NCBI GenBank assembly: GCA_045588915.1
Contig: JAZNFA010000008.1
Location: 139,744-203,743, forward strand
DNA length: 64,000 nucleotides
Direction of reading: 5' to 3'
Source of the DNA: Clostridia bacterium
GTDB lineage: Bacteria > Bacillota > Clostridia > Christensenellales > UBA1242
A program made the translations under genes and the position numbers. Numbering within the stretch: position 1 is the first letter of the stretch; each line of letters begins with the position of its first letter. The notes below the pieces were generated by a model. It did no database searches and had not been told where the DNA came from. It saw only the letters and a list, made by a program, of their open reading frames with translations. Shown piece after piece: positions 1 through 64,000 of this stretch.

Positions 1-887
<887 letters not shown>

Positions 888-901
888 GAAGGAGAAGGAA
901 A

Positions 902-3900
902 ATGTTTGAATTAAATAATTTTGAAAGTTTGAAGATTAGTATTGCTAGCCCTGACAAAATCAGAGAATGGAGTCACGGCGAGGTTACAAAACCTGAAACG
1001 ATTAACTATCGTACACAAAAACCTGAAAAAGATGGTTTGTTCTGCGAACGTATTTTCGGTCCCAAAAAAGACTGGCAATGTTCTTGTGGTAAATATAAAT
1101 TAATTCGCTATAAAGGAACTGTTTGTGATAAATGTGGTGTTGAAGTTACCCGTTCAATTGTTCGTCGTGAACGTATGGGACATATTGAGTTAGCTGCTCC
1201 TGTTGTTCACATTTGGTATTTCAAAGGTATTATGTCAAAGATTGGTACCTTGTTAAATATGACCATTAAAAATTTGGAACAAGTTATTTATTTTGTTTCT
1301 TTCGTTGTTACCGATCCAGGTAAAACAACATTGTCTTATGGTCAAATTTTATCAGACCGTGAATTACACGAAGCATGGGAAAAGTTTGGTACTGATTCTT
1401 TCAAATCAGGTATGGGTGCTGAAGCAATTAAAACAATGTTAGCATCACTTGATTTAGATAAAGAAATTAAAGAATGTAACGAAATTATTGCAAAAGGTAA
1501 GGGTGCTAAACGTGAAAAAGCAATTAAACGTTTAGACTTACTTGAATCATTTAAAAATAGTGGCAATCGTCCAGAATGGATGGTTTTAGATGTCTTGCCT
1601 GTTACTCCTCCAGAATTACGTCCAATGGTCCAAATTGATGGTGGTCGTTTTGCTACTACAGATGTTAATGATTTGTATCGTCGTGTTATTAACCGTAACA
1701 ATCGTTTGAAAAAATTGATTTCTTTAGGCGCACCTGAAGTTATTATTCGTAACGAAAAACGTATGTTGCAAGAAGCAGTTGATGCTTTGATTGATAATGG
1801 TCGTCGTGGTAAACCTGTTCAAGGTGCTAAAGGTCGCCCATTAAAATCATTGGCTGAAGGTTTACGTGGTAAACAAGGTCGTTTCCGTAATAACTTGTTA
1901 GGTAAACGTGTTGACTATTCAGGTCGTACCGTTATCGTTGTTGGTCCAGAATTGAAACATTATCAAGTTGGTTTACCAAAAGAAATGGCATTAGAACTTT
2001 TCAAACCATTCGTTATGAAGAAGTTGGTTGATATGGGCTTGGCTCATCACAGCCGTAGTGCAAAACGTTTGATTGAACGTGAAAAACCACAAGTTTGGGA
2101 TATTTTGGAAGAAATTGTTCGTGACCATCCTGTTTTGTTAAACCGTCAACCTACGTTGCATAAATTATCAATCCAAGCATTTGAACCTGTCTTAGTTGAT
2201 GGTCGTGCAATTCGTTTACATCCATTAGTTTGTACGGCATTCAACGCTGACTTCGACGGTGACCAAATGACCGTTCACGTTCCATTGTCTCCAGAAGCAC
2301 AAGCAGAAGCACGTGTTTTAATGTTAGCATCAAATAATATCTTGAAACCAAGTGATTCAAAATCTGTTGTTACTCCAACACAGGATATTATTTTGGGTTG
2401 CTACTATATGACTCAACAAATTGATGGTGCAAAAGGTGAAGGCAACGTTTATAAAGACGAAAACGAAGCTATTTACGCTTATAACATCGGTGAGTTGGAT
2501 TTGCATGCCAAAATTCAAGTTCGTCGTTCAAACTTTGAAATTGAAGGTAACCTTGACGAAGAAGAAGAATTTGGTCGTGTTGAAACAACCGTTGGTCGTA
2601 TCTTGTTTAACCAATGTTTCCCACAAGATATCGGTATTGTTGATCGTAGTAAACCAGAAAATAAATTTGCTTACGAAATTAACAAAGAAGTTGTTAAGAA
2701 AGACATCAATAATTTGATTGTTAAAATCTTTGAAACTCACGGTGCAACTGTAACCAGTGAATCAATCGATAAAATTAAAGCAGTTGGTTTCAAATATTCA
2801 ACTTTGGGATCAATTTCATTGTCAGTTTTCGATGCTACCATTCCTGCTGACCGTGAACAAATTATTAAAGACACCGAAGCTAAAGTTAAAAAGATTGAAA
2901 AAGCTTATGCCGAAGGTGAGTTGAGCCTTGATGAAAAATTAGACCGTAACATTGCGTTATGGAAAGATGCAACAGATCGTATTCAAGATGACGTTATTAA
3001 AGTATTGGATAAAACAAATCCAATTCGTATGATGGCAACATCTGGTGCTCGTGGTTCAAACAAACAGATTATGCAGTTGTCTGGTATGCGTGGTATTATT
3101 GCTAACGTTTCTGGACGTAAGGAAGACGTTCCAACCAAAGGTTGTTATCGTTTAGGCTTGTCCCCATTAGAATACTTCTTGTCATCTCGTGGTGGACGTA
3201 AAGGTTTGGCTGATACGGCGTTGAAAACATCTGACGCAGGTTACTTAACTCGTCGTTTGGTTGACGTTGCTCAAGATGTTATCATTACAGAAAAAGACTG
3301 TTTCGCAACCTTAGGTGAAAAACCAAAAGGTATGGTAATGACCGAATTGCGTATGGACGGTTACGTAAAACACTTGTCCAGCCGTATCAAAGGTCGTTAT
3401 GCAGTTCGTGATATTGTTGATCCAAATACCAAGAAAGTATTGGTTGCTGCTGACACAATGATTACTGACCAAATGGCTGATTACATTGAAGCAATTGGTA
3501 TTAAAGAAGTTGAAATCCGTAGCGTATTGACCTGTAAATGCAAACACGGTATTTGTGCAAAATGTTACGGCCGTGATATGAGTGGTCACGAATTGGTTAG
3601 CGTTGGTGAACCAGTTGGTGTTATCGCAGCTCAATCTATTGGTGAACCAGGTACCCAGTTAACCATGCGTACCAAACACAGTGGTGGTATTGCTGTTTCG
3701 AACATTACCGAAGGTTTACCACGTGTTGAAGAAATTTTGGAAGCACGTGTACCAAAGGGTGTTGCGTTGGTTAGTGACGTTGGTGGAACGGTTACAGCTG
3801 TTAACCAAGTTGAAAAACGTGTTGAAGTAATTATTAAGACAACCGAAGGTAAGGAAGTACCATACTTAATTCCAGCAAGTATGAAAGTTATTGTTAAGAA

Positions 3901-4429
3901 AGGTGATGTTGTTGAACCAGGTTCAGCTTTGACCGAAGGTGTCTTCAATCCTCACGATATCTTACGTAACAAAGGTATTAAAGCCGTTCAAGATTACCTT
4001 ATTACTGAAATTATCAAAGTTTATAAGACTCAAGATATTTCAATTAACAATAAACACTTGGAAATTATCGTACGTCAAATGTTGAAGAAAGTTAAAATTG
4101 AAGACGCTGGCGATACTGACTTCCAAATTGGTTCAGTTGTTAATGTTATCGAATTTGAACACAAGAACTTGTTGGCAATCAATGACGGTAAACGTCCAGC
4201 TCGTGCAACCCGTGTCTTATTGTCAATTACGAAAGCAGCTTTACGTACCGACAGCTTCTTGTCAGCTGCATCCTTCCAAGAAACCAGCTCAGTCTTGGTT
4301 GATGCTGCCGTTAAAAACAAAGTTGACTACTTACAAGGTCTTAAAGAAAACGTTATCTTTGGTAAGTTGATTCCAGCTGGTACCGGTATGAAATTTTATC
4401 AAAATGTAGGGTATAAAAATGTTAAGTAA
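902..4429 (+). CDS. rpoC: DNA-directed RNA polymerase subunit beta'
   Basis: 1175 aa. N-terminal zinc motif [14 protein letters not shown], catalytic [23 protein letters not shown] 3-14 nt upstream of the ATG. Confidence 0.98.
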
Positions 4430-4754
4430 TATGAATAATTTATTTTTAGCACCATCAAATATGCCGAAGTGGGTTGGCGACAGTTTCCCCATCATCCAAG
4501 GTATTATTATCGGCTTGATTAGTTTGCTCAGCATTATTATGATTGTGGCGATTCTGGTATCGCCACCGGATGCGGGTACAGGTACAAATGCGATTACCGG
4601 CGCAAGTGAAAGTTACTATACCAAGAACCGTAATAAAAATAATCTTGGTCGTATCCGTAATTTGATTATTATTTGTGCTGTAACAATTGCGATTTTGACA
4701 GTTGTATTCTTCGTAATGTTCGGTATCTTCAATATGTCCGGTACTGCAGCGTAA
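4419..4754 (+). CDS. secG: Probable preprotein translocase subunit SecG (start uncertain: 4419, 4431 or 4461)
   Basis: Two TM helices separated by a Gly/Thr-rich loop ([21 protein letters not shown]), the usual SecG layout. Family assignment rests on pattern only. Confidence 0.5.
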
Positions 4755-4770
4755 TCAAGAAAACACCATA

Positions 4771-4799
4771 AAAAGAGTTGGTCGATGCCAGCTTTTTTT
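4771..4799 (+). terminator. Rho-independent terminator candidate after secG
   Basis: Hairpin AGTTGG-N6-CCAGCT (one G-U pair), flanked by an A-run and followed by T7. Confidence 0.5.
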
Positions 4800-4835
4800 A
4801 TTTGCTTTTTTTTATTTGCTTTTTTTTTTATTTTC
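4800..4835. repeat. Tandem ATTTGC(T)n units containing T8 and T10 homopolymers
   Basis: Read directly: ATTTGC-T8 (4800-4813), ATTTGC-T10 (4814-4829), then ATTTTC. Sits about 66 nt upstream of the ATG at 4895. Confidence 0.9.
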
Positions 4836-4844
4836 ACTCATACT
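4816..4844 (+). promoter_or_regulatory. Candidate promoter TTGCTT-N17-CATACT with the T10 tract inside the spacer
   Basis: Weak hexamers. The position is equivalent to the better-matching promoter candidate upstream of the paralog at 29341. Confidence 0.25.
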
Positions 4845-4845
4845 T

Positions 4846-4950
4846 TAAGTGGTAGTACCACATACTAAAGGTGGAACTATTGTAAGGAGAACAAATGAAT
4901 AATAAATTATTTCGTATTTTAATCTTATTTATTTCAGTTTGCATAGCTTC
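4846..4950 (+). repeat. Conserved 5' cassette (leader, SD and first ~56 nt of CDS), shared with 29290-29396
   Basis: CCACATACTAA...AAGGAGAACAAATGAATAATAAATTATTTCGTATTTTAATCTTATTTATTTC is near-identical at both loci. The first 41 nt of the CDS are identical. Confidence 0.85.
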
Positions 4951-7168
4951 AATATCAACATTGCTAGCATTTAATTTTGGTTTATCAAATTCTGGTTTGA
5001 TGAATAAAAATAGTGATTTAAATAATGAAAAAGAAGATTTATCTAATGAGGCTGATTCACTGAAAGATGTACTAGAGGATTTACAAGATACAATAGTTTT
5101 AAGTCCAAATTTAGCAGTGGTGTCTTATGAAGTGAATGGTGAAATTTGGGACATTAATATGGTGGAAAAGAATAGTCTTATTACACTTCCAACTGGTCCA
5201 AATGTTGGAACCTGTTATTTTAATGGTTGGAAAGTTAATGGTGAAGGTAACACATTAAATAATGTTACCCAAATTACCCAAAATACTAAATTTGTTGCTG
5301 ATATGGTAGAGGCTGATTGGATAGGTGTTGAGCCTTTTAAGTATTTGGCTACTATAAACAGTATCAGTGGTGGTAATATTTGGACGGATGGCACCAACAC
5401 CTATTATTCAGCTGATAACAATCAATATATCTTAAAGGAAAACGACACCTGGGAACCGATAACCTGGAATGGCTGGGGTGAATACGTGTCATTTTATAGT
5501 GATGGTATTTGGACGGATGGCACCAACACATATTATTCGTATGATAACGCCCAATATAAATATATAAAAGCAAACAACATCTGGGAATTGATAACCTGGA
5601 ATGGTTTGTCGCCATATCGTGGTGATTATATTTGGACGGATGGCACCAACACATATTATTCAAGTAGTGGCAGTCAATATATCCTAAAAGCAAACGACAC
5701 CTGGGAACCGATAACCTGGAATGGTTTGACTCCATCTTATGGTAATCGTATTTGGACGGATGGCACCAACACCTATTATTCTTATGGTAGTGATCAATAT
5801 ATCCTAAAAGCAAACAACACCTGGGAACCGATAGCCTGGAATGACTTGACGTCATTTGATGGTCGTTATATTTGGACGGATGGCACCAATACATATTATT
5901 CAAGTGGTAGCAGTCAATATATCTTAAAAGCAAACAACACCTGGGAACCGATGAATTGGTTTACATGGAAACCTTACCATTTTTCTACATCAGGTGGTTT
6001 TGCTCCTGTTCGTGAATTTAATGGCAATTTATATGTAGAAAACTATATTTTGACCGAAAATAATACTTTAGAATCATCTCCTAACAATTTTTCTGTTAAT
6101 TGTGTTTGGACGGATGGCACCAACACCTATTATTCGTGTGGTTACGATCAATATATCTTAAACAAAGAAACCAACACCTGGGAACCGATAACCTGGAATG
6201 GTTTGACGTCAATTGATGTTTATTATATTTGGACGGATGGCACCAACACCTATTATTCGTATGGTGACGAACAATATATCTTAAAAGCAAACAACACCTG
6301 GGAACCGATAACCTGGAATGGTTTGACGTCATTTTATAACAATATTTGGACGGATGGCACCAACACCTATTATTCGTATAATAACGACCAATATATCTTA
6401 AAAGAAAACAACACCTGGAAAAATGTAAGCTGGTCCTATTTTGGAAGTCATACTCTTTACGGTTATGATGTGTGGATGAAAGATGGTTTCGTATATTACT
6501 CATCTGGCAGCAGTCAATATAAGCTGTATGACAAAGAAAAAAGAATTTGGCTTGAAGTAACCTGGAATGGTTTGACGTCGTTTGCTGGTCGTTATATTTG
6601 GACGGATGGCACCAACACCTATTATTCAGCTGATAACAATCAATATATCCTAAAGGAAAACGACACCTGGGAACCGATAACCTGGAATGGTTTGACGTCA
6701 TTTGCTGGTAATTATATTTGGACGGATGGCACCAACACCTATTATTCGTATTATAACAACCAATATATCTTAAAAGCAAACAACACCTGGGAACCAATAA
6801 CCTGGAATGTTTTGAATCCAACTTTAGGTGCTTATATTTGGACGGATGGCACCAACACCTATTATTCGGATTATAACAGTCAATATATCTTAAAAGCAAA
6901 CAACACCTGGGAACCGATAAACTGGAATGGCTTGACGTCATTTTATGGTAATGGTATTTGGACGGATGGCACCAACACCTATTATTCGGATTATAACAGT
7001 CAATATATCTTAAAAGAAAACAACACCTGGTTAGCCAAAGAATTTATTTTCCGTGAATCTGATGGTTCACTAAGAAAAGCAATGGTTTATGGTTCTTGTG
7101 TTTGGTCAGATGGTACAAACTTTTATTATTCGTACGGTAGCGAACAATATGTGTATGTAAAAAAATAA
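4895..7168 (+). CDS. Membrane-anchored surface repeat protein: signal anchor, coiled coil, one Listeria/Bacteroides-type (InlB B-repeat-like) module, then about 15 copies of a 40-aa WTDGTNTYYS repeat
   Basis: SD AAGGAGA 6 nt before the ATG. N-terminal hydrophobic anchor FRILILFISVCIASISTLLAF. Module YEVNGEIW..YFNGWKVNGEG..TKFVADM. 14 clear and 1 degenerate repeat units. Confidence 0.9.
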   Translation: MNNKLFRILILFISVCIASISTLLAFNFGLSNSGLMNKNSDLNNEKEDLSNEADSLKDVLEDLQDTIVLSPNLAVVSYEVNGEIWDINMVEKNSLITLPTGPNVGTCYFNGWKVNGEGNTLNNVTQITQNTKFVADMVEADWIGVEPFKYLATINSISGGNIWTDGTNTYYSADNNQYILKENDTWEPITWNGWGEYVSFYSDGIWTDGTNTYYSYDNAQYKYIKANNIWELITWNGLSPYRGDYIWTDGTNTYYSSSGSQYILKANDTWEPITWNGLTPSYGNRIWTDGTNTYYSYGSDQYILKANNTWEPIAWNDLTSFDGRYIWTDGTNTYYSSGSSQYILKANNTWEPMNWFTWKPYHFSTSGGFAPVREFNGNLYVENYILTENNTLESSPNNFSVNCVWTDGTNTYYSCGYDQYILNKETNTWEPITWNGLTSIDVYYIWTDGTNTYYSYGDEQYILKANNTWEPITWNGLTSFYNNIWTDGTNTYYSYNNDQYILKENNTWKNVSWSYFGSHTLYGYDVWMKDGFVYYSSGSSQYKLYDKEKRIWLEVTWNGLTSFAGRYIWTDGTNTYYSADNNQYILKENDTWEPITWNGLTSFAGNYIWTDGTNTYYSYYNNQYILKANNTWEPITWNVLNPTLGAYIWTDGTNTYYSDYNSQYILKANNTWEPINWNGLTSFYGNGIWTDGTNTYYSDYNSQYILKENNTWLAKEFIFRESDGSLRKAMVYGSCVWSDGTNFYYSYGSEQYVYVKK
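5381..7140 (+). repeat. In-frame tandem DNA repeats, period 117-129 bp
   Basis: TGGACGGATGGCACCAA recurs at 5381, 5510, 5633, 5753, 5873, 6107, 6230, 6347, 6599, 6719, 6839 and 6959. Diverged copies lie near 6470 and 7100. Many units share 30+ identical nt. Confidence 0.95.
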
Positions 7169-7189
7169 CAAACATTAAAAATGTTTTCA

Positions 7190-7218
7190 ACAGTGGCACA
7201 CAAGTCACTGTTTTTTTT
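7190..7218 (+). terminator. Rho-independent terminator after the repeat-protein gene
   Basis: ACAGTG-N10-CACTGT followed by T8. A second small hairpin AAACAT-TAAAA-ATGTTT at 7170-7186 could serve the convergent rnr. Confidence 0.65.
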
Positions 7219-8923
7219 ATTTTTGTGGGTTGGCCGTGAATTCAATTTTGCATTTGTGCAAATTGACGCCGATGACGGTGACGTTGATGGGGTCGCCGAT
7301 ACGAATTTTAGATTTTTTGCCCAGCATTTGCATTGTACCATCGTGGTATAAATAGTTGTCATTTGGTAGATTTTCCGTACGTACCAAGCCTTCGGCTGTG
7401 TTTTCCGGAATGTAAACAAAAACTCCAAAATCGGTGATGCCGTTGACAATGCCGGCAAATGTTTCGCCAATGTGGGCTTGCATATATTCGGCACATTTCA
7501 AGTCGTCGACTTCACGTTCGGCTGCCACAGCGTCCAGTTCAGTTTGCGATGATTGGAGACTGGCTGCCGTTACAAATGCTTTTAATTGACCGATTTGCTG
7601 ATTGGTTAATTGATTATCTAAGTGCATTTTAATAATACGGTGAATCAATAAATCAGGGTAGCGACGAATTGGCGAAGTAAAGTGGCAATAATACGTTGCA
7701 CCTAGGGCAAAGTGTCCAACGCAATTTGGGTCATATTTGGCTTTTTGCATTGAACGTAATGCTAAACTGGAAATAATGATTTTTAAGTTTTCGTCGCTGA
7801 TATTATCGAGCATATTTTGGTATTGAAAGCCATTCACGTTTTCAAAATCAATTTGGTGTCTAATATTGAATGGTTTCATTGTGTTAATGAAACGAATAAC
7901 TTTAATTGGGTCTGGCTTTTCGTGAATACGATAAACGAAAGGTAAGTTTAATTTGTTACAATGTTCAGCAACCACTTCGTTTGCCATAATCATAAATGTT
8001 TCAATGATACGGTGGCTTAATTTATGTGGGCGTGAATAGACCGAAGCAATTTGACCTTTTTCATCCAAAACAATTTTAGGTTCTGGTACATTAAACGTAA
8101 TTTCACCACGTGCTTGACGATTTTGTTCATATTTTTGTGTGATAGCAGCCATTTTTAATAAAGTTTCACGGAATGTGTGGTTGGCTTTGCCATCTAAAAT
8201 ATCTTGAACTTCATCATAAGAAAAGCGTGTTTTTGTTTGAATCAATGTCTTTTTAATTTCATAGTTAACTATTTCAAAATTTTGATTCATTGTCATCATT
8301 ACTGACAAAGTTAATCGTGGTTCATTCGGATTTAAAGAACAAACACCATTTGAGAGTTCGGTCGGTAACATTGGAATGACACGGTCGGGGAAGTAGACGC
8401 TCGTGCCACGGCGATAGGCTTCTTGGTCAAGGGCACTGCCGGCTGTTACGTATTCAGAAACGTCGGCAATATGTACTCCTAACGTCATTGTGCCGTCAGG
8501 ATTATCGGTTAAACTTACAGCATCATCGAGGTCTCGGGCGTCAGCAGGGTCAATTGTGAAAGTTGGCAATTCACGCAGGTCAGTTCGGTTCAGCATACAT
8601 TTTTCAATATTTTTGGTTGCCACGTGTTTTGCTTCTTGAGATACAAGCGCAGGAAAGTCGAATGCTAACTTGTACTTTTTCATAATTTCTTCCACGGTCA
8701 TTGCACGTGTTTGGTGTGCAATCACTCGGACAATTTCAGCGTCTGGACGGCCACGAAATTTTTTCTTTTTGTAACGAACTTCAACAATGTCACCGTCAAC
8801 AGCTCCGTTTAAGTTTTCTTTGGCAATAAATATATCTTCTTCTTTATCAATAATATCTACAAAACCATAACCTTTTAAAGTTACAGTTAATTCTCCAGTT
8901 AGGCGATTTTCTATTTTGCTCAC
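7217..8923 (-). CDS. rnr: Ribonuclease R / RNase II family 3'-5' exoribonuclease
   Basis: N-terminal OB fold, RNB domain (TIDPADARDLDDAVS; HFALG..YCHFTSPIRRYPDLLIHR), C-terminal S1-like domain. Confidence 0.93.
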   Translation of the reverse strand: MSKIENRLTGELTVTLKGYGFVDIIDKEEDIFIAKENLNGAVDGDIVEVRYKKKKFRGRPDAEIVRVIAHQTRAMTVEEIMKKYKLAFDFPALVSQEAKHVATKNIEKCMLNRTDLRELPTFTIDPADARDLDDAVSLTDNPDGTMTLGVHIADVSEYVTAGSALDQEAYRRGTSVYFPDRVIPMLPTELSNGVCSLNPNEPRLTLSVMMTMNQNFEIVNYEIKKTLIQTKTRFSYDEVQDILDGKANHTFRETLLKMAAITQKYEQNRQARGEITFNVPEPKIVLDEKGQIASVYSRPHKLSHRIIETFMIMANEVVAEHCNKLNLPFVYRIHEKPDPIKVIRFINTMKPFNIRHQIDFENVNGFQYQNMLDNISDENLKIIISSLALRSMQKAKYDPNCVGHFALGATYYCHFTSPIRRYPDLLIHRIIKMHLDNQLTNQQIGQLKAFVTAASLQSSQTELDAVAAEREVDDLKCAEYMQAHIGETFAGIVNGITDFGVFVYIPENTAEGLVRTENLPNDNYLYHDGTMQMLGKKSKIRIGDPINVTVIGVNLHKCKIEFTANPQK

Positions 8924-8950
8924 AGCAAATTATAAGTGTATAATAAGAAT

Positions 8951-9679
8951 ATGTCAAATTTAACAACAAAAACACTTGGTAGTCGATTCTTGGATGCTTA
9001 CAATGCGATCGATAAAGCTTTACGTATTCAATACAACTATAAGACTACGATTTCATTCTCTGACTTGATTCGTCGCTGTGCCGATTTAAACCACGTTGTG
9101 CGTGGTTATGAAAATGATTTAATCAATTTTGCTCGTTTGCGTAATGCAATTGTTCACAGCAGTGATAATAACAGAGTTATTGCTGAGCCACATTTAGATG
9201 TTGTTGAACTTATGGAAAAAATTGCAACTTTAATTACGACACCTCCTTTGGTGGTTGAAGCTTTACGCTTACGTACAGTTGCTATAATTGATGCAACTCG
9301 TAGTCTGTATGACCTTATTAAAGAAACTGGTAAGACTGGGCATGGTATGATTCCTGCATACAAGGGTAATACTTTGGTTGGTATTGTGCGTTGGCGTAAA
9401 TTGATTGAAGATTTGGCTGGTATTTTAGATAAATGCGATTTAGACCAATTTATACGTCAAACTTCGATTGAAGATTATCTTCATATGTATCCACAATCGG
9501 GACATTACACTATTGTTGATAAGAACGTTACAATTGAACAAATTTTAACAATCTTTAATAATAATCGTAAAATTGCTGGTATTTTGATTACTCAAAATGG
9601 AACTGCTATGGAACCACCAGTATGTTTCTTAACCAATGCTGATATTATTGATTTAGTTAAAATCATTGAAACTTATTAA
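8951..9679 (+). CDS. HEPN-like (RNAIVH, Rx4H) N-terminal domain fused to a CBS-domain pair
   Basis: N-terminal helical region ends in FARLRNAIVHS. The C-terminal half has two CBS-like units (..GMIPAYKGNTLVGIVRWRKL.. and ..AGILITQNGTAMEPPVCFLTNADIIDL..). Alternative GTG start at 8936. Confidence 0.6.
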   Translation: MSNLTTKTLGSRFLDAYNAIDKALRIQYNYKTTISFSDLIRRCADLNHVVRGYENDLINFARLRNAIVHSSDNNRVIAEPHLDVVELMEKIATLITTPPLVVEALRLRTVAIIDATRSLYDLIKETGKTGHGMIPAYKGNTLVGIVRWRKLIEDLAGILDKCDLDQFIRQTSIEDYLHMYPQSGHYTIVDKNVTIEQILTIFNNNRKIAGILITQNGTAMEPPVCFLTNADIIDLVKIIETY

Positions 9680-9722
9680 AAATCATGTTAATTTATATTT
9701 GAGATTAAAAGGAATTTTTTTA

Positions 9723-12700
9723 ATGAAAAAAGAAACATCAGTTTTTGATTTTGGCCACAATTACGAACCAGCCGATATTCTCGAAAGAATTAAAAATAAA
9801 AATAAAGGTAAACCAAAATATAACTTTTTGGACGGTCCGATTACGGCTAATGCACCGATGTGTTTGCATCACGGCTGGGGTCGTACTTTAAAGGATGTCT
9901 ATAACCGTTATAATTCTTTAATTGGTAAAGAAGTTGATTACGTGTGGGGTTTTGACGCTCAGGGAATGTGGGTAGAAGTTGAAGTTGAGAAATTACTTGG
10001 CTTGAAAAGTAAAAAAGAGATTGTTGAATATGGTGTTGATAAGTTTACCGAAAAGTGTATTGAACGTGTTGACTTCTTCAAAAATCGTCAAACAGAACAA
10101 AGCAAATTGATGGAAGAATTAGGTGACTGGGAACGTAGTTATATCACTAATTCCGATAAGAACATTACATCAATTTGGCATTTCTTAAAAGTCTGTAACG
10201 ATAAAAAAATGTTAAAACAAAGTTACAAAACAATGCCTTGGTGTCCACGCTGTGGTACCAGTTTAAGTGAACACGAAATGACTGGCAGTTATAAAGAACG
10301 CACACATAAAGCAGTTTATGTAAAGGCCAAAATCATAGGACGTGATGAAAGAATTTTGGTTTGGACAACAACACCGTGGACTTTGGCTGCAAATATGGCG
10401 ATTGCAATTAATCCAGAGTTTACTTATTGCAAATGTCGTGTAAAGAGTGATAGCAACTTGTTAATTGTTTGCGAAAAACGACTTAAAGTTTTACGTGATG
10501 ATTTAATCGAAGTTGTAGAAAAAGTTAATGGTTCTGACCTTGTTGGTTTAACTTATGAACCTTTCTTACCATTAGCGAAACAAGACTTTGAACATAAAAT
10601 TGTACCTTGGGATCAAGTTGATGAAGTCGATGGGTCAGGTGCTGTTCATATTGCTCCTGGTTGTGGTGCAGAAGACTTTGCTTTGGGTACACAATTACAT
10701 TTGGAACCGTTTATTATTCCTGTTGGAGAAAATGGTGTTTTTTATGATGAGTTTGAATGGCTAGCTGGGTTATCAACAGTTGATTGTGAAACAACAGTTT
10801 TTCAAAAATTAACAGATAATCAAACTATATATTATCATCACGATTATACGCATAATTATCCTTTCTGTTGGCGTTGTAAAACTGACGTTATTTTCCGTCT
10901 CGTTGCAGGTTATGATATTGCAACAGATGGTATTCGTAAAGATTTATTAAAGGCAGCTGATACAGTACATTGGACTCCTAGTTTTATGGGAAAATCAATG
11001 CGTCAGTGGTTGACCGATATGGGGGACTGGAATATTAGTCGACGTCGTTTTTATGGGTTACCTTTGCCATTCTATCCTTGTGAAAAATGTGGACATTTAA
11101 ATGTTGTTGATAGTCTTGATGATTTACGTGCTCGTGCTGTCGAGCCTGCTAAGGTTGATGCAATGCCACATTTACATCGTCCATATATTGATGAAATTAA
11201 AATCCACTGCGAAAAATGTAATGAGCACGTTGCACGTGTTCCTGATGTCGGGGATTGCTGGTTAGATGCGGGAATTGCGCCATTTTCAACCAAACCCAAA
11301 GGACAATTTAAAGCCGATATGGTCTTGGAAATGAAAGAACAAATTCGTTTGTGGTTCTATGCTCAATTATTTATGTCGGTGGTTTTAACCGGTGAAGCTC
11401 CTTATAAAGCTGTTGTTGGTTATTCAACACTTGTTGACGAAGATGGTAAAAAGTTCTCAAAGACTGGACCACGTAAAATCTATATTGAAGATGTTGCGGC
11501 ACAATATGGTGTCGATGTCTTACGTTATACTTTTGCAAGCGCTAATCCAACACTTGATATGCGCTTTGGTGATAATATTGCTGAAGATGCAAAACGTCGT
11601 TTATTAGCAATTTGGAATGCTTATGTTTTCTATACTACTTATGCTTTAGTAGACCAACCTGATGTGAAAAATTATCAGCCAGAGAATTTATCACCAATTG
11701 ATTTATGGTTAGTGCAATTAACCAATAAATATATTGAAGCAACACGTGAAGCTTATAATCAATTTAAGACACACCAAGTTGTTAAATTAACTGACGATTT
11801 TATTGAAGATATTTCGAATTTTTATATTCGTGTCAATCGTCGCCGTTATTGGAAAAATGGGGAAGATCAAGACAAGATGAATGCTTATTGGTGTTTGTTT
11901 AATGCTTTGCGTAGTGTTGTTGTTGTTTTAACACCAATCGTACCTAGTTATGCACAATACTTGTGGGAAAATTGTTTTGGGGAAGGTGAAGAACCTGTTA
12001 TGCTGGCAAATTATCCAACAACACTAAAAATAAAAACTAAAGATATGAAAGTCGATTTACTTGAATCGGTTAACTTTGTCAAACAAGTTATTAGTTTAGG
12101 GCTATCTTTGCGCGCTGAGAATCAAATTGCAATTAAGCAACCATTATCCAAGGTTTATATTAAGACTAACCAGCTTGATACTATTACAATGTTTGCAGAT
12201 ATTATTCAAGATCAATTAAACGTTAAACAAATTGAAATTGTTACCGATGACGATAAATTTAATATAGCATATTTAACAGTAAATTTCAAAAAAGCAGGTG
12301 CTATTTTGAAAAATCGTGTTCAAGAATTGAAAAATGCTTTGCAATCGTCAGACAAAATGAACGAGTACGTTGCTGCCTTTGAAACAGGTGAAAAAATTAA
12401 AATTGATGGATTTGATGCTTTAACACCAGACCTTTTTGAACGTAAATTAGCACCACGTGATGGTTTTGTGATAACTACTAGTGAAGATGTTACAGTCGTT
12501 CTTGATACGGTCATTACTGATGATTTAATGTTGGAAGGTATTGCACGTGAATTAATTCGTAGTATTCAATTAGAACGTATGAATCAAAATCTTAACATTA
12601 CTGACCGTATTATTTTAGATTTGAAAACAGCAGATGAAAAAATCTATACTGCTGCAAACGCTCATCAACCACGTATTATGCGTGAAGTATTGGCAACCGA

Positions 12701-12755
12701 AATGCATATCTCACAAGGAAGTGGAGAAAATGAAATACACATCAGATTGGCGTGA
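9723..12755 (+). CDS. ileS: Isoleucine--tRNA ligase (divergent signature motifs)
   Basis: Class I aaRS layout. LGLKSKKEIVEYGVDKFTEKC block, WCPRCGTSLSEHE and PFCWRCKTDVIF zinc-type motifs, KFSKTG in the KMSKS position. The ATG at 9723 avoids overlap with the upstream gene. Confidence 0.85.
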   Translation: MKKETSVFDFGHNYEPADILERIKNKNKGKPKYNFLDGPITANAPMCLHHGWGRTLKDVYNRYNSLIGKEVDYVWGFDAQGMWVEVEVEKLLGLKSKKEIVEYGVDKFTEKCIERVDFFKNRQTEQSKLMEELGDWERSYITNSDKNITSIWHFLKVCNDKKMLKQSYKTMPWCPRCGTSLSEHEMTGSYKERTHKAVYVKAKIIGRDERILVWTTTPWTLAANMAIAINPEFTYCKCRVKSDSNLLIVCEKRLKVLRDDLIEVVEKVNGSDLVGLTYEPFLPLAKQDFEHKIVPWDQVDEVDGSGAVHIAPGCGAEDFALGTQLHLEPFIIPVGENGVFYDEFEWLAGLSTVDCETTVFQKLTDNQTIYYHHDYTHNYPFCWRCKTDVIFRLVAGYDIATDGIRKDLLKAADTVHWTPSFMGKSMRQWLTDMGDWNISRRRFYGLPLPFYPCEKCGHLNVVDSLDDLRARAVEPAKVDAMPHLHRPYIDEIKIHCEKCNEHVARVPDVGDCWLDAGIAPFSTKPKGQFKADMVLEMKEQIRLWFYAQLFMSVVLTGEAPYKAVVGYSTLVDEDGKKFSKTGPRKIYIEDVAAQYGVDVLRYTFASANPTLDMRFGDNIAEDAKRRLLAIWNAYVFYTTYALVDQPDVKNYQPENLSPIDLWLVQLTNKYIEATREAYNQFKTHQVVKLTDDFIEDISNFYIRVNRRRYWKNGEDQDKMNAYWCLFNALRSVVVVLTPIVPSYAQYLWENCFGEGEEPVMLANYPTTLKIKTKDMKVDLLESVNFVKQVISLGLSLRAENQIAIKQPLSKVYIKTNQLDTITMFADIIQDQLNVKQIEIVTDDDKFNIAYLTVNFKKAGAILKNRVQELKNALQSSDKMNEYVAAFETGEKIKIDGFDALTPDLFERKLAPRDGFVITTSEDVTVVLDTVITDDLMLEGIARELIRSIQLERMNQNLNITDRIILDLKTADEKIYTAANAHQPRIMREVLATEMHISQGSGENEIHIRLA

Positions 12756-13587
12756 TTTTGCAATTATTGCCACTGGTAATGGTGAAAAGTTGGAACGTTG
12801 GGGAAATATAGTCTTATTACGTCCTGATCCTCAAGCTATTTGGAGTCCATCTGTTGATTATGCAAGTTATCCACAAATTACTGGACATTATATACGTTCT
12901 GCAACTGGTGGTGGTGCGTGGGAATGGTTAAAAAAAACACCAGATGAATGGATAATTAAATATAAAGACTTAAAATTTATCATCAGTCCAATGAATTTTA
13001 AGCATACTGGTTTATTCCCTGAACAAGCTGTAAATTGGGATTTGGTTATGCAAGTGTTACAAAAGCGACCACAGGCTAAAGTTTTGAATTTATTTGCTTA
13101 TACCGGTGGTGCGACAGTTGCGTGTGCAAAAGCAGGAGCTCACGTTACACACGTTGATGCCAGTCGTGGAATGACTGACGTAGCTAAACGCAACGTAGCG
13201 TTAAATGAAATTCCTTTTGAAAGTGTACGTTATATTGTTGATGATTGCCAAAAGTTTGTTGCTCGTGAAATTCGCCGTGGCCATAAGTATGATGCGATTA
13301 TAATGGATCCACCAAATTTTGGTCGTGGCGCTAATGGTGAAGTTTGGAAGTTAACCGAAAATTTAAATAGTTTAATTGCAAATTGTGTCCAATTGCTTTC
13401 AGATAAACCATTATTTGTTTTGGTTAACAATTATACAGCTTCTGTGCAACCGACTGTAATTGAAAATGTTTTACGAAAAAATTTAAATGGATTACACTAT
13501 AAGATCCAAACTTATGAAATTGGATTGCCAACGGCAGAGAATTTAATTCTACCTTGTGGAGGAACATCTTATGTGTCTTTTTTGTGA
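12730..13587 (+). CDS. Class I SAM-dependent (rRNA-type, RlmI/YwbD-like) methyltransferase
   Basis: LNLFAYTGGATVACAKAGA..VDAS SAM-binding motif and IIMDPPNFGRG motif. SD GGAAGTGGAG before the ATG. Confidence 0.8.
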   Translation: MKYTSDWRDFAIIATGNGEKLERWGNIVLLRPDPQAIWSPSVDYASYPQITGHYIRSATGGGAWEWLKKTPDEWIIKYKDLKFIISPMNFKHTGLFPEQAVNWDLVMQVLQKRPQAKVLNLFAYTGGATVACAKAGAHVTHVDASRGMTDVAKRNVALNEIPFESVRYIVDDCQKFVAREIRRGHKYDAIIMDPPNFGRGANGEVWKLTENLNSLIANCVQLLSDKPLFVLVNNYTASVQPTVIENVLRKNLNGLHYKIQTYEIGLPTAENLILPCGGTSYVSFL

Positions 13588-13870
13588 TTTAGCTAAAAAT
13601 TATGTGATTGAAAATGAATTATGTTATATGATTTACGATAAATTTCCGGTATCTCCTGGTCACTGTTTAATTATTCCGAAAAGACATATTGAAACTGTTT
13701 TTGAAATGAATTCTGATGAATGGGCAGCTGCTGGAAGTTTAATTGTGCTTGCTAAGAAAGAAATTGAAAAACAATTTCAACCAAAAGGTTACAATATAAA
13801 AGTTAATTGTGGTAAAGCTGCAGGTCAAGAAATTATGCATGCTCATATCCATTTAATCCCCAAATATTAA
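13571..13870 (+). CDS. HIT family (histidine triad) protein
   Basis: C-terminal HAHIHLIP histidine triad. SD GGAGGA 8 nt upstream. Confidence 0.9.
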   Translation: MCLFCDLAKNYVIENELCYMIYDKFPVSPGHCLIIPKRHIETVFEMNSDEWAAAGSLIVLAKKEIEKQFQPKGYNIKVNCGKAAGQEIMHAHIHLIPKY

Positions 13871-13890
13871 ATGTTAGAAGGTAAAACAAA

Positions 13891-14259
13891 ATGAAGAAAG
13901 ATGAAAATGAACGTGAAAAAGTAAAAACAGGAATTTGCGACTTTTTGTTGTCATACGATTGTCCATCGGAATATGTTGGTTTCCCGATATTGATTGACTT
14001 GCTAAAGGCGGCAATTGAAAATTATACGGAGTTAGCTTTAAACTTAAAATCAATTTATTACCGTGTGGCACGTCAAAGAAAAATAACTCGTTTATGTATT
14101 GAACGTAATTTAACAACATTATTTGAACGTTGGGAAGAAAAGGAAAAATTTAAAGATTTATTCGACAGTCGTCCAACTAATGCGACTGCTTTGAATCTTT
14201 TGGCGCGCAAGATTCGTTACTTAAATTGCAGTGTTTATGACACTTTGCTGATGCCATAA
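13891..14259 (+). CDS. Stand-alone Spo0A C-terminal (DNA-binding) domain protein, no receiver domain
   Basis: Aligns by eye with B. subtilis Spo0A-C: GVPAHIKGYLYL / DCPSEYVGFPIL; SRVERAIRHAIE / TRLCIERNLTTLFE; KPTNSEFIAMVADKL / RPTNATALNLLARKI. Confidence 0.8.
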   Translation: MKKDENEREKVKTGICDFLLSYDCPSEYVGFPILIDLLKAAIENYTELALNLKSIYYRVARQRKITRLCIERNLTTLFERWEEKEKFKDLFDSRPTNATALNLLARKIRYLNCSVYDTLLMP

Positions 14260-14274
14260 ATTTTCGCAAATTAC

Positions 14275-14304
14275 TTGACAAAATTGATAAAAAAAGAATA
14301 AAAT
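14275..14304 (+). promoter_or_regulatory. Sigma-A type promoter candidate for greA (TTGACA-N18-TAAAAT)
   Basis: Perfect -35 hexamer at 14275-14280, -10 TAAAAT at 14299-14304. Confidence 0.5.
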
Positions 14305-14340
14305 AACGAAACCATTATCATGGTAAAGAGGAGGAAAAAA

Positions 14341-14811
14341 ATGACTAGATATGTAACTATGGTAGGTAAAAAAAAGCTAGAAGACGAGTTGGCAGAATTG
14401 ATGTCAAAGCGTAGCGAAATCGCGAGTCAAATTAAAGAAGCACGCGAATTCGGTGATTTGAAAGAAAATGCCGAGTATGCTGCTGCACGTGAAGCACAAA
14501 ATAATTTGGAAATCCGTGTTAAAGAAGTTGAAGCAATTTTACAAAACTTAACACTTTTTTCATATAAAACAGCTAATACCAGTGAAGTTAGTTTAGGTAC
14601 TTCTGTATTGGTAGAAAATATGAGTACTAAAAAACAAGAAACTTATGTGATTACTGGCTTTATGGAATTTGATATTGAAAAGAATTATATTTCTAATGAA
14701 AGTCCAAAAGGTAAAGCATTATTAGGTAAAAAAGTTGGTGAAGTTGCAATTATTAAAACACCAGCAAGTCAAATTTCTTTGAAAATTTTAAAGATTAATC
14801 GTGCGGAGTAA
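14341..14811 (+). CDS. greA: Transcription elongation factor GreA
   Basis: GDLKENAEYAAAREAQ coiled-coil motif, about 157 aa, strong SD AAGAGGAGGA. Confidence 0.95.
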   Translation: MTRYVTMVGKKKLEDELAELMSKRSEIASQIKEAREFGDLKENAEYAAAREAQNNLEIRVKEVEAILQNLTLFSYKTANTSEVSLGTSVLVENMSTKKQETYVITGFMEFDIEKNYISNESPKGKALLGKKVGEVAIIKTPASQISLKILKINRAE

Positions 14812-14813
14812 TT

Positions 14814-15590
14814 ATGTTTGATTCGCATTTTCATTTAACTGATCCACGTTTGAATACAAATATTGATGTTCAAAATGGACAATGTGAAGGTGTAGAAATT
14901 GGGGCAGACTTTGAAAGTCTGCCCAATATTTTTGAATTCGCAAATAAATACCAAAACGTGTTTTGTACAGCTGGAGTTCATCCTGCTTATGCGAACACTT
15001 ATTCAGCAAATGATTTTGAAAATTTTGTTGCCGAACATTTAGATTTTGAAAAGTTTGTTGCAATTGGTGAATGTGGGTTGGATTATCATCGTCCAGATTT
15101 ACCAGCACGTGAAGAACAAATTGCTGTTTTTGAACATCAAATTTTTATGGCTGAACGCTATCAAAAACCATTAGTTGTGCATTCACGTGATGCGTGGGAA
15201 GATACTGCAAATATTTTAATTGCGAACAAAGCAAAATTAAAAAATGGCGTGTTAATTCATTGTATGAGCTATACAGCAGAACAAGCGAATTTTCTTATGA
15301 CACAGTTATCAGGCGTTGATGTTTATTTTGCTTTTGGTGGGCATATTACGTATAAAGGTAAAGAATATTTGCATAATACAATTCGTTCAATTCCGTTAAA
15401 TCAAATTTTAATTGAAACGGATGCGCCTTATCTAGCTCCAGTTCCGAAGCGCAGTGAAGTAAATCATCCATCTTATATAATGTATACGGCAGAAAAAATG
15501 GCAGAAGTATTGCATAAGACCGTTGATGAAATTGAAAAACTTACCAAAGAAAATGCCTATCGTTTTTACAAAATAAAAGCAGTCAAGTGA
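14814..15590 (+). CDS. tatD: TatD family metal-dependent hydrolase/DNase
   Basis: N-terminal DSHFHL, GECGLDY, VVHSRDA and ETDAPYL motifs. Confidence 0.92.
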   Translation: MFDSHFHLTDPRLNTNIDVQNGQCEGVEIGADFESLPNIFEFANKYQNVFCTAGVHPAYANTYSANDFENFVAEHLDFEKFVAIGECGLDYHRPDLPAREEQIAVFEHQIFMAERYQKPLVVHSRDAWEDTANILIANKAKLKNGVLIHCMSYTAEQANFLMTQLSGVDVYFAFGGHITYKGKEYLHNTIRSIPLNQILIETDAPYLAPVPKRSEVNHPSYIMYTAEKMAEVLHKTVDEIEKLTKENAYRFYKIKAVK

Positions 15591-15599
15591 CTGCTTTTT
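15575..15599 (+). terminator. Rho-independent terminator overlapping the tatD stop
   Basis: Perfect 10-bp stem AAAAGCAGTC / GACTGCTTTT with loop AAGT, followed by a T-run. Confidence 0.75.
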
Positions 15600-15674
15600 G
15601 TTTTTCCTTTGTAAAAAGTTTTTCGTTTGTATGAGTTTATCTTCTGCAAAATAAACTATCTTATACTACCATAG

Positions 15675-16469
15675 TTGTGGTACACTATTCAAGTGGAATT
15701 TGAATATAAAAAATCTTTGGGGCAAAACTTTATTTATGATACGGATTTTTTGCGCGCATTAGTAAAGAAGTTAGATGTTCAACCAACGGAGATTGTTGTT
15801 GAAGTTGGTGCCGGTATGGGGACGTTGACACGTGCTTTAGCCGAAACAGGCTGTCAGGTTTATTCAGTTGAAATTGACAAACGCTTACAATCACATTTAA
15901 CAAAAAATTTACAATCGTATTCAAACGTACATTTAATTTTTGATGATGCTTTGACATACGATTTTTCAAAGATTCCGAACTTCCGTTTGATTGCAAATGT
16001 TCCATATTATATTACGACACCTTTAATTATAAAATTTTTGGCCGCAAGTAATTGTTGTGAGGTGAATGTTTTAATTGCTGATGAAGTTGCACAACGCATT
16101 GTTGAATCACCTGGAACAGCATTATATGGGGCTCTTTCCGTCAGTTGTCAAAATCAGGCAGATTGTAAAATATTACAAATGGTACCACGTACGATGTTTA
16201 CGCCGCAGCCAAAAGTTGATAGTGCATTCGTTTGTATGAAAAAAAATGGTAACCCGTATAATCCAAAATTAGCAAGTTTGTTAAAAGGTGTTTTTGCTTC
16301 ACGTCGTAAGACTATGTTGAACGCTTTATCAAAAACGCTAAATCTTGATAAGGTTGCTACTGAAAAAATCTTAACAGCAGTAGGTATTGATTCGACTTGT
16401 CGCCCTGAACAAGTTACTCCGACAGAATTCGCCAAAATTTGTGCTCTTTCGTCTGAAATAAAAGATTGA
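15675..16469 (+). CDS. rsmA: 16S rRNA (adenine1518/1519-N6)-dimethyltransferase (non-ATG start, TTG 15675 or GTG 15693)
   Basis: KKSLGQNFI, EVGAGMGTLT and NVPYYITTP motifs. Confidence 0.92.
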   Translation: MWYTIQVEFEYKKSLGQNFIYDTDFLRALVKKLDVQPTEIVVEVGAGMGTLTRALAETGCQVYSVEIDKRLQSHLTKNLQSYSNVHLIFDDALTYDFSKIPNFRLIANVPYYITTPLIIKFLAASNCCEVNVLIADEVAQRIVESPGTALYGALSVSCQNQADCKILQMVPRTMFTPQPKVDSAFVCMKKNGNPYNPKLASLLKGVFASRRKTMLNALSKTLNLDKVATEKILTAVGIDSTCRPEQVTPTEFAKICALSSEIKD

Positions 16470-16488
16470 ACTTTGTTATAATCCTTTA

Positions 16489-16917
16489 ATGGCAGTATTG
16501 ATAAAGAATATAATTTTATATGATCGTGTGGGAGCAGTTGCTGGTTTTATTGAAATTAGACCATTAGAAAATGGTACACATTTACGTTTAAAGCATTCTT
16601 TAAGCGAAAAGAATTTAATGTTATCAATGGTAATCGATGGTGTTAATAAAGTTTTAAAAATAACTGGCAATTTAACCGAATATGAGTTGCATACTAAAAT
16701 TGATCTTGAATATGAAATCTTTGCTTGTATAGTTCAGCAAGTAGGTAATGAAATGATTTCTTTGGCAAGTGGTGTAATCAATCTTAATCGTTTAAAAGAG
16801 AAACAAGCTGTCCAAGAAGTAGATCACGCAATTAAAAAAGTTTGTTGTGTTGATGCTCACGGAAACAGTGAATGCGATAAATGCCCTTACCGTGAATATT
16901 TTTTCAAACAAGCATAA
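16489..16917 (+). CDS. Hypothetical protein with C-terminal Cys cluster (CCVDAHGNSECDKCPY)
   Basis: Intact 142-aa ORF in an otherwise empty interval. No family recognised. Confidence 0.55.
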   Translation: MAVLIKNIILYDRVGAVAGFIEIRPLENGTHLRLKHSLSEKNLMLSMVIDGVNKVLKITGNLTEYELHTKIDLEYEIFACIVQQVGNEMISLASGVINLNRLKEKQAVQEVDHAIKKVCCVDAHGNSECDKCPYREYFFKQA

Positions 16918-17545
16918 TCGTATTGTGGCCGCCACCTTTCTTTGCGCGAAAAATTGCTAAATACACGCCCTTATTATTTGACAATAATTTAATTTCTTTA
17001 ATTCGAAAATTATTATTTTCGAAAATTGTGATGGCTTTAGCAAGTTGGTTGGCTGGGTAACAAAAGTAAACCGTTCCACCATATTTAATTTTTTTTGTAC
17101 ATAAAGCAGCTAAATCTTCTAAGGAAAGTGTGTCGGAATGTCGAGCTTGGCTTTTGTGTTGGTTCTCTGGTTTTTTACCACTGGTAAAATAAGGTGGGTT
17201 ACAGACAATCACATCAGCAAATTTGTTTGGTATGATCTTGTTTATTTGTCGAGCATCACCACATAAAGTAGTAAACTTTGTTTCAGATAATTTATCTTGA
17301 TTGATTGCAATATTTTTTTCGATCTGTTTTACGGCGTCAGCATTGATATCAATACTAATCATTTCACTAGGTTTGTGATTAAACGCTATTAGGAGTGTTA
17401 AAACACCTGTACCACATCCGATATCGAAGACTACGTCAGATTTTTTACATCGAACAAAATTACCTAACGCAACAGCATCACTGGAAAGTTTGTATAAATT
17501 ATCTGGCTGTTCAATCAATAAACCTTGGTCATTTAAAAATTCCAT
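16904..17545 (-). CDS. tRNA (adenine-N6)-methyltransferase, YfiC/TrmN6-like
   Basis: DIGCGTGVL SAM motif and CNPPYF catalytic motif. Confidence 0.8.
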   Translation of the reverse strand: MEFLNDQGLLIEQPDNLYKLSSDAVALGNFVRCKKSDVVFDIGCGTGVLTLLIAFNHKPSEMISIDINADAVKQIEKNIAINQDKLSETKFTTLCGDARQINKIIPNKFADVIVCNPPYFTSGKKPENQHKSQARHSDTLSLEDLAALCTKKIKYGGTVYFCYPANQLAKAITIFENNNFRIKEIKLLSNNKGVYLAIFRAKKGGGHNTIMLV

Positions 17546-17548
17546 TAC

Positions 17549-19804
17549 TTAAAAATACCACGGAATGCGTTTGCTTTCAATCGGTTTACTTGAAACATTA
17601 GGTTTGTCATTTAAATACAATGTAAGTTCGTTGCTTGTTTGTGGGTATTTGCCATTTATGCTAGCTGTGACATAATATGTGTTATAAGTTTCTGGGGAGT
17701 TATCTATAAAAGAATAAGTTCCTGATTTGTGACGAATAACAGCTTGTAAAGTTTTATTTTTATAGATTTCATATGTTTGGTGGGGTAATACGTCAAACCA
17801 AATTTGCGTTTTGTTATCTGTTACTTTACCATCTAGCAATGTGGGTGTGGTAGTTAAATAATTTTCCGAAACTGATGTTGGCTGGTAGCGACTTGAAAAT
17901 AAGTCTGAAGTGGTTTCGCAATCAGGTGTATTGGTACTTGCAATGTTTAATTTTCCATTTTGATAATCTAAATTATCTAAGCGAATTGTTTTAACTGAAT
18001 TTGGACAAGTAAAATGTGCGTCAGGCTTACTTATTGCCTTATGAATATCTTTTGCTGCGTACGTCAGTTTACTGCCACCGGTAGCGCCTGATGGTAAATC
18101 ATTTTCTGGTTTCATTGTTGCGTTGCCGTGCCAAACTACTAACAAATTTTCAGGTGTGTATGAAACCAAAGTTGCATCCGTATTCGTATTAGTGTTTTCG
18201 CGTTCAGTTGTTCCAGTTTTTGCGGCTATCTCTATATTCAAAGGTGCTAGTTTACGCGCCGTTCCATTTTTAACTGTTTCAATTAGCATATCGGTTAATA
18301 AATATGCAGTATCAGTTGTGAGTACTTGTGGGGCATAGTTATATTTGTTGGTTAAGTCAAAATATACAGTTTGGCCATTGCGATCACGAATGCTACGGAT
18401 AAAACGCGCTGGAGTATATTTTCCTTGATTTGCTATCGTTTGATACCCACCTGCAAGTTCTAAAAAAGTTGTACCTTGATTTGTATTACCTAAGGCCATT
18501 GATAAATTTTCGTTTTCTAAATTTAACCCCATTTTCTTTCCGATTGTAGTCGCGGCTTCAATTGTAGTTGCATTTAAAATTTTTACAGCTGGCACATTAT
18601 AACTGTGTACTAAGGACTCACGTGCTGAAACCAATCCATGATATTTATTATCAAAATTTTGGGGATTAAAATCTGAATCAATCAGTGGACTGTCGTCAAT
18701 TAAAGTTGCTGGCTGAATTACTCCTAATTCAAGCGCAGGGGCATAAACTAATAAAGGTTTCATCGCGCTACCAAAATTTCGGCGTGCAGTTAATAAAGTT
18801 GGATTTGAAGTCCATAAAGCTTGTACTTGACCGTTACTTGATGATAGTAACGCAAATTTTTCACCAACTAAATTATATTCAGTATTGTTAATAGCATCAT
18901 ACAATAATTGTTGTTTTTCAGGTTGGTAGTAAGTATCAATTTGATAGCCGTAATTGATAATGTCATTCTCGCTTAAATTAAGAATTTTAGCAGCTTCTTT
19001 CAAAGCCATTGTTTGGTAGTTTGTTCCTAACCATAAAGTTTGTGGGGTTTTAATTTCTAGTGGTTCTTTTAATGCGTCTTGGTATTCTGATTCTGAAATT
19101 AAATTTTGTTCATACATTAGTTTTAAAATTAAATGTGCTCGATTTCGAAAATTCTTATGATTTAAGATTGGGTCATATTTAGTTGGGTTTTTAATAATCC
19201 CAGCTAAGCCAGCACTTTCGGCTATTGTTAATTCTGCTGGTGTTTTACTGTAATAAAATTCACTGGCATTCGCAATACCGTAGTTGTTGTTTCCAAAATA
19301 AATTGCGTTTAAATATAATTCGATGATTTCTTCTTTTGTAAAATTTTGTTCAACTTTTAATGCTAAAATTGCTTCTCTTATTTTTCTCTGTAAGGTTTTT
19401 TCATTGGTTAAATATGTGTTTTTGACTAACTGTTGTGTGATTGTACTTGCACCTTCTTTGGAGTACCCAGCTGCTAAATTGTTAACAAGAGCTTTAGCAA
19501 TTCTTGGTAATGATATACCGTGATGTTGGTAAAAATTTTTATCTTCAACAGCAACAAATGCGTTAATGCAGTTTGGATTGATTTGGTCGATATGACAATA
19601 TTTAATGTTGTTTTGTGTATCAATAAGTTGTTGTTCACTGTCGTAGAAGGTTGCTGTTTGGCTTAGAGTCGTTAAACGACTAATATCAAGTGTTTCACTG
19701 CGCCAGATTAAAGCAAAAGCTATGCCACCACCTAATGCAACAAGAAGCAGTGTAAAAGCAAAAATAATTAAAAGCTTACGAAATAATTTTATTGGTTTGG
19801 ACAC
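17549..19804 (-). CDS. Class A penicillin-binding protein (glycosyltransferase + transpeptidase)
   Basis: N-terminal TM. GT51 motifs EDKNFYQHHG and GASTITQQL. Transpeptidase SAMKP (SxxK) and KTGTT. Confidence 0.93.
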   Translation of the reverse strand: MSKPIKLFRKLLIIFAFTLLLVALGGGIAFALIWRSETLDISRLTTLSQTATFYDSEQQLIDTQNNIKYCHIDQINPNCINAFVAVEDKNFYQHHGISLPRIAKALVNNLAAGYSKEGASTITQQLVKNTYLTNEKTLQRKIREAILALKVEQNFTKEEIIELYLNAIYFGNNNYGIANASEFYYSKTPAELTIAESAGLAGIIKNPTKYDPILNHKNFRNRAHLILKLMYEQNLISESEYQDALKEPLEIKTPQTLWLGTNYQTMALKEAAKILNLSENDIINYGYQIDTYYQPEKQQLLYDAINNTEYNLVGEKFALLSSSNGQVQALWTSNPTLLTARRNFGSAMKPLLVYAPALELGVIQPATLIDDSPLIDSDFNPQNFDNKYHGLVSARESLVHSYNVPAVKILNATTIEAATTIGKKMGLNLENENLSMALGNTNQGTTFLELAGGYQTIANQGKYTPARFIRSIRDRNGQTVYFDLTNKYNYAPQVLTTDTAYLLTDMLIETVKNGTARKLAPLNIEIAAKTGTTERENTNTNTDATLVSYTPENLLVVWHGNATMKPENDLPSGATGGSKLTYAAKDIHKAISKPDAHFTCPNSVKTIRLDNLDYQNGKLNIASTNTPDCETTSDLFSSRYQPTSVSENYLTTTPTLLDGKVTDNKTQIWFDVLPHQTYEIYKNKTLQAVIRHKSGTYSFIDNSPETYNTYYVTASINGKYPQTSNELTLYLNDKPNVSSKPIESKRIPWYF

Positions 19805-19834
19805 AAGTTATTTTGTGTTAAACTGTGATTGTTT

Positions 19835-20842
19835 ATGAAATTTATACTAAAGAATTATGGTTGTCAGATGAATGTAAATACTGCGGCGAAAATCACACAG
19901 CAGTTATTGGCGGCTGGCCATACGGTGGCTTCTTGTGATGAGAAAGCAGATGTGATTATTTTTAATACATGCTGTGTACGCAATACAGCTGAACAAAAAA
20001 TTTTATCACATATTGCTCTGGCAAAACAGTTGAGAAAAAATAAGCCAAATTTGAAAATTGCTGTCATTGGTTGTTTGTCTGCTCGACGTAAAATCAATGG
20101 TGTTGATATCTTGTTGGGTACTGAAAACGCAATGGAAGTTGTGGAAAAATTGGGAGCTGCCATACAAAAGTTACCACCGGAAGCTTCGGATACAGCATAT
20201 ATCGACATTACCTATGGATGTGAAAATTATTGTAGTTATTGTATTGTTCCTTTTGTCCGTGGAAAGTTACGCATCAGGCCGATAGAAGAAATTTATGAAG
20301 AATTTAATCAGGTTAAAGATACAGCAAAGCATATCTATTTACTTGGTCAGAATGTAAATGCTTATCCTAATTTCCCACAGTTGCTAGCAAATTTAGCTCA
20401 ACAACCAGGAGATTTTATGTTGCATTTTTTATCGGCTCATCCAAAAGATTTTGATATTGAAACAATTAAAGTAATGGCTAGTTATCCTAAAATTGCACAC
20501 GACATTCATTTACCTATTCAAAGTGGATGTGATAAAATTTTAAAACTAATGAATCGTAAATATTGTGTGTCGGACTATTTAAAACTGGTTGAAATGTTAC
20601 GGAAATATATTCCTGATATACATATCACAACTGATATAATTTGTGGATTTCCGGGGGAAACGGAAGAGGATTTTGAAACTACGGTAAAACTTGTGGAAAA
20701 GATTAAATTTAGTGCTGCATATATTTTCCCTTATAGTAATCGTTCGGGGACTGTTGCTGATAAAATGGAAAATCAAGTACCATTTCAAACACGCAAAGCA
20801 AGGGCGACAAAGTTGGTTGAAATTATGCGAAAAATGTCGTAA
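19835..20842 (+). CDS. MiaB/RimO-family radical SAM methylthiotransferase lacking the C-terminal TRAM domain
   Basis: UPF0004 N-domain (YGCQMN, FNTCCVR). Radical SAM CxxxCxxC (CENYCSYC). The ORF stops right after the radical SAM core and mutS starts 27 nt later. Confidence 0.85.
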   Translation: MKFILKNYGCQMNVNTAAKITQQLLAAGHTVASCDEKADVIIFNTCCVRNTAEQKILSHIALAKQLRKNKPNLKIAVIGCLSARRKINGVDILLGTENAMEVVEKLGAAIQKLPPEASDTAYIDITYGCENYCSYCIVPFVRGKLRIRPIEEIYEEFNQVKDTAKHIYLLGQNVNAYPNFPQLLANLAQQPGDFMLHFLSAHPKDFDIETIKVMASYPKIAHDIHLPIQSGCDKILKLMNRKYCVSDYLKLVEMLRKYIPDIHITTDIICGFPGETEEDFETTVKLVEKIKFSAAYIFPYSNRSGTVADKMENQVPFQTRKARATKLVEIMRKMS

Positions 20843-20868
20843 AATAGCAAGGTTAAAGGAGTTTAAAA

Positions 20869-23220
20869 ATGGCTTTATCACCAGCAATGAAAAAATATTT
20901 AGAATTAAAAGCACAGTATCCAGATTGTATTGTGTTTTATCGTTTAGGTGACTTTTATGAAATATTTTTTGATGATGCAAAACAAGTTTCTTCGGCAATT
21001 GGTTTAACGTTGACAGGTCGTTCGTGTGGGTTAGAAGAAAAAGCCCCAATGTGTGGTGTTCCATATCATGCGGCGAATTTATATATCAAAAAATTAGTTG
21101 AATTGGGTTTTAAAATTGCTATTGCTGAACAATTAGAAGCAGCAAATGGAAAAACATTAATCAATCGTGATGTTGTTCGTGTTATAACAAGTGGTACTGT
21201 GATTGATGATGCAATGTTAAGTGCTGATAGTAATAACTTTATTGCAAGTATTTACGAAGTTGATAATACTTCAACTGTTTATGCTGCATGGGCAGATATT
21301 ATGACCGGAGAGTTTTATGTTGCCCAGTTCGATAGCTACGATAATGCTGTTTCACGTATTCGCCCAAAAGAGGTTATTACAAAAAAACATTTTGGATACG
21401 CTTTTGTTGCAAAACAAGCAACACAAACAATTAAAAAATATTTCAATGTAAACACAACGCAGATTTTTGATATTCCGGAAAATTCCCCATTAATCAATGC
21501 TGCAGGTGCTTTATTAGAATACTTATTAATGACTGCCAAAAATAAATTATCAAATATTACTAAAATTCTATTAGTACGTGATGATAATTTTATGGTACTT
21601 GATAAAATTGCTCGTGATACTTTAGAGATTGTATTATCTTATCGTAACAATACAAAAGCAGGTAGTTTGTTGTCTTCACTTGATAAAACGAAAACTCCAA
21701 TGGGGGCTCGTTTGTTAGCTGATTGGGTTACGGCGCCATTGCGAAATGTTGAAATGATTCTTGCACGTCAAAATGCAGTTCAAGAATTATTTAATGATTC
21801 GAAAAATTGTCAATCGCTCCGTGAAATTTTAGAACGTTTTAATGATTTGGGTCGCTTTTGTGGTAAGGTTGCGAATGGTAATGTTAATCCAAAAGATGTA
21901 TTAAATTTTACGGATACATTACTTTTGGTTGAAGAAGTAAAATCTTTTATTGCGAAGAATTGTCATTCTGAGTTGTTATTAAAAATGGGTGAACAATTAA
22001 ATTCGCTTACTGAATTACGTGCATTATTGTTAAAGGCAATTAAGCAAGACCCCAGTACAATTCTCAGTGATGGTAATTATATTAAAGAAGGTTATAATGA
22101 AAAACTCGATGAATTACGTAATATCGGCACTTTGGGTAAAAAGTGGTTGTTGGCATTAGAGATTAAAGAACGTGAAGAAACCGGTGTTGAAAAAATTAAA
22201 ATCGCATATAATCGTGTCGCTGGTTACTATATTGAATTGCCGATGAATGCTTTAAAACAAATTCCATACCGATATGTTCGTAAGGGTAGTACCTTAAATA
22301 CAGAACGTTATACAACGGATGAACTGCGTGAAATTGAAGGAAAAATTTTAAATGCATCTGATGAAGCAATCAAAATGGAGCAAGTAATCTTTGGGGAAAT
22401 TATCAGTGCAATCCAACAATGTATTCCTGCAATCCAACAAGATGCTTTCTCAATTGCAAACATTGACGTCGTTGCTAATTTAGCTTATCTAGCTTATAAA
22501 AACCAATGGGTGCGCCCAGAAATAAACACTGAAGGAATTTTACAATTAGAGTCGGCACGCCATCCAGTTTTAGAAGATTTATTGCCAACCAATGAATTTG
22601 TTGCAAATGATTGTGATTTAAATCACGAAAATACGACAATGTTAATCACTGGACCCAATATGGCAGGTAAATCAACTTATATGAAAACTGTTGCTTTGAA
22701 TGTGATTATGGCACATCTGGGTTCATTTATTCCATGCAGTAACGCAAAAGTTCCATTGACCGATCGTGTTTTTACGCGTATTGGTGCCAGTGATGATATG
22801 ATGACCGGGAAGTCTACCTTTATGGTTGAAATGAACGAGGTTTCTAATATTGTTCACAATGCTACTAAAAATAGTCTTTTGCTTTTGGATGAAATTGGTC
22901 GTGGTACAGGAACAAACGATGGTTACGCATTGGCAAAGGCAATTTTGACTTATATTATTGAAGAGATTGGAAGTAAGACCTTGTGTGCAACTCATTTCCA
23001 CGAGTTGATAGAATTAGGCAGAACCTATTCTCAAGTGCAAAATTATAAAGTCTTAACTTCAAATATCAATGGCCAAATTATTTTTTTACATAAAGTTGTT
23101 AAGGGTGAAGAGCAAAATAGTTTTGGTGCTGAAGTTGCGCAACTTTCAGGTTTGCCCGAAGTTATTATTCAGAATGCAAAAAAAATAATGAAGGAAAGAG
23201 AAACAAATGAAAACAATTAA
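20869..23220 (+). CDS. mutS: DNA mismatch repair protein MutS
   Basis: N-terminal mismatch-binding YRLGDFYE, Walker A GPNMAGKST, Walker B LLLLDEIGRGT. SD AAAGGAG. Confidence 0.97.
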   Translation: MALSPAMKKYLELKAQYPDCIVFYRLGDFYEIFFDDAKQVSSAIGLTLTGRSCGLEEKAPMCGVPYHAANLYIKKLVELGFKIAIAEQLEAANGKTLINRDVVRVITSGTVIDDAMLSADSNNFIASIYEVDNTSTVYAAWADIMTGEFYVAQFDSYDNAVSRIRPKEVITKKHFGYAFVAKQATQTIKKYFNVNTTQIFDIPENSPLINAAGALLEYLLMTAKNKLSNITKILLVRDDNFMVLDKIARDTLEIVLSYRNNTKAGSLLSSLDKTKTPMGARLLADWVTAPLRNVEMILARQNAVQELFNDSKNCQSLREILERFNDLGRFCGKVANGNVNPKDVLNFTDTLLLVEEVKSFIAKNCHSELLLKMGEQLNSLTELRALLLKAIKQDPSTILSDGNYIKEGYNEKLDELRNIGTLGKKWLLALEIKEREETGVEKIKIAYNRVAGYYIELPMNALKQIPYRYVRKGSTLNTERYTTDELREIEGKILNASDEAIKMEQVIFGEIISAIQQCIPAIQQDAFSIANIDVVANLAYLAYKNQWVRPEINTEGILQLESARHPVLEDLLPTNEFVANDCDLNHENTTMLITGPNMAGKSTYMKTVALNVIMAHLGSFIPCSNAKVPLTDRVFTRIGASDDMMTGKSTFMVEMNEVSNIVHNATKNSLLLLDEIGRGTGTNDGYALAKAILTYIIEEIGSKTLCATHFHELIELGRTYSQVQNYKVLTSNINGQIIFLHKVVKGEEQNSFGAEVAQLSGLPEVIIQNAKKIMKERETNENN

Positions 23221-25027
23221 CGTTTTACCACCAGTTATTTATAATCGTTTAGCTGCTGGGGAAGTGGTTGAAAATCCTGCCTCTATTGTTAAAGAATTAT
23301 TAGAAAATTCTTTGGATGCACAAGCTAAACATCTTACAGTGCAAATTAACAATGGTGGTATTGATGAAATTGTAATTATCGATGATGGTGAAGGTGTTGC
23401 AGAAAGTGAATTGCCAAAAGTATTTTTGCCACACGCAACAAGCAAAATTAAAACAGTTGATGATATAGACCAAATAAGTTCACTCGGTTTTCGTGGGGAA
23501 GCTTTAGCATCAATTGCCTCAGTTGCCAAAGTAACATTTACTTCTAAACCAGCAAGTCAGGATTATGCAGTTCAAATCAATCAAGATAACGAACAGCAAT
23601 ACACTGGTGGCAATAACGGAACTACTGTTCGTGTTGCTAACCTATTTTATAACACACCGGCGCGTAAAAAATTCTTACGTAGTTCAAATATTGAAAAGAA
23701 TCACGTTACGCAAATTATTCACGAGATTATTTTCGCTCATCCGGAATTAAACCTGCGTTATTATATTGATAATGAATTAGTGCTTGATTATCGTGGTAAG
23801 GGGTTAGTTGACGCAATCAGTCAAATCTATGGAGTTGATCAAAGTCAGTTGATTAGCGTCGCTAATGAAAGTGATTTAATCAAAGTCAATGGATATATTT
23901 CTAACTTGAATTTATCAAAAGTGAATCGTGATCGTCAGGTTGTAATTATTAATGGCCGTGTAGTTAATGGTGGTTTGGTTGCAAAAACCATCAATGAAAC
24001 AATGGGGAACTATTTACCAATAAAAGAGTATCCAGTTTTCGTTTTGCATTTTTCTGTCGCTGTGGGCAGTGTTGATGTAAATGTTCATCCTCAAAAACGC
24101 GAAGTGCGTTTTGATAATAATGAAAGTATTGTTAGTTTTATTCGAGAAACAATTACTAATACGATGGAAACATTCTTTTTATCACAAATTTCAGAATTAA
24201 CTAAACCAACCGAGCAATCTGTCGAAAAGAAAGAATCACTGCAAGGTTCAAATGCTGAAAATATCTCTCAACAAGATGTTGCTATGCCAGTTGGTCATTC
24301 TTTTAATCCAACACAAACGCAGTCAAGTACTGTGTTAATTCAGTCACTGAATGTATTTGAAAATCGAAATGAAATAGTTAAATCTGCACCAAATATTTTA
24401 AACAGTTTTAACTTTAATGAACCTGTTACTGGTAAACAGACCAGTGCCTTGTCGGAAAATAATTTTTCTATTTTAGGTCAAATTTTTGATACATATTTAT
24501 TAGTTCGTACATCAGAAAGTTTGCTTATTGTTGACCAACACGCCATGGCAGAAAGAATGAACTATGATCGTTTTTGTGATGAAATTGATCAGGCGAATGT
24601 TCAATCGCAAATGCTTTTGTCTCCGATTATTATATCTGTCACACCTAAGGAGTTAATACGTTTTAACGAGATTAAACCTTTATTATTAGGATTTGGTTTT
24701 GATTGTGATGAGTTTGGGACAGACTCAATTCGTATTTCTGCTGTTCCGGCAATGATGGTGAATGCTTCATTAAAAGATTTTATTAAAGTTTTACTTGATG
24801 ATAAAACGGTTGTTAATGATAGCTTGAGTGACGTGGTTAAGCATCGTGTGGCAACTGCTGCTTGTAAGGCAAGTATTAAAGCAGGTGATGTATTATCAAA
24901 TGAACAAATTAACATTTTTATGAATGATTATTTTGCTAGCAAAAATGTTCCGTTGTGTCCACACGGTCGACCAATTATGTTAGTTTTTAATCAAAACAAA
25001 TTAGAAACATTATTTGCTAGAAAGTGA
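23207..25027 (+). CDS. mutL: DNA mismatch repair protein MutL
   Basis: GHKL ATPase motifs (LLENSLDA, DDGEGV, GFRGEAL). C-terminal dimerisation/endonuclease domain with DQHAMAERM. Confidence 0.96.
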   Translation: MKTINVLPPVIYNRLAAGEVVENPASIVKELLENSLDAQAKHLTVQINNGGIDEIVIIDDGEGVAESELPKVFLPHATSKIKTVDDIDQISSLGFRGEALASIASVAKVTFTSKPASQDYAVQINQDNEQQYTGGNNGTTVRVANLFYNTPARKKFLRSSNIEKNHVTQIIHEIIFAHPELNLRYYIDNELVLDYRGKGLVDAISQIYGVDQSQLISVANESDLIKVNGYISNLNLSKVNRDRQVVIINGRVVNGGLVAKTINETMGNYLPIKEYPVFVLHFSVAVGSVDVNVHPQKREVRFDNNESIVSFIRETITNTMETFFLSQISELTKPTEQSVEKKESLQGSNAENISQQDVAMPVGHSFNPTQTQSSTVLIQSLNVFENRNEIVKSAPNILNSFNFNEPVTGKQTSALSENNFSILGQIFDTYLLVRTSESLLIVDQHAMAERMNYDRFCDEIDQANVQSQMLLSPIIISVTPKELIRFNEIKPLLLGFGFDCDEFGTDSIRISAVPAMMVNASLKDFIKVLLDDKTVVNDSLSDVVKHRVATAACKASIKAGDVLSNEQINIFMNDYFASKNVPLCPHGRPIMLVFNQNKLETLFARK

Positions 25028-25066
25028 CTATTGTGGTAAAATAGTAAGATGGAGAGTGTAGGATTA

Positions 25067-27598
25067 ATGAACTCTGTGTCTGATACTGTTTTTACTGGAC
25101 GTTCTCGTAGGGCAGTTAATGCGTATAAACGTAAATTTGCTTCTACATGGAAAAAGAATCCGCCAGTTAATCCAGAACGATACACACCAAATTTGGAAAC
25201 GGGTTTAACAAATAAACAAGTTAAAAGTCGTATTGATGATTGTTTGGTGAATTATGTAAAGCGTGGTACAACCAAATCTGTTGGTGCAATTTTTTTTACA
25301 AATATTTTTACTTTTTATAATATTTTAGCATTAATCATCGGTGCCATTTTAATTTATTCAATTACTGTGTTGCAACCTAGTATCGACCCTGAAATTTTAG
25401 AAAGAGAAAATGTCACAAAAATTGGAATACCAAGTTTATTGTTTTTGTTGATATTTACGGCGAATATTGCAATTGGTATTTTCCAGGAATTGCGTGCAAA
25501 ATTTACTATTGAAAAGTTAACCATTGTTGCTTCTTCAAAAGTAAAAGTTTTACGTGATGGACAAACAAAAGTAATATTGCCTGAAGATATTGTGTTGGAT
25601 GATGTAGTACTTTTGTCTGCTGGTGGACAAATTCAATCTGATGGCGTTTTGCTTGAAGGAGTAATTGAAGTTAACGAAAGTCTTTTGACCGGTGAATCTA
25701 TTCCAGTGCAGAAGAAAGTCGGTGATAAACTTTTAGCAGGTTCTTTTGTTGTTAGTGGAACTGGCAAATATCACGTTAACAAAATTGGTAAAGATAATTA
25801 TATTCAAAGTGTTGCAAATAACGCAAGTCGCTATGTTGCTCCACGTTCGGAGTTGTTTAATGCATTAAAATCAATGATTAAATTCATTGGTGTGTTTATT
25901 ATAATTTTGTCTTCTATTTTGGTTGCTATGCAAATTATTACAGTATCAGAAATTGCCCCATATTCAGTACTTAAAATTATTTCGCAAACGAGTGGGGCTA
26001 TTTTAGGAATGATTCCGGCAGGAATGTTCTTGTTGTCTTCAATGGCATTGATGGTTGGTGTTATTAATTTAGGAAAAGAAAATACTTGGGTGCGTGAGCT
26101 TTATTGTATTGAAATGTTAGCGCGCGTTAATACATTATGCTTGGATAAAACAGGCACTATTACTGACGGTACAATGAAAGTTGTCGACGTGATTGCAATT
26201 AAACACGAAGGGAAAAAAGTTGACTTCAAACAAGTAATGTCGTCAATGTTGTATGCGTTGGAAGACAATAATCAAACATCTTTAGCTATGAAAGATTATT
26301 TTGGGCAAGAATGTGTTTATAAAGCAAGGAAAATTATGGCTTTCTCATCTGCTCGAAAAATGTCGGCCGTTACTTTTGGTGCAGGATTGGGTACGTTTGT
26401 AATGGGTGCACCTGAGTTTATTTTTAATGACCTCGGCAAGAAGCTCAATACAGTTATAACACGTTTTGCAAGTCAAGGTTATCGTGTGCTGGGTATTGGT
26501 CGTTGTGCAGGTGAGATTAAAGATGATACTTTGCCAGGTGCTGTTTCACCAATTGCTTTGATTACATTGCAAGACAATATTCGTCGTGAAGCACCACAAA
26601 CAATTAAATGGTTTGCTGATAATGGTGTGGATATCCGTATCATTTCTGGCGATAATCCAATTACCGTTAGTGAAGTTGCTCGTCGTGCTGGCGTCGTTGG
26701 TTCTGAAAAATATATTTCATTACACGGTTTGTCAAACAATGAAGTTCGTACGGCTGCAAAGGAATATACAATTTTTGGACGCGTAACACCTGAGCAAAAA
26801 CTTTTACTAATTAAGGAGTTTAAAAATAACGGTCGTATGGTTGCTATGACTGGTGACGGTGTTAATGATATTTTAGCTTTACGTGAAGCTGATTGTTCGA
26901 TTGCTATGGCATCGGGTAGTGAGGCGGCTCGTAATGTTTCGCAACTGGTACTTCTTGATAGTAATTTTTCGAGTATGCCTAAGGTGGTGCTTGAAGGACG
27001 TCGTGTTGTAAACAATGTACAAAAATCGTCATCACTCTTTTTGTTTAAAACATTGTTTACTATTATGTTGACGATTGTTTGTATTTTTTCAAGAGGTGGT
27101 TCGTATTTCTTTGATACAACAAACTTGTTAATCCTAGAAAGTTTGGTAATCGGTATCCCTGCGTTTATGTTAGCACTAGAACGGAATAGTCAGCAGATTA
27201 AGGGACGGTTTATGTTTAATATCATCAAGACGGCTTTATCTGCTGCTTGTGCTACTGTTATTTTTGTTATCGCTTTGTTAATTTTCCGTTCGTTTGATAT
27301 TTTCAGTTTGCAAGATGAAAGTGTGTTTAGCACAATGACAATTTATGCAGTTTTAACTACTGGCTTTGCAATGTTGTTCCGTATGATTAAACCAGTTAAT
27401 GCTTTCCGTGGGGTTATGTATGTAGTTATGGCTACGTTAGCAATATTTATGATTGTTTATTTCCCCGACTTGTTCCATATGGTGGCATTGATGAATGAAG
27501 TTCATTATTTAATGGTTATTTTGATGGCATTTATGGGATATGCATTAATTTCTTTGTTTGAAAACTTGCTTTCTAAAATTAAATTAACAACCGATTAA
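25067..27598 (+). CDS. Cation-translocating P-type ATPase (alternative start 25049)
   Basis: TGES, DKTGTITDG phosphorylation site, TGDGVNDILAL hinge, about 10 TM helices. Confidence 0.92.
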   Translation: MNSVSDTVFTGRSRRAVNAYKRKFASTWKKNPPVNPERYTPNLETGLTNKQVKSRIDDCLVNYVKRGTTKSVGAIFFTNIFTFYNILALIIGAILIYSITVLQPSIDPEILERENVTKIGIPSLLFLLIFTANIAIGIFQELRAKFTIEKLTIVASSKVKVLRDGQTKVILPEDIVLDDVVLLSAGGQIQSDGVLLEGVIEVNESLLTGESIPVQKKVGDKLLAGSFVVSGTGKYHVNKIGKDNYIQSVANNASRYVAPRSELFNALKSMIKFIGVFIIILSSILVAMQIITVSEIAPYSVLKIISQTSGAILGMIPAGMFLLSSMALMVGVINLGKENTWVRELYCIEMLARVNTLCLDKTGTITDGTMKVVDVIAIKHEGKKVDFKQVMSSMLYALEDNNQTSLAMKDYFGQECVYKARKIMAFSSARKMSAVTFGAGLGTFVMGAPEFIFNDLGKKLNTVITRFASQGYRVLGIGRCAGEIKDDTLPGAVSPIALITLQDNIRREAPQTIKWFADNGVDIRIISGDNPITVSEVARRAGVVGSEKYISLHGLSNNEVRTAAKEYTIFGRVTPEQKLLLIKEFKNNGRMVAMTGDGVNDILALREADCSIAMASGSEAARNVSQLVLLDSNFSSMPKVVLEGRRVVNNVQKSSSLFLFKTLFTIMLTIVCIFSRGGSYFFDTTNLLILESLVIGIPAFMLALERNSQQIKGRFMFNIIKTALSAACATVIFVIALLIFRSFDIFSLQDESVFSTMTIYAVLTTGFAMLFRMIKPVNAFRGVMYVVMATLAIFMIVYFPDLFHMVALMNEVHYLMVILMAFMGYALISLFENLLSKIKLTTD

Positions 27599-27656
27599 TT
27601 AAGAAAAAATATTTTACATTTTTATAAATAATCGTTAAACTAAATTGGAGTATATT

Positions 27657-28805
27657 ATGAGTTACGAATTAGAAACTGCAGTAGAATTAAAAACCAGCAA
27701 GCAATTCGAGGATGTGTTTGGTAATCCTCCTGTTGTCAACATTAAAGTTGTTGGTGTCGGTGGTGGTGGATGTAATAGCATTAACCGTATGTTGGAAACT
27801 GGTGTAAATTTGCCCGGTGTAGAATTTATTGCTATCAATACAGACAAAAACGCATTGTCCGTTAATTTGGCAGAAGAAAAATTATGTATTGGGCAACAAG
27901 TTACCCGAGGTTTTGGTGCAGGAACTAAGCCAGATGTTGGTCAAAAGGCTGCCGAAGAAAGTGCTGATGAAATCCGTGCTGCAATTGATGGTGCAGATAT
28001 GTTATTCATTACTGCTGGTATGGGTGGTGGTACTGGTACAGGTGCAGCACCTATCGTTGCACAAATTGCCAGAGAAATGGGTATCTTGACGGTGGCTGTT
28101 GTGACTAAACCATTCAAATTTGAAGGTGCACATCGTATGATGAACGCTGAAATTGGTTTAGAAAATTTAGCAAAATGTGTTGATGCTTATGTTGTTGTTC
28201 CTAACCAAAAATTGGTTGAACATTCATCGGTTAAAACCAGCTTTATTGATGCATTCAAAATGGCAGATGAAGCATTACGACAAGCTGTTATTGGTTTGTC
28301 CGAAGTTATTGTTAATCCAACTTATGTTAACGTTGACTATGCTGATATTAAAGTTGTCTTGGAAAATGCCGGTTTGGCACATATGGGTGTTGGTCGTGCG
28401 CAAGGTCCAAATCGTGTCTTAGAAGCAATTAAGCAAGCAGTCGCAAGTCCTTTGATTGAAACCAGTATTAGTGGTGCAACTCGTTTGATTATGTGCATTA
28501 AGGGTGACGCAACATTACCTTTAGCAGAAGTTTCAAGTTATGTAACGATGGCAAGTAACTTGGTTCACGAAAACTGCAATATCAAATGGAGTGTTGATAT
28601 CAATGAGAAATATGGTGATAGTGTTGAGGTTTTGATTATTGCTTCAGGTTTTGCGCCAAATCAAGCAGAAACTCGTAACCGTATCAACAATCTTGGACCC
28701 GATGATATTGCGCAACCTGAACCAGTTAAACCAGAGCCACCAGTAACCGGTCAGGCACCAAAATATTTCCGTAACTTCAAGAATTTTTTCAAAAGTAATC
28801 GTTGA
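27657..28805 (+). CDS. ftsZ: Cell division protein FtsZ
   Basis: GVGGGGCN and tubulin signature [17 protein letters not shown] upstream of the ATG at 27657. Confidence 0.97.
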
Positions 28806-28831
28806 CTTTATTAGGTAAAATTTGTTATAAT
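28802..28831 (+). promoter_or_regulatory. Promoter candidate for rpsO (TTGACT-N18-TATAAT with TGT extended -10)
   Basis: Read directly: TTGACT at 28802-28807, TGTTATAAT at 28823-28831. Confidence 0.5.
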
Positions 28832-28903
28832 GCACTCATTATAGCGGTGTTTTGATTGAAATATTTTTACACGGCTTTAATTAAAAGGAGAATGTCACAG
28901 AAA

Positions 28904-29164
28904 ATGACACAAAACGAAATCACAGAAATCGTAAAAAAATTTGGTAAAAAGGAAGGAGATACCGGCAGTCCTGCTGTCCAAATCGCATTGTTGTCAAAAC
29001 ATATTGCTGATTTGACCGAACACTTAAAAGTTCACAAACAAGACAAACACAGCCGTCGTGGTTTAACCTTAATGTTGGGTAAACGTAAACGTATGTTAGA
29101 CTACTTGGAAAAAACTGACCTTAACGCATTCCGTGAATTAAAAAAAGAACTTGGCTTACGTTAA
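28904..29164 (+). CDS. rpsO: 30S ribosomal protein S15
   Basis: GDTGSPAVQIALLS..HLKVHKQDKHSRRGL..GKRKRMLDYL. The 86-aa form starts at 28904, 13 nt after GGAG. In-frame ATG also at 28892. Confidence 0.95.
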   Translation: MTQNEITEIVKKFGKKEGDTGSPAVQIALLSKHIADLTEHLKVHKQDKHSRRGLTLMLGKRKRMLDYLEKTDLNAFRELKKELGLR

Positions 29165-29188
29165 TCTATTTTAAAAATTGTTTTTTAG

Positions 29189-29218
29189 ACCTTTATCATA
29201 ATGATGAAGGTTTTTTTT
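29189..29218 (+). terminator. Rho-independent terminator after rpsO
   Basis: ACCTTTATC...GATGAAGGT stem (one G-U pair) followed by T8. Confidence 0.8.
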
Positions 29219-29259
29219 ATGTTTTTTTACGGATGAAATTGAAGATTACAAGAAATCGG

Positions 29260-29289
29260 TTGATTTTTTTTTTTTTTTTCTATTATAAG
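29260..29289 (+). promoter_or_regulatory. Candidate promoter TTGATT-(T tract spacer)-TATTAT/TATAAG
   Basis: -35-like TTGATT at 29260-29265. The -10-like hexamers are TATTAT (29281-29286, spacer 15) or TATAAG (29284-29289, spacer 18). The spacer is almost entirely the T16 run. Confidence 0.35.
29264..29279. repeat. Homopolymeric T16 tract
   Basis: Counted directly (7 + 9 T). Lies 62 nt upstream of the ATG at 29341. Confidence 0.97.
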
Positions 29290-29396
29290 TTTAGTAGTAG
29301 TGCCACATACTAATGCTGGGACTATACAAAAGGAGAACAAATGAATAATAAATTATTTCGTATTTTAATCTTATTTATTTCCGTTTGTGTTGCTTC
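29290..29396 (+). repeat. Conserved 5' cassette, second copy (see 4846-4950)
   Basis: Near-identical leader, SD and first ~56 nt of the CDS. Confidence 0.85.
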
Positions 29397-30537
29397 GGTG
29401 ACAACATTATTGGCTGTCAGCTTCGGTTTGTCCAACACAGGCTTGTCGAACAAAAACAACCAATTGGACGAAGAAAATAAAGACTTAAACGATGAAGTTC
29501 AAGAATTGAACAAAGTTGTCGACAAGTTGCAAGATACCATTGATAACTTGGATGAACATGCTGCCATTGCTACTTATGTTGTCGACGGTGCAGTTTGGCG
29601 CATTCAAATTGTTCAAAAAAATAAAGAATTTGAGTTGCCGGTAATAGAAGAAACTGATACTCAAGTTTATAATGGTTGGAAAATTGATGGTATTGGCGAA
29701 TCAATGACCAAATGCGCAATTACGGATGATACAGAATTTGTGCTTGATATGGTAAACAAGGACTGGGTCAAAGTTAATTGGTACGGTTTAAATAATTTCA
29801 ATGCAAACAACATTTGGACGGACGGTACCGATTATTATTACAGTGATGGTACATACCATTTCAAAAAAGATGCAGCGAACAACGCTTGGGAACAAGTAAC
29901 TTGGTCGGGTTTAACCGATTTTAAGGGACAATATGTTTGGAATTATAACGGCAAAACATATTATTCGTATGCTACTACGACAGGCGGAGGAAACAAAAAT
30001 TACGTTTTGAATACAGCTAACAATACGTGGCTCACCACCGGTTGGTCAGAATTTCTTGTAGGTAATTATATTTTTGTCATCGATGGAGTTTGTTACTATA
30101 ATGATATGACTTCTCCATTTACTGGTGAGTATAGGTTTGACGGTGAAACTTGGGAGAAAATTTCTGCTGGTAACATTATTGGTGGTTCTGTTTGGACTGA
30201 TGGAATTGATTTTTATGCTTGTAACACTACGCCAGGTCGGTATGGTGGTAATCTGATATGGAACCGTAATACTGGCAAATGGGAAACCATCTCGTGGAAA
30301 GGTGTGGTGGCTAATGCGACTGATGATAGAATGTATGGCCGTAATGTTTGGACGGACGGCACCAACTTGTATTATTCCAGTAGTGTAGCAAATGCCGTCA
30401 TTGATATTAAAAACCTTACTTTATCTGAAAAAACATGGATTGGTGGACCAAGTAGTTTGGATGGACAAGATATTTGGACGGACGGCGAAAACATTTATTA
30501 TTCAAACGGTAGCGAACAATATGTTTTTGCAAAATAA
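29341..30537 (+). CDS. Membrane-anchored surface repeat protein, shorter paralog (about 6 diverged WTDG..YYS units)
   Basis: Same N-terminus (MNNKLFRILILFISVC), coiled coil, B-repeat-like module (YVVDGAVW..YNGWKIDGIGE..TEFVLDM). Units IWTDGTDYYYS, VWNYNGKTYYS, VWTDGIDFYA, VWTDGTNLYYS and IWTDGENIYYS. Same C-terminal GSEQYV motif. Confidence 0.9.
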   Translation: MNNKLFRILILFISVCVASVTTLLAVSFGLSNTGLSNKNNQLDEENKDLNDEVQELNKVVDKLQDTIDNLDEHAAIATYVVDGAVWRIQIVQKNKEFELPVIEETDTQVYNGWKIDGIGESMTKCAITDDTEFVLDMVNKDWVKVNWYGLNNFNANNIWTDGTDYYYSDGTYHFKKDAANNAWEQVTWSGLTDFKGQYVWNYNGKTYYSYATTTGGGNKNYVLNTANNTWLTTGWSEFLVGNYIFVIDGVCYYNDMTSPFTGEYRFDGETWEKISAGNIIGGSVWTDGIDFYACNTTPGRYGGNLIWNRNTGKWETISWKGVVANATDDRMYGRNVWTDGTNLYYSSSVANAVIDIKNLTLSEKTWIGGPSSLDGQDIWTDGENIYYSNGSEQYVFAK

Positions 30538-30562
30538 TTAACATAAAAAAATCATTTGACTA

Positions 30563-30590
30563 TTGACATTTGATTGTTGTATGATATAAT
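30563..30590 (+). promoter_or_regulatory. Strong sigma-A promoter candidate for the infC operon (TTGACA-N16-TATAAT, TGA extended -10)
   Basis: Perfect hexamers read directly at 30563-30568 and 30585-30590. Confidence 0.65.
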
Positions 30591-30596
30591 TATAAT

Positions 30597-30746
30597 TGAA
30601 AAAAAGAAGAAATAACCATTTCTCACCTTACTTGCCGATTATTCGTGCGTGAAGGTCAACAAAAAATTACCCCCAAAATTTTTTGTGGAATGTATTAAGA
30701 AGTGGTTATTAACACTTCTTTTTTCATTATAAGGAGGTAATTTAAC
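30597..30746 (+). promoter_or_regulatory. infC-rpmI-rplT leader with intrinsic terminator (L20-leader-type attenuator candidate)
   Basis: Terminator AAGAAGTG-N8-CACTTCTT plus a T-run at 30697-30724. The 5' segment AAATAACCATTTCT (30610-30623) is complementary, with one mismatch, to the terminator 5' arm and loop (AAGAAGTGGTTATT), which gives an alternative antiterminator. Confidence 0.5.
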
Positions 30747-31286
30747 ATTTTTAAAGAATTGAAAATTAACAGCGAAATTTCTTGTCCGGAATTAAGGGTG
30801 ATTGGTGCTGATAATGAAATGATTGGAATCATCACTTTGGCTCAGGCATTGAAATTGGCCGATGAAGCAGGGTTGGATTTGGTTTTAATTACTGAAACTT
30901 CAAAACCACCTGTAGCGAAAATTATTGATTATTCAAAGTTTCGTTACGAACAAATTAAAAAAGAAAAAAACCAACGTAAAGAACAACGCAAGAATATGAT
31001 TGATATTAAAGAAGTTCAATTATCAATCGGTATTCAAGAAAACGAAATTGCTTTCAAATTGAATAAAGCTCGTGAGTTCATTATGGATGGTGACAAAGTA
31101 AAAGTTTGTATCAATCGCTTACGTGGTCGAAAAACTCAATTAGCAGATAAAGGTGTCGCTGTGGTATCACAATTTGCTGAAAGAATGTTGGATATTGCCG
31201 ATATTGAAACTCCAGTTGCAAAATCTGGTGTACCGGGACGTAACATTAACATTATGGCTATGTTAGCCCCCAAAAAAAAGAAATAA
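30747..31286 (+). CDS. infC: Translation initiation factor IF-3, probable ATT start (the ORF track's TTG at 30759 is the alternative)
   Basis: KINSEISCPELRVIGADNEMIGI matches the IF-3 N-domain. In-frame ATT at 30747 lies 9 nt after GGAGG, with an in-frame stop at 30738-30740. Confidence 0.9.
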   Translation: MFKELKINSEISCPELRVIGADNEMIGIITLAQALKLADEAGLDLVLITETSKPPVAKIIDYSKFRYEQIKKEKNQRKEQRKNMIDIKEVQLSIGIQENEIAFKLNKAREFIMDGDKVKVCINRLRGRKTQLADKGVAVVSQFAERMLDIADIETPVAKSGVPGRNINIMAMLAPKKKK

Positions 31287-31302
31287 AGGAGAGAATGAGA
31301 TT

Positions 31303-31494
31303 ATGCCCAAGATGAAAACTCATAGCGGTGCTAAAAAAAGATTTAAAGCTCGCAAAAATGACGTTAAACGTGCGATGAAAAATAAGAATCACATCTTAAA
31401 CAAAAAAACACGTGAACGCAAACGTAAATTACGTCACGGTGCTGTTGTAAGTAGTTCTGACGAAAAAACAATTAGGAGGTTGATTCAAAAATGA
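31303..31494 (+). CDS. rpmI: 50S ribosomal protein L35
   Basis: [16 protein letters not shown]-terminus, 63 aa, SD AAGGAGAG. Confidence 0.96.
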
Positions 31495-31844
31495 GAATTA
31501 AACGTAGTGTCAATGCTTTGAAGAAACGTCGTAAGACCTTAAAATTAGCGAAAGGTTATCGTGCTACCAAATCAAACTTGTATCGTGTTGCTCGTGAACA
31601 AGTTATGAAATCTGGTCAATATGCTTATGTTGGTCGTCGTTTGAAAAAACGTGATTTCCGTAAGTTATGGATTGCTCGTATTAACGCTGCTGCTCGTCAA
31701 AATGATATTACTTACAGTCGTTTGATGGATGGTTTGAAAAAAGCTAACATTAACATTAACCGTAAGATGTTGTCAGAATTGGCTATTAACGATGCTGCTG
31801 CATTTGCATCTTTAGTAGAAACAGCAAAGAAGAATTTGGCGTAA
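31491..31844 (+). CDS. rplT: 50S ribosomal protein L20
   Basis: [24 protein letters not shown].. Overlaps the rpmI stop (ATGA). Confidence 0.96.
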
Positions 31845-31847
31845 CCG

Positions 31848-32480
31848 ATGGAAATAACAACTAAGATTTTAAAGAAACTTCTTGCCAAAAAATATAGGCA
31901 GGAGTTTTCTTTATGTATACTTGAGGGTGAAAAAATTATCAATGACAATATGGATTTGGTAGTAAAAATCTTTCCTGAAGATACGTTAAAAAATTTAGAA
32001 AATTATCACGGTCGTGTGGCTGTGGCGCGCATTCCGCAACCAACTACGCCGACCACTCCTTTTTTAGTGCTTGATCGCATTCAAGACCCAGGTAATATGG
32101 GTACATTATTGCGTACAGCATTTGCTTTTGGTTTTAAAACAATTTACACAATTGATTGTGTTGATCCTTATTCCCCTAAGGTTATACGTGCCAGCAGTGG
32201 AATGGGATTACGTTTAAATATTATTGATACGGATTATGACAGTTTGCCGACTAATACTTTGTATTATTTAGCTGATTTGGGTGGAAGCAATCCAACACCA
32301 ATTAAAGAGACGAACTATGGAATTGTGTTAGGTAATGAAGGTCAGGGTATCAATCCAATTTTTTATCAAAAGCCACACAAAGTAGTTACTATTCCGATGG
32401 TTACCGATTGCGAATCTTTAAACGTAGCAGTTGCAGGTGGCATCATTATGTGTTATACTCATTTCTATGAGTGGACATAA
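31848..32480 (+). CDS. TrmH/SpoU family RNA 2'-O-methyltransferase
   Basis: DRIQDPGNMGTLLRTA, LGNEGQGI and SLNVAVAGGI motifs. Confidence 0.85.
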   Translation: MEITTKILKKLLAKKYRQEFSLCILEGEKIINDNMDLVVKIFPEDTLKNLENYHGRVAVARIPQPTTPTTPFLVLDRIQDPGNMGTLLRTAFAFGFKTIYTIDCVDPYSPKVIRASSGMGLRLNIIDTDYDSLPTNTLYYLADLGGSNPTPIKETNYGIVLGNEGQGINPIFYQKPHKVVTIPMVTDCESLNVAVAGGIIMCYTHFYEWT

Positions 32481-33180
32481 TAAATGGAGTAAAATACATC
32501 GTAAAAAAGGTCTTGCCGACGCAGCACGTAGTAACGTTTATACCAAACTAGGTAAAGAAATTATTGTTGCTGTTAAAATGGGAGGCAGTGGTGATCCTGA
32601 ATTAAATAGCAAATTAAAAGAAGTCATTGCTAAAGCAAAAAGTAATAATATGCCAAACGACAATATTAAACGTGCTATTGCGAAAGGGCTTGGCGATGGC
32701 AATGATGCTAACTATGATGCTATGGTTTATGAAGGTTATGGTCCAGCTGGTGTTGCTGTGATTGTTGAAGCCTTAACCAATAACAAAAATCGTACTGCCG
32801 GTGATGTACGTTCTTATTTTGATAAATCTGGTGGTGCATTGGGTGTTTCCGGTTCGGTTTCATTTTTATTTAATCGTTTAGGTTTAATTAGTATTGCTAA
32901 CCAAACCGAAGATAATTTGTTAGAAATTTTGATTGATAGTCCAATTGAAGATATGTCTACCGAAGATGATATTGTAACGATTACAGTAAAACCAGAAAAT
33001 TTTAATGGTGTTTTAACTGTTTTAGAGCAAAATAAAATCCAAACTGAAAGTGCAGAAATTGCAATGGTTCCAATGTCGACTGTTGCTATTCCTGATGATA
33101 AAGTTGCAAGTTTCGAAAAGTTAATTGATACATTGGAAAATAACGAAGACGTACAAGCGGTTTATCACAATGCCGAATAA
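32467..33180 (+). CDS. yebC: YebC/PmpR family DNA-binding regulatory protein
   Basis: MSGHNKWSKIHRKKG N-terminus and YEGYGPAGVAVIVE block. Confidence 0.93.
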   Translation: MSGHNKWSKIHRKKGLADAARSNVYTKLGKEIIVAVKMGGSGDPELNSKLKEVIAKAKSNNMPNDNIKRAIAKGLGDGNDANYDAMVYEGYGPAGVAVIVEALTNNKNRTAGDVRSYFDKSGGALGVSGSVSFLFNRLGLISIANQTEDNLLEILIDSPIEDMSTEDDIVTITVKPENFNGVLTVLEQNKIQTESAEIAMVPMSTVAIPDDKVASFEKLIDTLENNEDVQAVYHNAE

Positions 33181-33670
33181 AGTTATTATGGGAATTGACC
33201 CTGGCTTTGGGATTATGGGCTGGGGCGTAATTAAGTTGTCGGATGAAGAAATTAGTTTAATTGATTACGGTGCAATTGAAACCGACAAAGAACAAGACTT
33301 TGGTCAACGTTTATGTCAAATTAACGACCGTTTAGCCAGTCTTTTTGAAGAATATAAACCTGATGACATTGCGATTGAGGAATTGTTTTTTGCTGCCAAT
33401 GTTACTACTGGATTAAAAGTTGCAGCAGCTCGTGGGATCGCTTTGATGCGCGCAACGTATTATCATGGTGAGGTTTTTAATTATAAACCTAACCAAATCA
33501 AAATTGCGATTACTGGTGGTTGCAAGGCTAAGAAAAAAGAAATGCAAGCCGCAGTCGGTAAAATTCTTAATCAAGAACAAAAAATTAAACCAGACGATGC
33601 TGCTGATGCTTTGGCAATTGCACTTACGCACGCTTTTACTTTATGCGGAGGTCTTTCCCCTCAAAAATAA
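33170..33670 (+). CDS. ruvC: Crossover junction endodeoxyribonuclease RuvC
   Basis: GIDPGFG.. first Asp motif, IEELFF, and DAADALAIALTH at the C-terminus. Confidence 0.9.
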   Translation: MPNKVIMGIDPGFGIMGWGVIKLSDEEISLIDYGAIETDKEQDFGQRLCQINDRLASLFEEYKPDDIAIEELFFAANVTTGLKVAAARGIALMRATYYHGEVFNYKPNQIKIAITGGCKAKKKEMQAAVGKILNQEQKIKPDDAADALAIALTHAFTLCGGLSPQK

Positions 33671-34364
33671 TTGCAACACATTTTGCTTTATCAAAAATAC
33701 GCCCAAAGATACGGTCTTCATAGCGATTTGAAATTTGGTCTTTTGATAGATTGGTTGTAATAATTAAAGATTTGTTATTACTGTATCTTTCGTTAATTAC
33801 GGTGTAGAGTAATTCGTCACCGTTTTTTATGGATGGTTCAGCACCTAAATCATCAATAATAAGTAAATCACTTTCAAAGAAATCGTTTGGTACGGCATTA
33901 TCTTGACCAAATAAATGATCTTTCATTCTTTTAATTAAATTGAAAGTATTTGTAAAATGAACCTTAAAACCATTTTGTGATAAAATATTTTCAATAAGTT
34001 TAGCGCAATAAGTTTTACCAGTTCCTGTTGGTCCAGTCAAAATTAAACTTTTAATTTTATTTGGGAAAGTGTTGATATATTGATTAAGTGATTCTAAAAT
34101 TTTTGAATCAATTTTTTTGCAAACCGTAAGGTCAAATTTCTCTTTTGGTTGATTTTCGGTATCAAGGTTTTTAATATAGCTTAAAAGCTCTTGGTCACGT
34201 TTTTCTTTGAGTTGAAGATATTTTTGTTTATCAATTTCTGGATTGTTTTTTCCTAATTCGTAAGCCATTGTACGGACTTGGTCATCAAGTTCTCGAAATT
34301 TTTTACTTTTTCTTGCATTTACGATTAAATCATAACGATAAAAATTTGCTGACATCAGTTTCAA
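33636..34364 (-). CDS. dnaI: DnaI/DnaC-type helicase loader ATPase
   Basis: Walker A LTGPTGTGKTY, Walker B LLIIDDLGAE. Follows a DnaD/DnaB-like gene as in the Bacillus dnaB-dnaI pair. Confidence 0.85.
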   Translation of the reverse strand: MKLMSANFYRYDLIVNARKSKKFRELDDQVRTMAYELGKNNPEIDKQKYLQLKEKRDQELLSYIKNLDTENQPKEKFDLTVCKKIDSKILESLNQYINTFPNKIKSLILTGPTGTGKTYCAKLIENILSQNGFKVHFTNTFNLIKRMKDHLFGQDNAVPNDFFESDLLIIDDLGAEPSIKNGDELLYTVINERYSNNKSLIITTNLSKDQISNRYEDRIFGRIFDKAKCVAIIFEGKDLRIK

Positions 34365-35058
34365 CCTCCTTTAATTCCTCTTCAGAATAACTGTGTTTAA
34401 TGAATTCTTTATTTGTAGGTTTCTTTTTGCGTATTTCTTTAATCAATGCTGTAAGCGCATTTTGGTCTTGTTGTGCTAATTTGAATTTCTCGGCAACAGC
34501 TGTATAAGTGGTTAAGCCTTCATAGGCTAAATTTTTTGCAACTGTAAGAATGTAAGCATAACCAACAGTAAAGCCTTTAATTTGCACGCAATTTTTAATA
34601 ACTAATAACAGGGCATCGGGTTCAAAGTGCATACTTTCCATAAAAGCATAGTATTCGTGGTATTCGGTTGTTGTTATCATACGACCATCTAAAATAGCTT
34701 GCGCTTTCGTGTTAAATTCGTCGTATTGACCTTTGGGTAATTCGCGAACTTTGGCCGAGTTGCGTTTAATTGGTAAGTATTTTATTTCAAAAGGAATCGT
34801 GTCTAAAACTTGGACTAAGTTTTGTTTTTCCCAGTATTCAAAAGCATCTTTAATGTTGGCAGCACTAATACCGAGTTTGGTACTCATTGCTTCAATTGTA
34901 TTGTCTGCACTAGTTGCATTTTGACATAAATATAAACCATACAAGTAAACACGAACACAATCGCCGTTTGCGTACGGCAAATGTTCTTCAAAAAAAATAT
35001 TTGAAATGTTTGTGTATCCGGTGGATGCATAACCACGTGAAAATGATACTAAACCCAT
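34330..35058 (-). CDS. DnaD/DnaB(2)-domain replication initiation protein
   Basis: N-terminal winged-helix region (MSTKLGISAANIKDAFEYWEKQNLV) and a C-terminal DnaB_2-like region. Translationally overlaps the dnaI-like gene. Confidence 0.75.
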   Translation of the reverse strand: MGLVSFSRGYASTGYTNISNIFFEEHLPYANGDCVRVYLYGLYLCQNATSADNTIEAMSTKLGISAANIKDAFEYWEKQNLVQVLDTIPFEIKYLPIKRNSAKVRELPKGQYDEFNTKAQAILDGRMITTTEYHEYYAFMESMHFEPDALLLVIKNCVQIKGFTVGYAYILTVAKNLAYEGLTTYTAVAEKFKLAQQDQNALTALIKEIRKKKPTNKEFIKHSYSEEELKEVETDVSKFLSL

Positions 35059-35071
35059 AAAAATAATTATA

Positions 35072-35917
35072 TCATTGAATTGGGATGAGTGGCAAGCGTA
35101 ATACATTTTTTATTAGCCCACGATGAGCTAATTCATATTTTATCGGAATTGGATTAACAATGCGAAAAAGTGATTCATAAAAGGGAAGTTCTTTTTGAAA
35201 AATGTTTAAAGCAATTTGAATTTTACCGTTATTGTAAGCTTGCCAAATCTTCTTTAAAGGTGCAACTTCGATGTTTGATGCAACTGATATGATTCCTCGG
35301 CAGCCAACAGCGTAAGCAGGTAAAGATAAGGTATCATCACCACAATAAACAGCTGTATTAGTGCATAGGTTTACAACTTGTGTAATTTGGTGAATATTTC
35401 CGCTTGCTTCTTTGATTCCTGCTATATTAGGTAATGAAGCAATACGGACCATAGTTTCTGGTGTTATGTTGACCCCTGTGCGTGAGGGTATGTTATAAAC
35501 AATTGTTGGTAATGTTATGTTTTCAGTGATTGTTTTAAAGTACTGATAGATTCCGTCTTGCGAACTTTTGTTGTAATAGGGTGCTGTTACCATAATTCCG
35601 ACTTTTTGTTGTTTGTTATTTGTGACTTGTTTAACATATTTGCCGAGTTCAATAATTCTTGCTGGGTCATTGCCACCAATGCCGAAAATTATGGGTATAC
35701 GATTTTGCACTGTTTTTACAGCACATTCTATAATGGCGTAACGTTCTTGATTTGATAAAGTTGAAATTTCGCCAGTTGTTCCTAAAATGATGAGTGCATC
35801 AACTTGCATTTGTATTTGTCGCTCGATTAATTTCTCTAATGTTGGAAAATCTACTTGTTGGTTGGTTTTAAATGGTGTAACTAAGGCAGTTGCAATTCCC
35901 GTAAAAATTGGTTCCAT
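35072..35917 (-). CDS. dapA: 4-hydroxy-tetrahydrodipicolinate synthase
   Basis: ALVTPF, ILGTTGE and YNIPSRTG motifs, 281 aa. Confidence 0.92.
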   Translation of the reverse strand: MEPIFTGIATALVTPFKTNQQVDFPTLEKLIERQIQMQVDALIILGTTGEISTLSNQERYAIIECAVKTVQNRIPIIFGIGGNDPARIIELGKYVKQVTNNKQQKVGIMVTAPYYNKSSQDGIYQYFKTITENITLPTIVYNIPSRTGVNITPETMVRIASLPNIAGIKEASGNIHQITQVVNLCTNTAVYCGDDTLSLPAYAVGCRGIISVASNIEVAPLKKIWQAYNNGKIQIALNIFQKELPFYESLFRIVNPIPIKYELAHRGLIKNVLRLPLIPIQ

Positions 35918-35980
35918 AGTTTGGTATATGAGAGACGCGTAGAAATTGGTAACTTATTGGAAATAAAATAATTTGTAGAC

Positions 35981-37399
35981 ATGCAAAATTTATGGTATAA
36001 TTATTCTTATATGAATAAAACAGGGGCAATTGTAAAATATTGCGTAATTTGTGTTATTGTAGCACTTGCTGCAATATTGTGTTTTGCTGAGTTTACTATT
36101 CCATTTACAAATACTAAATATGTTGGGTGCTATCAAGCAATTAAAAACAAAATGGGTATTGATTTGAATGGTGGTGTTTCGGCAGTATTTAACGTTGTGG
36201 CATCAGAAAACAGCTCTGATTTAGAAGCTGAAGTTGATGCAACAATACATCGTGTAAAAAATACATTATCTGAACAAGGTTATTTGGAAGCATCTGTTAC
36301 TCGTCAGGGTACTGCATCCGGATATAAAATTCGTATCGAAGTACCAGGTATGAAAGATACCCAAGAAATTATGGATGCAATCGGTACGCCAGCTAATATT
36401 GAATTTTTAGAACCAAGTGACGAACAGCAACCTACTTATGCTGCAGAAAAAGTGTTCTTAGTTGGTGAAGATATTAAAAGTGTTGAAGTCATTTCTGACC
36501 CTGAAGATGTTTCCAATTATGCTTTGCAATTAACTTTTACTGATCAAGGAAAAATAAAATTTCGTGAAAAAGTTAAAGATGCTGGTGGAAAATTTATGGC
36601 GATTTTTTCAAATGAAGAGTTGATTAGCTCACCACAAATTTCATCTGAAAATGCTAGTACGTTAGGTTCTGATGGTAAAGTTTTAATTACAGGTTCTTAT
36701 ACGAAAGAAAGTGCTGAGGCTTTTGCTTTGCAAATTGAGTCTGGTTTATACACTGTAGAATTAAGTATTGGTGAAATGAGTTATATTCCAGCAACTTTGG
36801 GTGAAGGTGCGATTTTTGCAGGTTTGATTGCTTTGGCTATTGGTTTACTTCTAATTTTTGTGTTAATGGTCATTGTTTACCGTGATTTCGGATGGATTGC
36901 TAATTTATCATTGATAATTTATACAATTATATTTGTTTTCTTCTTGGCGATTATTGATTCAATTCAATTAACATTGCCAGGTATTGCAGGTATTATTTTA
37001 TCAATTGGTATGGCAGTTGACGCTTATGTGTTAATTTTTGAACAAATTAAAGAAGAGTATCGTTCAGGTAAGCGTTTGGGTGCAGCTGTTCATTCTGGGT
37101 TTAATAAATCAATTGTAACCATTATAGATGCTAATGTAACAACGATTATTGTTAGCGTTATCTTATATATCTTAAGTTCTGGTTCAATTCGTGGCTTTGC
37201 TATCACATTAGCATTAGGTGTGGCAATTTCAATGTTTGTTGGTTTAGTTATAACTCGTAGTTTGGCAAAACTTTATTTGTATATTAACCCAGATAATGCT
37301 AAACGTATGAATATTAAGGATTCTGATGTTCAACAAATCGAAGAACAACAGGTCGTTGTTCCTCAAAAACGCAAATTAAATATGGATGGTGCTAAATGA
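35981..37399 (+). CDS. secD: Protein translocase subunit SecD (start uncertain, 35981 or 36011, no SD at either)
   Basis: Large periplasmic-type loop followed by 5 C-terminal TMs with the GIAGIILSIGMAVDA motif. TTGTAG-N17-TATAAT (35973-36001) would place the TSS next to 36011. Confidence 0.9.
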   Translation: MQNLWYNYSYMNKTGAIVKYCVICVIVALAAILCFAEFTIPFTNTKYVGCYQAIKNKMGIDLNGGVSAVFNVVASENSSDLEAEVDATIHRVKNTLSEQGYLEASVTRQGTASGYKIRIEVPGMKDTQEIMDAIGTPANIEFLEPSDEQQPTYAAEKVFLVGEDIKSVEVISDPEDVSNYALQLTFTDQGKIKFREKVKDAGGKFMAIFSNEELISSPQISSENASTLGSDGKVLITGSYTKESAEAFALQIESGLYTVELSIGEMSYIPATLGEGAIFAGLIALAIGLLLIFVLMVIVYRDFGWIANLSLIIYTIIFVFFLAIIDSIQLTLPGIAGIILSIGMAVDAYVLIFEQIKEEYRSGKRLGAAVHSGFNKSIVTIIDANVTTIIVSVILYILSSGSIRGFAITLALGVAISMFVGLVITRSLAKLYLYINPDNAKRMNIKDSDVQQIEEQQVVVPQKRKLNMDGAK

Positions 37400-38322
37400 A
37401 ATTGATTACTAATCTTAAAAATAAAAATTTTGATTTTGTTCGATATGGTCGTTGGTTTTATATTGCTCCGGCAATAATTTTAGCGTTTGGAATTTTAATG
37501 TTAGCGATTTTTGGCTTGAATTTGGGTCTGGATTTTACAGGTGGTACAATCGTTAAAGTAAATGCTGATGGTGAATATAGTAAAGCTGAAATCCAGGATA
37601 AAATGGATGATTACAACGTTAAGTATACAATTACAAAAGAACAAAGCACTAGTGGTGGTAATACTTTCTCAATTAAATTTAACGCTGAAGATAAGACAAA
37701 TGATATCACAACCGAATTAGAAAGTTATTTTGAAGATGATTTTATCGAATATACAACTTCTACAGATACAACAATTAAAGAAACAGTTATGACAGTATTT
37801 TGGTCAATTTTGGCAGCTTTGGGCGCCTTAATTATCTATATGTTAATACGCTTTAAGTTTACAGCAGGTATGGCAACAATTTTGGCATTGATGCATGACG
37901 TTTTAATGATTGGTGCTTTAATGGCTATTTTCCAAATTGAAATTAATGCATCATTTATTGCGGCCGTATTAACTGTTATGGCGTATTCAATTAATAATAG
38001 TTTAGTTGTTTTTGACCGTGTTCGTACATTAGAAAAAAATAATACGGAAAACCATAAGTTAGATTATTTGGTTAATAAATCAATCAATAGCACTCTTGGT
38101 CGTAGTATATTAACAATGGTAACAACATTAGGTACATTGTTAGTTTTGACTGTCATCAGTTTAATCATGCAATTATCGACATTGATTGAATTTGCTTTAC
38201 CGATTGTTTTTGGTTTATTAGCTGGTACATATTCTTCGTTATTTTTAATTGCACCTTTGTATATGCAATTTGAAACAGCACGTCTTCTTACAAAACAACG
38301 CAAAATTAATGTTCAAAAATAA
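37396..38322 (+). CDS. secF: Protein translocase subunit SecF
   Basis: GLDFTGGT motif and C-terminal TM bundle. Overlaps the secD stop (ATGA). Confidence 0.92.
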   Translation: MKLITNLKNKNFDFVRYGRWFYIAPAIILAFGILMLAIFGLNLGLDFTGGTIVKVNADGEYSKAEIQDKMDDYNVKYTITKEQSTSGGNTFSIKFNAEDKTNDITTELESYFEDDFIEYTTSTDTTIKETVMTVFWSILAALGALIIYMLIRFKFTAGMATILALMHDVLMIGALMAIFQIEINASFIAAVLTVMAYSINNSLVVFDRVRTLEKNNTENHKLDYLVNKSINSTLGRSILTMVTTLGTLLVLTVISLIMQLSTLIEFALPIVFGLLAGTYSSLFLIAPLYMQFETARLLTKQRKINVQK

Positions 38323-38333
38323 TATACATTGAT

Positions 38334-39242
38334 GTGCCATCTTTGTTAGAAATTTTAGGTATATTACTGGAGTTTATTCCACAAGTTTTTGTTTTGTATT
38401 TTATTCTTGCACTTTTCGAAAAAAGTGGAGTGTTGGGAAAGTTTGCACAATTTTTCCATTTACCAGTTAATAATGTTTTGCCAATTTGTTTAACATTTAA
38501 TTGTACAACAATGGCAGTTTGTGCTGCTCGTGATAATCCTTATCGCAAAAATTTAGTCTATTTTTTGTCTTTAATTCCTTGTACAGCACAATTACCGTTA
38601 TTAACTTTTCTTCTTTTAACTGTTATTAAATTCCCACTATGGTCAATTTTTTTACTCTATTTTGTTGCAATTTTTATTGGAATTATCTTTTTGTTGATTC
38701 TACCACGTAACAAGAAAAAAAATGAATATTATCAAAATGTTATAGTTAAATGGCCTAATATCTGGGAATGTTGTTGTGATACATTGAAACAAACAATAAT
38801 CTTTGCTAAAAAAATTTTTATAGCTTTTACCGTAAGCGCTTTTGTTATTGTCTTTTTGGCTCGTTTTTCTTTTCATTTTAAATTTGTTTCAAATCCGGAA
38901 GAATCAATTTTATTTTCAATTTGTGGTTTTTTTACGCCACTTTTTACACCTATTGGTTTAAATCAACCAGTAGTTATTTGTGCGTTACTGTTTGGCATCA
39001 TAGCTAAAGAAGCAGCAGTTTCAGTTTTATTATTTTTTCCAAATATCGTTAATGTTCTAACAATTCCTGTTGTTTTGTCTTTAGTGACTTTCTTTACGTT
39101 TTATCCAAAATGTTTAGCTGCACAAACTGCAATTAATCATCATTGTGGACGCAAAACTAGTTGGAAGGTCTTTTTTATGAATTTGTTGCTTGCATACAGT
39201 TTAAGTTTTGTTGTATATAATCTATGTGGCTTTTTTATCTGA
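38334..39242 (+). CDS. FeoB-type membrane (gate / nucleoside-recognition) domain protein without the GTPase domain, possibly a remnant
   Basis: IPQVFVLYFILALFEKSGVLGKF and LTFNCTTMAVCAARDNPYRKNLVYFLSLIPCTAQLP resemble the FeoB core (LGFGCNVPAIMATR...PFMSCSARLP). GTG start 11 nt after secF. Confidence 0.6.
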   Translation: MPSLLEILGILLEFIPQVFVLYFILALFEKSGVLGKFAQFFHLPVNNVLPICLTFNCTTMAVCAARDNPYRKNLVYFLSLIPCTAQLPLLTFLLLTVIKFPLWSIFLLYFVAIFIGIIFLLILPRNKKKNEYYQNVIVKWPNIWECCCDTLKQTIIFAKKIFIAFTVSAFVIVFLARFSFHFKFVSNPEESILFSICGFFTPLFTPIGLNQPVVICALLFGIIAKEAAVSVLLFFPNIVNVLTIPVVLSLVTFFTFYPKCLAAQTAINHHCGRKTSWKVFFMNLLLAYSLSFVVYNLCGFFI

Positions 39243-40260
39243 TTATGATTATGAATTACCAGAAGAAATGATTGCGTCTGCACCAATGGAACCTCGTGAT
39301 GCTTGTCAAATGTTGGTTTACAATCGTAACAATTCTCATACACAAATAACAAAATTTAGAGATGTCTTATCGTATTTGCAAAGTGGCGATGTTGTTGTTG
39401 TTAATGAAACACGCGTGATTCCAGCAAGATTATTGGGTAAAAAAACAACAGGTGCACAAATCGAAATTTTACTCTTAAAGAAACTTTCATTAACAAATTA
39501 TGAAGTATTAGTAAAACCTTTGCGTCGACTGAAAAATGGCGATAGTGTAGATATTGCCGGTAAAATAAAAGCTACATTGATTAGTAAAGATACTGAGACG
39601 GGTACAGCTGAAATGCAGCTAATATGTGCTGATGGTTCGCAAAATTTAGAAGCAGTGATTGATGAAGTTGGCGAAATACCTTTACCTCATTATATTCAAA
39701 ATGGTCACGCTACCAAAGAAAATTATAATACTGTTTATGCAAAAATTGATGGAAGTGCAGCTGCACCAACTGCTGGGCTACATTGGACGACTGAACTAAT
39801 AAACCAGGCTCGTGCAAAAGGTGTTATTTTTGCTCCTGTAGTTTTGGATGTTGGATTAGGGACTTTTCGACCTGTTAAAGTCGATGATATAACACAACAT
39901 AAAATGCACGAAGAACGATATGAAATTCCAGCAAGTACGGCTGAAATCATTAATGAAGCTTTGCGTGAAGGGCGTAGAATTATCGCGACTGGTACAACCA
40001 GTTTACGTACGTTAGAAGGTTGTTTTGCTAAATATGGCGAAATTAAAGCCGTGACAGATGTTACTAATATCTTTATCTATCCACCATATCAGTTTAATGT
40101 AATATCAGGTTTAATTACTAATTTTCATTTGCCAAAATCAACTTTATTGATGCTAGTTGCTGCTTTTGTTGGACGTGAAAAAGTTTTAGAACTTTATGAA
40201 ATGGCAAAGAAAAATAATTTTCGCTTCTATTCGTTTGGCGATTGTATGTTTTTACAGTAA
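39226..40260 (+). CDS. queA: S-adenosylmethionine:tRNA ribosyltransferase-isomerase (GTG start; TTG 39208 alternative)
   Basis: LSDYDYELPEEMIA N-terminus, AAPTAGLHWT and GTTSLRTLE motifs. Confidence 0.94.
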   Translation: MAFLSDYDYELPEEMIASAPMEPRDACQMLVYNRNNSHTQITKFRDVLSYLQSGDVVVVNETRVIPARLLGKKTTGAQIEILLLKKLSLTNYEVLVKPLRRLKNGDSVDIAGKIKATLISKDTETGTAEMQLICADGSQNLEAVIDEVGEIPLPHYIQNGHATKENYNTVYAKIDGSAAAPTAGLHWTTELINQARAKGVIFAPVVLDVGLGTFRPVKVDDITQHKMHEERYEIPASTAEIINEALREGRRIIATGTTSLRTLEGCFAKYGEIKAVTDVTNIFIYPPYQFNVISGLITNFHLPKSTLLMLVAAFVGREKVLELYEMAKKNNFRFYSFGDCMFLQ

Positions 40261-40269
40261 AATATATTT

Positions 40270-40836
40270 ATGACAGCAAAAGAAGAGTTTATTGAAATTT
40301 ATCAAAAGAACATTAAACGTGAAGGCGCTGATAAAATTTTAAGTTGGCTGGAAAGTACTGATTTTTTTACTTGTCCGGCATCAACTAGATTTCATAATAA
40401 TTTTGAAAGTGGGTTAGTTGACCATTCGGTTAAGGTTTATCATCGTTTAAAGAAAATTGTAGCCGATGAAAAATTAAACGTTAGTGATGAAACTGTAGCG
40501 ATTGTTTCTTTGTTACATGACGTTTGTAAAGCGAATACCTATAAAGTGGATTTTCGTAATGTAAAACGTGACGGTGAATGGGTTAAAGAACCATATTATA
40601 CCGTCGATGATCCATTACCTTATGGGCATGGTGAAAAGTCTGTGTACATCATTTCTAGTTTTATGAAGATTACACGTGAGGAAGCTATGGCAATTAACTG
40701 GCATATGGGACCTTACGATGCGCGTAATGCAAATGGTAGTTATGTGTTATCAGATGCATTCAAAAAATTTCCTTTAAGTTTGTTAATGTTTATTGCTGAT
40801 ATTGGCAGTACTTATCTCGACGAAACTATTAAATAA
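40270..40836 (+). CDS. HD-domain phosphohydrolase
   Basis: H..(LLHDVCK) HD motif, 188 aa. Confidence 0.75.
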   Translation: MTAKEEFIEIYQKNIKREGADKILSWLESTDFFTCPASTRFHNNFESGLVDHSVKVYHRLKKIVADEKLNVSDETVAIVSLLHDVCKANTYKVDFRNVKRDGEWVKEPYYTVDDPLPYGHGEKSVYIISSFMKITREEAMAINWHMGPYDARNANGSYVLSDAFKKFPLSLLMFIADIGSTYLDETIK

Positions 40837-41805
40837 TTATAACTTTACCATATCAGCGGCTTTGATACGAATATCCTCACTGATTGCAGCGTAGTGCTTT
40901 TTGGTTGTATTGATATCTTTGTGTCCAAGAATATCGGCAACAATATATATATCTTTGGTTGCTTTGTAAAGATTAGTCCCATAAGTTGAACGTAATTTAT
41001 GTGGACTAATCTTTTTTAATGGAGCAGCAACAGATGCATATTTTTTAACGATGTTTTCAATCGCACGGACAGACAAACGGCGACCACATTTTGTAAACAA
41101 AGGAGTGTTAGGCGTCCATTCAAATAAACTAAAGTAATTTGTAAATTTATCGTGTAGTTGTTGTCCCATATGTAAAATAGTTTGTTTACCACCTTTACGG
41201 GTGATAAGAAAAGTTTTATTTTTTAAATCAATATCTTGATAATCTAAACCAACTAATTCACTTACACGTATTCCCGAAAGTAAAAATAAACTAATGATCA
41301 TTTCATCTCGTGGATTTTTAGCAGCAGCTGCAATCATTTTCGTAACTTCATCATCAGTTAAACGTAAGATACTTTTTTCGTGTAATTTGGGTAAATCTAT
41401 CTTCGTCATAATGTTTTCTTTTAAATCACCACGACGATAAAAATATTTAAAGAATGAACGTAAAGTTGCCATTTTGCGCATTTTGCCACGTTCACCATTT
41501 ATGTATTCAGCGTCTTTTTTACGGTAATGAGTTAAATAAGAAATATATAATTCGATATCGTCGATTGTAATTTTATTTAAGTCTGCCTTCTCAAAACTTG
41601 TTATAGCATACTGGTTAAAATGTTCAGTTTCATTGATTAAATAATTAAAAAATATTTCTAAATCACGAGCATAGCCTAACCTTGTTAATGGGGAAGTTGT
41701 TTGCTCAATTCCTAAAAAAAAAGCGTGACAAAAAGGTGGCAAACCTTCGAGTACGTGGTTTAATTGATTAATTGTTTGAATATCACGTTCAATCACGTAT
41801 TTCAT
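40837..41805 (-). CDS. Tyrosine site-specific recombinase (XerC/XerD-like)
   Basis: C-terminal catalytic residues in HKLRSTYGT and LGHKDINTTKKHY. N-terminal SAM-like core-binding domain. Confidence 0.85.
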   Translation of the reverse strand: MKYVIERDIQTINQLNHVLEGLPPFCHAFFLGIEQTTSPLTRLGYARDLEIFFNYLINETEHFNQYAITSFEKADLNKITIDDIELYISYLTHYRKKDAEYINGERGKMRKMATLRSFFKYFYRRGDLKENIMTKIDLPKLHEKSILRLTDDEVTKMIAAAAKNPRDEMIISLFLLSGIRVSELVGLDYQDIDLKNKTFLITRKGGKQTILHMGQQLHDKFTNYFSLFEWTPNTPLFTKCGRRLSVRAIENIVKKYASVAAPLKKISPHKLRSTYGTNLYKATKDIYIVADILGHKDINTTKKHYAAISEDIRIKAADMVKL

Positions 41806-41927
41806 TAATATTTTTTTAACATAAAATAAGAAAATTTTCTATAACTTTTTTTCACTTCGTCATCATCTTACATTTTTTGATTTGTTTAGCATAAATCTGT
41901 CATTGAAAACATACTTATCATATTGTC

Positions 41928-42440
41928 ATGGCAGTTATTTTAACATTTGCATTTGCTTTTGGTTCAGCAATGTATGCTTTTGATAATAAATATTTGTTAG
42001 TTGTTGTAGTGCTATTGTTCTATTTAATTATTCAAAAAATATTGCAATGGCATCGGCGACAGAAGTTTTTACACCGTACTAAAATTGAATATAAAGGTAA
42101 AAGTGTTCAGATTAATGCATTATTAGACTCAGGGAATACCTTAATCGATCCGGTATCGCAAGTGCCAGTTTCAATTATCTCATTAGCTGTTTTTTTAGAA
42201 ATGTTTCCAGATATTTCGGCAGATAAAATTATTGAAAATAAACTAGAGTCCTGTATCAATAATGGTCATTATATTAAATGTCAAACGGTAAACGGAAAAA
42301 GTAAAATGTTTGTTTTTCAACCGGATAAAATTCAAGTTAATGGGACAACTGTACATAGTTTGCTTGGCGTAAGTACGCAAAATTTTTGTAATCAAAAGTA
42401 TGATGCAATTTTAAACATAAAATTAGGGGGTATATTATGA
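41928..42440 (+). CDS. spoIIGA: SpoIIGA-like sigma-E processing aspartic protease, minimal form (170 aa)
   Basis: LLDSGNTLIDPVSQVPVSI matches the SpoIIGA DTGNxLxDPxT active-site block. Only about 2 N-terminal TM helices. In-frame stop 24 nt upstream of the ATG. Directly precedes and overlaps sigE. Confidence 0.75.
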   Translation: MAVILTFAFAFGSAMYAFDNKYLLVVVVLLFYLIIQKILQWHRRQKFLHRTKIEYKGKSVQINALLDSGNTLIDPVSQVPVSIISLAVFLEMFPDISADKIIENKLESCINNGHYIKCQTVNGKSKMFVFQPDKIQVNGTTVHSLLGVSTQNFCNQKYDAILNIKLGGIL

Positions 42441-43159
42441 ATTTTATTTCAAAAGCAATCACATTATTTAAACGCATTTATTGTGAAAAAGATGATGATA
42501 ACTCATCAGGTGTGTTTTTTATTAATGGCACGGAAGCACTTGAACGCCCATTGCCAAAAGCAGAAGAAGAGTTATTATTACAAGAACTAGATCAAGGGAA
42601 ACCGGAAACACGTCAAAAGTTAATATCGCATAATTTACGCTTGGTAATTTATATTGCAAAAAAATTTGAAAACACAGGAATAGATATTGAAGACTTAATT
42701 AGTATTGGCTCAATTGGCTTAATTAAAGCTGTTAATAGTTTTAAGTACGATAAAAATATTAAATTAGCTACGTATAGTAGTCGTTGTATTGAAAATGAAA
42801 TTTTAATGTATCTTCGTAAAATCCAAAAAACTCGAAATGATGTTTCAATGGATGAAGCAATCAATTCGGACAGTGAAGGGACGGAAATACGTTTAGGTGA
42901 TGTGATTTGCACAACTGAAAATAATGTTGATGATGAACTAGATATGAAGGTTGAAAAAAATTTATTATGGCTTGCTGTTGATAAATTATCAATTAGGGAG
43001 CAAGAAATTATGCAGTTGCGTTTTGGCTTAGGTGGTGGGAAAGAAAGAACACAAAAAGAAGTTGCAAATATGCTGGATATTTCGCAGTCATATATTTCGC
43101 GTTTAGAAAAAAAGATTTTATCACGTTTAAAGAAGGAGTTTATAAAAATTGATAACTAG
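42437..43159 (+). CDS. sigE: Sporulation sigma factor sigma-E (pro-protein)
   Basis: Close by-eye match to B. subtilis SigE: YIAKKFENTGIDIEDLISIGSIGLIKAVNSF, KLATYSSRCIENEILMYLRK, ISQSYISRLEKKILSRLKKEF. N-terminal pro-sequence present. Confidence 0.92.
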   Translation: MNFISKAITLFKRIYCEKDDDNSSGVFFINGTEALERPLPKAEEELLLQELDQGKPETRQKLISHNLRLVIYIAKKFENTGIDIEDLISIGSIGLIKAVNSFKYDKNIKLATYSSRCIENEILMYLRKIQKTRNDVSMDEAINSDSEGTEIRLGDVICTTENNVDDELDMKVEKNLLWLAVDKLSIREQEIMQLRFGLGGGKERTQKEVANMLDISQSYISRLEKKILSRLKKEFIKIDN

Positions 43160-43196
43160 TCTAGACAACAAATACTAGATATGATATTATTACTTG

Positions 43197-44216
43197 ATGA
43201 CTTTCGTGCATTGGTTAATCATCTTAGTTGTTGTTATTTTAGTTATAACTTTCTATTCTGTTTTTAATATGTCTTTATGGGTGCGTGCCTTTATGTCAGG
43301 TGCGCACGTTTCAATTGCAGAATTGATTTCAATTACTGTTAAAAAACTCGATGCACGTAGTATTGTTAATAATTATATTAAGGCTAAAAAAGCAGGTGTT
43401 GATATTACAATTGCTCAAATTGAAAACCATATGCAAGCACACGGTAACATTGAATTAGTTATCAATGCTTTAATTGCTGCATCTAGTGCAAATTTACAAG
43501 ATTTAGATTTAAAAACGGCAATTGCTGTTGATTTATCTGGCCGTGATATCAATGATGCCGTTAAGCATTGTATTATGCCGCAGATTCTTCAAATCAATGA
43601 TATTACTGCAATTGCCAAAAATGGTATCGAAGTTTCAATTAGTGTCAAGGTAACTTTACGTGTTAATTTAAAAAGAATTATTGGTGGTGCATTAGAAGAA
43701 ACCATCATAGCACGAATTAGTGAAGGTATTATGACAATTGTTGGTAATGCAGCTACACACAATGAGATTTTAGAAAAACCAAACCACATTACCAAAACAA
43801 TTATTGATAATAAAAAGTTAGCAGAAGATACGGCATTTGATATTTTATCACTTGATATTGTCGATATTAAAGTTGGACGAAATGTAGGCGCAGAATTAGA
43901 AATTGATAAAGCAGAAGCAGTAAGATATATCAGTCAGGCTGATGCAGAAAAACGTCGTGCAGAAGCTGTTGCAGCAGAACAAGAAATGCGTGCTTTAACT
44001 CAAGAAATGCGTGCCCGGGTTGTGGCTGCTGAATCCGAAGTTCCAAAGGCTTTAGCTGGTGCATTAAAGTATGGCAGTGTAAACGTTAAAGAATATATGC
44101 AATTAGAAAATTTAAAAAGCGATACTTTAATGCGTAAAGCTTTAAGTGGTAGCGCAAGTTCTGATATGCTAACACCTTCTTTAAATCCACCCAAAAAGAA
44201 AACAAAATTACAATAA
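43197..44216 (+). CDS. floA: Flotillin-like protein FloA (YqfA family)
   Basis: N-terminal TM, then LWVRAFMSGAHVSIAELISI..., SPFH-like core, Ala/Glu-rich coiled C-terminus. Heads a yqf-like gene order. Confidence 0.85.
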   Translation: MTFVHWLIILVVVILVITFYSVFNMSLWVRAFMSGAHVSIAELISITVKKLDARSIVNNYIKAKKAGVDITIAQIENHMQAHGNIELVINALIAASSANLQDLDLKTAIAVDLSGRDINDAVKHCIMPQILQINDITAIAKNGIEVSISVKVTLRVNLKRIIGGALEETIIARISEGIMTIVGNAATHNEILEKPNHITKTIIDNKKLAEDTAFDILSLDIVDIKVGRNVGAELEIDKAEAVRYISQADAEKRRAEAVAAEQEMRALTQEMRARVVAAESEVPKALAGALKYGSVNVKEYMQLENLKSDTLMRKALSGSASSDMLTPSLNPPKKKTKLQ

Positions 44217-44230
44217 AAGGAAAATCTCAA

Positions 44231-44689
44231 ATGACTTTACAAGGTTTGCTTTTTGTAACAATAATACTTTTAATTATAGTTATAATTTTGTTTGCTCTTT
44301 TAGAACGTCTAATGAAAAATAGTCCAAAGAAAAATACTGAAAAAGTGTCTCCTAAAGTTAATAAAGAATTACCTAAGATTATTGAAGAAACAACAAAAGT
44401 TGAAAGTCCTTCAGATATGAAAATATATAATAACGAGTTGGCTGATGATTTAAATGAGATAATTAAAAAATCAAATAATAAAGAAATGCGCTTGCAAATT
44501 GAAAATCATCTCAATAAAAAAGGTAACATTGCAAATTATATTCAAAGTAAAAAATATCGTGGCTTTAATTTCGAATCGGAAGAAGTTATCAATGATGAAT
44601 CAACAGATGTAGAGCTACCATCTTTTACGCAAGAAGATTACAAACGGATTATGGCATTTAGTAATATTGATGATAAAAAATCATTATAA
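44231..44689 (+). CDS. Hypothetical membrane-anchored Lys/Glu-rich protein (in the position of B. subtilis yqfB)
   Basis: Single N-terminal TM. No recognisable motif. Confidence 0.6.
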   Translation: MTLQGLLFVTIILLIIVIILFALLERLMKNSPKKNTEKVSPKVNKELPKIIEETTKVESPSDMKIYNNELADDLNEIIKKSNNKEMRLQIENHLNKKGNIANYIQSKKYRGFNFESEEVINDESTDVELPSFTQEDYKRIMAFSNIDDKKSL

Positions 44690-44695
44690 ATAGTT

Positions 44696-44911
44696 GTGAA
44701 AGATTTTTTTATTCAGCAAAACCAGGATTGTAATGTATGTGTTGGTGGTGTTATTTCTTTAATGAATTTTGCTGATGATAATATTGTAGTTAGGGTTAAA
44801 CGTGGTTTAGTTGAAATTAAAGGAAAAAACTTAATTATTCAACGCTTTGACGAAAATGAAATAACTATTACTGGTAAAATTTTAGGAGTGATGACAAATG
44901 TTAATCATTAA
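44696..44911 (+). CDS. yqfC: Sporulation protein YqfC
   Basis: 71 aa, GTG start. ..VRVKRGLVEIKGKNLIIQRFDENEITITGKI.. pattern and position before yqfD. Confidence 0.75.
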   Translation: MKDFFIQQNQDCNVCVGGVISLMNFADDNIVVRVKRGLVEIKGKNLIIQRFDENEITITGKILGVMTNVNH

Positions 44912-45635
44912 AAATTTTTTTTGTGGACAAGTTGAATTTGTCGTTCAAAACCTGCCACTAACTTGTTTAAATAAATTACGTAATTATAAACTTTCAAAAA
45001 TTCGCATTCAAAATGACATAATTTTTTTTCGTGTTCCATTAATTCACGCCGATGTTGTAAAAAAAATGATATCAAATTTTGAATATAAGACATCAGAAAA
45101 TTATAATATTTTTCGTGGCGTTAATTTCTTGTTAAATCATTTAGTCATTGTTTGTACCTTTATTTTGGCGCTTGTTCTTTATTTCATTGCTGATATGGGA
45201 ATATATCGTGTTTGTGTCCAGACTGACGATGTCACGTTACGACCGGCTGTTTATGAGCATTTAAATCAGCTTGGTATTAACAATTTTTGTTGGAAAAACA
45301 AATTAACCCAACTAGATATTGGAAGCGATTTAATTAGTAATTTTGACCAAATTGCACACGCTCACATATCAGTTTCTGGGAACACTTTAGTAATCAATTT
45401 AGTGACTGCAACTAATCAAAAGCATAAAACTAAAACAAACTATTATGCTCAATATGATGCAGTAATCAAGGAAATCACGACATACAGTGGAAGAGCATTG
45501 GTTACAGTGGGTGATGTCGTTAAAAAAGGTGATTTATTAGTTGAAGATGCATATCCAGATAGCGTAATCGTATTAGGTGAAGTTTCGTTTGTTAATGATG
45601 ATAAAATTAGTCGGTTGGTGATTTGGATTATTTAG
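44898..45635 (+). CDS. yqfD: Sporulation protein YqfD (short form, 245 aa)
   Basis: Central TM helix, GDVVKKGDLLVE C-terminal motif, overlaps yqfC. Confidence 0.7.
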   Translation: MLIIKNFFCGQVEFVVQNLPLTCLNKLRNYKLSKIRIQNDIIFFRVPLIHADVVKKMISNFEYKTSENYNIFRGVNFLLNHLVIVCTFILALVLYFIADMGIYRVCVQTDDVTLRPAVYEHLNQLGINNFCWKNKLTQLDIGSDLISNFDQIAHAHISVSGNTLVINLVTATNQKHKTKTNYYAQYDAVIKEITTYSGRALVTVGDVVKKGDLLVEDAYPDSVIVLGEVSFVNDDKISRLVIWII

Positions 45636-45653
45636 TTTATAATATTATGCTAT

Positions 45654-46031
45654 ATGGAAGTTTTAGATGCAGTATGTCAAGTTTTGGAAATTGATCCAAA
45701 TTCAGTTGAGGTTAATTATGCTTTTGTTTCTTCACGTGAAATTCATCGTTTAAATCAACAATTTCGACAGGTTGATAAAGTTACTGACGTATTGTCTTTT
45801 CCAGATGGTGACCTTAATCCAGAAACTGGACGTCGCTTTATGGGTGATGTTTTAATTTGTCGAGAAGTTGCTAAAAAACAAGCAAAAGAAATAGGTAATA
45901 GCTTGAAGCAAGAAATAACCTTTTTACAAGTTCACGGTACTTTGCATCTTTTTGGGTATGATCACATTGAAGCTGAAGATGAAGTAAAAATGTTTGGACT
46001 ACAACGTAAAATTATGGCATTATTATCATAA
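45654..46031 (+). CDS. ybeY: rRNA maturation endoribonuclease YbeY
   Basis: HGTLHLFGYDH zinc-binding motif. Confidence 0.92.
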   Translation: MEVLDAVCQVLEIDPNSVEVNYAFVSSREIHRLNQQFRQVDKVTDVLSFPDGDLNPETGRRFMGDVLICREVAKKQAKEIGNSLKQEITFLQVHGTLHLFGYDHIEAEDEVKMFGLQRKIMALLS

Positions 46032-46453
46032 TGGAATTTATGTTAAGTAAAGAAATCATTGCACGCTTGATTGATACGGCTAAATCTTATGCTGATAATG
46101 CTTATTGTCCATATTCAGGTATTGCTGTTGGTGCCGCACTATTATGTAGTGATAATATAATTTTAGGTGGTTGTAATATTGAAACAGGTGATTATGCCGC
46201 ACCGTCTTTTGGAGCAGGCGACACAGCAATTGCCAAAGCAATTAGTGAAGGCTATAATCAAATGTTAGCAATGTGTTTTTATTCTAAAGATCACAAAATT
46301 TATCCTAATGCCACAACTCGACAATATTTATGTGAATTTAATGGTGATATTAAAATTATTGTAGCTAATGATGAAACTTACGAGGTGATTGATAGCTTGA
46401 GTGCAATCTATTTGTTTCCACCAGTTACAAGTGATGGAGAACAAAATTCATGA
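46031..46453 (+). CDS. Cytidine deaminase homolog lacking Zn ligands and catalytic Glu (probably inactive)
   Basis: AYCPYSGIAVGAALL..GGCNIE fold signature is retained. CAE is replaced by GAG and PCGACRQ by PNATTRQ. Confidence 0.8.
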   Translation: MEFMLSKEIIARLIDTAKSYADNAYCPYSGIAVGAALLCSDNIILGGCNIETGDYAAPSFGAGDTAIAKAISEGYNQMLAMCFYSKDHKIYPNATTRQYLCEFNGDIKIIVANDETYEVIDSLSAIYLFPPVTSDGEQNS

Positions 46454-47325
46454 GTAACGTTCATAAATGTGGTACAGTAGCTTTACTAGGCGAACCCAAT
46501 GCAGGTAAAAGTACATTGATAAATGCTTTGGTCGGTTGTCAAGTTGCTATTACAGCTCCAGTGGCAGGAACAACCCGTGAAGCGATTCGTGGTATTTTGA
46601 ATACTGAACATTCGCAAATGATTTTTGTTGATACACCAGGTATGCAGCGTGCAACTAATTTGTTAGAACACAAAATGAATCGTATGATTTCCGGGGCAGT
46701 TAAATCGGCAGATGTAATATGTTTCGTGCTCGATATAAATCACGTAACACAAAAGAATCTAACTAAGTTAGCAAATTATGAAGATTTTGGTGTGCCTGTG
46801 ATTGTTGTGATATCTAAAATCGATAGTGCAACGCCAGCGAAACTGTTTCAGATATTAGATCAAATTAAAGCTTACACTTTTGTTAAAGAATTTATTCCAA
46901 TATCAGCGCATAAAAAAATAGGAATTAAAACTTTAATTGAATGTTTAGAAAAATATTTACCAGAGGGTAATGCTATCTATGATGATACAATTTATACGGA
47001 TAGTAGTGAACGCACAATGGCAGCTGAAACAATTCGTGAAGCAATTATTAATCAGTTACATGATGAAATTCCAACAGGTGTTAAAGTAGTAATTACAAAA
47101 TATGAAACAGAGCAACGCACTTTAAATATTGATGCTGATATTATCTGTGATAAACCTAATCATAAAAAAATTATTATTGGTAAGCGTGGTAATTTAATTC
47201 GCTTAATTGGTATAAAAGCACGCCAAAATTTGGAAAAATTACTTGGTAAACACATTGTTTTACACACGTACGTCTTGGTTCGCGAAGGATGGCGTGATCA
47301 ATCAACGTGGATTCAAGATCAATAA
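46450..47325 (+). CDS. era: GTPase Era
   Basis: G1 GEPNAGKST, G3 DTPG, G4 SKID, C-terminal KH domain (GKRGNLIRLIG). Confidence 0.95.
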   Translation: MSNVHKCGTVALLGEPNAGKSTLINALVGCQVAITAPVAGTTREAIRGILNTEHSQMIFVDTPGMQRATNLLEHKMNRMISGAVKSADVICFVLDINHVTQKNLTKLANYEDFGVPVIVVISKIDSATPAKLFQILDQIKAYTFVKEFIPISAHKKIGIKTLIECLEKYLPEGNAIYDDTIYTDSSERTMAAETIREAIINQLHDEIPTGVKVVITKYETEQRTLNIDADIICDKPNHKKIIIGKRGNLIRLIGIKARQNLEKLLGKHIVLHTYVLVREGWRDQSTWIQDQ

Positions 47326-48206
47326 TATCTTTTGCGATTGCTAATCAATTCCCAATATTGATGTTCTAGTGAACGAAAAACACGTTGTGCGCTGATAACC
47401 GTTACATGTGCTTTTGCAAGAGCATCTACGACTTCTTGGACTTGTTCTGGTTTCATATTTACAATAACCTGATCACCACATAAGCGTGCTGGAGTGTGAA
47501 AGACATCTTCAATAACTTTTGCAGCATAATTGGGTTGAGTTACTGTAATGCCTAATTTGGTATGGTCGAGTTCCCGAGCCACCATTGCATTGTAAGATTG
47601 AATGCTAATAATCATACCATCATCAATAATTGCAATCGTATCACAAAATTCTTCTATGTCGCTAATTCTTTGCGAAGTAATTAAAATTGATGTTTTTAAT
47701 TCATTGCTTATCTTTTTTAACAATACACGCAAATCTTTTGCTTGTTTTGTTGGTAAGTTTGAAAAAGGTGCGTCTAAAATTAAAATGTCAGTACGTAATA
47801 TTAGTGGTAGTGCAATTTTCAATAAATCAATTTCTGTTGCAGAAAGTTCATAAACTTTATCATTTAAACGATTTCTTATATTAAATAAGGCCAAGATATT
47901 TTTTACATTTTTGCCATTATAACTTTTGTCATGCAACTTACAATAATCTTTAATAATCGTTTTTACTGAAACCGTTGGTATAAGTTGTTCTTTCGTAACA
48001 AAAGCGCCGATGAACTGGTTTGCAGGTATTTTAACTGTACCTTTGGTTTTTTGTGATAAAGTTAAAATTAATTTTGTTAATAAACTTTTTCCACTTTTGT
48101 GTTCACCAACTAGTGCTAAAATCTCACCTTCGTGTAAAGTTAAATTAACATCTGTTACTAATAGTTTTTTTGAACTGGATTTTTCTAAGTTACTAATGGT
48201 TAGCAT
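47319..48206 (-). CDS. ABC-type ATPase with degenerate catalytic motifs, no adjacent permease
   Basis: Walker A GEHKSGKS is intact. The signature is LSATE (not LSGGQ), Walker B is ILILDAP (Glu to Ala), and the H-loop is TSQ (His to Gln). Confidence 0.8.
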   Translation of the reverse strand: MLTISNLEKSSSKKLLVTDVNLTLHEGEILALVGEHKSGKSLLTKLILTLSQKTKGTVKIPANQFIGAFVTKEQLIPTVSVKTIIKDYCKLHDKSYNGKNVKNILALFNIRNRLNDKVYELSATEIDLLKIALPLILRTDILILDAPFSNLPTKQAKDLRVLLKKISNELKTSILITSQRISDIEEFCDTIAIIDDGMIISIQSYNAMVARELDHTKLGITVTQPNYAAKVIEDVFHTPARLCGDQVIVNMKPEQVQEVVDALAKAHVTVISAQRVFRSLEHQYWELISNRKRYY

Positions 48207-49243
48207 TCAAACCAACTCCTTTTACGTAACATTATCATAATAATTGATTGCGTAAGTGGTAATAAAGTAAATATTGTTAACCATAGTAAATTAGGCATAC
48301 TATTAACAAAACAATAAAGTAGTACTAAAATAAAGGCAATCAAGCTGCTTAAAGAATAGCGAATAAAACTTGCTTTACGATAAAATATTTTTTTGATACG
48401 TGGGTATACAAAATAAATCGATAAGTTAATTAAGGTATAAAGTGCTAATATAATATAAACTAAACTGTAACTTTCTGCTGGTGCTGCGTGTGTTAATGAA
48501 CAGAAAAAGTTAATGATTACAAAAATTAACGAACTGATTAAGGTCGAGGCCATTCGCAAACGATTGATAACAACATAATCGTTGCCAACTTTTACTTTGT
48601 TTAATTTTATTAAAGGTCTTAAATCATTTCCACCGATTGTTCCGGTTAGTCCAATTAAAGTTTGTTGGTATTGTGGTTCGGGTGTTGTTGTTATTTTTTC
48701 TGTTGGCTCAACGTATGGTAAAATATCTGGTAACGACTTTAAAGTTTGGTTAGAAGATTTTTGCGTATTATCTAACTTTAATGGTTCTGGTGGTGGAGTG
48801 ATTGTTAGTATGCGCTTATCATTTGGCAAGTGATCGGGAATTATATTCTTGGTTAATGGTAAAGAAAAAGCATCTTCGAGGGTAGTGTATGTTTTATTGT
48901 TTGTTTTTTCGGTGATTATGTCATTACTGCTTGCAAGTGCTGTTTGAGAAATAATATTATTATCATTATTTATAATTGTACTATAATCAATTTGAATTGG
49001 GTTTTTGCTTAAATATTCTCGACCATGTTTGGTAATGTTGTATACACGACAACGACCACCAATAGTTGATTGTTTTTGATAACTGTTAACCCATTTTTTG
49101 CCAGCCATACGGTGCAAAGATGAGTATAGTGTTGGTAAGGACATAATGACAGTATTACCCGATATTTTTTTGATTTCTTCAACCATTTCGGCACCATACA
49201 TTGGGCGTTTATCGAGTAAACTTAGAATAATAATTTCTGTCAT
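48200..49243 (-). CDS. PadR-family winged-helix regulator fused to a Thr/Pro/Asn-rich linker and about 4 C-terminal TM helices (GTG 49261 alternative start)
   Basis: IILSLLDKRPMYGAEMVEEIK..LPTLYSSLHRMAGKKWV matches the PadR N-domain. Hydrophobic C-terminal third. Overlaps the ABC ATPase gene. Confidence 0.8.
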   Translation of the reverse strand: MTEIIILSLLDKRPMYGAEMVEEIKKISGNTVIMSLPTLYSSLHRMAGKKWVNSYQKQSTIGGRCRVYNITKHGREYLSKNPIQIDYSTIINNDNNIISQTALASSNDIITEKTNNKTYTTLEDAFSLPLTKNIIPDHLPNDKRILTITPPPEPLKLDNTQKSSNQTLKSLPDILPYVEPTEKITTTPEPQYQQTLIGLTGTIGGNDLRPLIKLNKVKVGNDYVVINRLRMASTLISSLIFVIINFFCSLTHAAPAESYSLVYIILALYTLINLSIYFVYPRIKKIFYRKASFIRYSLSSLIAFILVLLYCFVNSMPNLLWLTIFTLLPLTQSIIMIMLRKRSWFEC

Positions 49244-49326
49244 ATTCTTGCCGTTTGCCACACTATAATTTTAGTGTCGAAATTATCTTCTTGTCAAGTT
49301 AAACTGGATTAAGTTATCTTTTTTTT

Positions 49327-50004
49327 ATGATAGATCCACGTAACATTATTCGTACGAACAAAAGATCTTTATCACTAATGATAAACGCTAAGGGAGAACT
49401 AATTGTTCGTGCTCCATATAATTATCCTGAAAGTAGAATTTTTGATTTTATTAAACAAAAAGAAGATTGGATTATTAAAAAACAAAATGCCATTCGTAGT
49501 AATTCATATATCAATCCTAATGTTGTCAATTACACAACTTTTATGTTTTTAGGAAAAGAAATAACGCCTTTAATTTCGAGCGAAGTGAAGGAAATTATGA
49601 TTAATGATAATAAGTTAATGATTCCTGCTAAAATTTCCAGTGATAAAATTTTAGGCAAAGTTGAAAAATGGTATCGTAAAGTCGCAAATGAAGTTTTGGT
49701 CGAGCGTGTGAATTATATGGCAAAGCAGTTACGTTTAAGACCAGTTAATATAACAACAAATAATAATAAAACACGTTGGGGCGTATGTGATAGTCGTGGA
49801 AATATAGCGATTAACTGGCGAGCTATTTTTTTGCCACCAAATCTATTGGATTATATAGTGGTACACGAATTGTGTCACTTGTTAGAATTTAACCATACAC
49901 CTGCATTTTGGAATATTGTTGAAAAAATAATCCCAGATTATCAAGTTGTGCGTAAACATTTAAAGTGTCTAAACTACTTGATTTTGTTGTTTAGAAAGGA
50001 GTAA
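49327..50004 (+). CDS. YgjP/DUF45-type metal-dependent hydrolase (HExxH)
   Basis: VVHELCHLLEFNH motif near the C-terminus. Confidence 0.8.
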   Translation: MIDPRNIIRTNKRSLSLMINAKGELIVRAPYNYPESRIFDFIKQKEDWIIKKQNAIRSNSYINPNVVNYTTFMFLGKEITPLISSEVKEIMINDNKLMIPAKISSDKILGKVEKWYRKVANEVLVERVNYMAKQLRLRPVNITTNNNKTRWGVCDSRGNIAINWRAIFLPPNLLDYIVVHELCHLLEFNHTPAFWNIVEKIIPDYQVVRKHLKCLNYLILLFRKE

Positions 50005-50013
50005 AATAACTAT

Positions 50014-51192
50014 ATGATGCAAAACAAGGAAATTTACTTAGATAATGCTGCTACGACTTATTGCAATGGTGAAGTTTTTTATGCTATGCAATCATATTTT
50101 ATTACAAATTATGGTAATCCAAATTCTCTTCACGAGATAGGATATACAGCTCGTAAAGCAATTAATGACGCACGTATCAATGTTGCAAAAATCATTAACG
50201 CAGATCCAGATGAAATTTATTTTACTTCAAGTGCAACAGAAGCTAACAATTGGGCAATTAAAGGAATTGTTTCGGCTTCGCCAATTAAACGTATTTTGGT
50301 TAGTTCAATTGAGCATCCAAGCGTAATGGAAACAGCACGATGGCTAACAGAAAAAGGCGTGGAAGTTGACTATATCAAAGTCGATGAAAACGGAATCATT
50401 TCAATTCCTGATTTGTTATCAAAATTATCCAAACCAACTTGTCTTGTATCTGTGATGACTGCAAATAACGAAGTTGGTACCGTACAGTATATTAATACAA
50501 TTGCTAATATTTGCAGTCAAAATAATGTGTACTTTCACACTGATGCATCACAAGCTTTGGAAAGTGTTAGTATTAACGTTAAAGAAATGGATATTACATC
50601 ACTGTCTTTATCAGGACATAAAATTTATGGTCCTAAGGGTGTCGGTGCTATTTATATTAAACGTGGTACACGTATTGATCCCTTTATTCATGGTGGTTAT
50701 CAAGAAAACGGAATGCGTGCTGGAACATATAATTTACCTGCGATAGTTGGATTGGGAAAAGCTGTTGAAGTATGTATGCGTGATACCAGTACAAACAATA
50801 CTCGCTTGAAAAAAATGCGTGATTATTTTATTCAAGAAGTTGAATCTAAAATTACTGGCGTGAAATTAAATGGGCATCGCAATCAACGTTTAAATAATAA
50901 TGTAAATTTCTCTTTTCAAGGTGTAAGTGGGGAGAGTGTTGTTGCTTTGTTGAATGTTGAAGGAATTAGAGTTTCGACTGGAACGGCATCTTGTAGCGAA
51001 ATAATGACACGTAGTCACGTTTTACAAGCAATGAACGTAAGTGATGAATATATCAATGGTACAGTACGTTTTACACTCGGACGTGCGACAACTAAGGAAG
51101 ATTTAGATTTTACAGTTAATACCTTAATCAATGTTATCAAAAAGCTACGTTCGATTAGTCCAATTGGTGTCAAAATGGAGGTAGCTGAATAA
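50014..51192 (+). CDS. nifS: Cysteine desulfurase (NifS/IscS type)
   Basis: YLDNAATT, PLP-lysine block SLSGHKIYGPKGVGA, active-site loop VSTGTASCSE..SHVL. Confidence 0.92.
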   Translation: MMQNKEIYLDNAATTYCNGEVFYAMQSYFITNYGNPNSLHEIGYTARKAINDARINVAKIINADPDEIYFTSSATEANNWAIKGIVSASPIKRILVSSIEHPSVMETARWLTEKGVEVDYIKVDENGIISIPDLLSKLSKPTCLVSVMTANNEVGTVQYINTIANICSQNNVYFHTDASQALESVSINVKEMDITSLSLSGHKIYGPKGVGAIYIKRGTRIDPFIHGGYQENGMRAGTYNLPAIVGLGKAVEVCMRDTSTNNTRLKKMRDYFIQEVESKITGVKLNGHRNQRLNNNVNFSFQGVSGESVVALLNVEGIRVSTGTASCSEIMTRSHVLQAMNVSDEYINGTVRFTLGRATTKEDLDFTVNTLINVIKKLRSISPIGVKMEVAE

Positions 51193-51584
51193 TGTATAAT
51201 GATTTTATTTTAGAACGTTTACAAACTTTACAGAATGCTGGTATGGTAACAAATGCAGATGCTGTTGGCCAAGTTGGTAATCTAAGTTTAGGTACAGTGA
51301 TTAAAATTTATTTACGTATTACAAATGGTGTTATTACTGAAGCAAAATTTAAAACATTTGGTGGTGTCTTTGCTTTGGTTGCAAGTGACATTGTTTGTGA
51401 TTTCTTAATTAACAGTTCTATTGAAACAGCTTTAACAATTAAAAATGAAGATATTGTTAGTGCTATGGATGGTTTACCGGAAGATAAATTACATATTGCT
51501 GATTTAGTACAATCTGCTGTAGTTGATGCTGTGGATGATTACTATAAAAAATTAGCAAAAGCAAAATTAAATGAAAAGAAGTGA
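51192..51584 (+). CDS. NifU/IscU-like protein lacking all three cluster-ligand cysteines
   Basis: Fold signature is retained (AVGQVGN, IKIYLRI, AKFKTFG, GLPEDKLH). GNxxCGD becomes GNLSLGT, FGCG becomes FGGV, and KxHC becomes KLHI. Confidence 0.8.
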   Translation: MYNDFILERLQTLQNAGMVTNADAVGQVGNLSLGTVIKIYLRITNGVITEAKFKTFGGVFALVASDIVCDFLINSSIETALTIKNEDIVSAMDGLPEDKLHIADLVQSAVVDAVDDYYKKLAKAKLNEKK

Positions 51585-51590
51585 TGGGCG

Positions 51591-52643
51591 ATGTTAGATT
51601 ATAGTGTAATTCAAAAAGCAAAATTAAAACTTGATGCAATTAAAGATATAGTTGGCAGTAAGCGTCAAGAATTAGAAACTTTGTTAAAAAAACAAGAGCA
51701 AGATTGGAATAATGTTGAACAGAATAAGCGTATTAAATCATTGCAAGAATTCGTTGCTGAGTTTGATGCTGTAAATAATGATCTTTGTGATTTTTTGGAA
51801 TTAACTTTAGTATGTTCCGAAAATGAACTTATCGAAGAGTATGAACGTGTCAAAAAACAGTTTGATGAATTTTATGTTAAGACTTTATTGGTCGGTAAAT
51901 ACGACGGCTGTAACTGTGTTTTAAATATTACAGCTGGTGCCGGTGGTACGGAGGCTCAAGATTGGGCAGAGATGGTAATGCGAATGATGTGTCGTTTTGC
52001 AGAACAACAAAATTTTAATTACGAAATTACCGATATTGAAGAAGGTGATGGTGCTGGAATTAAAGGTGCATCAATCGCTATTAATGGTGTGAATGCTTAC
52101 GGTATTTTTAAAAGTGAAGCAGGTGTTCATCGTCTCGTTCGCATTAGTCCTTTTGATGCAAATAAACGCCGTCATACTAGTTTTGTTGCTGTTGAAGTAA
52201 TTCCACAAATTGAAAAAACTGAATATAAAGTTGAAGAAAAGGATTTGCGTATTGATGTTTATCGTGCATCAGGGGCCGGTGGACAGCATATTAACAAAAC
52301 AGAAAGTGCTGTGCGTATTACTCATATTCCAACTGGAATTGTTTGCACTTGTCAGAATGGACGTAGTCAAATCCAAAACCGTCAAACTTGTATGCAAAAC
52401 CTTTTATCTAAATTAGAATATATTCATTTTGAAAATGAGCGTCGTAAATTAAAAAATTTACAACCGGTACAAATGAAGATTGAGTGGGGTAGTCAGATTC
52501 GTAGCTATGTCTTTTGTCCATACACAATGGTTAAAGACCATCGCACAAATGCAGAAACTTCAAATGTTGAAAAAGTTATGGATGGTGATTTGAAAATGTT
52601 TTCAGATGCTTTCTTATTGCAAAATACCGAGGAAAATCAATAA
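51591..52643 (+). CDS. prfB: Peptide chain release factor 2 (uninterrupted, no +1 frameshift site)
   Basis: SPF tripeptide (VRISPFD) and GGQ (SGAGGQHINKTESAVRITH). Confidence 0.95.
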   Translation: MLDYSVIQKAKLKLDAIKDIVGSKRQELETLLKKQEQDWNNVEQNKRIKSLQEFVAEFDAVNNDLCDFLELTLVCSENELIEEYERVKKQFDEFYVKTLLVGKYDGCNCVLNITAGAGGTEAQDWAEMVMRMMCRFAEQQNFNYEITDIEEGDGAGIKGASIAINGVNAYGIFKSEAGVHRLVRISPFDANKRRHTSFVAVEVIPQIEKTEYKVEEKDLRIDVYRASGAGGQHINKTESAVRITHIPTGIVCTCQNGRSQIQNRQTCMQNLLSKLEYIHFENERRKLKNLQPVQMKIEWGSQIRSYVFCPYTMVKDHRTNAETSNVEKVMDGDLKMFSDAFLLQNTEENQ

Positions 52644-52644
52644 T

Positions 52645-53583
52645 ATGTTAACTTTGGGGATTGAGACATCTTGTGATGAAACAAGTGTGGCTGTAATTGA
52701 TGAACAATTTAATATTTTATCAAATGTTATAATTTCACAAATTGATATTCATCAAGAATTCGGAGGTGTTGTTCCAGAAATTGCGGCACGTAATCATATC
52801 GAAAATATTTTGCCTGTATTAGATGAAGCTTTAAAAAAAGCTAATATATCAATTGAACAAATTGAGCAAATTGCAGCCACTACGCAGCCAGGATTGCCTG
52901 GTGCTGTTATGGTAGGGAGAGTTTTTGGACAAAGTATAGCTAATGCACTAAATGTACCTTTTGTCGCTGTAAATCATTTACATGGACATATCGCAAGTTT
53001 GCGTTTGTCTCATTCGGAGTTACAACCACCAATGTTATGTTTATTAGTTTCTGGTGGTCACACAATCTTGTTTGAAATCAATGAGAAATGGAAAACAAAA
53101 ATACTCTGTACTACAGCCGATGATGCTGTTGGAGAAGCTTTTGATAAGGTAGCTCGTGTGCTTGGGTTACCATATCCTGGTGGCCCAAAGGTTGCAAAGA
53201 TGGCAGATATGCAATTACCTTTTACTCCTATCCTTAATAAGTTTCCTAAAGATGTGTTTTCGTATTCAGGTTTAAAAACAGCAGTGCTTAATCATATTAA
53301 TTATGCTCGCCAAAAAGGAAATGAGTTAAACATTCCTGAAATCTGTGCAAATTTTCAATATTGTGCAATCAATCAATTATTAAATAAAACAATTGAATAC
53401 TTAGAAAAAACAGGAATTAAAAAATTGGGTATTTGTGGTGGGGTTTCGGCAAATCAATATTTACGTGAGCAATTTAATTTAATATGTCAAAAACGTAATG
53501 TGAAGTTGTATTTACCTGATTCTTGTTTGTGTGGCGATAACGCTGCAATGATAGCTGCAGCTGGATTACTTCAGATAAAATAA
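52645..53583 (+). CDS. tsaD: tRNA N6-adenosine threonylcarbamoyltransferase TsaD
   Basis: GIETSCDETSVAV, VNHLHGHI and CGGVSAN motifs. Confidence 0.95.
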   Translation: MLTLGIETSCDETSVAVIDEQFNILSNVIISQIDIHQEFGGVVPEIAARNHIENILPVLDEALKKANISIEQIEQIAATTQPGLPGAVMVGRVFGQSIANALNVPFVAVNHLHGHIASLRLSHSELQPPMLCLLVSGGHTILFEINEKWKTKILCTTADDAVGEAFDKVARVLGLPYPGGPKVAKMADMQLPFTPILNKFPKDVFSYSGLKTAVLNHINYARQKGNELNIPEICANFQYCAINQLLNKTIEYLEKTGIKKLGICGGVSANQYLREQFNLICQKRNVKLYLPDSCLCGDNAAMIAAAGLLQIK

Positions 53584-53625
53584 TTGTCAATTATTGTTTT
53601 TTGTCTTATAGTGAATTGGGGGATT

Positions 53626-54714
53626 ATGGAGCAAAAAGTTTACGAAGGTTATAAAAAAACTACATCAAGTAATAGTAAGCAAGATGTTCTTGCTCAAACT
53701 ACTGTGTTGAGTAGTGTAAAAACTGCATCCTCCAAGAAAACTACACGAACCTCTAGTGCGCGTTCAGTAAAAAAAACTACAATTTCAAAACCACGTATTG
53801 CAATGTTTATTGATGTTGACAATGTTGGTATAAGTCGTGAAAATTTGTTAGAAATATTATTTTACATCAATGGAAAGTATCAAATCGAGCAATGCAAATT
53901 ATACGGTTTTAATGAAGATACATTACCTGGAATACGTGATATTGCAGCAGAGTATAATATGACAACTATCGGTAAGATGAAGTTTAAACAAACTGGTGTT
54001 AATTGTTTGGATTCTCGTTTGTTAATAGATGCTTACGAATGTGCCGAAAATAACAAACAAAAAATCGATATGATTTTTGTTTGGTGTTATCCATGCGACC
54101 TAGAACAATTATTTGAAAAAATGATTAAGCTTGGCGTTAATACTTCGACGATTGATAACAGTATCTTTGATTGTAAAAATAAATTTGTTTCCCAAACTTT
54201 TAAATTATATTCGCCATATAATTTTACGATGGAGCAATCAACGTACGGTAAGGTACAAAATCAACCATCACAAATTTCACCTAATGAGAAAATTGAGCAG
54301 AAAGCTAATCCTGCTCCTAATGTTCAAACAAATCCAACTTCAACGATTCAAGCACAGCCACAATCAATTTTTTCGGAAAATGCTGTTCCACCAACATTAC
54401 CTCGTCGTACTATTTTGGAGCGCTCTAACCCAAATGAACCCAAAAAAGAAGTGCAAAATTTAGAACAACAAGAAGAAGATCAAACGAGTAACGAAACGGA
54501 TGATAAACCTAGTTCTTTAGTTGAAGAGATTGCACGTAAATTAAATTTACAAATGCCAACAGCCGAAGAAATTTCTAATGACATGGAAGAATTTGAAAAG
54601 ATGTCGAATGCAAAAAATGATATGTTATTGGATTTATTAAAACAATCTGGATTTTCTAATTTGTTAGAAGATGAAAATACACTTAAATATGAAGACACAA
54701 TCGGCGATTTATGA
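53626..54714 (+). CDS. NYN (LabA-like) domain protein flanked by low-complexity Ser/Thr/Lys and Gln/Pro/Glu-rich regions
   Basis: RIAMFIDVDNVG..., NCLDSRLLIDA and IFVWCYPCDLEQLFEKMIKLGV follow the NYN pattern. SD GGGGGA before the ATG at 53626. Confidence 0.6.
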   Translation: MEQKVYEGYKKTTSSNSKQDVLAQTTVLSSVKTASSKKTTRTSSARSVKKTTISKPRIAMFIDVDNVGISRENLLEILFYINGKYQIEQCKLYGFNEDTLPGIRDIAAEYNMTTIGKMKFKQTGVNCLDSRLLIDAYECAENNKQKIDMIFVWCYPCDLEQLFEKMIKLGVNTSTIDNSIFDCKNKFVSQTFKLYSPYNFTMEQSTYGKVQNQPSQISPNEKIEQKANPAPNVQTNPTSTIQAQPQSIFSENAVPPTLPRRTILERSNPNEPKKEVQNLEQQEEDQTSNETDDKPSSLVEEIARKLNLQMPTAEEISNDMEEFEKMSNAKNDMLLDLLKQSGFSNLLEDENTLKYEDTIGDL

Positions 54715-54728
54715 TATAATACTTTATT

Positions 54729-56495
54729 ATGCGTAAAATTACATATCACGAATTACGAAAAATGTGGTTTGATTTTTATCAATCACACGAACATCAAATT
54801 ATTCCATCATGGTCGTTAGTCCCCGAAAACGACGGCAGTGTTTTATTTACTACTGCTGGAATGCAACCTTTAGTTCCTTTTTTGTTGGGAGAAAAACACC
54901 CTGCTGGTAATCGTTTATGCGATATCCAAAAATGTGTGAGAACTGGTGACATTGATGAAGTTGGTGACAATAGTCATTTAACCTTTTTTGAAATGATGGG
55001 GAACTGGTCGTTGGGTGATTATTTTAAAAAAGAAAAAGTTGCATGGTCTTATGATTTTTTAACTAATCCAAAGTATTTAGGTTTAGATAAAGAGCGTATT
55101 GCCGTAACAGCCTTCGCTGGGGATGAAGTTGCTCCACGTGATAATGAAGTGGCTGAATATTGGAAACAAGTTGGAATTCCAACCAACCGAATATTCTTTT
55201 TGCCTAAAAGTGAAAATTGGTGGCAGTTAGCTACGGGAACTGGTCCTTGTGGCCCAGATAGCGAAATGTTTTATGACACTGGTAAACAACCATGTTCTCC
55301 TGAATGTAATCCTAGCTGTGACTGTGGTAAGTATGTTGAAATTGGTAATGACGTTTATATGCAATACGTTATTCATCAAAAAGATGGAGAAGCTGTCCCA
55401 GCAAAACAACGTAACGTAGATACAGGAATGGGTTTAGAAAGGTTACTTTGTTTTGTAAATGGCTATCAAACTGTTTATGATAGTGAGTTATTTGCGCCAG
55501 CAATTCAAATTGTAGCTGATGATTGTCAAAAATCATATTTGGAAAATACAAAAGCTTTCCGTGTTCTTGTCGAACATACACGTGCAGCAACAATGATTTT
55601 AAGTGACGGTGTTGTTCCATCAGCAACTGGCCAAGGTTATGTTTTGCGTCGTCTAATTCGTCGTGCTGTTCGTATGGCAAATCAGTTGGGTTGCTCACGT
55701 AATGTTTATGAAAAATTAATTCAATTTTACCGTGAATTCTTTCAAGGTATTTATCAAATTGATGCTAGTGTTACTAAAAATTATTTAGAGGAAGTTGATA
55801 AATTTTCGAAAACCATTGAACAAGGAATTCGTGAGTTTAATAAAATTTTACCGTATTTAAAAGATAAGCAGTTTTCAGGTAAAACAGCATTCCGTCTGTA
55901 TGAAACTTATGGTTTTCCAATTGAATTAACTCAAGAGTTAGCAACGGAAAACGGTTTAACGGTAAATATGGAGGAATTTGAAGCAGCTAAAAATAAGCAT
56001 AGTGAGTTAAGTCATACAGCTTCTGCTGGAACCTTTAAAGGTGGTTTAGCTGATACTAGTGAAGAAACAGCATATTTGCATACAGCTACACATTTATTAT
56101 TAGCTGGATTAAAAAAGCTTTTCGGTAAAGAAACTGTTCAAAAAGGAAGTAATATTACACCTGAACGTTTGCGTTTCGATTTTAATTGTGATCATAAATT
56201 AACACCAGACGAAATTACCTTTTTGGAAAAATTTGTTAACGATGCAATTCAACAAAAAATTCCTGTTACCGTAAAGGAAATGTCAATTGCTGAGGCGCGT
56301 GAAATTGGCGCTGAGGGATCTTTTGCTAATAAATATGGCGAACGGGTTAAAGTTTATACAATAGGCGATGTATCAACTGAAATTTGTGGTGGTCCTCACG
56401 CAAATAATACCTCTGATTTAGTTAGTTTCAAAATTATTAAAGAAGAAAGTAGTAGTGCCGGAATTCGACGTATTAAAGCTGTTATTAAAAAATAA
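54729..56495 (+). CDS. alaS: Alanine--tRNA ligase, compact form (588 aa, no C-Ala domain)
   Basis: FTTAGMQPLVPF, KCVRTGDIDEVGDNSHLTFFEMMGNWS, GPCGPDSEMFYD, DTGMGLERL. Editing motifs HTATHLL and CGGPHANNT are retained. Confidence 0.9.
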   Translation: MRKITYHELRKMWFDFYQSHEHQIIPSWSLVPENDGSVLFTTAGMQPLVPFLLGEKHPAGNRLCDIQKCVRTGDIDEVGDNSHLTFFEMMGNWSLGDYFKKEKVAWSYDFLTNPKYLGLDKERIAVTAFAGDEVAPRDNEVAEYWKQVGIPTNRIFFLPKSENWWQLATGTGPCGPDSEMFYDTGKQPCSPECNPSCDCGKYVEIGNDVYMQYVIHQKDGEAVPAKQRNVDTGMGLERLLCFVNGYQTVYDSELFAPAIQIVADDCQKSYLENTKAFRVLVEHTRAATMILSDGVVPSATGQGYVLRRLIRRAVRMANQLGCSRNVYEKLIQFYREFFQGIYQIDASVTKNYLEEVDKFSKTIEQGIREFNKILPYLKDKQFSGKTAFRLYETYGFPIELTQELATENGLTVNMEEFEAAKNKHSELSHTASAGTFKGGLADTSEETAYLHTATHLLLAGLKKLFGKETVQKGSNITPERLRFDFNCDHKLTPDEITFLEKFVNDAIQQKIPVTVKEMSIAEAREIGAEGSFANKYGERVKVYTIGDVSTEICGGPHANNTSDLVSFKIIKEESSSAGIRRIKAVIKK

Positions 56496-56565
56496 TTGTA
56501 TAAAATTTTTATGTCTACACAAAATACTATTAGTTCGAAAGAACATCGAACAAAGGAGGTGGACA

Positions 56566-56634
56566 ATGGCAAAAACAGCTAAAAATTGCAAGACTGGACG
56601 TTGTAAGAAATCAAGTTCGGCAAAGGCTGAATAA
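56566..56634 (+). CDS. Candidate 22-aa basic peptide MAKTAKNCKTGRCKKSSSAKAE
   Basis: Consensus SD AAAGGAGGT 6 nt before the ATG. Hairpin GTTCGA-N7-TCGAAC just upstream. Own strong terminator downstream. Too short for the ORF track. Confidence 0.35.
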   Translation: MAKTAKNCKTGRCKKSSSAKAE

Positions 56635-56654
56635 TAGCTAAAAGCCACACAACG

Positions 56655-56692
56655 AAAAAAAGCGACATTGGAAATCTATATGTCGCTTTTTT
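56655..56692 (+). terminator. Rho-independent terminator (A6-stem-T run, potentially bidirectional)
   Basis: Perfect 8-bp stem AGCGACAT / ATGTCGCT, 11-nt loop, flanking A6 and T6. Confidence 0.8.
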
Positions 56693-56810
56693 GTTGTGTT
56701 AATTGTCGAAATTTGTTGAACGATTTAATTAGACAATTGTTTACAGTTTTTTTATGCTTAATTATCTAACGAAATACAAAAGTTTTTTAAATTATTTGGG
56801 GGAAAATTAA

Positions 56811-57221
56811 ATGAGTGTAAAAGGTTCTGAATTAAGAACAATGGCTAGATTAGCTTTTAAACGTTTATCGTCAGGTTTTTGGCAGGAAGAAAAATTACGC
56901 CGTAAAAAAACTTTAACAATTTTACGAAGCCAAGGCGCAGACACAAATGCTGCCAAAAAATATCTAGTTGACCATACCAAACAACAAATCGCAGCAGTTA
57001 TCAATCCTACTGAAGAATTAGAATATAACCGTATAAAAGCGATATTTATGGCAGGCAATGGTGAAAATGCTTTGGCTAGTTTAATGGACCATCAGTTAAT
57101 GCAAACTATGGATGATGGAGCAAGACAGCGTTATATTTTTGGGTTAAGTCACAAATTACAAGAATACCGTGAGCGATATGAAAAAGAACAACAGTTTAAT
57201 TGTCAAACTATGTCAATGTAG
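56811..57221 (+). CDS. Hypothetical protein (helical, basic N-terminus)
   Basis: Intact 136-aa ORF with SD GGGGGA. No family recognised. Confidence 0.6.
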   Translation: MSVKGSELRTMARLAFKRLSSGFWQEEKLRRKKTLTILRSQGADTNAAKKYLVDHTKQQIAAVINPTEELEYNRIKAIFMAGNGENALASLMDHQLMQTMDDGARQRYIFGLSHKLQEYRERYEKEQQFNCQTMSM

Positions 57222-57233
57222 TATAATAAGCAC

Positions 57234-59105
57234 ATGGGATTAACAATAACTCAATCTGAGATTGTTAACGCACCTTTAGGTGCAATGTTAGTTACGGCTG
57301 GTGCTGGTTCTGGCAAGACTCGTGTTTTAACTAGTCGACTTTTACACTTGTTAAAAAGTGGTATTCCTGAAAAATCAATTATTGCGTTAACCTTTACTAA
57401 TAAAGCTGGCAATGAAATGCGTGAAAGAGTGGAAAAACTCTTAGGTCGACCATTTAATACTTTTATTGGTACTTTTCATAGTTTTTGTGTTCGTTTGTTA
57501 CGTAAACATAGTGGTAAACCAAACTTTTCAATTTATGCAACTTCTGATACTAATAAGGTTTTAAAAGAAATCATTAAAGATTTATTCCAAGAAGTTGATA
57601 CTGAATTGTATAAGTCTGCTGTTAGTGGTTTATCTAACTGGAAACATCACGGTGTTGTTGAATTTACAAGTTATCACGATGCTTTGATTAAAATCTTTAA
57701 TACATATCGAGAACAGTTACGAAAAAATAATGCTTATGATTTTGACGATTTATTGCTTGAAACATTAGAGTTGTTAAAAACAAACACTGATGTATGTGAT
57801 AAATTGAAGGATTATTTTCAATATATATTGGTTGATGAGTTTCAGGACACAAACGAAATCCAATATGAAATTGTATCTATCTTAGCTCAAAAACACCGTA
57901 ACATAATGGTTGTTGGAGACGAAGATCAGTGTATTTATTCTTGGCGAGGTGCCAGTGTGGAGAATTTAAATCGTTTTCGTGCAGATTTTCCTGACGCACG
58001 TATTTATCGTTTGGAAGAGAATTTTCGAAGTTCTGGCAATATTGTTAAATTAGCTAGTGATTTAGTTGCAAAAAACAGTAACCGTATTGATAAAAAATTG
58101 TTTAGTAATATCAATGATGGACTAATTAATTTTGAGGATTTTTATGACGATAAACAAGAGGCGCAAGGAATTATTAGTCACATTTTAGAAAATCGTCGTA
58201 ATGGTGGTACTTGGTCTGATTCAGCTATTTTAATGCGTATTAACGCATTGTCACGCCGCTTTGAAGAAGTTTTACGAATGTATAATATTCCATATGTTGT
58301 CTGGGGTGGTTTTAAATTTTATGAACGTGCCGAAGTAAAAATAGTTTTAGACTATTTGCGTTTGCTGGTGAATCCAAATGACGAAGTTGCTTTTTTTAAT
58401 GTTATCAATTTTCCTAAAAGAGGTATTGGGGAAGCTTGTCACACAAAGATTAAACAATATGCTCGTGAACATAATTTAACTTCATATCAAATTGTTGAAG
58501 ATATAGAGAATTATGATATCAGTGTACCAACTAAAACAAAAAATGCAATTCGTCAATTTTCAAACATTTTGCGGCAATTACAAGATTTATTGAAACAAGG
58601 TTTGATTCCTTTGGCAAACGAATTAGTAGATGTCACTGGATTGCAAAGTCATTATGAATCAGAAAAGGATGACAGCGAAAGTCGTCTTGAAAATATTTAC
58701 CAATTGTGTGGTTCAATTCGTGAATTTGCTTCGGTTAATCCAACAGCTGATTTAAGTAGCTATTTGCAAAGTGTAACGTTAGCAGGGGGAGAAGATCCAG
58801 ATGCAACCGATCACGTTGTTATTTCTACAATTCATAGTGCTAAAGGTTTGGAATTTAAAAATGTTTATATAGTGGGTATGGAAGATGGCTTGTTTCCTTC
58901 TTACAAATCTCAATATAAAGATGAAATCTTAGAAGAAGAACGTCGTTTACTTTATGTTGCAATTACTCGAGCGATGCGTAACTTGAATATTTCATATTCT
59001 CGTTCGCGTTTTTTGAATGGTGAAATTAGTCGCACGGTTCCTAGTAGCTTTCTTATGGAATTAGGCTACTTTGGTGGATATCGTGAGCGTAGTTTTAATT
59101 GGTAA
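57234..59105 (+). CDS. pcrA: UvrD/PcrA/Rep-family ATP-dependent DNA helicase (short, 623 aa)
   Basis: Walker A AGAGSGKT, DEFQDTN, VGDEDQCIYSWRGA, TIHSAKGLEF, LLYVAITRA. Confidence 0.9.
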   Translation: MGLTITQSEIVNAPLGAMLVTAGAGSGKTRVLTSRLLHLLKSGIPEKSIIALTFTNKAGNEMRERVEKLLGRPFNTFIGTFHSFCVRLLRKHSGKPNFSIYATSDTNKVLKEIIKDLFQEVDTELYKSAVSGLSNWKHHGVVEFTSYHDALIKIFNTYREQLRKNNAYDFDDLLLETLELLKTNTDVCDKLKDYFQYILVDEFQDTNEIQYEIVSILAQKHRNIMVVGDEDQCIYSWRGASVENLNRFRADFPDARIYRLEENFRSSGNIVKLASDLVAKNSNRIDKKLFSNINDGLINFEDFYDDKQEAQGIISHILENRRNGGTWSDSAILMRINALSRRFEEVLRMYNIPYVVWGGFKFYERAEVKIVLDYLRLLVNPNDEVAFFNVINFPKRGIGEACHTKIKQYAREHNLTSYQIVEDIENYDISVPTKTKNAIRQFSNILRQLQDLLKQGLIPLANELVDVTGLQSHYESEKDDSESRLENIYQLCGSIREFASVNPTADLSSYLQSVTLAGGEDPDATDHVVISTIHSAKGLEFKNVYIVGMEDGLFPSYKSQYKDEILEEERRLLYVAITRAMRNLNISYSRSRFLNGEISRTVPSSFLMELGYFGGYRERSFNW

Positions 59106-59451
59106 GACCTAAACTTAATTTTACAGCACGATCAACGCGCTGTTGGTCAATTAAGTTAATTGTTGCAAGTTTATGATGTAAACGCTTTTTATCTATTGTT
59201 TTAATTTGTTCGCATAGAACTAAGCTGTCGCAATGTAAGTCGTAATTACTAGCATTTAAGAATACATGCGTTGGAATCTTGTTTTTATAAATTTTTGATG
59301 TTAAACAGGCGACTACTACCGTCGGGCTATATTTGTTTCCAATGTCATTTTGTAAAATTATAACAGGGCGAAAGCCTTCTTGTTCGCTGTTTAAACTTGA
59401 ACCATTATCACCTAGATTCGCAAAATATATTTCGCCTCGTTTTACTTCCAT
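59095..59451 (-). CDS. mazF: MazF/PemK/EndoA-family endoribonuclease toxin (solitary)
   Basis: Close by-eye match to B. subtilis EndoA: VKRGEIYFANL, GFRPVIILQNDIGNKYSPTVVVACLTS, IPTHVFL, DSLVLCEQIKTIDKKRL. Confidence 0.88.
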   Translation of the reverse strand: MEVKRGEIYFANLGDNGSSLNSEQEGFRPVIILQNDIGNKYSPTVVVACLTSKIYKNKIPTHVFLNASNYDLHCDSLVLCEQIKTIDKKRLHHKLATINLIDQQRVDRAVKLSLGLTN

Positions 59452-59461
59452 ATTTTATTGT

Positions 59462-60274
59462 ATGTGTTATAATTCAAATGTGGGATTTCAAATTTTTGGT
59501 GTGCATATTGCATATTATGGTATTATTATTTCGTTTGGCTTATTGATTGGTATAATTTTATGTGACCTCCTATGTCGCAAACGTGGTTATGATACAAATA
59601 TACCTTATACATTAGTTTTATTTGTTGTTCCATTAGCTGTTTTAGGTGCACGTTTTTATTATATAATTTTTTCTGATCAATTATCGTTGGCAGATTTCTT
59701 CAATTTTACAAATGGTGGTTTTCAAGGCTTAGCAATCTATGGTGCTGAAATTGGTGGACTAATTGGTATTATTATTTACTGTTCAGTAAAAAAATGTAGT
59801 GCTTTTGCAATCACTGATTTTGTTGTTATTGCTTTAATCCTTGGACAAAGTATTGGGCGTTGGGGAAATTTTTTCAACCAAGAAGCTTTTGGTATAGTCA
59901 CAAATTGGCATTGTTTTCCTTTTACAGTTTATATAGATTCTTTACAAGAATATCATTTAGCAACTTTTTTTTATGAAAGTATTTTGAACTTTGTTGGCTT
60001 TTTTGTTTTACTTCTAATTTATCACAAACAAAAAAAAATTGGTACAACAACAGCAAGTTATTTAATTTGGTATGGTATAACCCGTGCTATCATAGAACCT
60101 TTACGTACCGATAGTTTATTGTTCCCAGGAACGACGGCAGATTTTGTTTTTAATCGAGTTTCTTTTGTTTTAAGTATTGCATTAATCGTGGTTGGTGTGG
60201 TATTATTAATATTGAATAAAAAGGGGAAATTATCACAAAATGACAAACACTTACTTAAATCAGTTAATCAATGA
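59462..60274 (+). CDS. lgt: Prolipoprotein diacylglyceryl transferase (start uncertain: ATG 59462 or GTG 59480)
   Basis: YGIIISFGLLIG, GARFYY and GRWGNFFNQEAFG motifs. Confidence 0.92.
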   Translation: MCYNSNVGFQIFGVHIAYYGIIISFGLLIGIILCDLLCRKRGYDTNIPYTLVLFVVPLAVLGARFYYIIFSDQLSLADFFNFTNGGFQGLAIYGAEIGGLIGIIIYCSVKKCSAFAITDFVVIALILGQSIGRWGNFFNQEAFGIVTNWHCFPFTVYIDSLQEYHLATFFYESILNFVGFFVLLLIYHKQKKIGTTTASYLIWYGITRAIIEPLRTDSLLFPGTTADFVFNRVSFVLSIALIVVGVVLLILNKKGKLSQNDKHLLKSVNQ

Positions 60275-60695
60275 ATTTGACCAAGAATTTGAGTCATTAA
60301 TTATTCCATTTCCAAGCTCTTATGTTGTTACACATACTGAAGAAAAACCATTAGAAAAAACTACAAATGTTGAAGCCACCAATGAATATAAAGAAACGTC
60401 GGATGAAGCTTCAGCATCTCAAAAATTAAAAGAAATTGAAGCATTAGCGACTAAAATTTCATCTGAACGTTATAATTCAAACTACAATCCAGAGATTTGT
60501 TTAGCTAATTTATTAAACTATATTTTGTCATCGGAAAATCAAGATATGGAAAATGACTTCTTCCAGTTATTAAATCAAGAAAATAGTTCAGACTTGGATC
60601 AAGTTTTGACTGATTTTGATTTTTATTTGGATAATCCTTATAAGAAAAAGGCAGAAAAGATTTTATCAAAAATTGAGGCACGTAAAAATAAATGA
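60240..60695 (+). CDS. Hypothetical acidic protein
   Basis: 151-aa ORF overlapping the lgt stop and the thiI start (translational coupling). No family recognised. Confidence 0.55.
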   Translation: MTNTYLNQLINEFDQEFESLIIPFPSSYVVTHTEEKPLEKTTNVEATNEYKETSDEASASQKLKEIEALATKISSERYNSNYNPEICLANLLNYILSSENQDMENDFFQLLNQENSSDLDQVLTDFDFYLDNPYKKKAEKILSKIEARKNK

Positions 60696-61846
60696 GCGTT
60701 ATAGTTTGTAGTTATGGGGAAATACACTTAAAAGGCGCTAATCGTGGTTTTTTCTTACGAACCTTAATGAAGAATATTCGTCAAGTTTTACCCACTACGG
60801 TCAAAGCAGAAGTTAATGATACAAGAGTAGTTGTTAGTGATTTTGCTGATGCGCAACCTATCGTTGCACAATTAAAAAAAGTTTTTGGGTTAACAAGTAT
60901 TCGAGTTTGTGAAACAGTTAATTTTCAAAAACCAGAAGATATTTTATCTTATTTATCAACGTTAAAAATTAAGGGTACATTTAAAGTTGTCATCAATCGT
61001 GCTGATAAAAATTTCCCAATTAAAAGTCCTGTTTTCGCGCCACAGTGTGGTGATGTTATTTTAAAAAACAATCCAGAAGCTAAGGTGGATGTTCAACAAC
61101 CGAAAACATCTGTACAAGTAGAAATTCGTCACAATGGGGTAGCATATATTTCAACGGACGTTATCCGTGGTTTAGGTGGTTTGCCTGTTGGTGTTTCCGG
61201 GCGTGCCATTTGTCTAATTTCTGGTGGTATCGATAGTCCCGTCGCCGCATTCTTGGCGATGAAACGTGGCTTAGCTGTTGATTTTGTGCATTTTACTACG
61301 CCACCATATACAAGCGAACTTGCCTTACAGAAAGTCGTTTCGCTTTGTAAGCGGGTTAATCAATTTGGTAATACAGGAAAGCTTTATGTTGTCCCTTTTA
61401 CGGAAATTGGTTCACAAATTCAAAAGAATTTTCACGAAGAATTTACTATTACGGTTATGCGTCGTTTTATGATTGCTTTAGCTGAAAAAATCGGTGTAGA
61501 GCATTTTGCTGATTGTATTATTACAGGTGAAAACTTAGCGCAAGTTGCCAGTCAAACAATTCAAGGAATCACCAGCAATAATTTTGTGGCAAAACGACTT
61601 CCAATCCTTCGACCGTTGATTTGTTTTGATAAAGATGAAATTATTCATTTAGCAAAGGAAATTGAAACGTATCAAATTAGTATTTTACCTTACGAAGACT
61701 GTTGTACTGTTTTTGTTCCGTCGCATCCAACTATTAAACCATCACTTGAACGTGTTTTGGCTGAAGAGCAAAAATTGAATTTTGATGAATTAGTAAAAAA
61801 TTGCTACGAAAAAATTGAATGCAAAAATTTGCAAGATAATAACTAA
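60692..61846 (+). CDS. thiI: tRNA 4-thiouridine synthase ThiI (no rhodanese domain)
   Basis: THUMP-type N-terminal region and PP-loop SGGIDSPVA. Confidence 0.92.
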   Translation: MSVIVCSYGEIHLKGANRGFFLRTLMKNIRQVLPTTVKAEVNDTRVVVSDFADAQPIVAQLKKVFGLTSIRVCETVNFQKPEDILSYLSTLKIKGTFKVVINRADKNFPIKSPVFAPQCGDVILKNNPEAKVDVQQPKTSVQVEIRHNGVAYISTDVIRGLGGLPVGVSGRAICLISGGIDSPVAAFLAMKRGLAVDFVHFTTPPYTSELALQKVVSLCKRVNQFGNTGKLYVVPFTEIGSQIQKNFHEEFTITVMRRFMIALAEKIGVEHFADCIITGENLAQVASQTIQGITSNNFVAKRLPILRPLICFDKDEIIHLAKEIETYQISILPYEDCCTVFVPSHPTIKPSLERVLAEEQKLNFDELVKNCYEKIECKNLQDNN

Positions 61847-61863
61847 TTGCATTTATACGATTA

Positions 61864-63048
61864 TTATTTAAAAATTTTAGGAATGTACTTTAATACAGGT
61901 TCTGGCTTGTCTAAAACTACAGACACGATACAATCCTTAATTTCATCTAAAACGTTACGATTAACTTTTTTTAAGTTAGTTATGAATGGTAAACCAATAC
62001 GTACGCCACTAGTTTCTACAGCTGTGCGTGGGTCGTCTTGAATTTTATTCTTGTTTGTTACAATACCAAATTTTTGTTCTAATTCATCTTGAACTTGACG
62101 TCCTGATTTATTCGTATCTCGTAAATCAATTAAAAACAAATGAGTTTCAGTTTTGCCTGAAATTATTTTAATACCCTCTTTTTTTAACTCTTCACACAAA
62201 TAATTTGTGTTTTGCATAACTTTTTCTATATATCTACGATAATTTGGTGTGAAAGCTTCTTCCAAACAAACGGCTTTTGCAGCGATGACGTGCATTAAAG
62301 GACCACCTTGTGAACCTGGGAAAACAGCTTTATCAATTGCTTTCGCAAACTCTTCCTTGCATAGAATCATACCCCCACGTGGGCCACGCAGAGTTTTATG
62401 AGTTGTTGTTGTTACAACATCGGCCCATTTCATTGGGTTAGGGTAAAGGCCAGCTGCAACTAAACCTGCAAAATGTGCCATATCCACCATAAAATAAGCA
62501 CCAATTGATTTCGCTAATTTTGCAATTCTTTCAAAGTCAATGACTAAACTATAAGCACTACAACCAGCAACAATAATTTGTGGTTTGTGTTCTTTCGCTA
62601 ATTTTTCTAAAGATTTATAATCTAAGATTCCGTCTTTATCTAATCCATAATTAACAACGTTGTAAAGTTTTCCCGAGAAAGAAACTTTCGCACCGTGTGT
62701 TAAGTGTCCACCAGCATCTAATGACATTGATAAGATTGTGTCGCCTGGTTTTAATAATGCGAAATATACTGCCATATTCGCCGCTGAACCACAGTGTGGT
62801 TGTACGTTAGCGTGATCTGCTTCAAATAATTTACAAGCTAGATCACGGCAATAATTTTCAACTTGGTCAACGACTTCACAACCAGAGTAGTAACGAGCTC
62901 CTGGATAACCTTCTGCATATTTATTTGTTAAACAACTCCCCATTGCTGCCATAACATTTCTGCTTGCAATGTTTTCACTAGCAATTAAATTGATTTTACT
63001 CCATTGTCTTTTATTTTCGTCTTTGATTAACTTCTGTATTTTGTTCAT
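61864..63048 (-). CDS. glyA: Serine hydroxymethyltransferase
   Basis: LIASEN, and TTTTHKTLRGPRGG carrying the PLP lysine. ATG at 63048 (MNKIQKLIKDE). Confidence 0.96.
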   Translation of the reverse strand: MNKIQKLIKDENKRQWSKINLIASENIASRNVMAAMGSCLTNKYAEGYPGARYYSGCEVVDQVENYCRDLACKLFEADHANVQPHCGSAANMAVYFALLKPGDTILSMSLDAGGHLTHGAKVSFSGKLYNVVNYGLDKDGILDYKSLEKLAKEHKPQIIVAGCSAYSLVIDFERIAKLAKSIGAYFMVDMAHFAGLVAAGLYPNPMKWADVVTTTTHKTLRGPRGGMILCKEEFAKAIDKAVFPGSQGGPLMHVIAAKAVCLEEAFTPNYRRYIEKVMQNTNYLCEELKKEGIKIISGKTETHLFLIDLRDTNKSGRQVQDELEQKFGIVTNKNKIQDDPRTAVETSGVRIGLPFITNLKKVNRNVLDEIKDCIVSVVLDKPEPVLKYIPKIFK

Positions 63049-63247
63049 TAGAATAATTATATATTTAGAGCAAAAAATAGGCAAACTAAAAAAAGCAAGT
63101 CATTTTTATTACCATTAAATAATTTTTCTTGATATGCTTGTGTTAATTGTTTGGCTTCATCGCTATCGTAAAAATCAGAGTTAATTGTCATAAATACTTG
63201 TATGAATAATACTGTATATTTTGTCACAAGCAACACATAATAAGATT

Positions 63248-63493
63248 ATGGAAAATCAAAACAAAGTAAATAGTACAAAAAAAAATAAAAAAAGTAATCC
63301 AATGAAAAAAATTGGTAAAACAATAAAAGATACATTTATTGAAATGAGTAGTAGCTTGGCAGGTTGGATTGATGATACAGGGGCACATTTTAGTGGTAAG
63401 AAGAAAAAAAGTACTACAAATAAAAATAGTACAACTGCATCAAAAACAACAATGTCACCTAAATCATCATCACATAAAATAGAAAATAATTAA
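63248..63493 (+). CDS. Hypothetical Lys/Ser/Thr-rich low-complexity protein
   Basis: ORF only. No SD, compositionally biased. Confidence 0.35.
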   Translation: MENQNKVNSTKKNKKSNPMKKIGKTIKDTFIEMSSSLAGWIDDTGAHFSGKKKKSTTNKNSTTASKTTMSPKSSSHKIENN

Positions 63494-63552
63494 GAAAAAT
63501 ACTTAAAATATGAATTTTGAATTTTTATTAAAGATGATATAATGTTTTGTTG

Positions 63553-64000
63553 ATGGCACCACGTTATCGTCAATCGCGAAGAAATAGTTATCGAAATCGT
63601 ACAAGTCGGGCGACTAATTTTCCACGTCGGAAAATAAGCCCACTTTTTTATGTTTTAGTTTGTGCTATTGTGCTCGTTTGTGTTTTGTACGGTGGTTATA
63701 GCTTTTTCCCTAATGTGTTTGATTTTGACAATGATAAATATCATAAAAATGAAACTAGTAGTATTGATGTAAATTTGGTTAAAAGTCAAGAACTGTCAAT
63801 TCACTTCTTAGAGTTAGGAAACAAAGTTGATGGTGATTGTACTTTGGTTAAGGCTGGTAATACAGAAATTTTAATTGATGCTGGTTCGGATGAAAGTTCC
63901 ATTACTACAATTAAAAATTATATTGATCAGTATATTGAAGATAATGTACTTGAATATATTATTGTAACTCATGCTCATAAAGATCATTATGCTGGATTTG
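63553..64000 (+). CDS. Membrane-anchored metallo-beta-lactamase-fold hydrolase (ComEC C-terminal-domain-like), 3' end outside window
   Basis: My translation: Arg-rich N-terminus, TM (LFYVLVCAIVLVCVLYGG), then LSIHFLELGN..GDCTLVKAGNTEILIDAG..IIVTHAHKDHYAGF (HxHxDH). Open to the window end. Confidence 0.8.
   Translation, partial: MAPRYRQSRRNSYRNRTSRATNFPRRKISPLFYVLVCAIVLVCVLYGGYSFFPNVFDFDNDKYHKNETSSIDVNLVKSQELSIHFLELGNKVDGDCTLVKAGNTEILIDAGSDESSITTIKNYIDQYIEDNVLEYIIVTHAHKDHYAGF

Follow-up and report, generated by a model that had tools for sequence, protein, structure and literature searches.

The window, that is, the whole stretch of 64,000 nucleotides analysed here, has a G+C content of about 34% and comes from an uncultured, small-genome, low-GC Firmicute commensal of the herbivore gut (Clostridia). 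Its gene order runs rpoB, rpoC, secG (stop codon at 4752-4754), a gene for a 757-aa protein (4895-7168) and rnr on the minus strand; further along stand ftsZ, rpsO, a gene for a 398-aa protein (29341-30537) and infC. The two protein-coding genes placed beside secG and rpsO are members of one family, with the following predicted products:

4895 to 7168, plus strand: 757-aa family member; a membrane helix at the N terminus and a coiled coil are followed by a small beta domain and by some 14 propeller repeats of the 'IWTDGTNTYYS' type.
29341 to 30537, plus strand: 398-aa paralog; the model has a TM helix and a coiled coil, then a small beta domain, and a Kelch-like propeller of six blades.

The 757-aa and 398-aa proteins are 38% identical overall and almost identical at their N-termini, where a basic stretch is followed by a hydrophobic helix. 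Searches of both proteins in Pfam, NCBIfam and PDB sequences gave no significant family, and at least 689 homologues were scored in metagenomes at E <= 1e-3. In the AlphaFold model of the 398-aa paralog (pLDDT 85), membrane anchor and coiled coil form one long N-terminal helix, and the rest is a small beta domain with a propeller of six blades; the best structural matches of the model in Foldseek are Kelch domains (E ~1e-7). No lipobox was found in the N terminus MNNKLFRILILFISVCIASISTLL, since the residues I-S-V before Cys16 do not fit as judged by eye, and the model has a continuous helix into the coiled coil. The product is plausibly a surface-exposed, type-II-anchored protein combining a coiled coil with a Kelch-like beta-propeller. 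The membrane helix, coiled coil and beta-propeller predicted in this way agree with the surface-protein family put forward by a sequence-only reading of the window.

The same reading had pointed to T8 and T10 homopolymers in tandem ATTTGC(T)n units ahead of the ATG at 4895, and the sequence agrees. The features of this secG-locus copy, referred to as type A, are as follows:

4768 to 4801, plus strand: terminator-like hairpin of secG with a T7 tail at 4793-4799; 15 pairs, 3 of them G-C, thus weak.
4793 to 4827, plus strand: perfect 14-bp tandem duplication TTTTTTTATTTGCT, 2.5 copies with 100% matches (TRF).
4806 to 4813, plus strand: T8 run, 5' of the -35-like hexamer and outside the spacer, within the 14-bp tandem duplication.
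4816 to 4821, plus strand: -35-like hexamer TTGCTT, 3/6 consensus, aligned with the conserved TTGATT of the paralog-type cassette.
4820 to 4834, plus strand: interrupted tract T10-A-T4, which makes up most of the 17-nt spacer and corresponds to what would be an uninterrupted T15 in a paralog-type cassette.
4839 to 4844, plus strand: -10-like hexamer CATACT, 4/6 consensus; its positional homologues are TATAAG in the paralog and TATAAT in L008, a distant relative.
4851 to 4881, plus strand: conserved leader hairpin or inverted repeat GGTAGT-A-CCAC ... GTGG-A-ACTATT (-9.2 kcal/mol, z -1.4).
4884 to 4889, plus strand: Shine-Dalgarno (SD) sequence AAGGAG; the block AAGGAGAACAAATGAATAATAAATTATTTCG is identical in both paralogs.

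After the T7 tail, the order is ATTTGC (4800-4805), T8 (4806-4813), ATTTGC (4814-4819) and T10 (4820-4829), then A (4830), T4 (4831-4834) and CACTCATACT, with CACT preceding CATACT. As the TRF repeat covers 4793-4827, the 'ATTTGC(T)n units' are the duplicated terminator tail plus the hexamer. Two (A)TTTGC units are present in all seven type-A assemblies, and the terminator-like stem of secG is stronger in related strains with an unchanged layout. The T8 run, which is T8 in the window, L015, L016, L018 and L021 and T9 in L014 and L017, may serve as A/T-rich UP-like DNA. The arrangement TTGCTT-N17-CATACT stands around the T10 as had been described, yet it matches the consensus at 7/12 positions and received no call in a promoter scan.

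The rpsO-locus copy, referred to as type B, carries the corresponding features:

29260 to 29265, plus strand: -35-like TTGATT of the paralog-type cassette, its TTGA invariant in at least four genomic contexts.
29264 to 29279, plus strand: uninterrupted T16 tract, varying from 9 to 21 between strains, loci and species.
29281 to 29289, plus strand: overlapping -10 candidates TATTAT (29281-29286) and TATAAG (29284-29289), from the sequence and from a scan call in the T18 allele.
29294 to 29327, plus strand: leader hairpin of the paralog (-11.4 kcal/mol, z -2.75).

The coordinates confirm that the T16 lies at a matching distance from its start codon, with 66 nt from run end to ATG in the secG-locus copy versus 62 nt in the paralog, or 61 versus 62 nt when T10-A-T4 is taken as the tract. 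A terminator function was considered for T16 and ruled out, as there is no G+C-rich hairpin ahead of it and rpsO has its real terminator 50 nt upstream (29187-29213). Counted from the ATG, the two window paralogs are near-identical between about -65 and +69. The common leader noted earlier amounts to 82% identity over -44..-1, followed by 87% over +1..+69 and by 51-61% further downstream.

The comparison relies on several sets of contigs. An exact-protein look-up of S15 led to ten contigs from other metagenomes, and further ones were obtained through close SecG homologues. A DNA pattern made from the leader retrieved the NCBI MAG 'Clostridia bacterium' (JAZSAE01, L011) and a giraffe gut co-assembly, and the MAG L028 (GCA_965319205.1) was reached via one distant protein match. 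When scanned with a DNA pattern, genome contigs yielded a single locus and metagenomes two, one of which (L012) is a chance match; viral contigs, scanned for the cassette, gave no match. Exact-protein look-ups of the window SecG, with two start codons, and of the 757-aa protein returned no record, and the N-terminal 142 aa, used as a protein query, had only 2 matches. L001, L002, L013-L015, L019 and L021 are of the same species as the window (96-98% identical), L019 being a strain at 97.6%, L016 is 95% identical, and L022, at about 89.5%, is another species.

The 5' region forms a cassette with a constant order: TTGA, T(n), CTATTATAAG, the hairpin leader, the SD and a coding start reading MNNKLFRIL. 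The type B pattern can be written (A/T)xGGTTGA-T(n)-CTATTATA(A/C)G-TT(T/G)AGTAGTAGT.CCAC.TACTAA... and is conserved across loci and species, being seen in at least four genomic contexts and at least three species-level lineages, all among related assemblies:

Context 1: 3' of rpsO (window, L001-L013).
Context 2: 3' of secG (L019, L022).
Context 3: 3' of an unrelated gene (L011, NCBI MAG JAZSAE01).
Context 4: within an unrelated gene array (L028, GCA_965319205.1).

Twelve aligned cassettes agree in TTGA and in the -10 region and diverge 5' of TTGA. In L028, the sequence 5' of TTGA is replaced by an unrelated terminator.

The tract itself is polymorphic in length between populations. Type-B tracts are uninterrupted and range from T9 to T21, which includes simple-sequence tracts long enough for hypermutability (T16, T14-T21):

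n=16: window, rpsO locus.
n=14: L002 and L013 (one haplotype); L003, L005, L007 and L010 (another haplotype).
n=9: L001, L006.
n=18: L011, 3' of an unrelated gene.
n=18: L019, secG locus of the 97.6%-identical strain.
n=21: L022, secG locus of another species.
n=20: L028, inside an unrelated gene array.

At the secG locus, the type-A tract changes otherwise:

Window, L015, L016, L018: T10-A-T4, unchanged.
L021: pure T15, by an A to T substitution with the length kept.
L014, L017: C-T8-AA-TTT, by T to C and T to A substitutions; the length is the same as far as it can be read, these contigs ending in the tract.

Thus, T10 is the same in 4/4 assemblies with the T10-A-T4 architecture, and the spacer between TTGCTT and CATACT is constant at 17 nt in the 5/5 assemblies covering both hexamers. 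The proposal that tract lengths would differ across strains is borne out for the paralog-type copies (9, 14, 16, 18, 18, 20, 21) and fails for the T10 first singled out, which is constant and around which the changes are substitutions.

The T10 and T16 are the only homopolymers (A/T runs) of at least 10 nt in the 64-kb window, and a first-order Markov expectation, calculated analytically, is 6.7 runs of at least 10 and 0.03 runs of at least 16. By itself, T10 is unexceptional for this composition. In about 135 kb from 30 related loci, all homopolymers of at least 10 nt sit at the homologous cassette position, and because every such run does so, the association of the tract with the gene family is far beyond chance. 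These figures also uphold the earlier argument that the arrangement, found twice, is unlikely to be a coincidence.

In type B, the tract fills the gap between the conserved -35-like TTGATT and the -10 region, which begins 1-4 nt after the tract. The spacer to TATAAG equals n+2 (11, 16, 18, 20, 22 and 23 nt in the alleles collected), and for TATTAT, which overlaps it and is the better hexamer, the spacer equals n-1 (8, 13, 15, 17, 19 and 20 nt), the spacing from TTGATT to the -10 across alleles being 11 to 23 nt. The -10 assignment is ambiguous, as TATAAG lacks the conserved final T and is overlapped by TATTAT. The promoter scan called TTGATT-N17-TATTAT in the T18 allele and made no call for the T16 or T20 alleles. 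The distant relative L008, devoid of tract, displays TTGTTA-N17-TATAAT at the aligned position; together with the N17 of type A, this identifies the homologous -10 as the TATAAG/CATACT position, type A being equivalent to a type B with n=15.

Consensus matches are 7/12 for type A and 9/12 for type B, which is weak versus housekeeping promoters. Within the window, near-perfect extended -10 promoters of the sigma-A type precede rpsO (TTGACT-N18-tgTATAAT, 28802-28831) and infC (TTGACA-N16-tgTATAAT, 30563-30590), and the promoters of L028 read TTGAC(A/T)-N17/18-TATAAT. Given these canonical promoters of the window and of L028, a sigma-A-type reading is appropriate. Other promoters were sought 5' of the tracts, and none with acceptable hexamers and spacing was found on the plus strand. 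Consensus and homology support a location of the tract within the core promoter, from -35 to -10, and from these sequences we infer the identity of the hexamers and the transcription start, predicted about 7 nt past the -10 (~4850-4852 and 29293-29297), just before the leader hairpin.

All variants can fold the leader hairpin TAGT-N-CCA(C)...(G)TGG-N-ACTA, with energies between -8 and -12 kcal/mol and with the SD left unpaired. Its pairs are mostly conserved in sequence with little covariation, namely two G-C to G-U changes and one compensatory change in L008. Either a 5'-terminal stabilising RNA stem-loop or a DNA operator palindrome would be compatible with such a sequence. An Rfam scan of the whole window gave no family; the leader is therefore not a known riboswitch or leader RNA.

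Taken together, both genes are members of a dispersed family whose predicted proteins combine a membrane anchor, a coiled coil and a beta-propeller, and they share a portable 5' cassette. In order, this cassette comprises a -35-like TTGA(TT), poly-T on the sense strand, the -10 region with CTATTATAAG, about 50 nt of leader opening with the hairpin, a strong SD and a homogenised signal-anchor start. In the mechanism proposed here, poly-T acts as the promoter spacer and its length would be altered by slipped-strand mispairing during replication, which would change the distance between -35 and -10 and thereby the promoter strength. About T15 would bring the TATAAG-position -10 to the optimum of 17 nt and about T18 would do so for TATTAT, T9 and T20-21 alleles being assumed to be off or very low. 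The slippage mechanism, its effect on expression and its reversibility are what we infer from this layout. The T16 at 29264-29279 would be a live variable copy, and it is a good candidate for an active dial.

With moderate confidence, we consider that the poly-T spacer is a slippage-driven expression dial in the family cassette and that the secG-locus copy is a diverged, stable derivative of it. The anatomy speaks strongly for such a dial in the family and the paralog, and weakly in the secG-locus tract. The slippage switch first proposed for the T8 and T10 is thus plausible for the family and the paralog, where the tract is in the spacer and lengths run from 9 to 21, and is not supported for T8 and T10 themselves, T8 being outside the spacer and T10 of fixed length. 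Indeed, the secG-locus copy looks like an interrupted and stabilised derivative with no active switch. It has diverged towards weaker hexamers with the 17-nt spacing fixed, most likely giving a weak stable promoter to which read-through from the weak secG terminator possibly adds.

Any long homopolymer would be expected to vary in length; variation is necessary for the switch model and is no proof of it. Between strains 96-97% identical over 12 kb, almost all indels lie in intergenic homopolymers, the largest ones (-2 and -7) being at the T16 tract, and coding-region runs are invariant. Intergenic T8, T7 and A7 runs (window 29211-29228 and 30545-30551) differ by 1-3 nt between such strains. 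It is conceivable, and in our estimation unlikely, that poly-T is neutral hypermutable DNA riding along when the cassette is copied, expression being set by the -10, the leader hairpin or a trans factor. Spacings of 11-23 nt to TTGA are indeed hard to square with a working -35 in most alleles. Neutrality would also suit the steadiness of lengths within a haplotype across samples, the variation of other intergenic T-runs, and the tolerance of type-A copies for an interrupted tract. However, substitutions should erode a homopolymer of 14-21 nt that is not under selection, whereas several observations go beyond drift: pure T14-T21 tracts persist across species-level divergence, in at least four contexts and in lineages about 89% identical or less, the TTGA at their 5' edge stays invariant even with all upstream similarity gone, and interrupted copies have kept their total length at exactly 17-nt spacing.

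Besides spacing, DNA shape could link tract length to expression. In Helicobacter pylori, the T-tract of sabA stands upstream of the -35 and acts by phasing of an UP-like element (PMC4081817). As in sabA, a sense-strand poly-T here sits beside the core promoter of a gene for an adhesin-type surface protein, with strain lengths in a similar range (T9-T18 and beyond), and by this analogy a graded output is plausible. A rheostat of this kind, with bending or alpha-CTD contacts on UP-like DNA and a weak or absent -35, would gain from the demonstration that promoter-adjacent T-tracts work so in sabA (PMC4081817), from observed lengths covering at least one full helical turn and from the extra T7 and T8 runs upstream in the secG-locus copy (~-38 to -62). 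We nevertheless find it rather improbable. Unlike the sabA tract, the present one is flanked by the conserved TTGA on one side and by the -10 region on the other: the sole conserved -35-like element, this TTGA, is at its upstream edge, which places the tract downstream of the -35, and the -10 follows within 1-4 nt. Of the secG-locus runs, T8 does stand upstream of TTGCTT, but its length is stable. Moreover, copies without a pure tract hold the canonical 17-nt spacing.

For the secG-locus copy only, the T-runs might be nothing more than the secG terminator tail and its 14-bp duplication, the gene being mainly read through from the rpoB-rpoC-secG unit with its strong expression. T7 is the terminator tail and 4793-4827 a perfect duplication of this tail plus ATTTGC, the terminator stem is weak with its 3 G-C pairs, and the local promoter is weak as well at 7/12 consensus. 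Still, this explanation appears very unlikely, as from T10 onward the sequence aligns gap-free to the paralog-type promoter with the 17-nt spacing conserved, and L019 has at its secG locus a full paralog-type cassette with T18. Finally, that the length differences are sequencing or assembly artefacts is hardly credible: errors are common in long T-runs, and many contigs stop at the tract or close to it, but identical lengths recur in independent samples and with different assemblers (T14 six times, T10 four times, T9 and T18 twice each), which argues against assembly noise, and differences of 5-12 nt far exceed the typical homopolymer error. T14 is shared by six assemblies of two haplotypes and T10 by four, so that the consensus length follows the lineage and not the sample.

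The dial proposed for the family cassette has counterparts in bacteria studied for surface variation. The vlp genes of Mycoplasma hyorhinis, associated with the work of Yogev and colleagues in 1991 and of Citti and Wise in 1995, which PMC4198240 and PMC11868660 have among their references, reportedly carry a poly-A tract in the promoter spacer. As in vlp, the homopolymer is located here between -35 and -10, the members of a multigene family share a highly conserved 5' region and signal sequence while their repeat-bearing C-terminal parts diverge, protein size varies by repeat number, and members have separate promoters so that expression could be combinatorial. Unlike vlp, whose products are lipoproteins with short low-complexity repeat units encoded by clustered genes, the present products are no lipoproteins and have a predicted type-II signal anchor, their repeats are structured Kelch-like blades, and their genes are dispersed beside housekeeping genes. 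The host of the proposed switch differs too, being an uncultured gut Clostridia lineage.

Promoter-spacer tracts are also carried by Neisseria porA (poly-G) and opc (poly-C) and by Haemophilus hifA/B (TA repeats). There, spacer length sets the -35/-10 distance and, through it, a high, intermediate or absent expression of the surface protein, a relation that would apply in the same way to the present cassette. Whereas those tracts are of G/C or dinucleotides and occur in Gram-negative pathogens, the tract described here is made of T, belongs to a commensal Firmicute of low GC and recurs on a portable cassette. By analogy, the cassette has the architecture of the spacer-length phase or volume control known from vlp, porA and opc, in uncultured gut Clostridia and ahead of an uncharacterised protein family. 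Most documented cases of repeat-driven phase variation come from pathogens, among them Neisseria, Haemophilus, Helicobacter, Campylobacter and Mycoplasma; in gut commensals, invertible promoters have received most of the attention.

The family varies in gene content and structure as well. Repeat regions account for proteins of 178, 398, 624 and 757 aa. At the rpsO-infC locus, the gene encodes 398 aa in the window, L002, L003 and L005, 178 aa in L001 and 624 aa in L030 (15-1889). The 178-aa gene (L001, 6429-6965) results from an in-frame loss leaving one propeller repeat, in the same allele that has T9. At the secG-rnr locus, the family gene is present in some relatives and absent in others. 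In related species with a SecG 90% identical (L023 10337-10395, L024-L027), secG is directly followed by rnr on the minus strand; because secG and rnr are adjacent in these relatives, the cassette and the 757-aa gene represent an insertion at this site (window 4755-7216).

Mosaic alleles are found at the secG locus, where the 5' coding sequence of L015 (1301-1396) and L016 (720-1169) is like that of the rpsO-locus paralog of the window (29341-29440). L018 and L021 match the secG-locus gene of the window (4895-4990), and L019 has a type-B promoter at the secG locus. The pattern across L015, L016, L018, L021 and L019 suggests recombination or gene conversion among paralogs. Homogenised 5' ends, mosaic alleles, changes in repeat number, gene presence or absence and a predicted anchored propeller are hallmarks of variable surface proteins.

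More tentatively, the cassette could be a self-contained portable module spread by gene conversion or insertion, giving a combinatorial, Vlp-like surface variation with three independent layers, i.e., poly-T length, swaps between type A and type B promoters, and propeller-repeat number. Phage or host pressure might drive it; this possibility arises because a distant family member stands in a phage- or plasmid-like context. This member, P0015 (1052 aa, Flg_new domains, 67 member sequences), is located at 2501-8026 of L029, among small genes and beside a REP_ORF2-G2P rolling-circle replication gene, and has no poly-T cassette.

The cassette offers a testable candidate for a homopolymer promoter dial in a gut Firmicute, placed ahead of a widespread and uncharacterised family of anchored beta-propeller proteins. 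If it operates as proposed, the propeller proteins would be targets of fluctuating selection by phage, host immunity or substrate binding, and the tract would be a ready marker of strain-level population dynamics in metagenomes. It would also account for the assembly breaks at these sites in the lineage. The contigs L006, L007, L010, L014, L017, L019, L022 and L030 end in the tract or leader or within about 100 nt of them, a behaviour that either the multi-copy leader or tract-length heterogeneity could cause.

In L028, the cassette gene is nested within a tandem array (356-6884) of paralogs of 306-332 aa with no Pfam matches. In at least four of the six genes of this array, the TTGAC(A/T)-N17/18-TATAAT promoter ends 5-8 nt before the ATG, which implies leaderless mRNAs.

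Follow-up and report, generated by a model that had tools for sequence, protein, structure and literature searches.

We found that REP1, a gene in the 64-kb stretch of DNA analysed here (the window), probably encodes a surface binding protein that varies both in phase and in sequence and that is built on a receptor-binding propeller of the phage type, a reading of the sequence in which we have moderate confidence. In this, REP1 resembles a contingency gene, that is, one for a variable surface protein, of an uncultured gut bacterium. Its features and those of a second paralog, REP2, are collected in Table 1. REP1 forms a transcription unit of its own, bounded on either side by a terminator-like hairpin: the upstream one marks the boundary with secG, and the downstream one is also present in three other strains. 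No operon partners of REP1 or REP2 were found among the flanking open reading frames. The first-pass annotation had called REP1 an island between secG and rnr. This holds in the sense of a stand-alone unit; REP1 is chromosomal and syntenic in a sister species, where it also adjoins rnr, so it is not a recent insertion. REP2, the phage link, the hypervariable loops and the poly-T promoter were all absent from that annotation.

Table 1 Features of REP1 and REP2, with positions counted from the first letter of the window.
Feature	Position	Strand	Basis or remark
Terminator-like hairpin 3′ of secG, then T-rich run	4768..4801	+	15-pair stem
Candidate REP1 promoter TTGCTT-N17-CATACT	4816..4844	+	From sequence
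T10 tract in REP1 promoter spacer (T10-A-T4)	4820-4829	+	
5′-leader hairpin GTAGTACCAC-loop ATACTAAAG-GTGGAACTAT, common to paralogs	4852..4880	+	Compensatory changes
RBS AAGGAG, 5 nt 5′ of REP1 ATG	4884..4889	+	
REP1 coding sequence	4895..7168	+	ATG start, 757 aa, exactly as in the first-pass annotation
REP1 TM anchor, aa 8-26 (ILILFISVCIASISTLLAF), without canonical lipobox	4916..4972	+	Mean Kyte-Doolittle 2.66
Leucine-zipper coiled coil, REP1 aa 35-67	4997..5095	+	Heptad Leu, AF2 helix
Flg_new-like (Listeria-Bacteroides repeat) module, REP1 aa 76-135	5120..5299	+	E 9e-5
N-terminal strand EADWIGVEP, sequence like blade strand 4	5309..5335	+	Sequence register
REP1 units A-E, aa 162-365	5378..5989	+	AF2: four strands each
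Degenerate unit F (sixth), aa 366-403, REFNGNLYVENYILTENN	5990..6103	+	pLDDT <50
REP1 units G-I, aa 404-525	6104..6469	+	
Diverged unit J (VWMKDGFVYYS, W527), aa 526-567	6470..6595	+	Same divergence in other strain
REP1 units K-N, aa 568-735	6596..7099	+	
Last unit O, truncated (strands 1-3 only), aa 736-757	7100..7165	+	
Terminator-like hairpin and T run between convergent REP1 and rnr	7189..7212	+	
REP2 promoter element TTGA-T16-CTATTATAAG	29260..29289	+	
REP2 (second paralog), 398 aa	29341..30537	+	Between rpsO and infC

The expected architecture, a signal anchor followed by a short coiled coil, one Listeria/Bacteroides-type module and 15 repeat units, was borne out. The TM anchor is the sole strongly hydrophobic segment of REP1. 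No lipobox cysteine was found: I-S-V-C has Val at -1, and the cysteine is absent from the paralog L001 (FISVVVAS). Leucines at positions 35, 42, 49, 56 and 63 form a heptad zipper, and AF2 placed helices at aa 3-32 and 39-66. The following module matched Flg_new (PF09479) with 23 bits against a gathering cut-off of 27 bits, and relatives match this family clearly at the equivalent position (P0015: E 3.5e-17); because REP1 lies below the cut-off and its relatives above it, we term the module Flg_new-like. A six-frame motif search found 12 exact copies of WTDGTNTYYS and one WSDGTNFYYS in the REP1 frame, so that, with the diverged unit J and degenerate unit F, there are 15 units of about 40 aa each, the same count as the 14 clear units and one degenerate unit recorded earlier. 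Tandem Repeats Finder reported a period of 120 nt with 12.8 copies, 71% matches and a score of 1081, and a period of 240 with a score of 1299; the tandem repetition is far beyond chance.

The proposal that the units are four-stranded beta-propeller blades was upheld by structure prediction. AF2 modelled most units of full-length REP1 with pLDDT >90 (aa 200-360 and 400-700) and four strands per unit by DSSP, and a sub-construct covering aa 397-757 reached a mean pLDDT of 87. Foldseek searches of the PDB returned propellers only, with the BT4663 double propeller at the top (E 1.5e-13) and PorZ and DDB1 next, the best matches being tandem double propellers; the Foldseek viral library gave generic propellers only. 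BT4663 (PDB 4a2l), a Bacteroides hybrid two-component sensor, and PorZ (5m11) likewise carry tandem glycan-binding propellers at the surface or in the periplasm. In contrast to REP1, however, these are seven-bladed Reg_prop proteins, which show no sequence similarity to it (9-12% identity) and reach TM-scores of only 0.24-0.37, and their downstream signalling or secretion domains are absent from REP1.

As to the number of rings, the pTM was 0.43 for full-length REP1 and 0.64 for aa 397-757, and the best Foldseek TM-scores of the latter were 0.38 (query-normalised) and 0.47 (target-normalised). Blade partitions of 7+8, 6+9 and others are compatible with TM-scores <=0.47. The number of units per family protein peaks at 6 (102 proteins) and 12 (48 proteins), with further peaks at 18 and 24, which indicates that the basic module is six-bladed; the 15 blades of REP1 do not fit this module. 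Given a six-blade module, the position of F as sixth unit and the presence of 12 units in the syntenic ortholog as against 15 in REP1, the low-pTM model may plausibly be divided at the degenerate unit to give two rings, with unit F as a likely ring boundary. From the sequence register, the EADWIGVEP strand and the truncated unit O probably close the ring as a ‘velcro’; 100 of 251 family proteins end directly after strand 3 of their last unit.

The suggestion that no named family includes the repeat was confirmed in Pfam, NCBIfam, PHROGs and PDB sequences, none of which held a matching family. The repeat region had no match when whole REP1 was searched against Pfam and NCBIfam, and WD40, Kelch, RCC1, FG-GAP, YVTN and WG, already set aside in the first reading, as well as Reg_prop, gave no REP1 match, either with the whole protein (E<=1) or with fragments of it (E<=10). 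Among the relatives, one A1 member matches Kelch_4 (E 2.4e-6), and P0062 has a distinct C-terminal region (aa 898-1179) with Kelch repeats. Low-scoring matches of the repeat to LptD_N, NYN and Cuticle_1 were discarded as spurious; DUF5050 (PF16472), on which a literature search gave nothing, did not match REP1 and scored 23.3-23.6 bits against a cut-off of 27 in two relatives, which is too weak. The units resemble NHL propellers (the PknD sensor domain and the designed Pizza proteins) in their length of about 40-42 aa and their six-blade module, and the family profile matched designed Pizza6-SFW (PDB 6f0t; E 1.6e-4) over a shared register, GL..(P/F).G.(a/i)(v/W).D..G.(v/i)Y(v/y). We consider this link too weak to claim, as Pfam NHL had no match in REP1 or 30 aligned relatives and hhalign of the family against NHL/Pizza gave E 0.064 and a probability of 0.9%.

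A word index yielded at least 689 REP1 homologs, none of them named. Among representatives of 1.84 billion proteins, 1,407 matched at E<=1e-3 and 962 at E<=1e-30; with 1,243 of the 1,407 below 1e-10, the family is sharply bounded in this search. Its approximately 1,400 clusters at 50% identity are all unnamed, an NCBI cluster look-up returned no names, and a literature search for the repeat motif brought up only the wtdbg assembler. On these searches, the REP1 repeat is an undescribed family.

The family is mostly phage-borne. Relatives were present at 67 IMG/VR loci, and in all five tailed-phage loci examined (L077, L078, L100, L103 and L113) the gene is flanked by tail or tail-fibre genes on one side and by the holin on the other; L078 has four such genes in tandem. 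The L103 protein consists of a tail-fibre N terminus fused to the propeller. Elsewhere in the family, Phage_fiber_rpt and Mtd_N domains occur in P0036 and P0101. By clustering flanking open reading frames in other genomes, we also identified a cassette, n389-n209-PROP-Zot-like ATPase, in 31 of 76 genome loci, together with a rolling-circle Rep and an integrase; the Zot assignment is weak (Pfam 19.5 bits against 20.3; phrog_197 E 1.2e-8). An N-terminal TM segment like that of REP1 was found in 30 of the 31 cassette proteins and in none of 66 tailed-phage proteins, and the cassette proteins also align to the N termini of REP1 and REP2. The tailed phages carrying relatives are uncultivated, and the Zot-linked relatives reside in inovirus-like prophages; tblastn against 50,697 deposited phage genomes gave no match, and PHROGs had no family for the repeat. 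The relatives are placed like known adsorption proteins, either just upstream of a Zot/pI-like ATPase, as are pIII of Ff and OrfU of CTXphi, or last in the tail module, ahead of the holin, as are tailed-phage receptor-binding proteins. The occurrence of one module both in the distal part of tail fibres and in a Zot-adjacent, membrane-anchored protein suggests that it is a receptor-binding head.

REP1 itself is chromosomal, and its anchor is N-terminal rather than C-terminal as in pIII. Its neighbours are secG and rnr, not a tailed-phage tail module, and the pI/Zot ATPase that follows 31 relatives is absent just downstream of REP1 or REP2; no phage or cassette genes were found near either gene in the 64 kb. 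This bears on an alternative that we regard as unlikely, if less so than the other alternatives: that REP1 and REP2 are domesticated phage adsorption proteins that act as anti-phage decoys or in superinfection exclusion by masking the receptor or the phage, with loops that change in step with the phages. The proteins that precede the Zot-like ATPase in the 31 cassettes have the same TM-coiled coil-Flg_new-propeller architecture and align to REP1 and REP2 at the N terminus, and the family is of phage in the main. Filamentous-phage pIII expressed in the host gives superinfection resistance, and rapid loop evolution would suit an arms race. Yet the surroundings lack phage genes, the position of REP1 is the same in a sister species, and at least five paralogs with presumably switchable promoters suggest a contingency family owned by the cell rather than one exclusion gene. 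This alternative is compatible with a binding function, as it invokes the same binding mechanism with another beneficiary.

The case for a variable binding protein draws further on differences between strains. Exact look-ups with secG (three alternative starts) and CBS (GTG start) gave no match, and a metagenome scan with the REP1 protein for further alleles returned no close relative; alleles were reached through look-ups with CBS from an internal ATG and with rplT. The C-terminal 323 aa of REP1 were only 79% identical to those of the same-species MAG JAZSAE01, against amino-acid identities of 99.3% for rnr, 100% for CBS and 96.8% for ileS in the neighbourhood, with the caveat that the other alleles come from short-read MAG contigs broken inside or at the repeat gene, so that errors of assembly or sequencing could have entered the blade orthology and the homopolymer lengths. 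The variable positions form two loops per blade, the hairpin between strands 2 and 3 (YYS-xxxx-QY) and the connection from strand 4 to the next strand 1 (LTSF-x-G-x-Y), both of which are predicted by beta-meander topology to lie on one propeller face. These loops differ between blades, paralogs and strains, whereas the scaffold is near-identical even in DNA. In a third allele, differences were again confined to loops. REP2 differed from an allele from a giraffe sample at 31 of 333 aa, clustered in the loops and a juxtamembrane segment (aa 33-43), against 99.7% identity for ftsZ. Samples from herbivore guts in which the species occurs include ERZ1767626 and the giraffe co-assembly ERZ1391938.

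By the Nei-Gojobori method, dN and dS were 0.59 and 0.24 in the REP1 loops, 0.033 and 0.147 in the framework (dN/dS 0.22) and 0.004 and 0.085 in rnr; the loop dN/dS was about 2.5-3.3 across estimates, which are simple counts over 69 loop codons under a model that inter-blade recombination violates. Fisher tests gave p = 4e-6 for loops against framework and p = 0.017 for nonsynonymous against synonymous sites within loops, and between the units inside REP1 pN/pS was 3.3 in loops and 0.33 in the framework. We read this sequence pattern as diversifying selection that would act on a ligand-binding face. In the loop codons, positions 1-2 change while position 3 is retained, and one relative has an Mtd_N domain, both of which recall a diversity-generating retroelement (DGR), in which NNT/NNC codons would arise by adenine-specific mutagenic retrohoming off a template repeat. 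We rejected this explanation, which has next to no likelihood: NNT codons are those that the genome prefers (GGT 60%, CGT 75%, AAT 70%, TAT 80%), the framework AAT, AAC and AAA codons beside the loops are invariant in eight of eight units, the window has no copy of a unit outside REP1 and REP2 and no YxDD motif in open reading frames of >=200 aa, and 147 loci (1.8 Mb) contain no DGR-type RT motif.

The array also varies in unit number. Recombination within the gene is suggested by the 97% DNA identity of units A and K and by REP2, which in two strains has an in-frame deletion from unit 1 to unit 6. One could ask whether repeats were collapsed or wrongly joined during assembly, so that the array of 15 units or the differences between alleles would be chimeric: unit frameworks are 80-97% identical in DNA, and in four other assemblies the contigs stop at the gene or within it. 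This is very unlikely, because the longest exact intragenic repeat (62 nt) is shorter than an ordinary read, the 757-aa frame is intact, two strains are colinear at the diverged unit J and at the N-to-O junction, and every allele has its own loop sequences, which misassembly cannot create. That assemblies of these genomes break at REP loci is what a variable repeat gene would lead one to expect.

REP2 has the leader, TM anchor, zipper and Flg_new-like module of the REP1 type, followed by six diverged units, and the chromosomal paralogs of the family number at least five. REP1, REP2, L001, L012, L022 and L002 share the tract, a -10-like box, a leader hairpin and the RBS, and most also share the first ~30 codons. 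The hairpin has nine pairs, two of them with CG->UA compensatory changes, and Rfam has no family for it. The element TTGA-T(n)-CTATTATAAG lies upstream of REP2, L001, L012, L022 and L002 with n = 10-18, or T(8-18) when strain alleles are included, and is diverged upstream of REP1; T>=9 was found upstream of none of 64 viral genes and none of 30 cassette genes. At REP2, the T16 tract (29264-29279) is the only homopolymer of >=12 bases in the window, and four strains carry T16 (here), T14, T9 and T8; this polymorphism is known from the REP2 locus, the REP1 upstream region being represented by one allele. TTGCTT-N17-CATACT, a candidate promoter recognised by its hexamers and not listed by a generic scan, is the diverged counterpart of this element in REP1, whose interrupted tract (T10-A-T4) may be locked.

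Switching by a tract in the promoter spacer is a mechanism of Mycoplasma surface proteins, although in M. agalactiae a similar T tract that precedes the -10 region does not take part in switching (PMC2268961). The position of the tract in the presumed spacer and its strain-variable length suggest that expression of the REP1 family, like that of the vlp genes of Mycoplasma, is probably phase-variable. The likeness to the Vlp families (vlp of M. hyorhinis; maa2, vmm) extends to a multigene organization with a conserved promoter-leader-anchor block, a -35/-10 spacer homopolymer of strain-variable length and tandem coding repeats that change in number. Unlike REP1, Vlps are lipoproteins with short, unstructured repeats; REP1 has folded propeller blades, a TM anchor and no lipobox, and its variation lies in defined loops and in unit number. 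Moreover, its host is a walled Clostridia (PBP1A is present) rather than a mollicute, and switching in the REP1 family is proposed by analogy. The Vlp-type hallmarks, namely the multigene family, the 5′ cassette with a homopolymer, repeat-number variation and loop-restricted change, would also be shared by an antigen without specific ligand, a surface shield or spacer whose loops vary to escape IgA or receptor-using phages. We think this improbable, as a shield could do without a folded propeller whose scaffold is strictly conserved (framework dN/dS 0.22), and phage tail tips use the same module, where binding is its function.

From the directly supported features (architecture, fold class, family distribution, loop-restricted divergence and tract polymorphism), we propose that REP1 acts as a binding protein on the surface of a gut Clostridia lineage that is walled and has a small genome, as follows. 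The N-terminal TM helix would anchor it in the membrane, the zipper of four to five heptads would probably oligomerise it, and the Flg_new-like module would serve as a spacer between zipper and propeller head. The 15-blade head would bind a ligand, presumably of the glycan type, through its variable loops on one propeller face. Intragenic recombination would duplicate, delete and homogenise blades, and slipped-strand mispairing at the poly-T tract in the presumed -35/-10 spacer would switch expression on and off. Beta-propeller lectins with conserved blade cores serve as specificity determinants for hypervariable cell-surface glycans (PMC13274773), and UmbA of the Streptomyces umbrella toxins offers a parallel, with diversified propellers on conserved blade cores (PMC13274773). 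UmbA is unrelated in sequence to the REP1 family, and each of its propellers is one secreted domain of a toxin particle, whereas members of the REP1 family carry 6 to 24 blades on a phage fibre or on a stalk anchored in the membrane. More tentatively, it is possible that the lineage runs a contingency system of at least five propeller genes of the phage receptor-binding type, with their own switchable promoters and up to 30 variable loops per protein, displayed on one propeller face in a manner that recalls antibodies; the repertoire would act as programmable adhesins or as decoys for those phages that bear this module themselves.

If this reading is correct, a sizeable family, of the order of the clusters counted above, would stand outside every domain database and would be a common receptor-binding head of tailed and filamentous-like phages in the rumen and hindgut, and of their Clostridia hosts. 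The variable positions would be readable straight from the sequence of REP1-family members, which could help to predict phage-host specificity in uncultured gut communities and provide a metagenome marker for strain-level arms races and possibly an engineerable binding scaffold. Phase and size variation in the style of Mycoplasma would then reach a walled gut Firmicute, on a folded scaffold.

REP1, the repeat-protein gene, keeps the reading frame of the first-pass annotation, and terminator-like hairpins on both sides indicate that it is a monocistronic unit. Its neighbourhood comprises rpoC, secG (a weak Pfam match), RNase R and a CBS-domain protein. The protein has one single hydrophobic segment at its N terminus (amino acids 8–26), leucine heptads at 35/42/49/56/63 and a segment at 76–135 that resembles Flg_new (PF09479, the Listeria-Bacteroides repeat), slightly under the Pfam threshold. 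In the repeat region (Tandem Repeats Finder: period 120 nt, 12.8 copies, score 1081), the 15 units counted previously, here lettered A–O, comprise 12 with an exact WTDGTNTYYS, one WSDGTNFYYS, one diverged WMKDGFVYYS and one degenerate unit. Two antisense open reading frames inside REP1 were rejected as genes, as they arise from the codon composition of the repeat.

Features of the window discussed in the text
Feature	Position	Strand	Details
Terminator-like hairpin	4768-4801		After secG
Direct repeat	4800-4827		ATTTGCTTTTTTTT x2, between secG terminator and REP1 start
Leader hairpin	4852-4880 and 29293-29325		Invariant loop ACAUACUAA; common to all chromosomal paralogues
Shine-Dalgarno AAGGAG of REP1	5 nt upstream of ATG	+	From sequence
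REP1	4895-7168	+	757 aa
Antisense ORF, rejected	5364-5933	-	189 aa, repeating 'CWCHPSKY'
Antisense ORF, rejected	6096-6941	-	281 aa, repeating 'CWCHPSKY'
Terminator-like hairpin	7189-7212		Between REP1 and convergent rnr
ileS	9666-12755
Candidate REP2 promoter element	29260-29289	+	TTGA-T16-CTATTATAAG, from sequence
REP2	29341-30537	+	398 aa, six blades, between rpsO and infC
Short alanine-tRNA ligase	54729-56495		588 aa, PRK01584 type
Short PcrA	57234-59105		623 aa

The earlier failure to assign the repeat to a named family was borne out, as we found no family match in Pfam, NCBIfam, PHROG or PDB sequences. A word-indexed search found at least 689 unnamed homologues, and 1,407 representatives among 1.84 billion proteins matched at E≤1e-3; because 1,243 of these fell below 1e-10, the family is sharply bounded. 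Its unit consensus is IWTDGxNIYYSxxxxQYVLxKxTxTWxxKTWxGLTxFxGxx. The sole remote sequence link, with 'Pizza6', a designed six-bladed propeller of NHL type (E 1.6e-4), was not supported by hhalign.

AlphaFold2, run on REP1 with a 31-sequence alignment, predicted four beta strands in each unit, with pLDDT >90 over most of amino acids 200–360 and 400–700 and low confidence in the degenerate unit (361–396) and the C-terminal junction (710–757). All Foldseek matches of the model in the PDB were beta-propellers, led by the tandem double propellers BT4663 sensor (E 1.5e-13), PorZ and DDB1. The four strands per unit and the propeller-only matches support the initial reading of the units as propeller blades. 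A separate model of amino acids 397–757 reached pLDDT 87 and pTM 0.64, and Foldseek found no good superposition on it among PDB propellers (TM ≤0.47). When blades were counted with a unit HMM iterated over 251 family proteins, they peaked at 6 blades (102 proteins), 12 (48), 18 and 24, which points to a six-bladed ring as the family module. Of the 251 proteins, 100 stop directly after strand 3 of the final unit, and the ring is probably closed by an N-terminal strand. REP1 is atypical with its 15 units; the syntenic orthologue of the sister species has 12.

We compared REP1 with alleles of related strains. On the basis of amino-acid identity in rnr (99.3%), CBS (100%) and ileS (96.8%), the MAG JAZSAE01 ('Clostridia bacterium'; L009/L144) belongs to the same species as the window. 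A water-deer MAG (L016) represents a sister species, with neighbour genes approximately 90% identical to those of the window, yet its repeat gene, in the identical place adjoining rnr, is just 44% identical to REP1. All 68 of the 68 differences between the C-terminal 323 amino acids of REP1 and the other strain fell at two sites per unit (YYS-xxxx-QY and LTSF-x-G-x-Y-IW) and the N-to-O junction. By simple counts (Nei-Gojobori), dN and dS were 0.59 and 0.24 in the loops, 0.033 and 0.147 in the REP1 framework, 0.004 and 0.085 in rnr, 0.002 and 0.092 in CBS, and 0.016 and 0.288 in ileS; Fisher tests on the loop divergence gave p = 4e-6 and p = 0.017. Within REP1, eight in-register units have mostly identical framework codons and different loop codons, and pN/pS among units was 3.3 in loops and 0.33 in the framework. 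A third allele (L145) has changes in loops only, including a 4-amino-acid insertion, and REP2, the second paralogue in the window, shows the same pattern against a giraffe-sample allele, with differences at 31 of 333 amino acids (ftsZ, 99.7% identical). All alleles used for comparison lie on contigs of short-read MAGs or metagenomes, which are prone to break at these genes, and homopolymer lengths and blade orthology could be affected. Strands 1–4 of a propeller blade form an up-down meander, so loops 2–3 and 4-to-1' lie on one face of the ring, and the variable residues therefore tile that face, the usual ligand-binding face.

The dS of ileS relative to L009 (0.29) is about threefold that of rnr and CBS next to it (0.085–0.092), which suggests a recombination tract. 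In a giraffe co-assembly contig (L146:1-99), the last 70 nt before the shared terminator on the rnr side differ from the REP1 3' end, as far as the contig extends; another gene or allele may be present at this site in that strain.

The NNT/NNC loop codons suggested that loop variation originates from a diversity-generating retroelement, but NNT codons are the preferred ones of this genome, and the invariant AAY and AAA codons of the framework count against such an origin. No template copy of the unit was found within the window, and neither the window nor 1.8 Mb of related loci contained a reverse transcriptase motif. Judged from sequence, the diversity fits a combination of point substitutions, under diversifying selection, and intragenic recombination. 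REP1 units A and K share 97% DNA identity, REP1 exceeds its syntenic orthologue by three units, and in two strains a 625-nt loss joins unit 1 of REP2 in frame to unit 6. The REP2 locus is polymorphic within the species (L148:3012-3548, L149/L076 about 5830-6930, L158:1-999 on the minus strand): the gene is intact and multi-blade in the window and the giraffe sample, ERZ1767626 carries a 178-amino-acid in-frame unit-1-to-unit-6 deletion, and in JAZSAE01 this deletion is combined with a frameshift and a stop codon. The T tracts found with the deleted alleles are short (T9, T8). The REP1 scaffold uses rare codons of this genome (ACG 11%, ACC 17%, GGC 13%, TCG 8%), unlike its loops with their preferred NNT codons, a contrast that could stem from a foreign (phage) source of the amplified unit.

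Among species-representative genomes, which carry several propeller paralogues each, we found 76 loci, almost all in herbivore, rabbit and chicken MAGs of uncultured gut Clostridia, Christensenellales or Caccovivens, with a few in Prevotella or Bacteroidales and in Gastranaerophilales. A further 67 IMG/VR loci carry family members, and each of the five viral loci inspected has the propeller gene as the last of its tail module. One such phage (L078:7061-10796) has four tandem six-blade genes of approximately 300 amino acids each between tail genes and holin, in the order tape measure, minor tail protein, array, holin; the array may be a multi-specificity receptor-binding set. Elsewhere, a holin adjoins the propeller gene (L077), tail or tail-fibre genes are neighbours (L100, L103 and L113), and the L103 protein has a collagen-like tail-fibre N terminus. 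We found no deposited phage genomes carrying the module.

Clustering of flanking open reading frames revealed a conserved cassette, n118-n389-n209-propeller protein-Zot-like ATPase, at 31 of the 76 genome loci (L004, L005, L008, L013, L017–L019, L021 and 23 more), which belong to gut Clostridia or to MAGs with a Prevotella label. The propeller gene occupies the position of pIII or OrfU in known filamentous phages. Downstream of the ATPase lie a rolling-circle Rep or n101, n224 and other small genes, with an integrase and an HTH protein in some cases; n389 and n209 had no Pfam or PHROG match. A pI/Zot-like ATPase is the inovirus marker of Roux et al. (PMC6813254), and although the Zot match is weak, the cassettes probably form an undescribed group of inovirus-like prophages. 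An N-terminal transmembrane segment was present in 30 of the 31 cassette proteins, as in REP1 and REP2, and in 0 of 66 tailed-phage propeller proteins. No cassette genes occur within the window, and REP1 is chromosomal, a member of a paralogue family. Further paralogues in JAZSAE01 (L001, L012 and L022, with 17, 12 and 6 blades) share the layout transmembrane segment, zipper, Flg_new-like module and propeller. With PBP1A, MutS and MutL encoded in the window, the host has a cell wall and is proficient in mismatch repair; its short alanine-tRNA ligase and PcrA fit a streamlined genome.

Sequences upstream of the chromosomal paralogues could be aligned in a common order: TTGA-T(n)-CTATTATAAG, leader hairpin, AAGGAG, ATG. 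Tract lengths are n = 18 in L001 and L022, 16 in REP2 and L002, and 10 in L012. The REP1 element has diverged (TTGC-T10-A-T4 ... CATACT), and the direct repeat there marks its T tract as an interrupted, duplicated form of the paralogue element. Of the 9 pairs in the leader hairpin, two show compensatory CG->UA changes; the hairpin matches no Rfam family and might stabilise the 5' end of the mRNA or bind a regulator. In four strains, the REP2 tract had n = 16, 14, 9 and 8 with otherwise near-identical flanks, and T16 is the sole homopolymer of at least 12 bases within the 64-kb window. No T run of at least 9 was found upstream of 64 viral or 30 cassette genes. If TTGATT is the -35 and TATTAT the -10 element, the spacer would be n-1, but a second -10-like hexamer (TATAAG) overlaps, leaving the on-lengths uncertain. 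In mycoplasmas, vlp, maa2 and vmm are switched by homopolymer length changes in the -35/-10 spacer (PMC2268961); the paralogue homopolymer likewise lies in the presumed spacer and varies in length between strains. The paralogue promoters are strong candidates for, rather than demonstrated cases of, phase variation, because a similar tract in M. agalactiae has no effect (PMC2268961).

REP1 is thus most likely a membrane-anchored, oligomeric stalk bearing a propeller head that would be partitioned into several rings, the variable face of which most likely binds an extracellular ligand that is itself polymorphic. Hypervariable surface glycans are recognised by propeller lectins such as UmbA (PMC13274773), and analogy to these lectins and to phage receptor-binding proteins suggests that the ligand may be a glycan. 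Expression would be switched stochastically within a paralogue repertoire, from the putative promoter. For the cell, REP1 may serve in adhesion, in blocking phages that bear the same propeller module, or mainly in antigenic escape.
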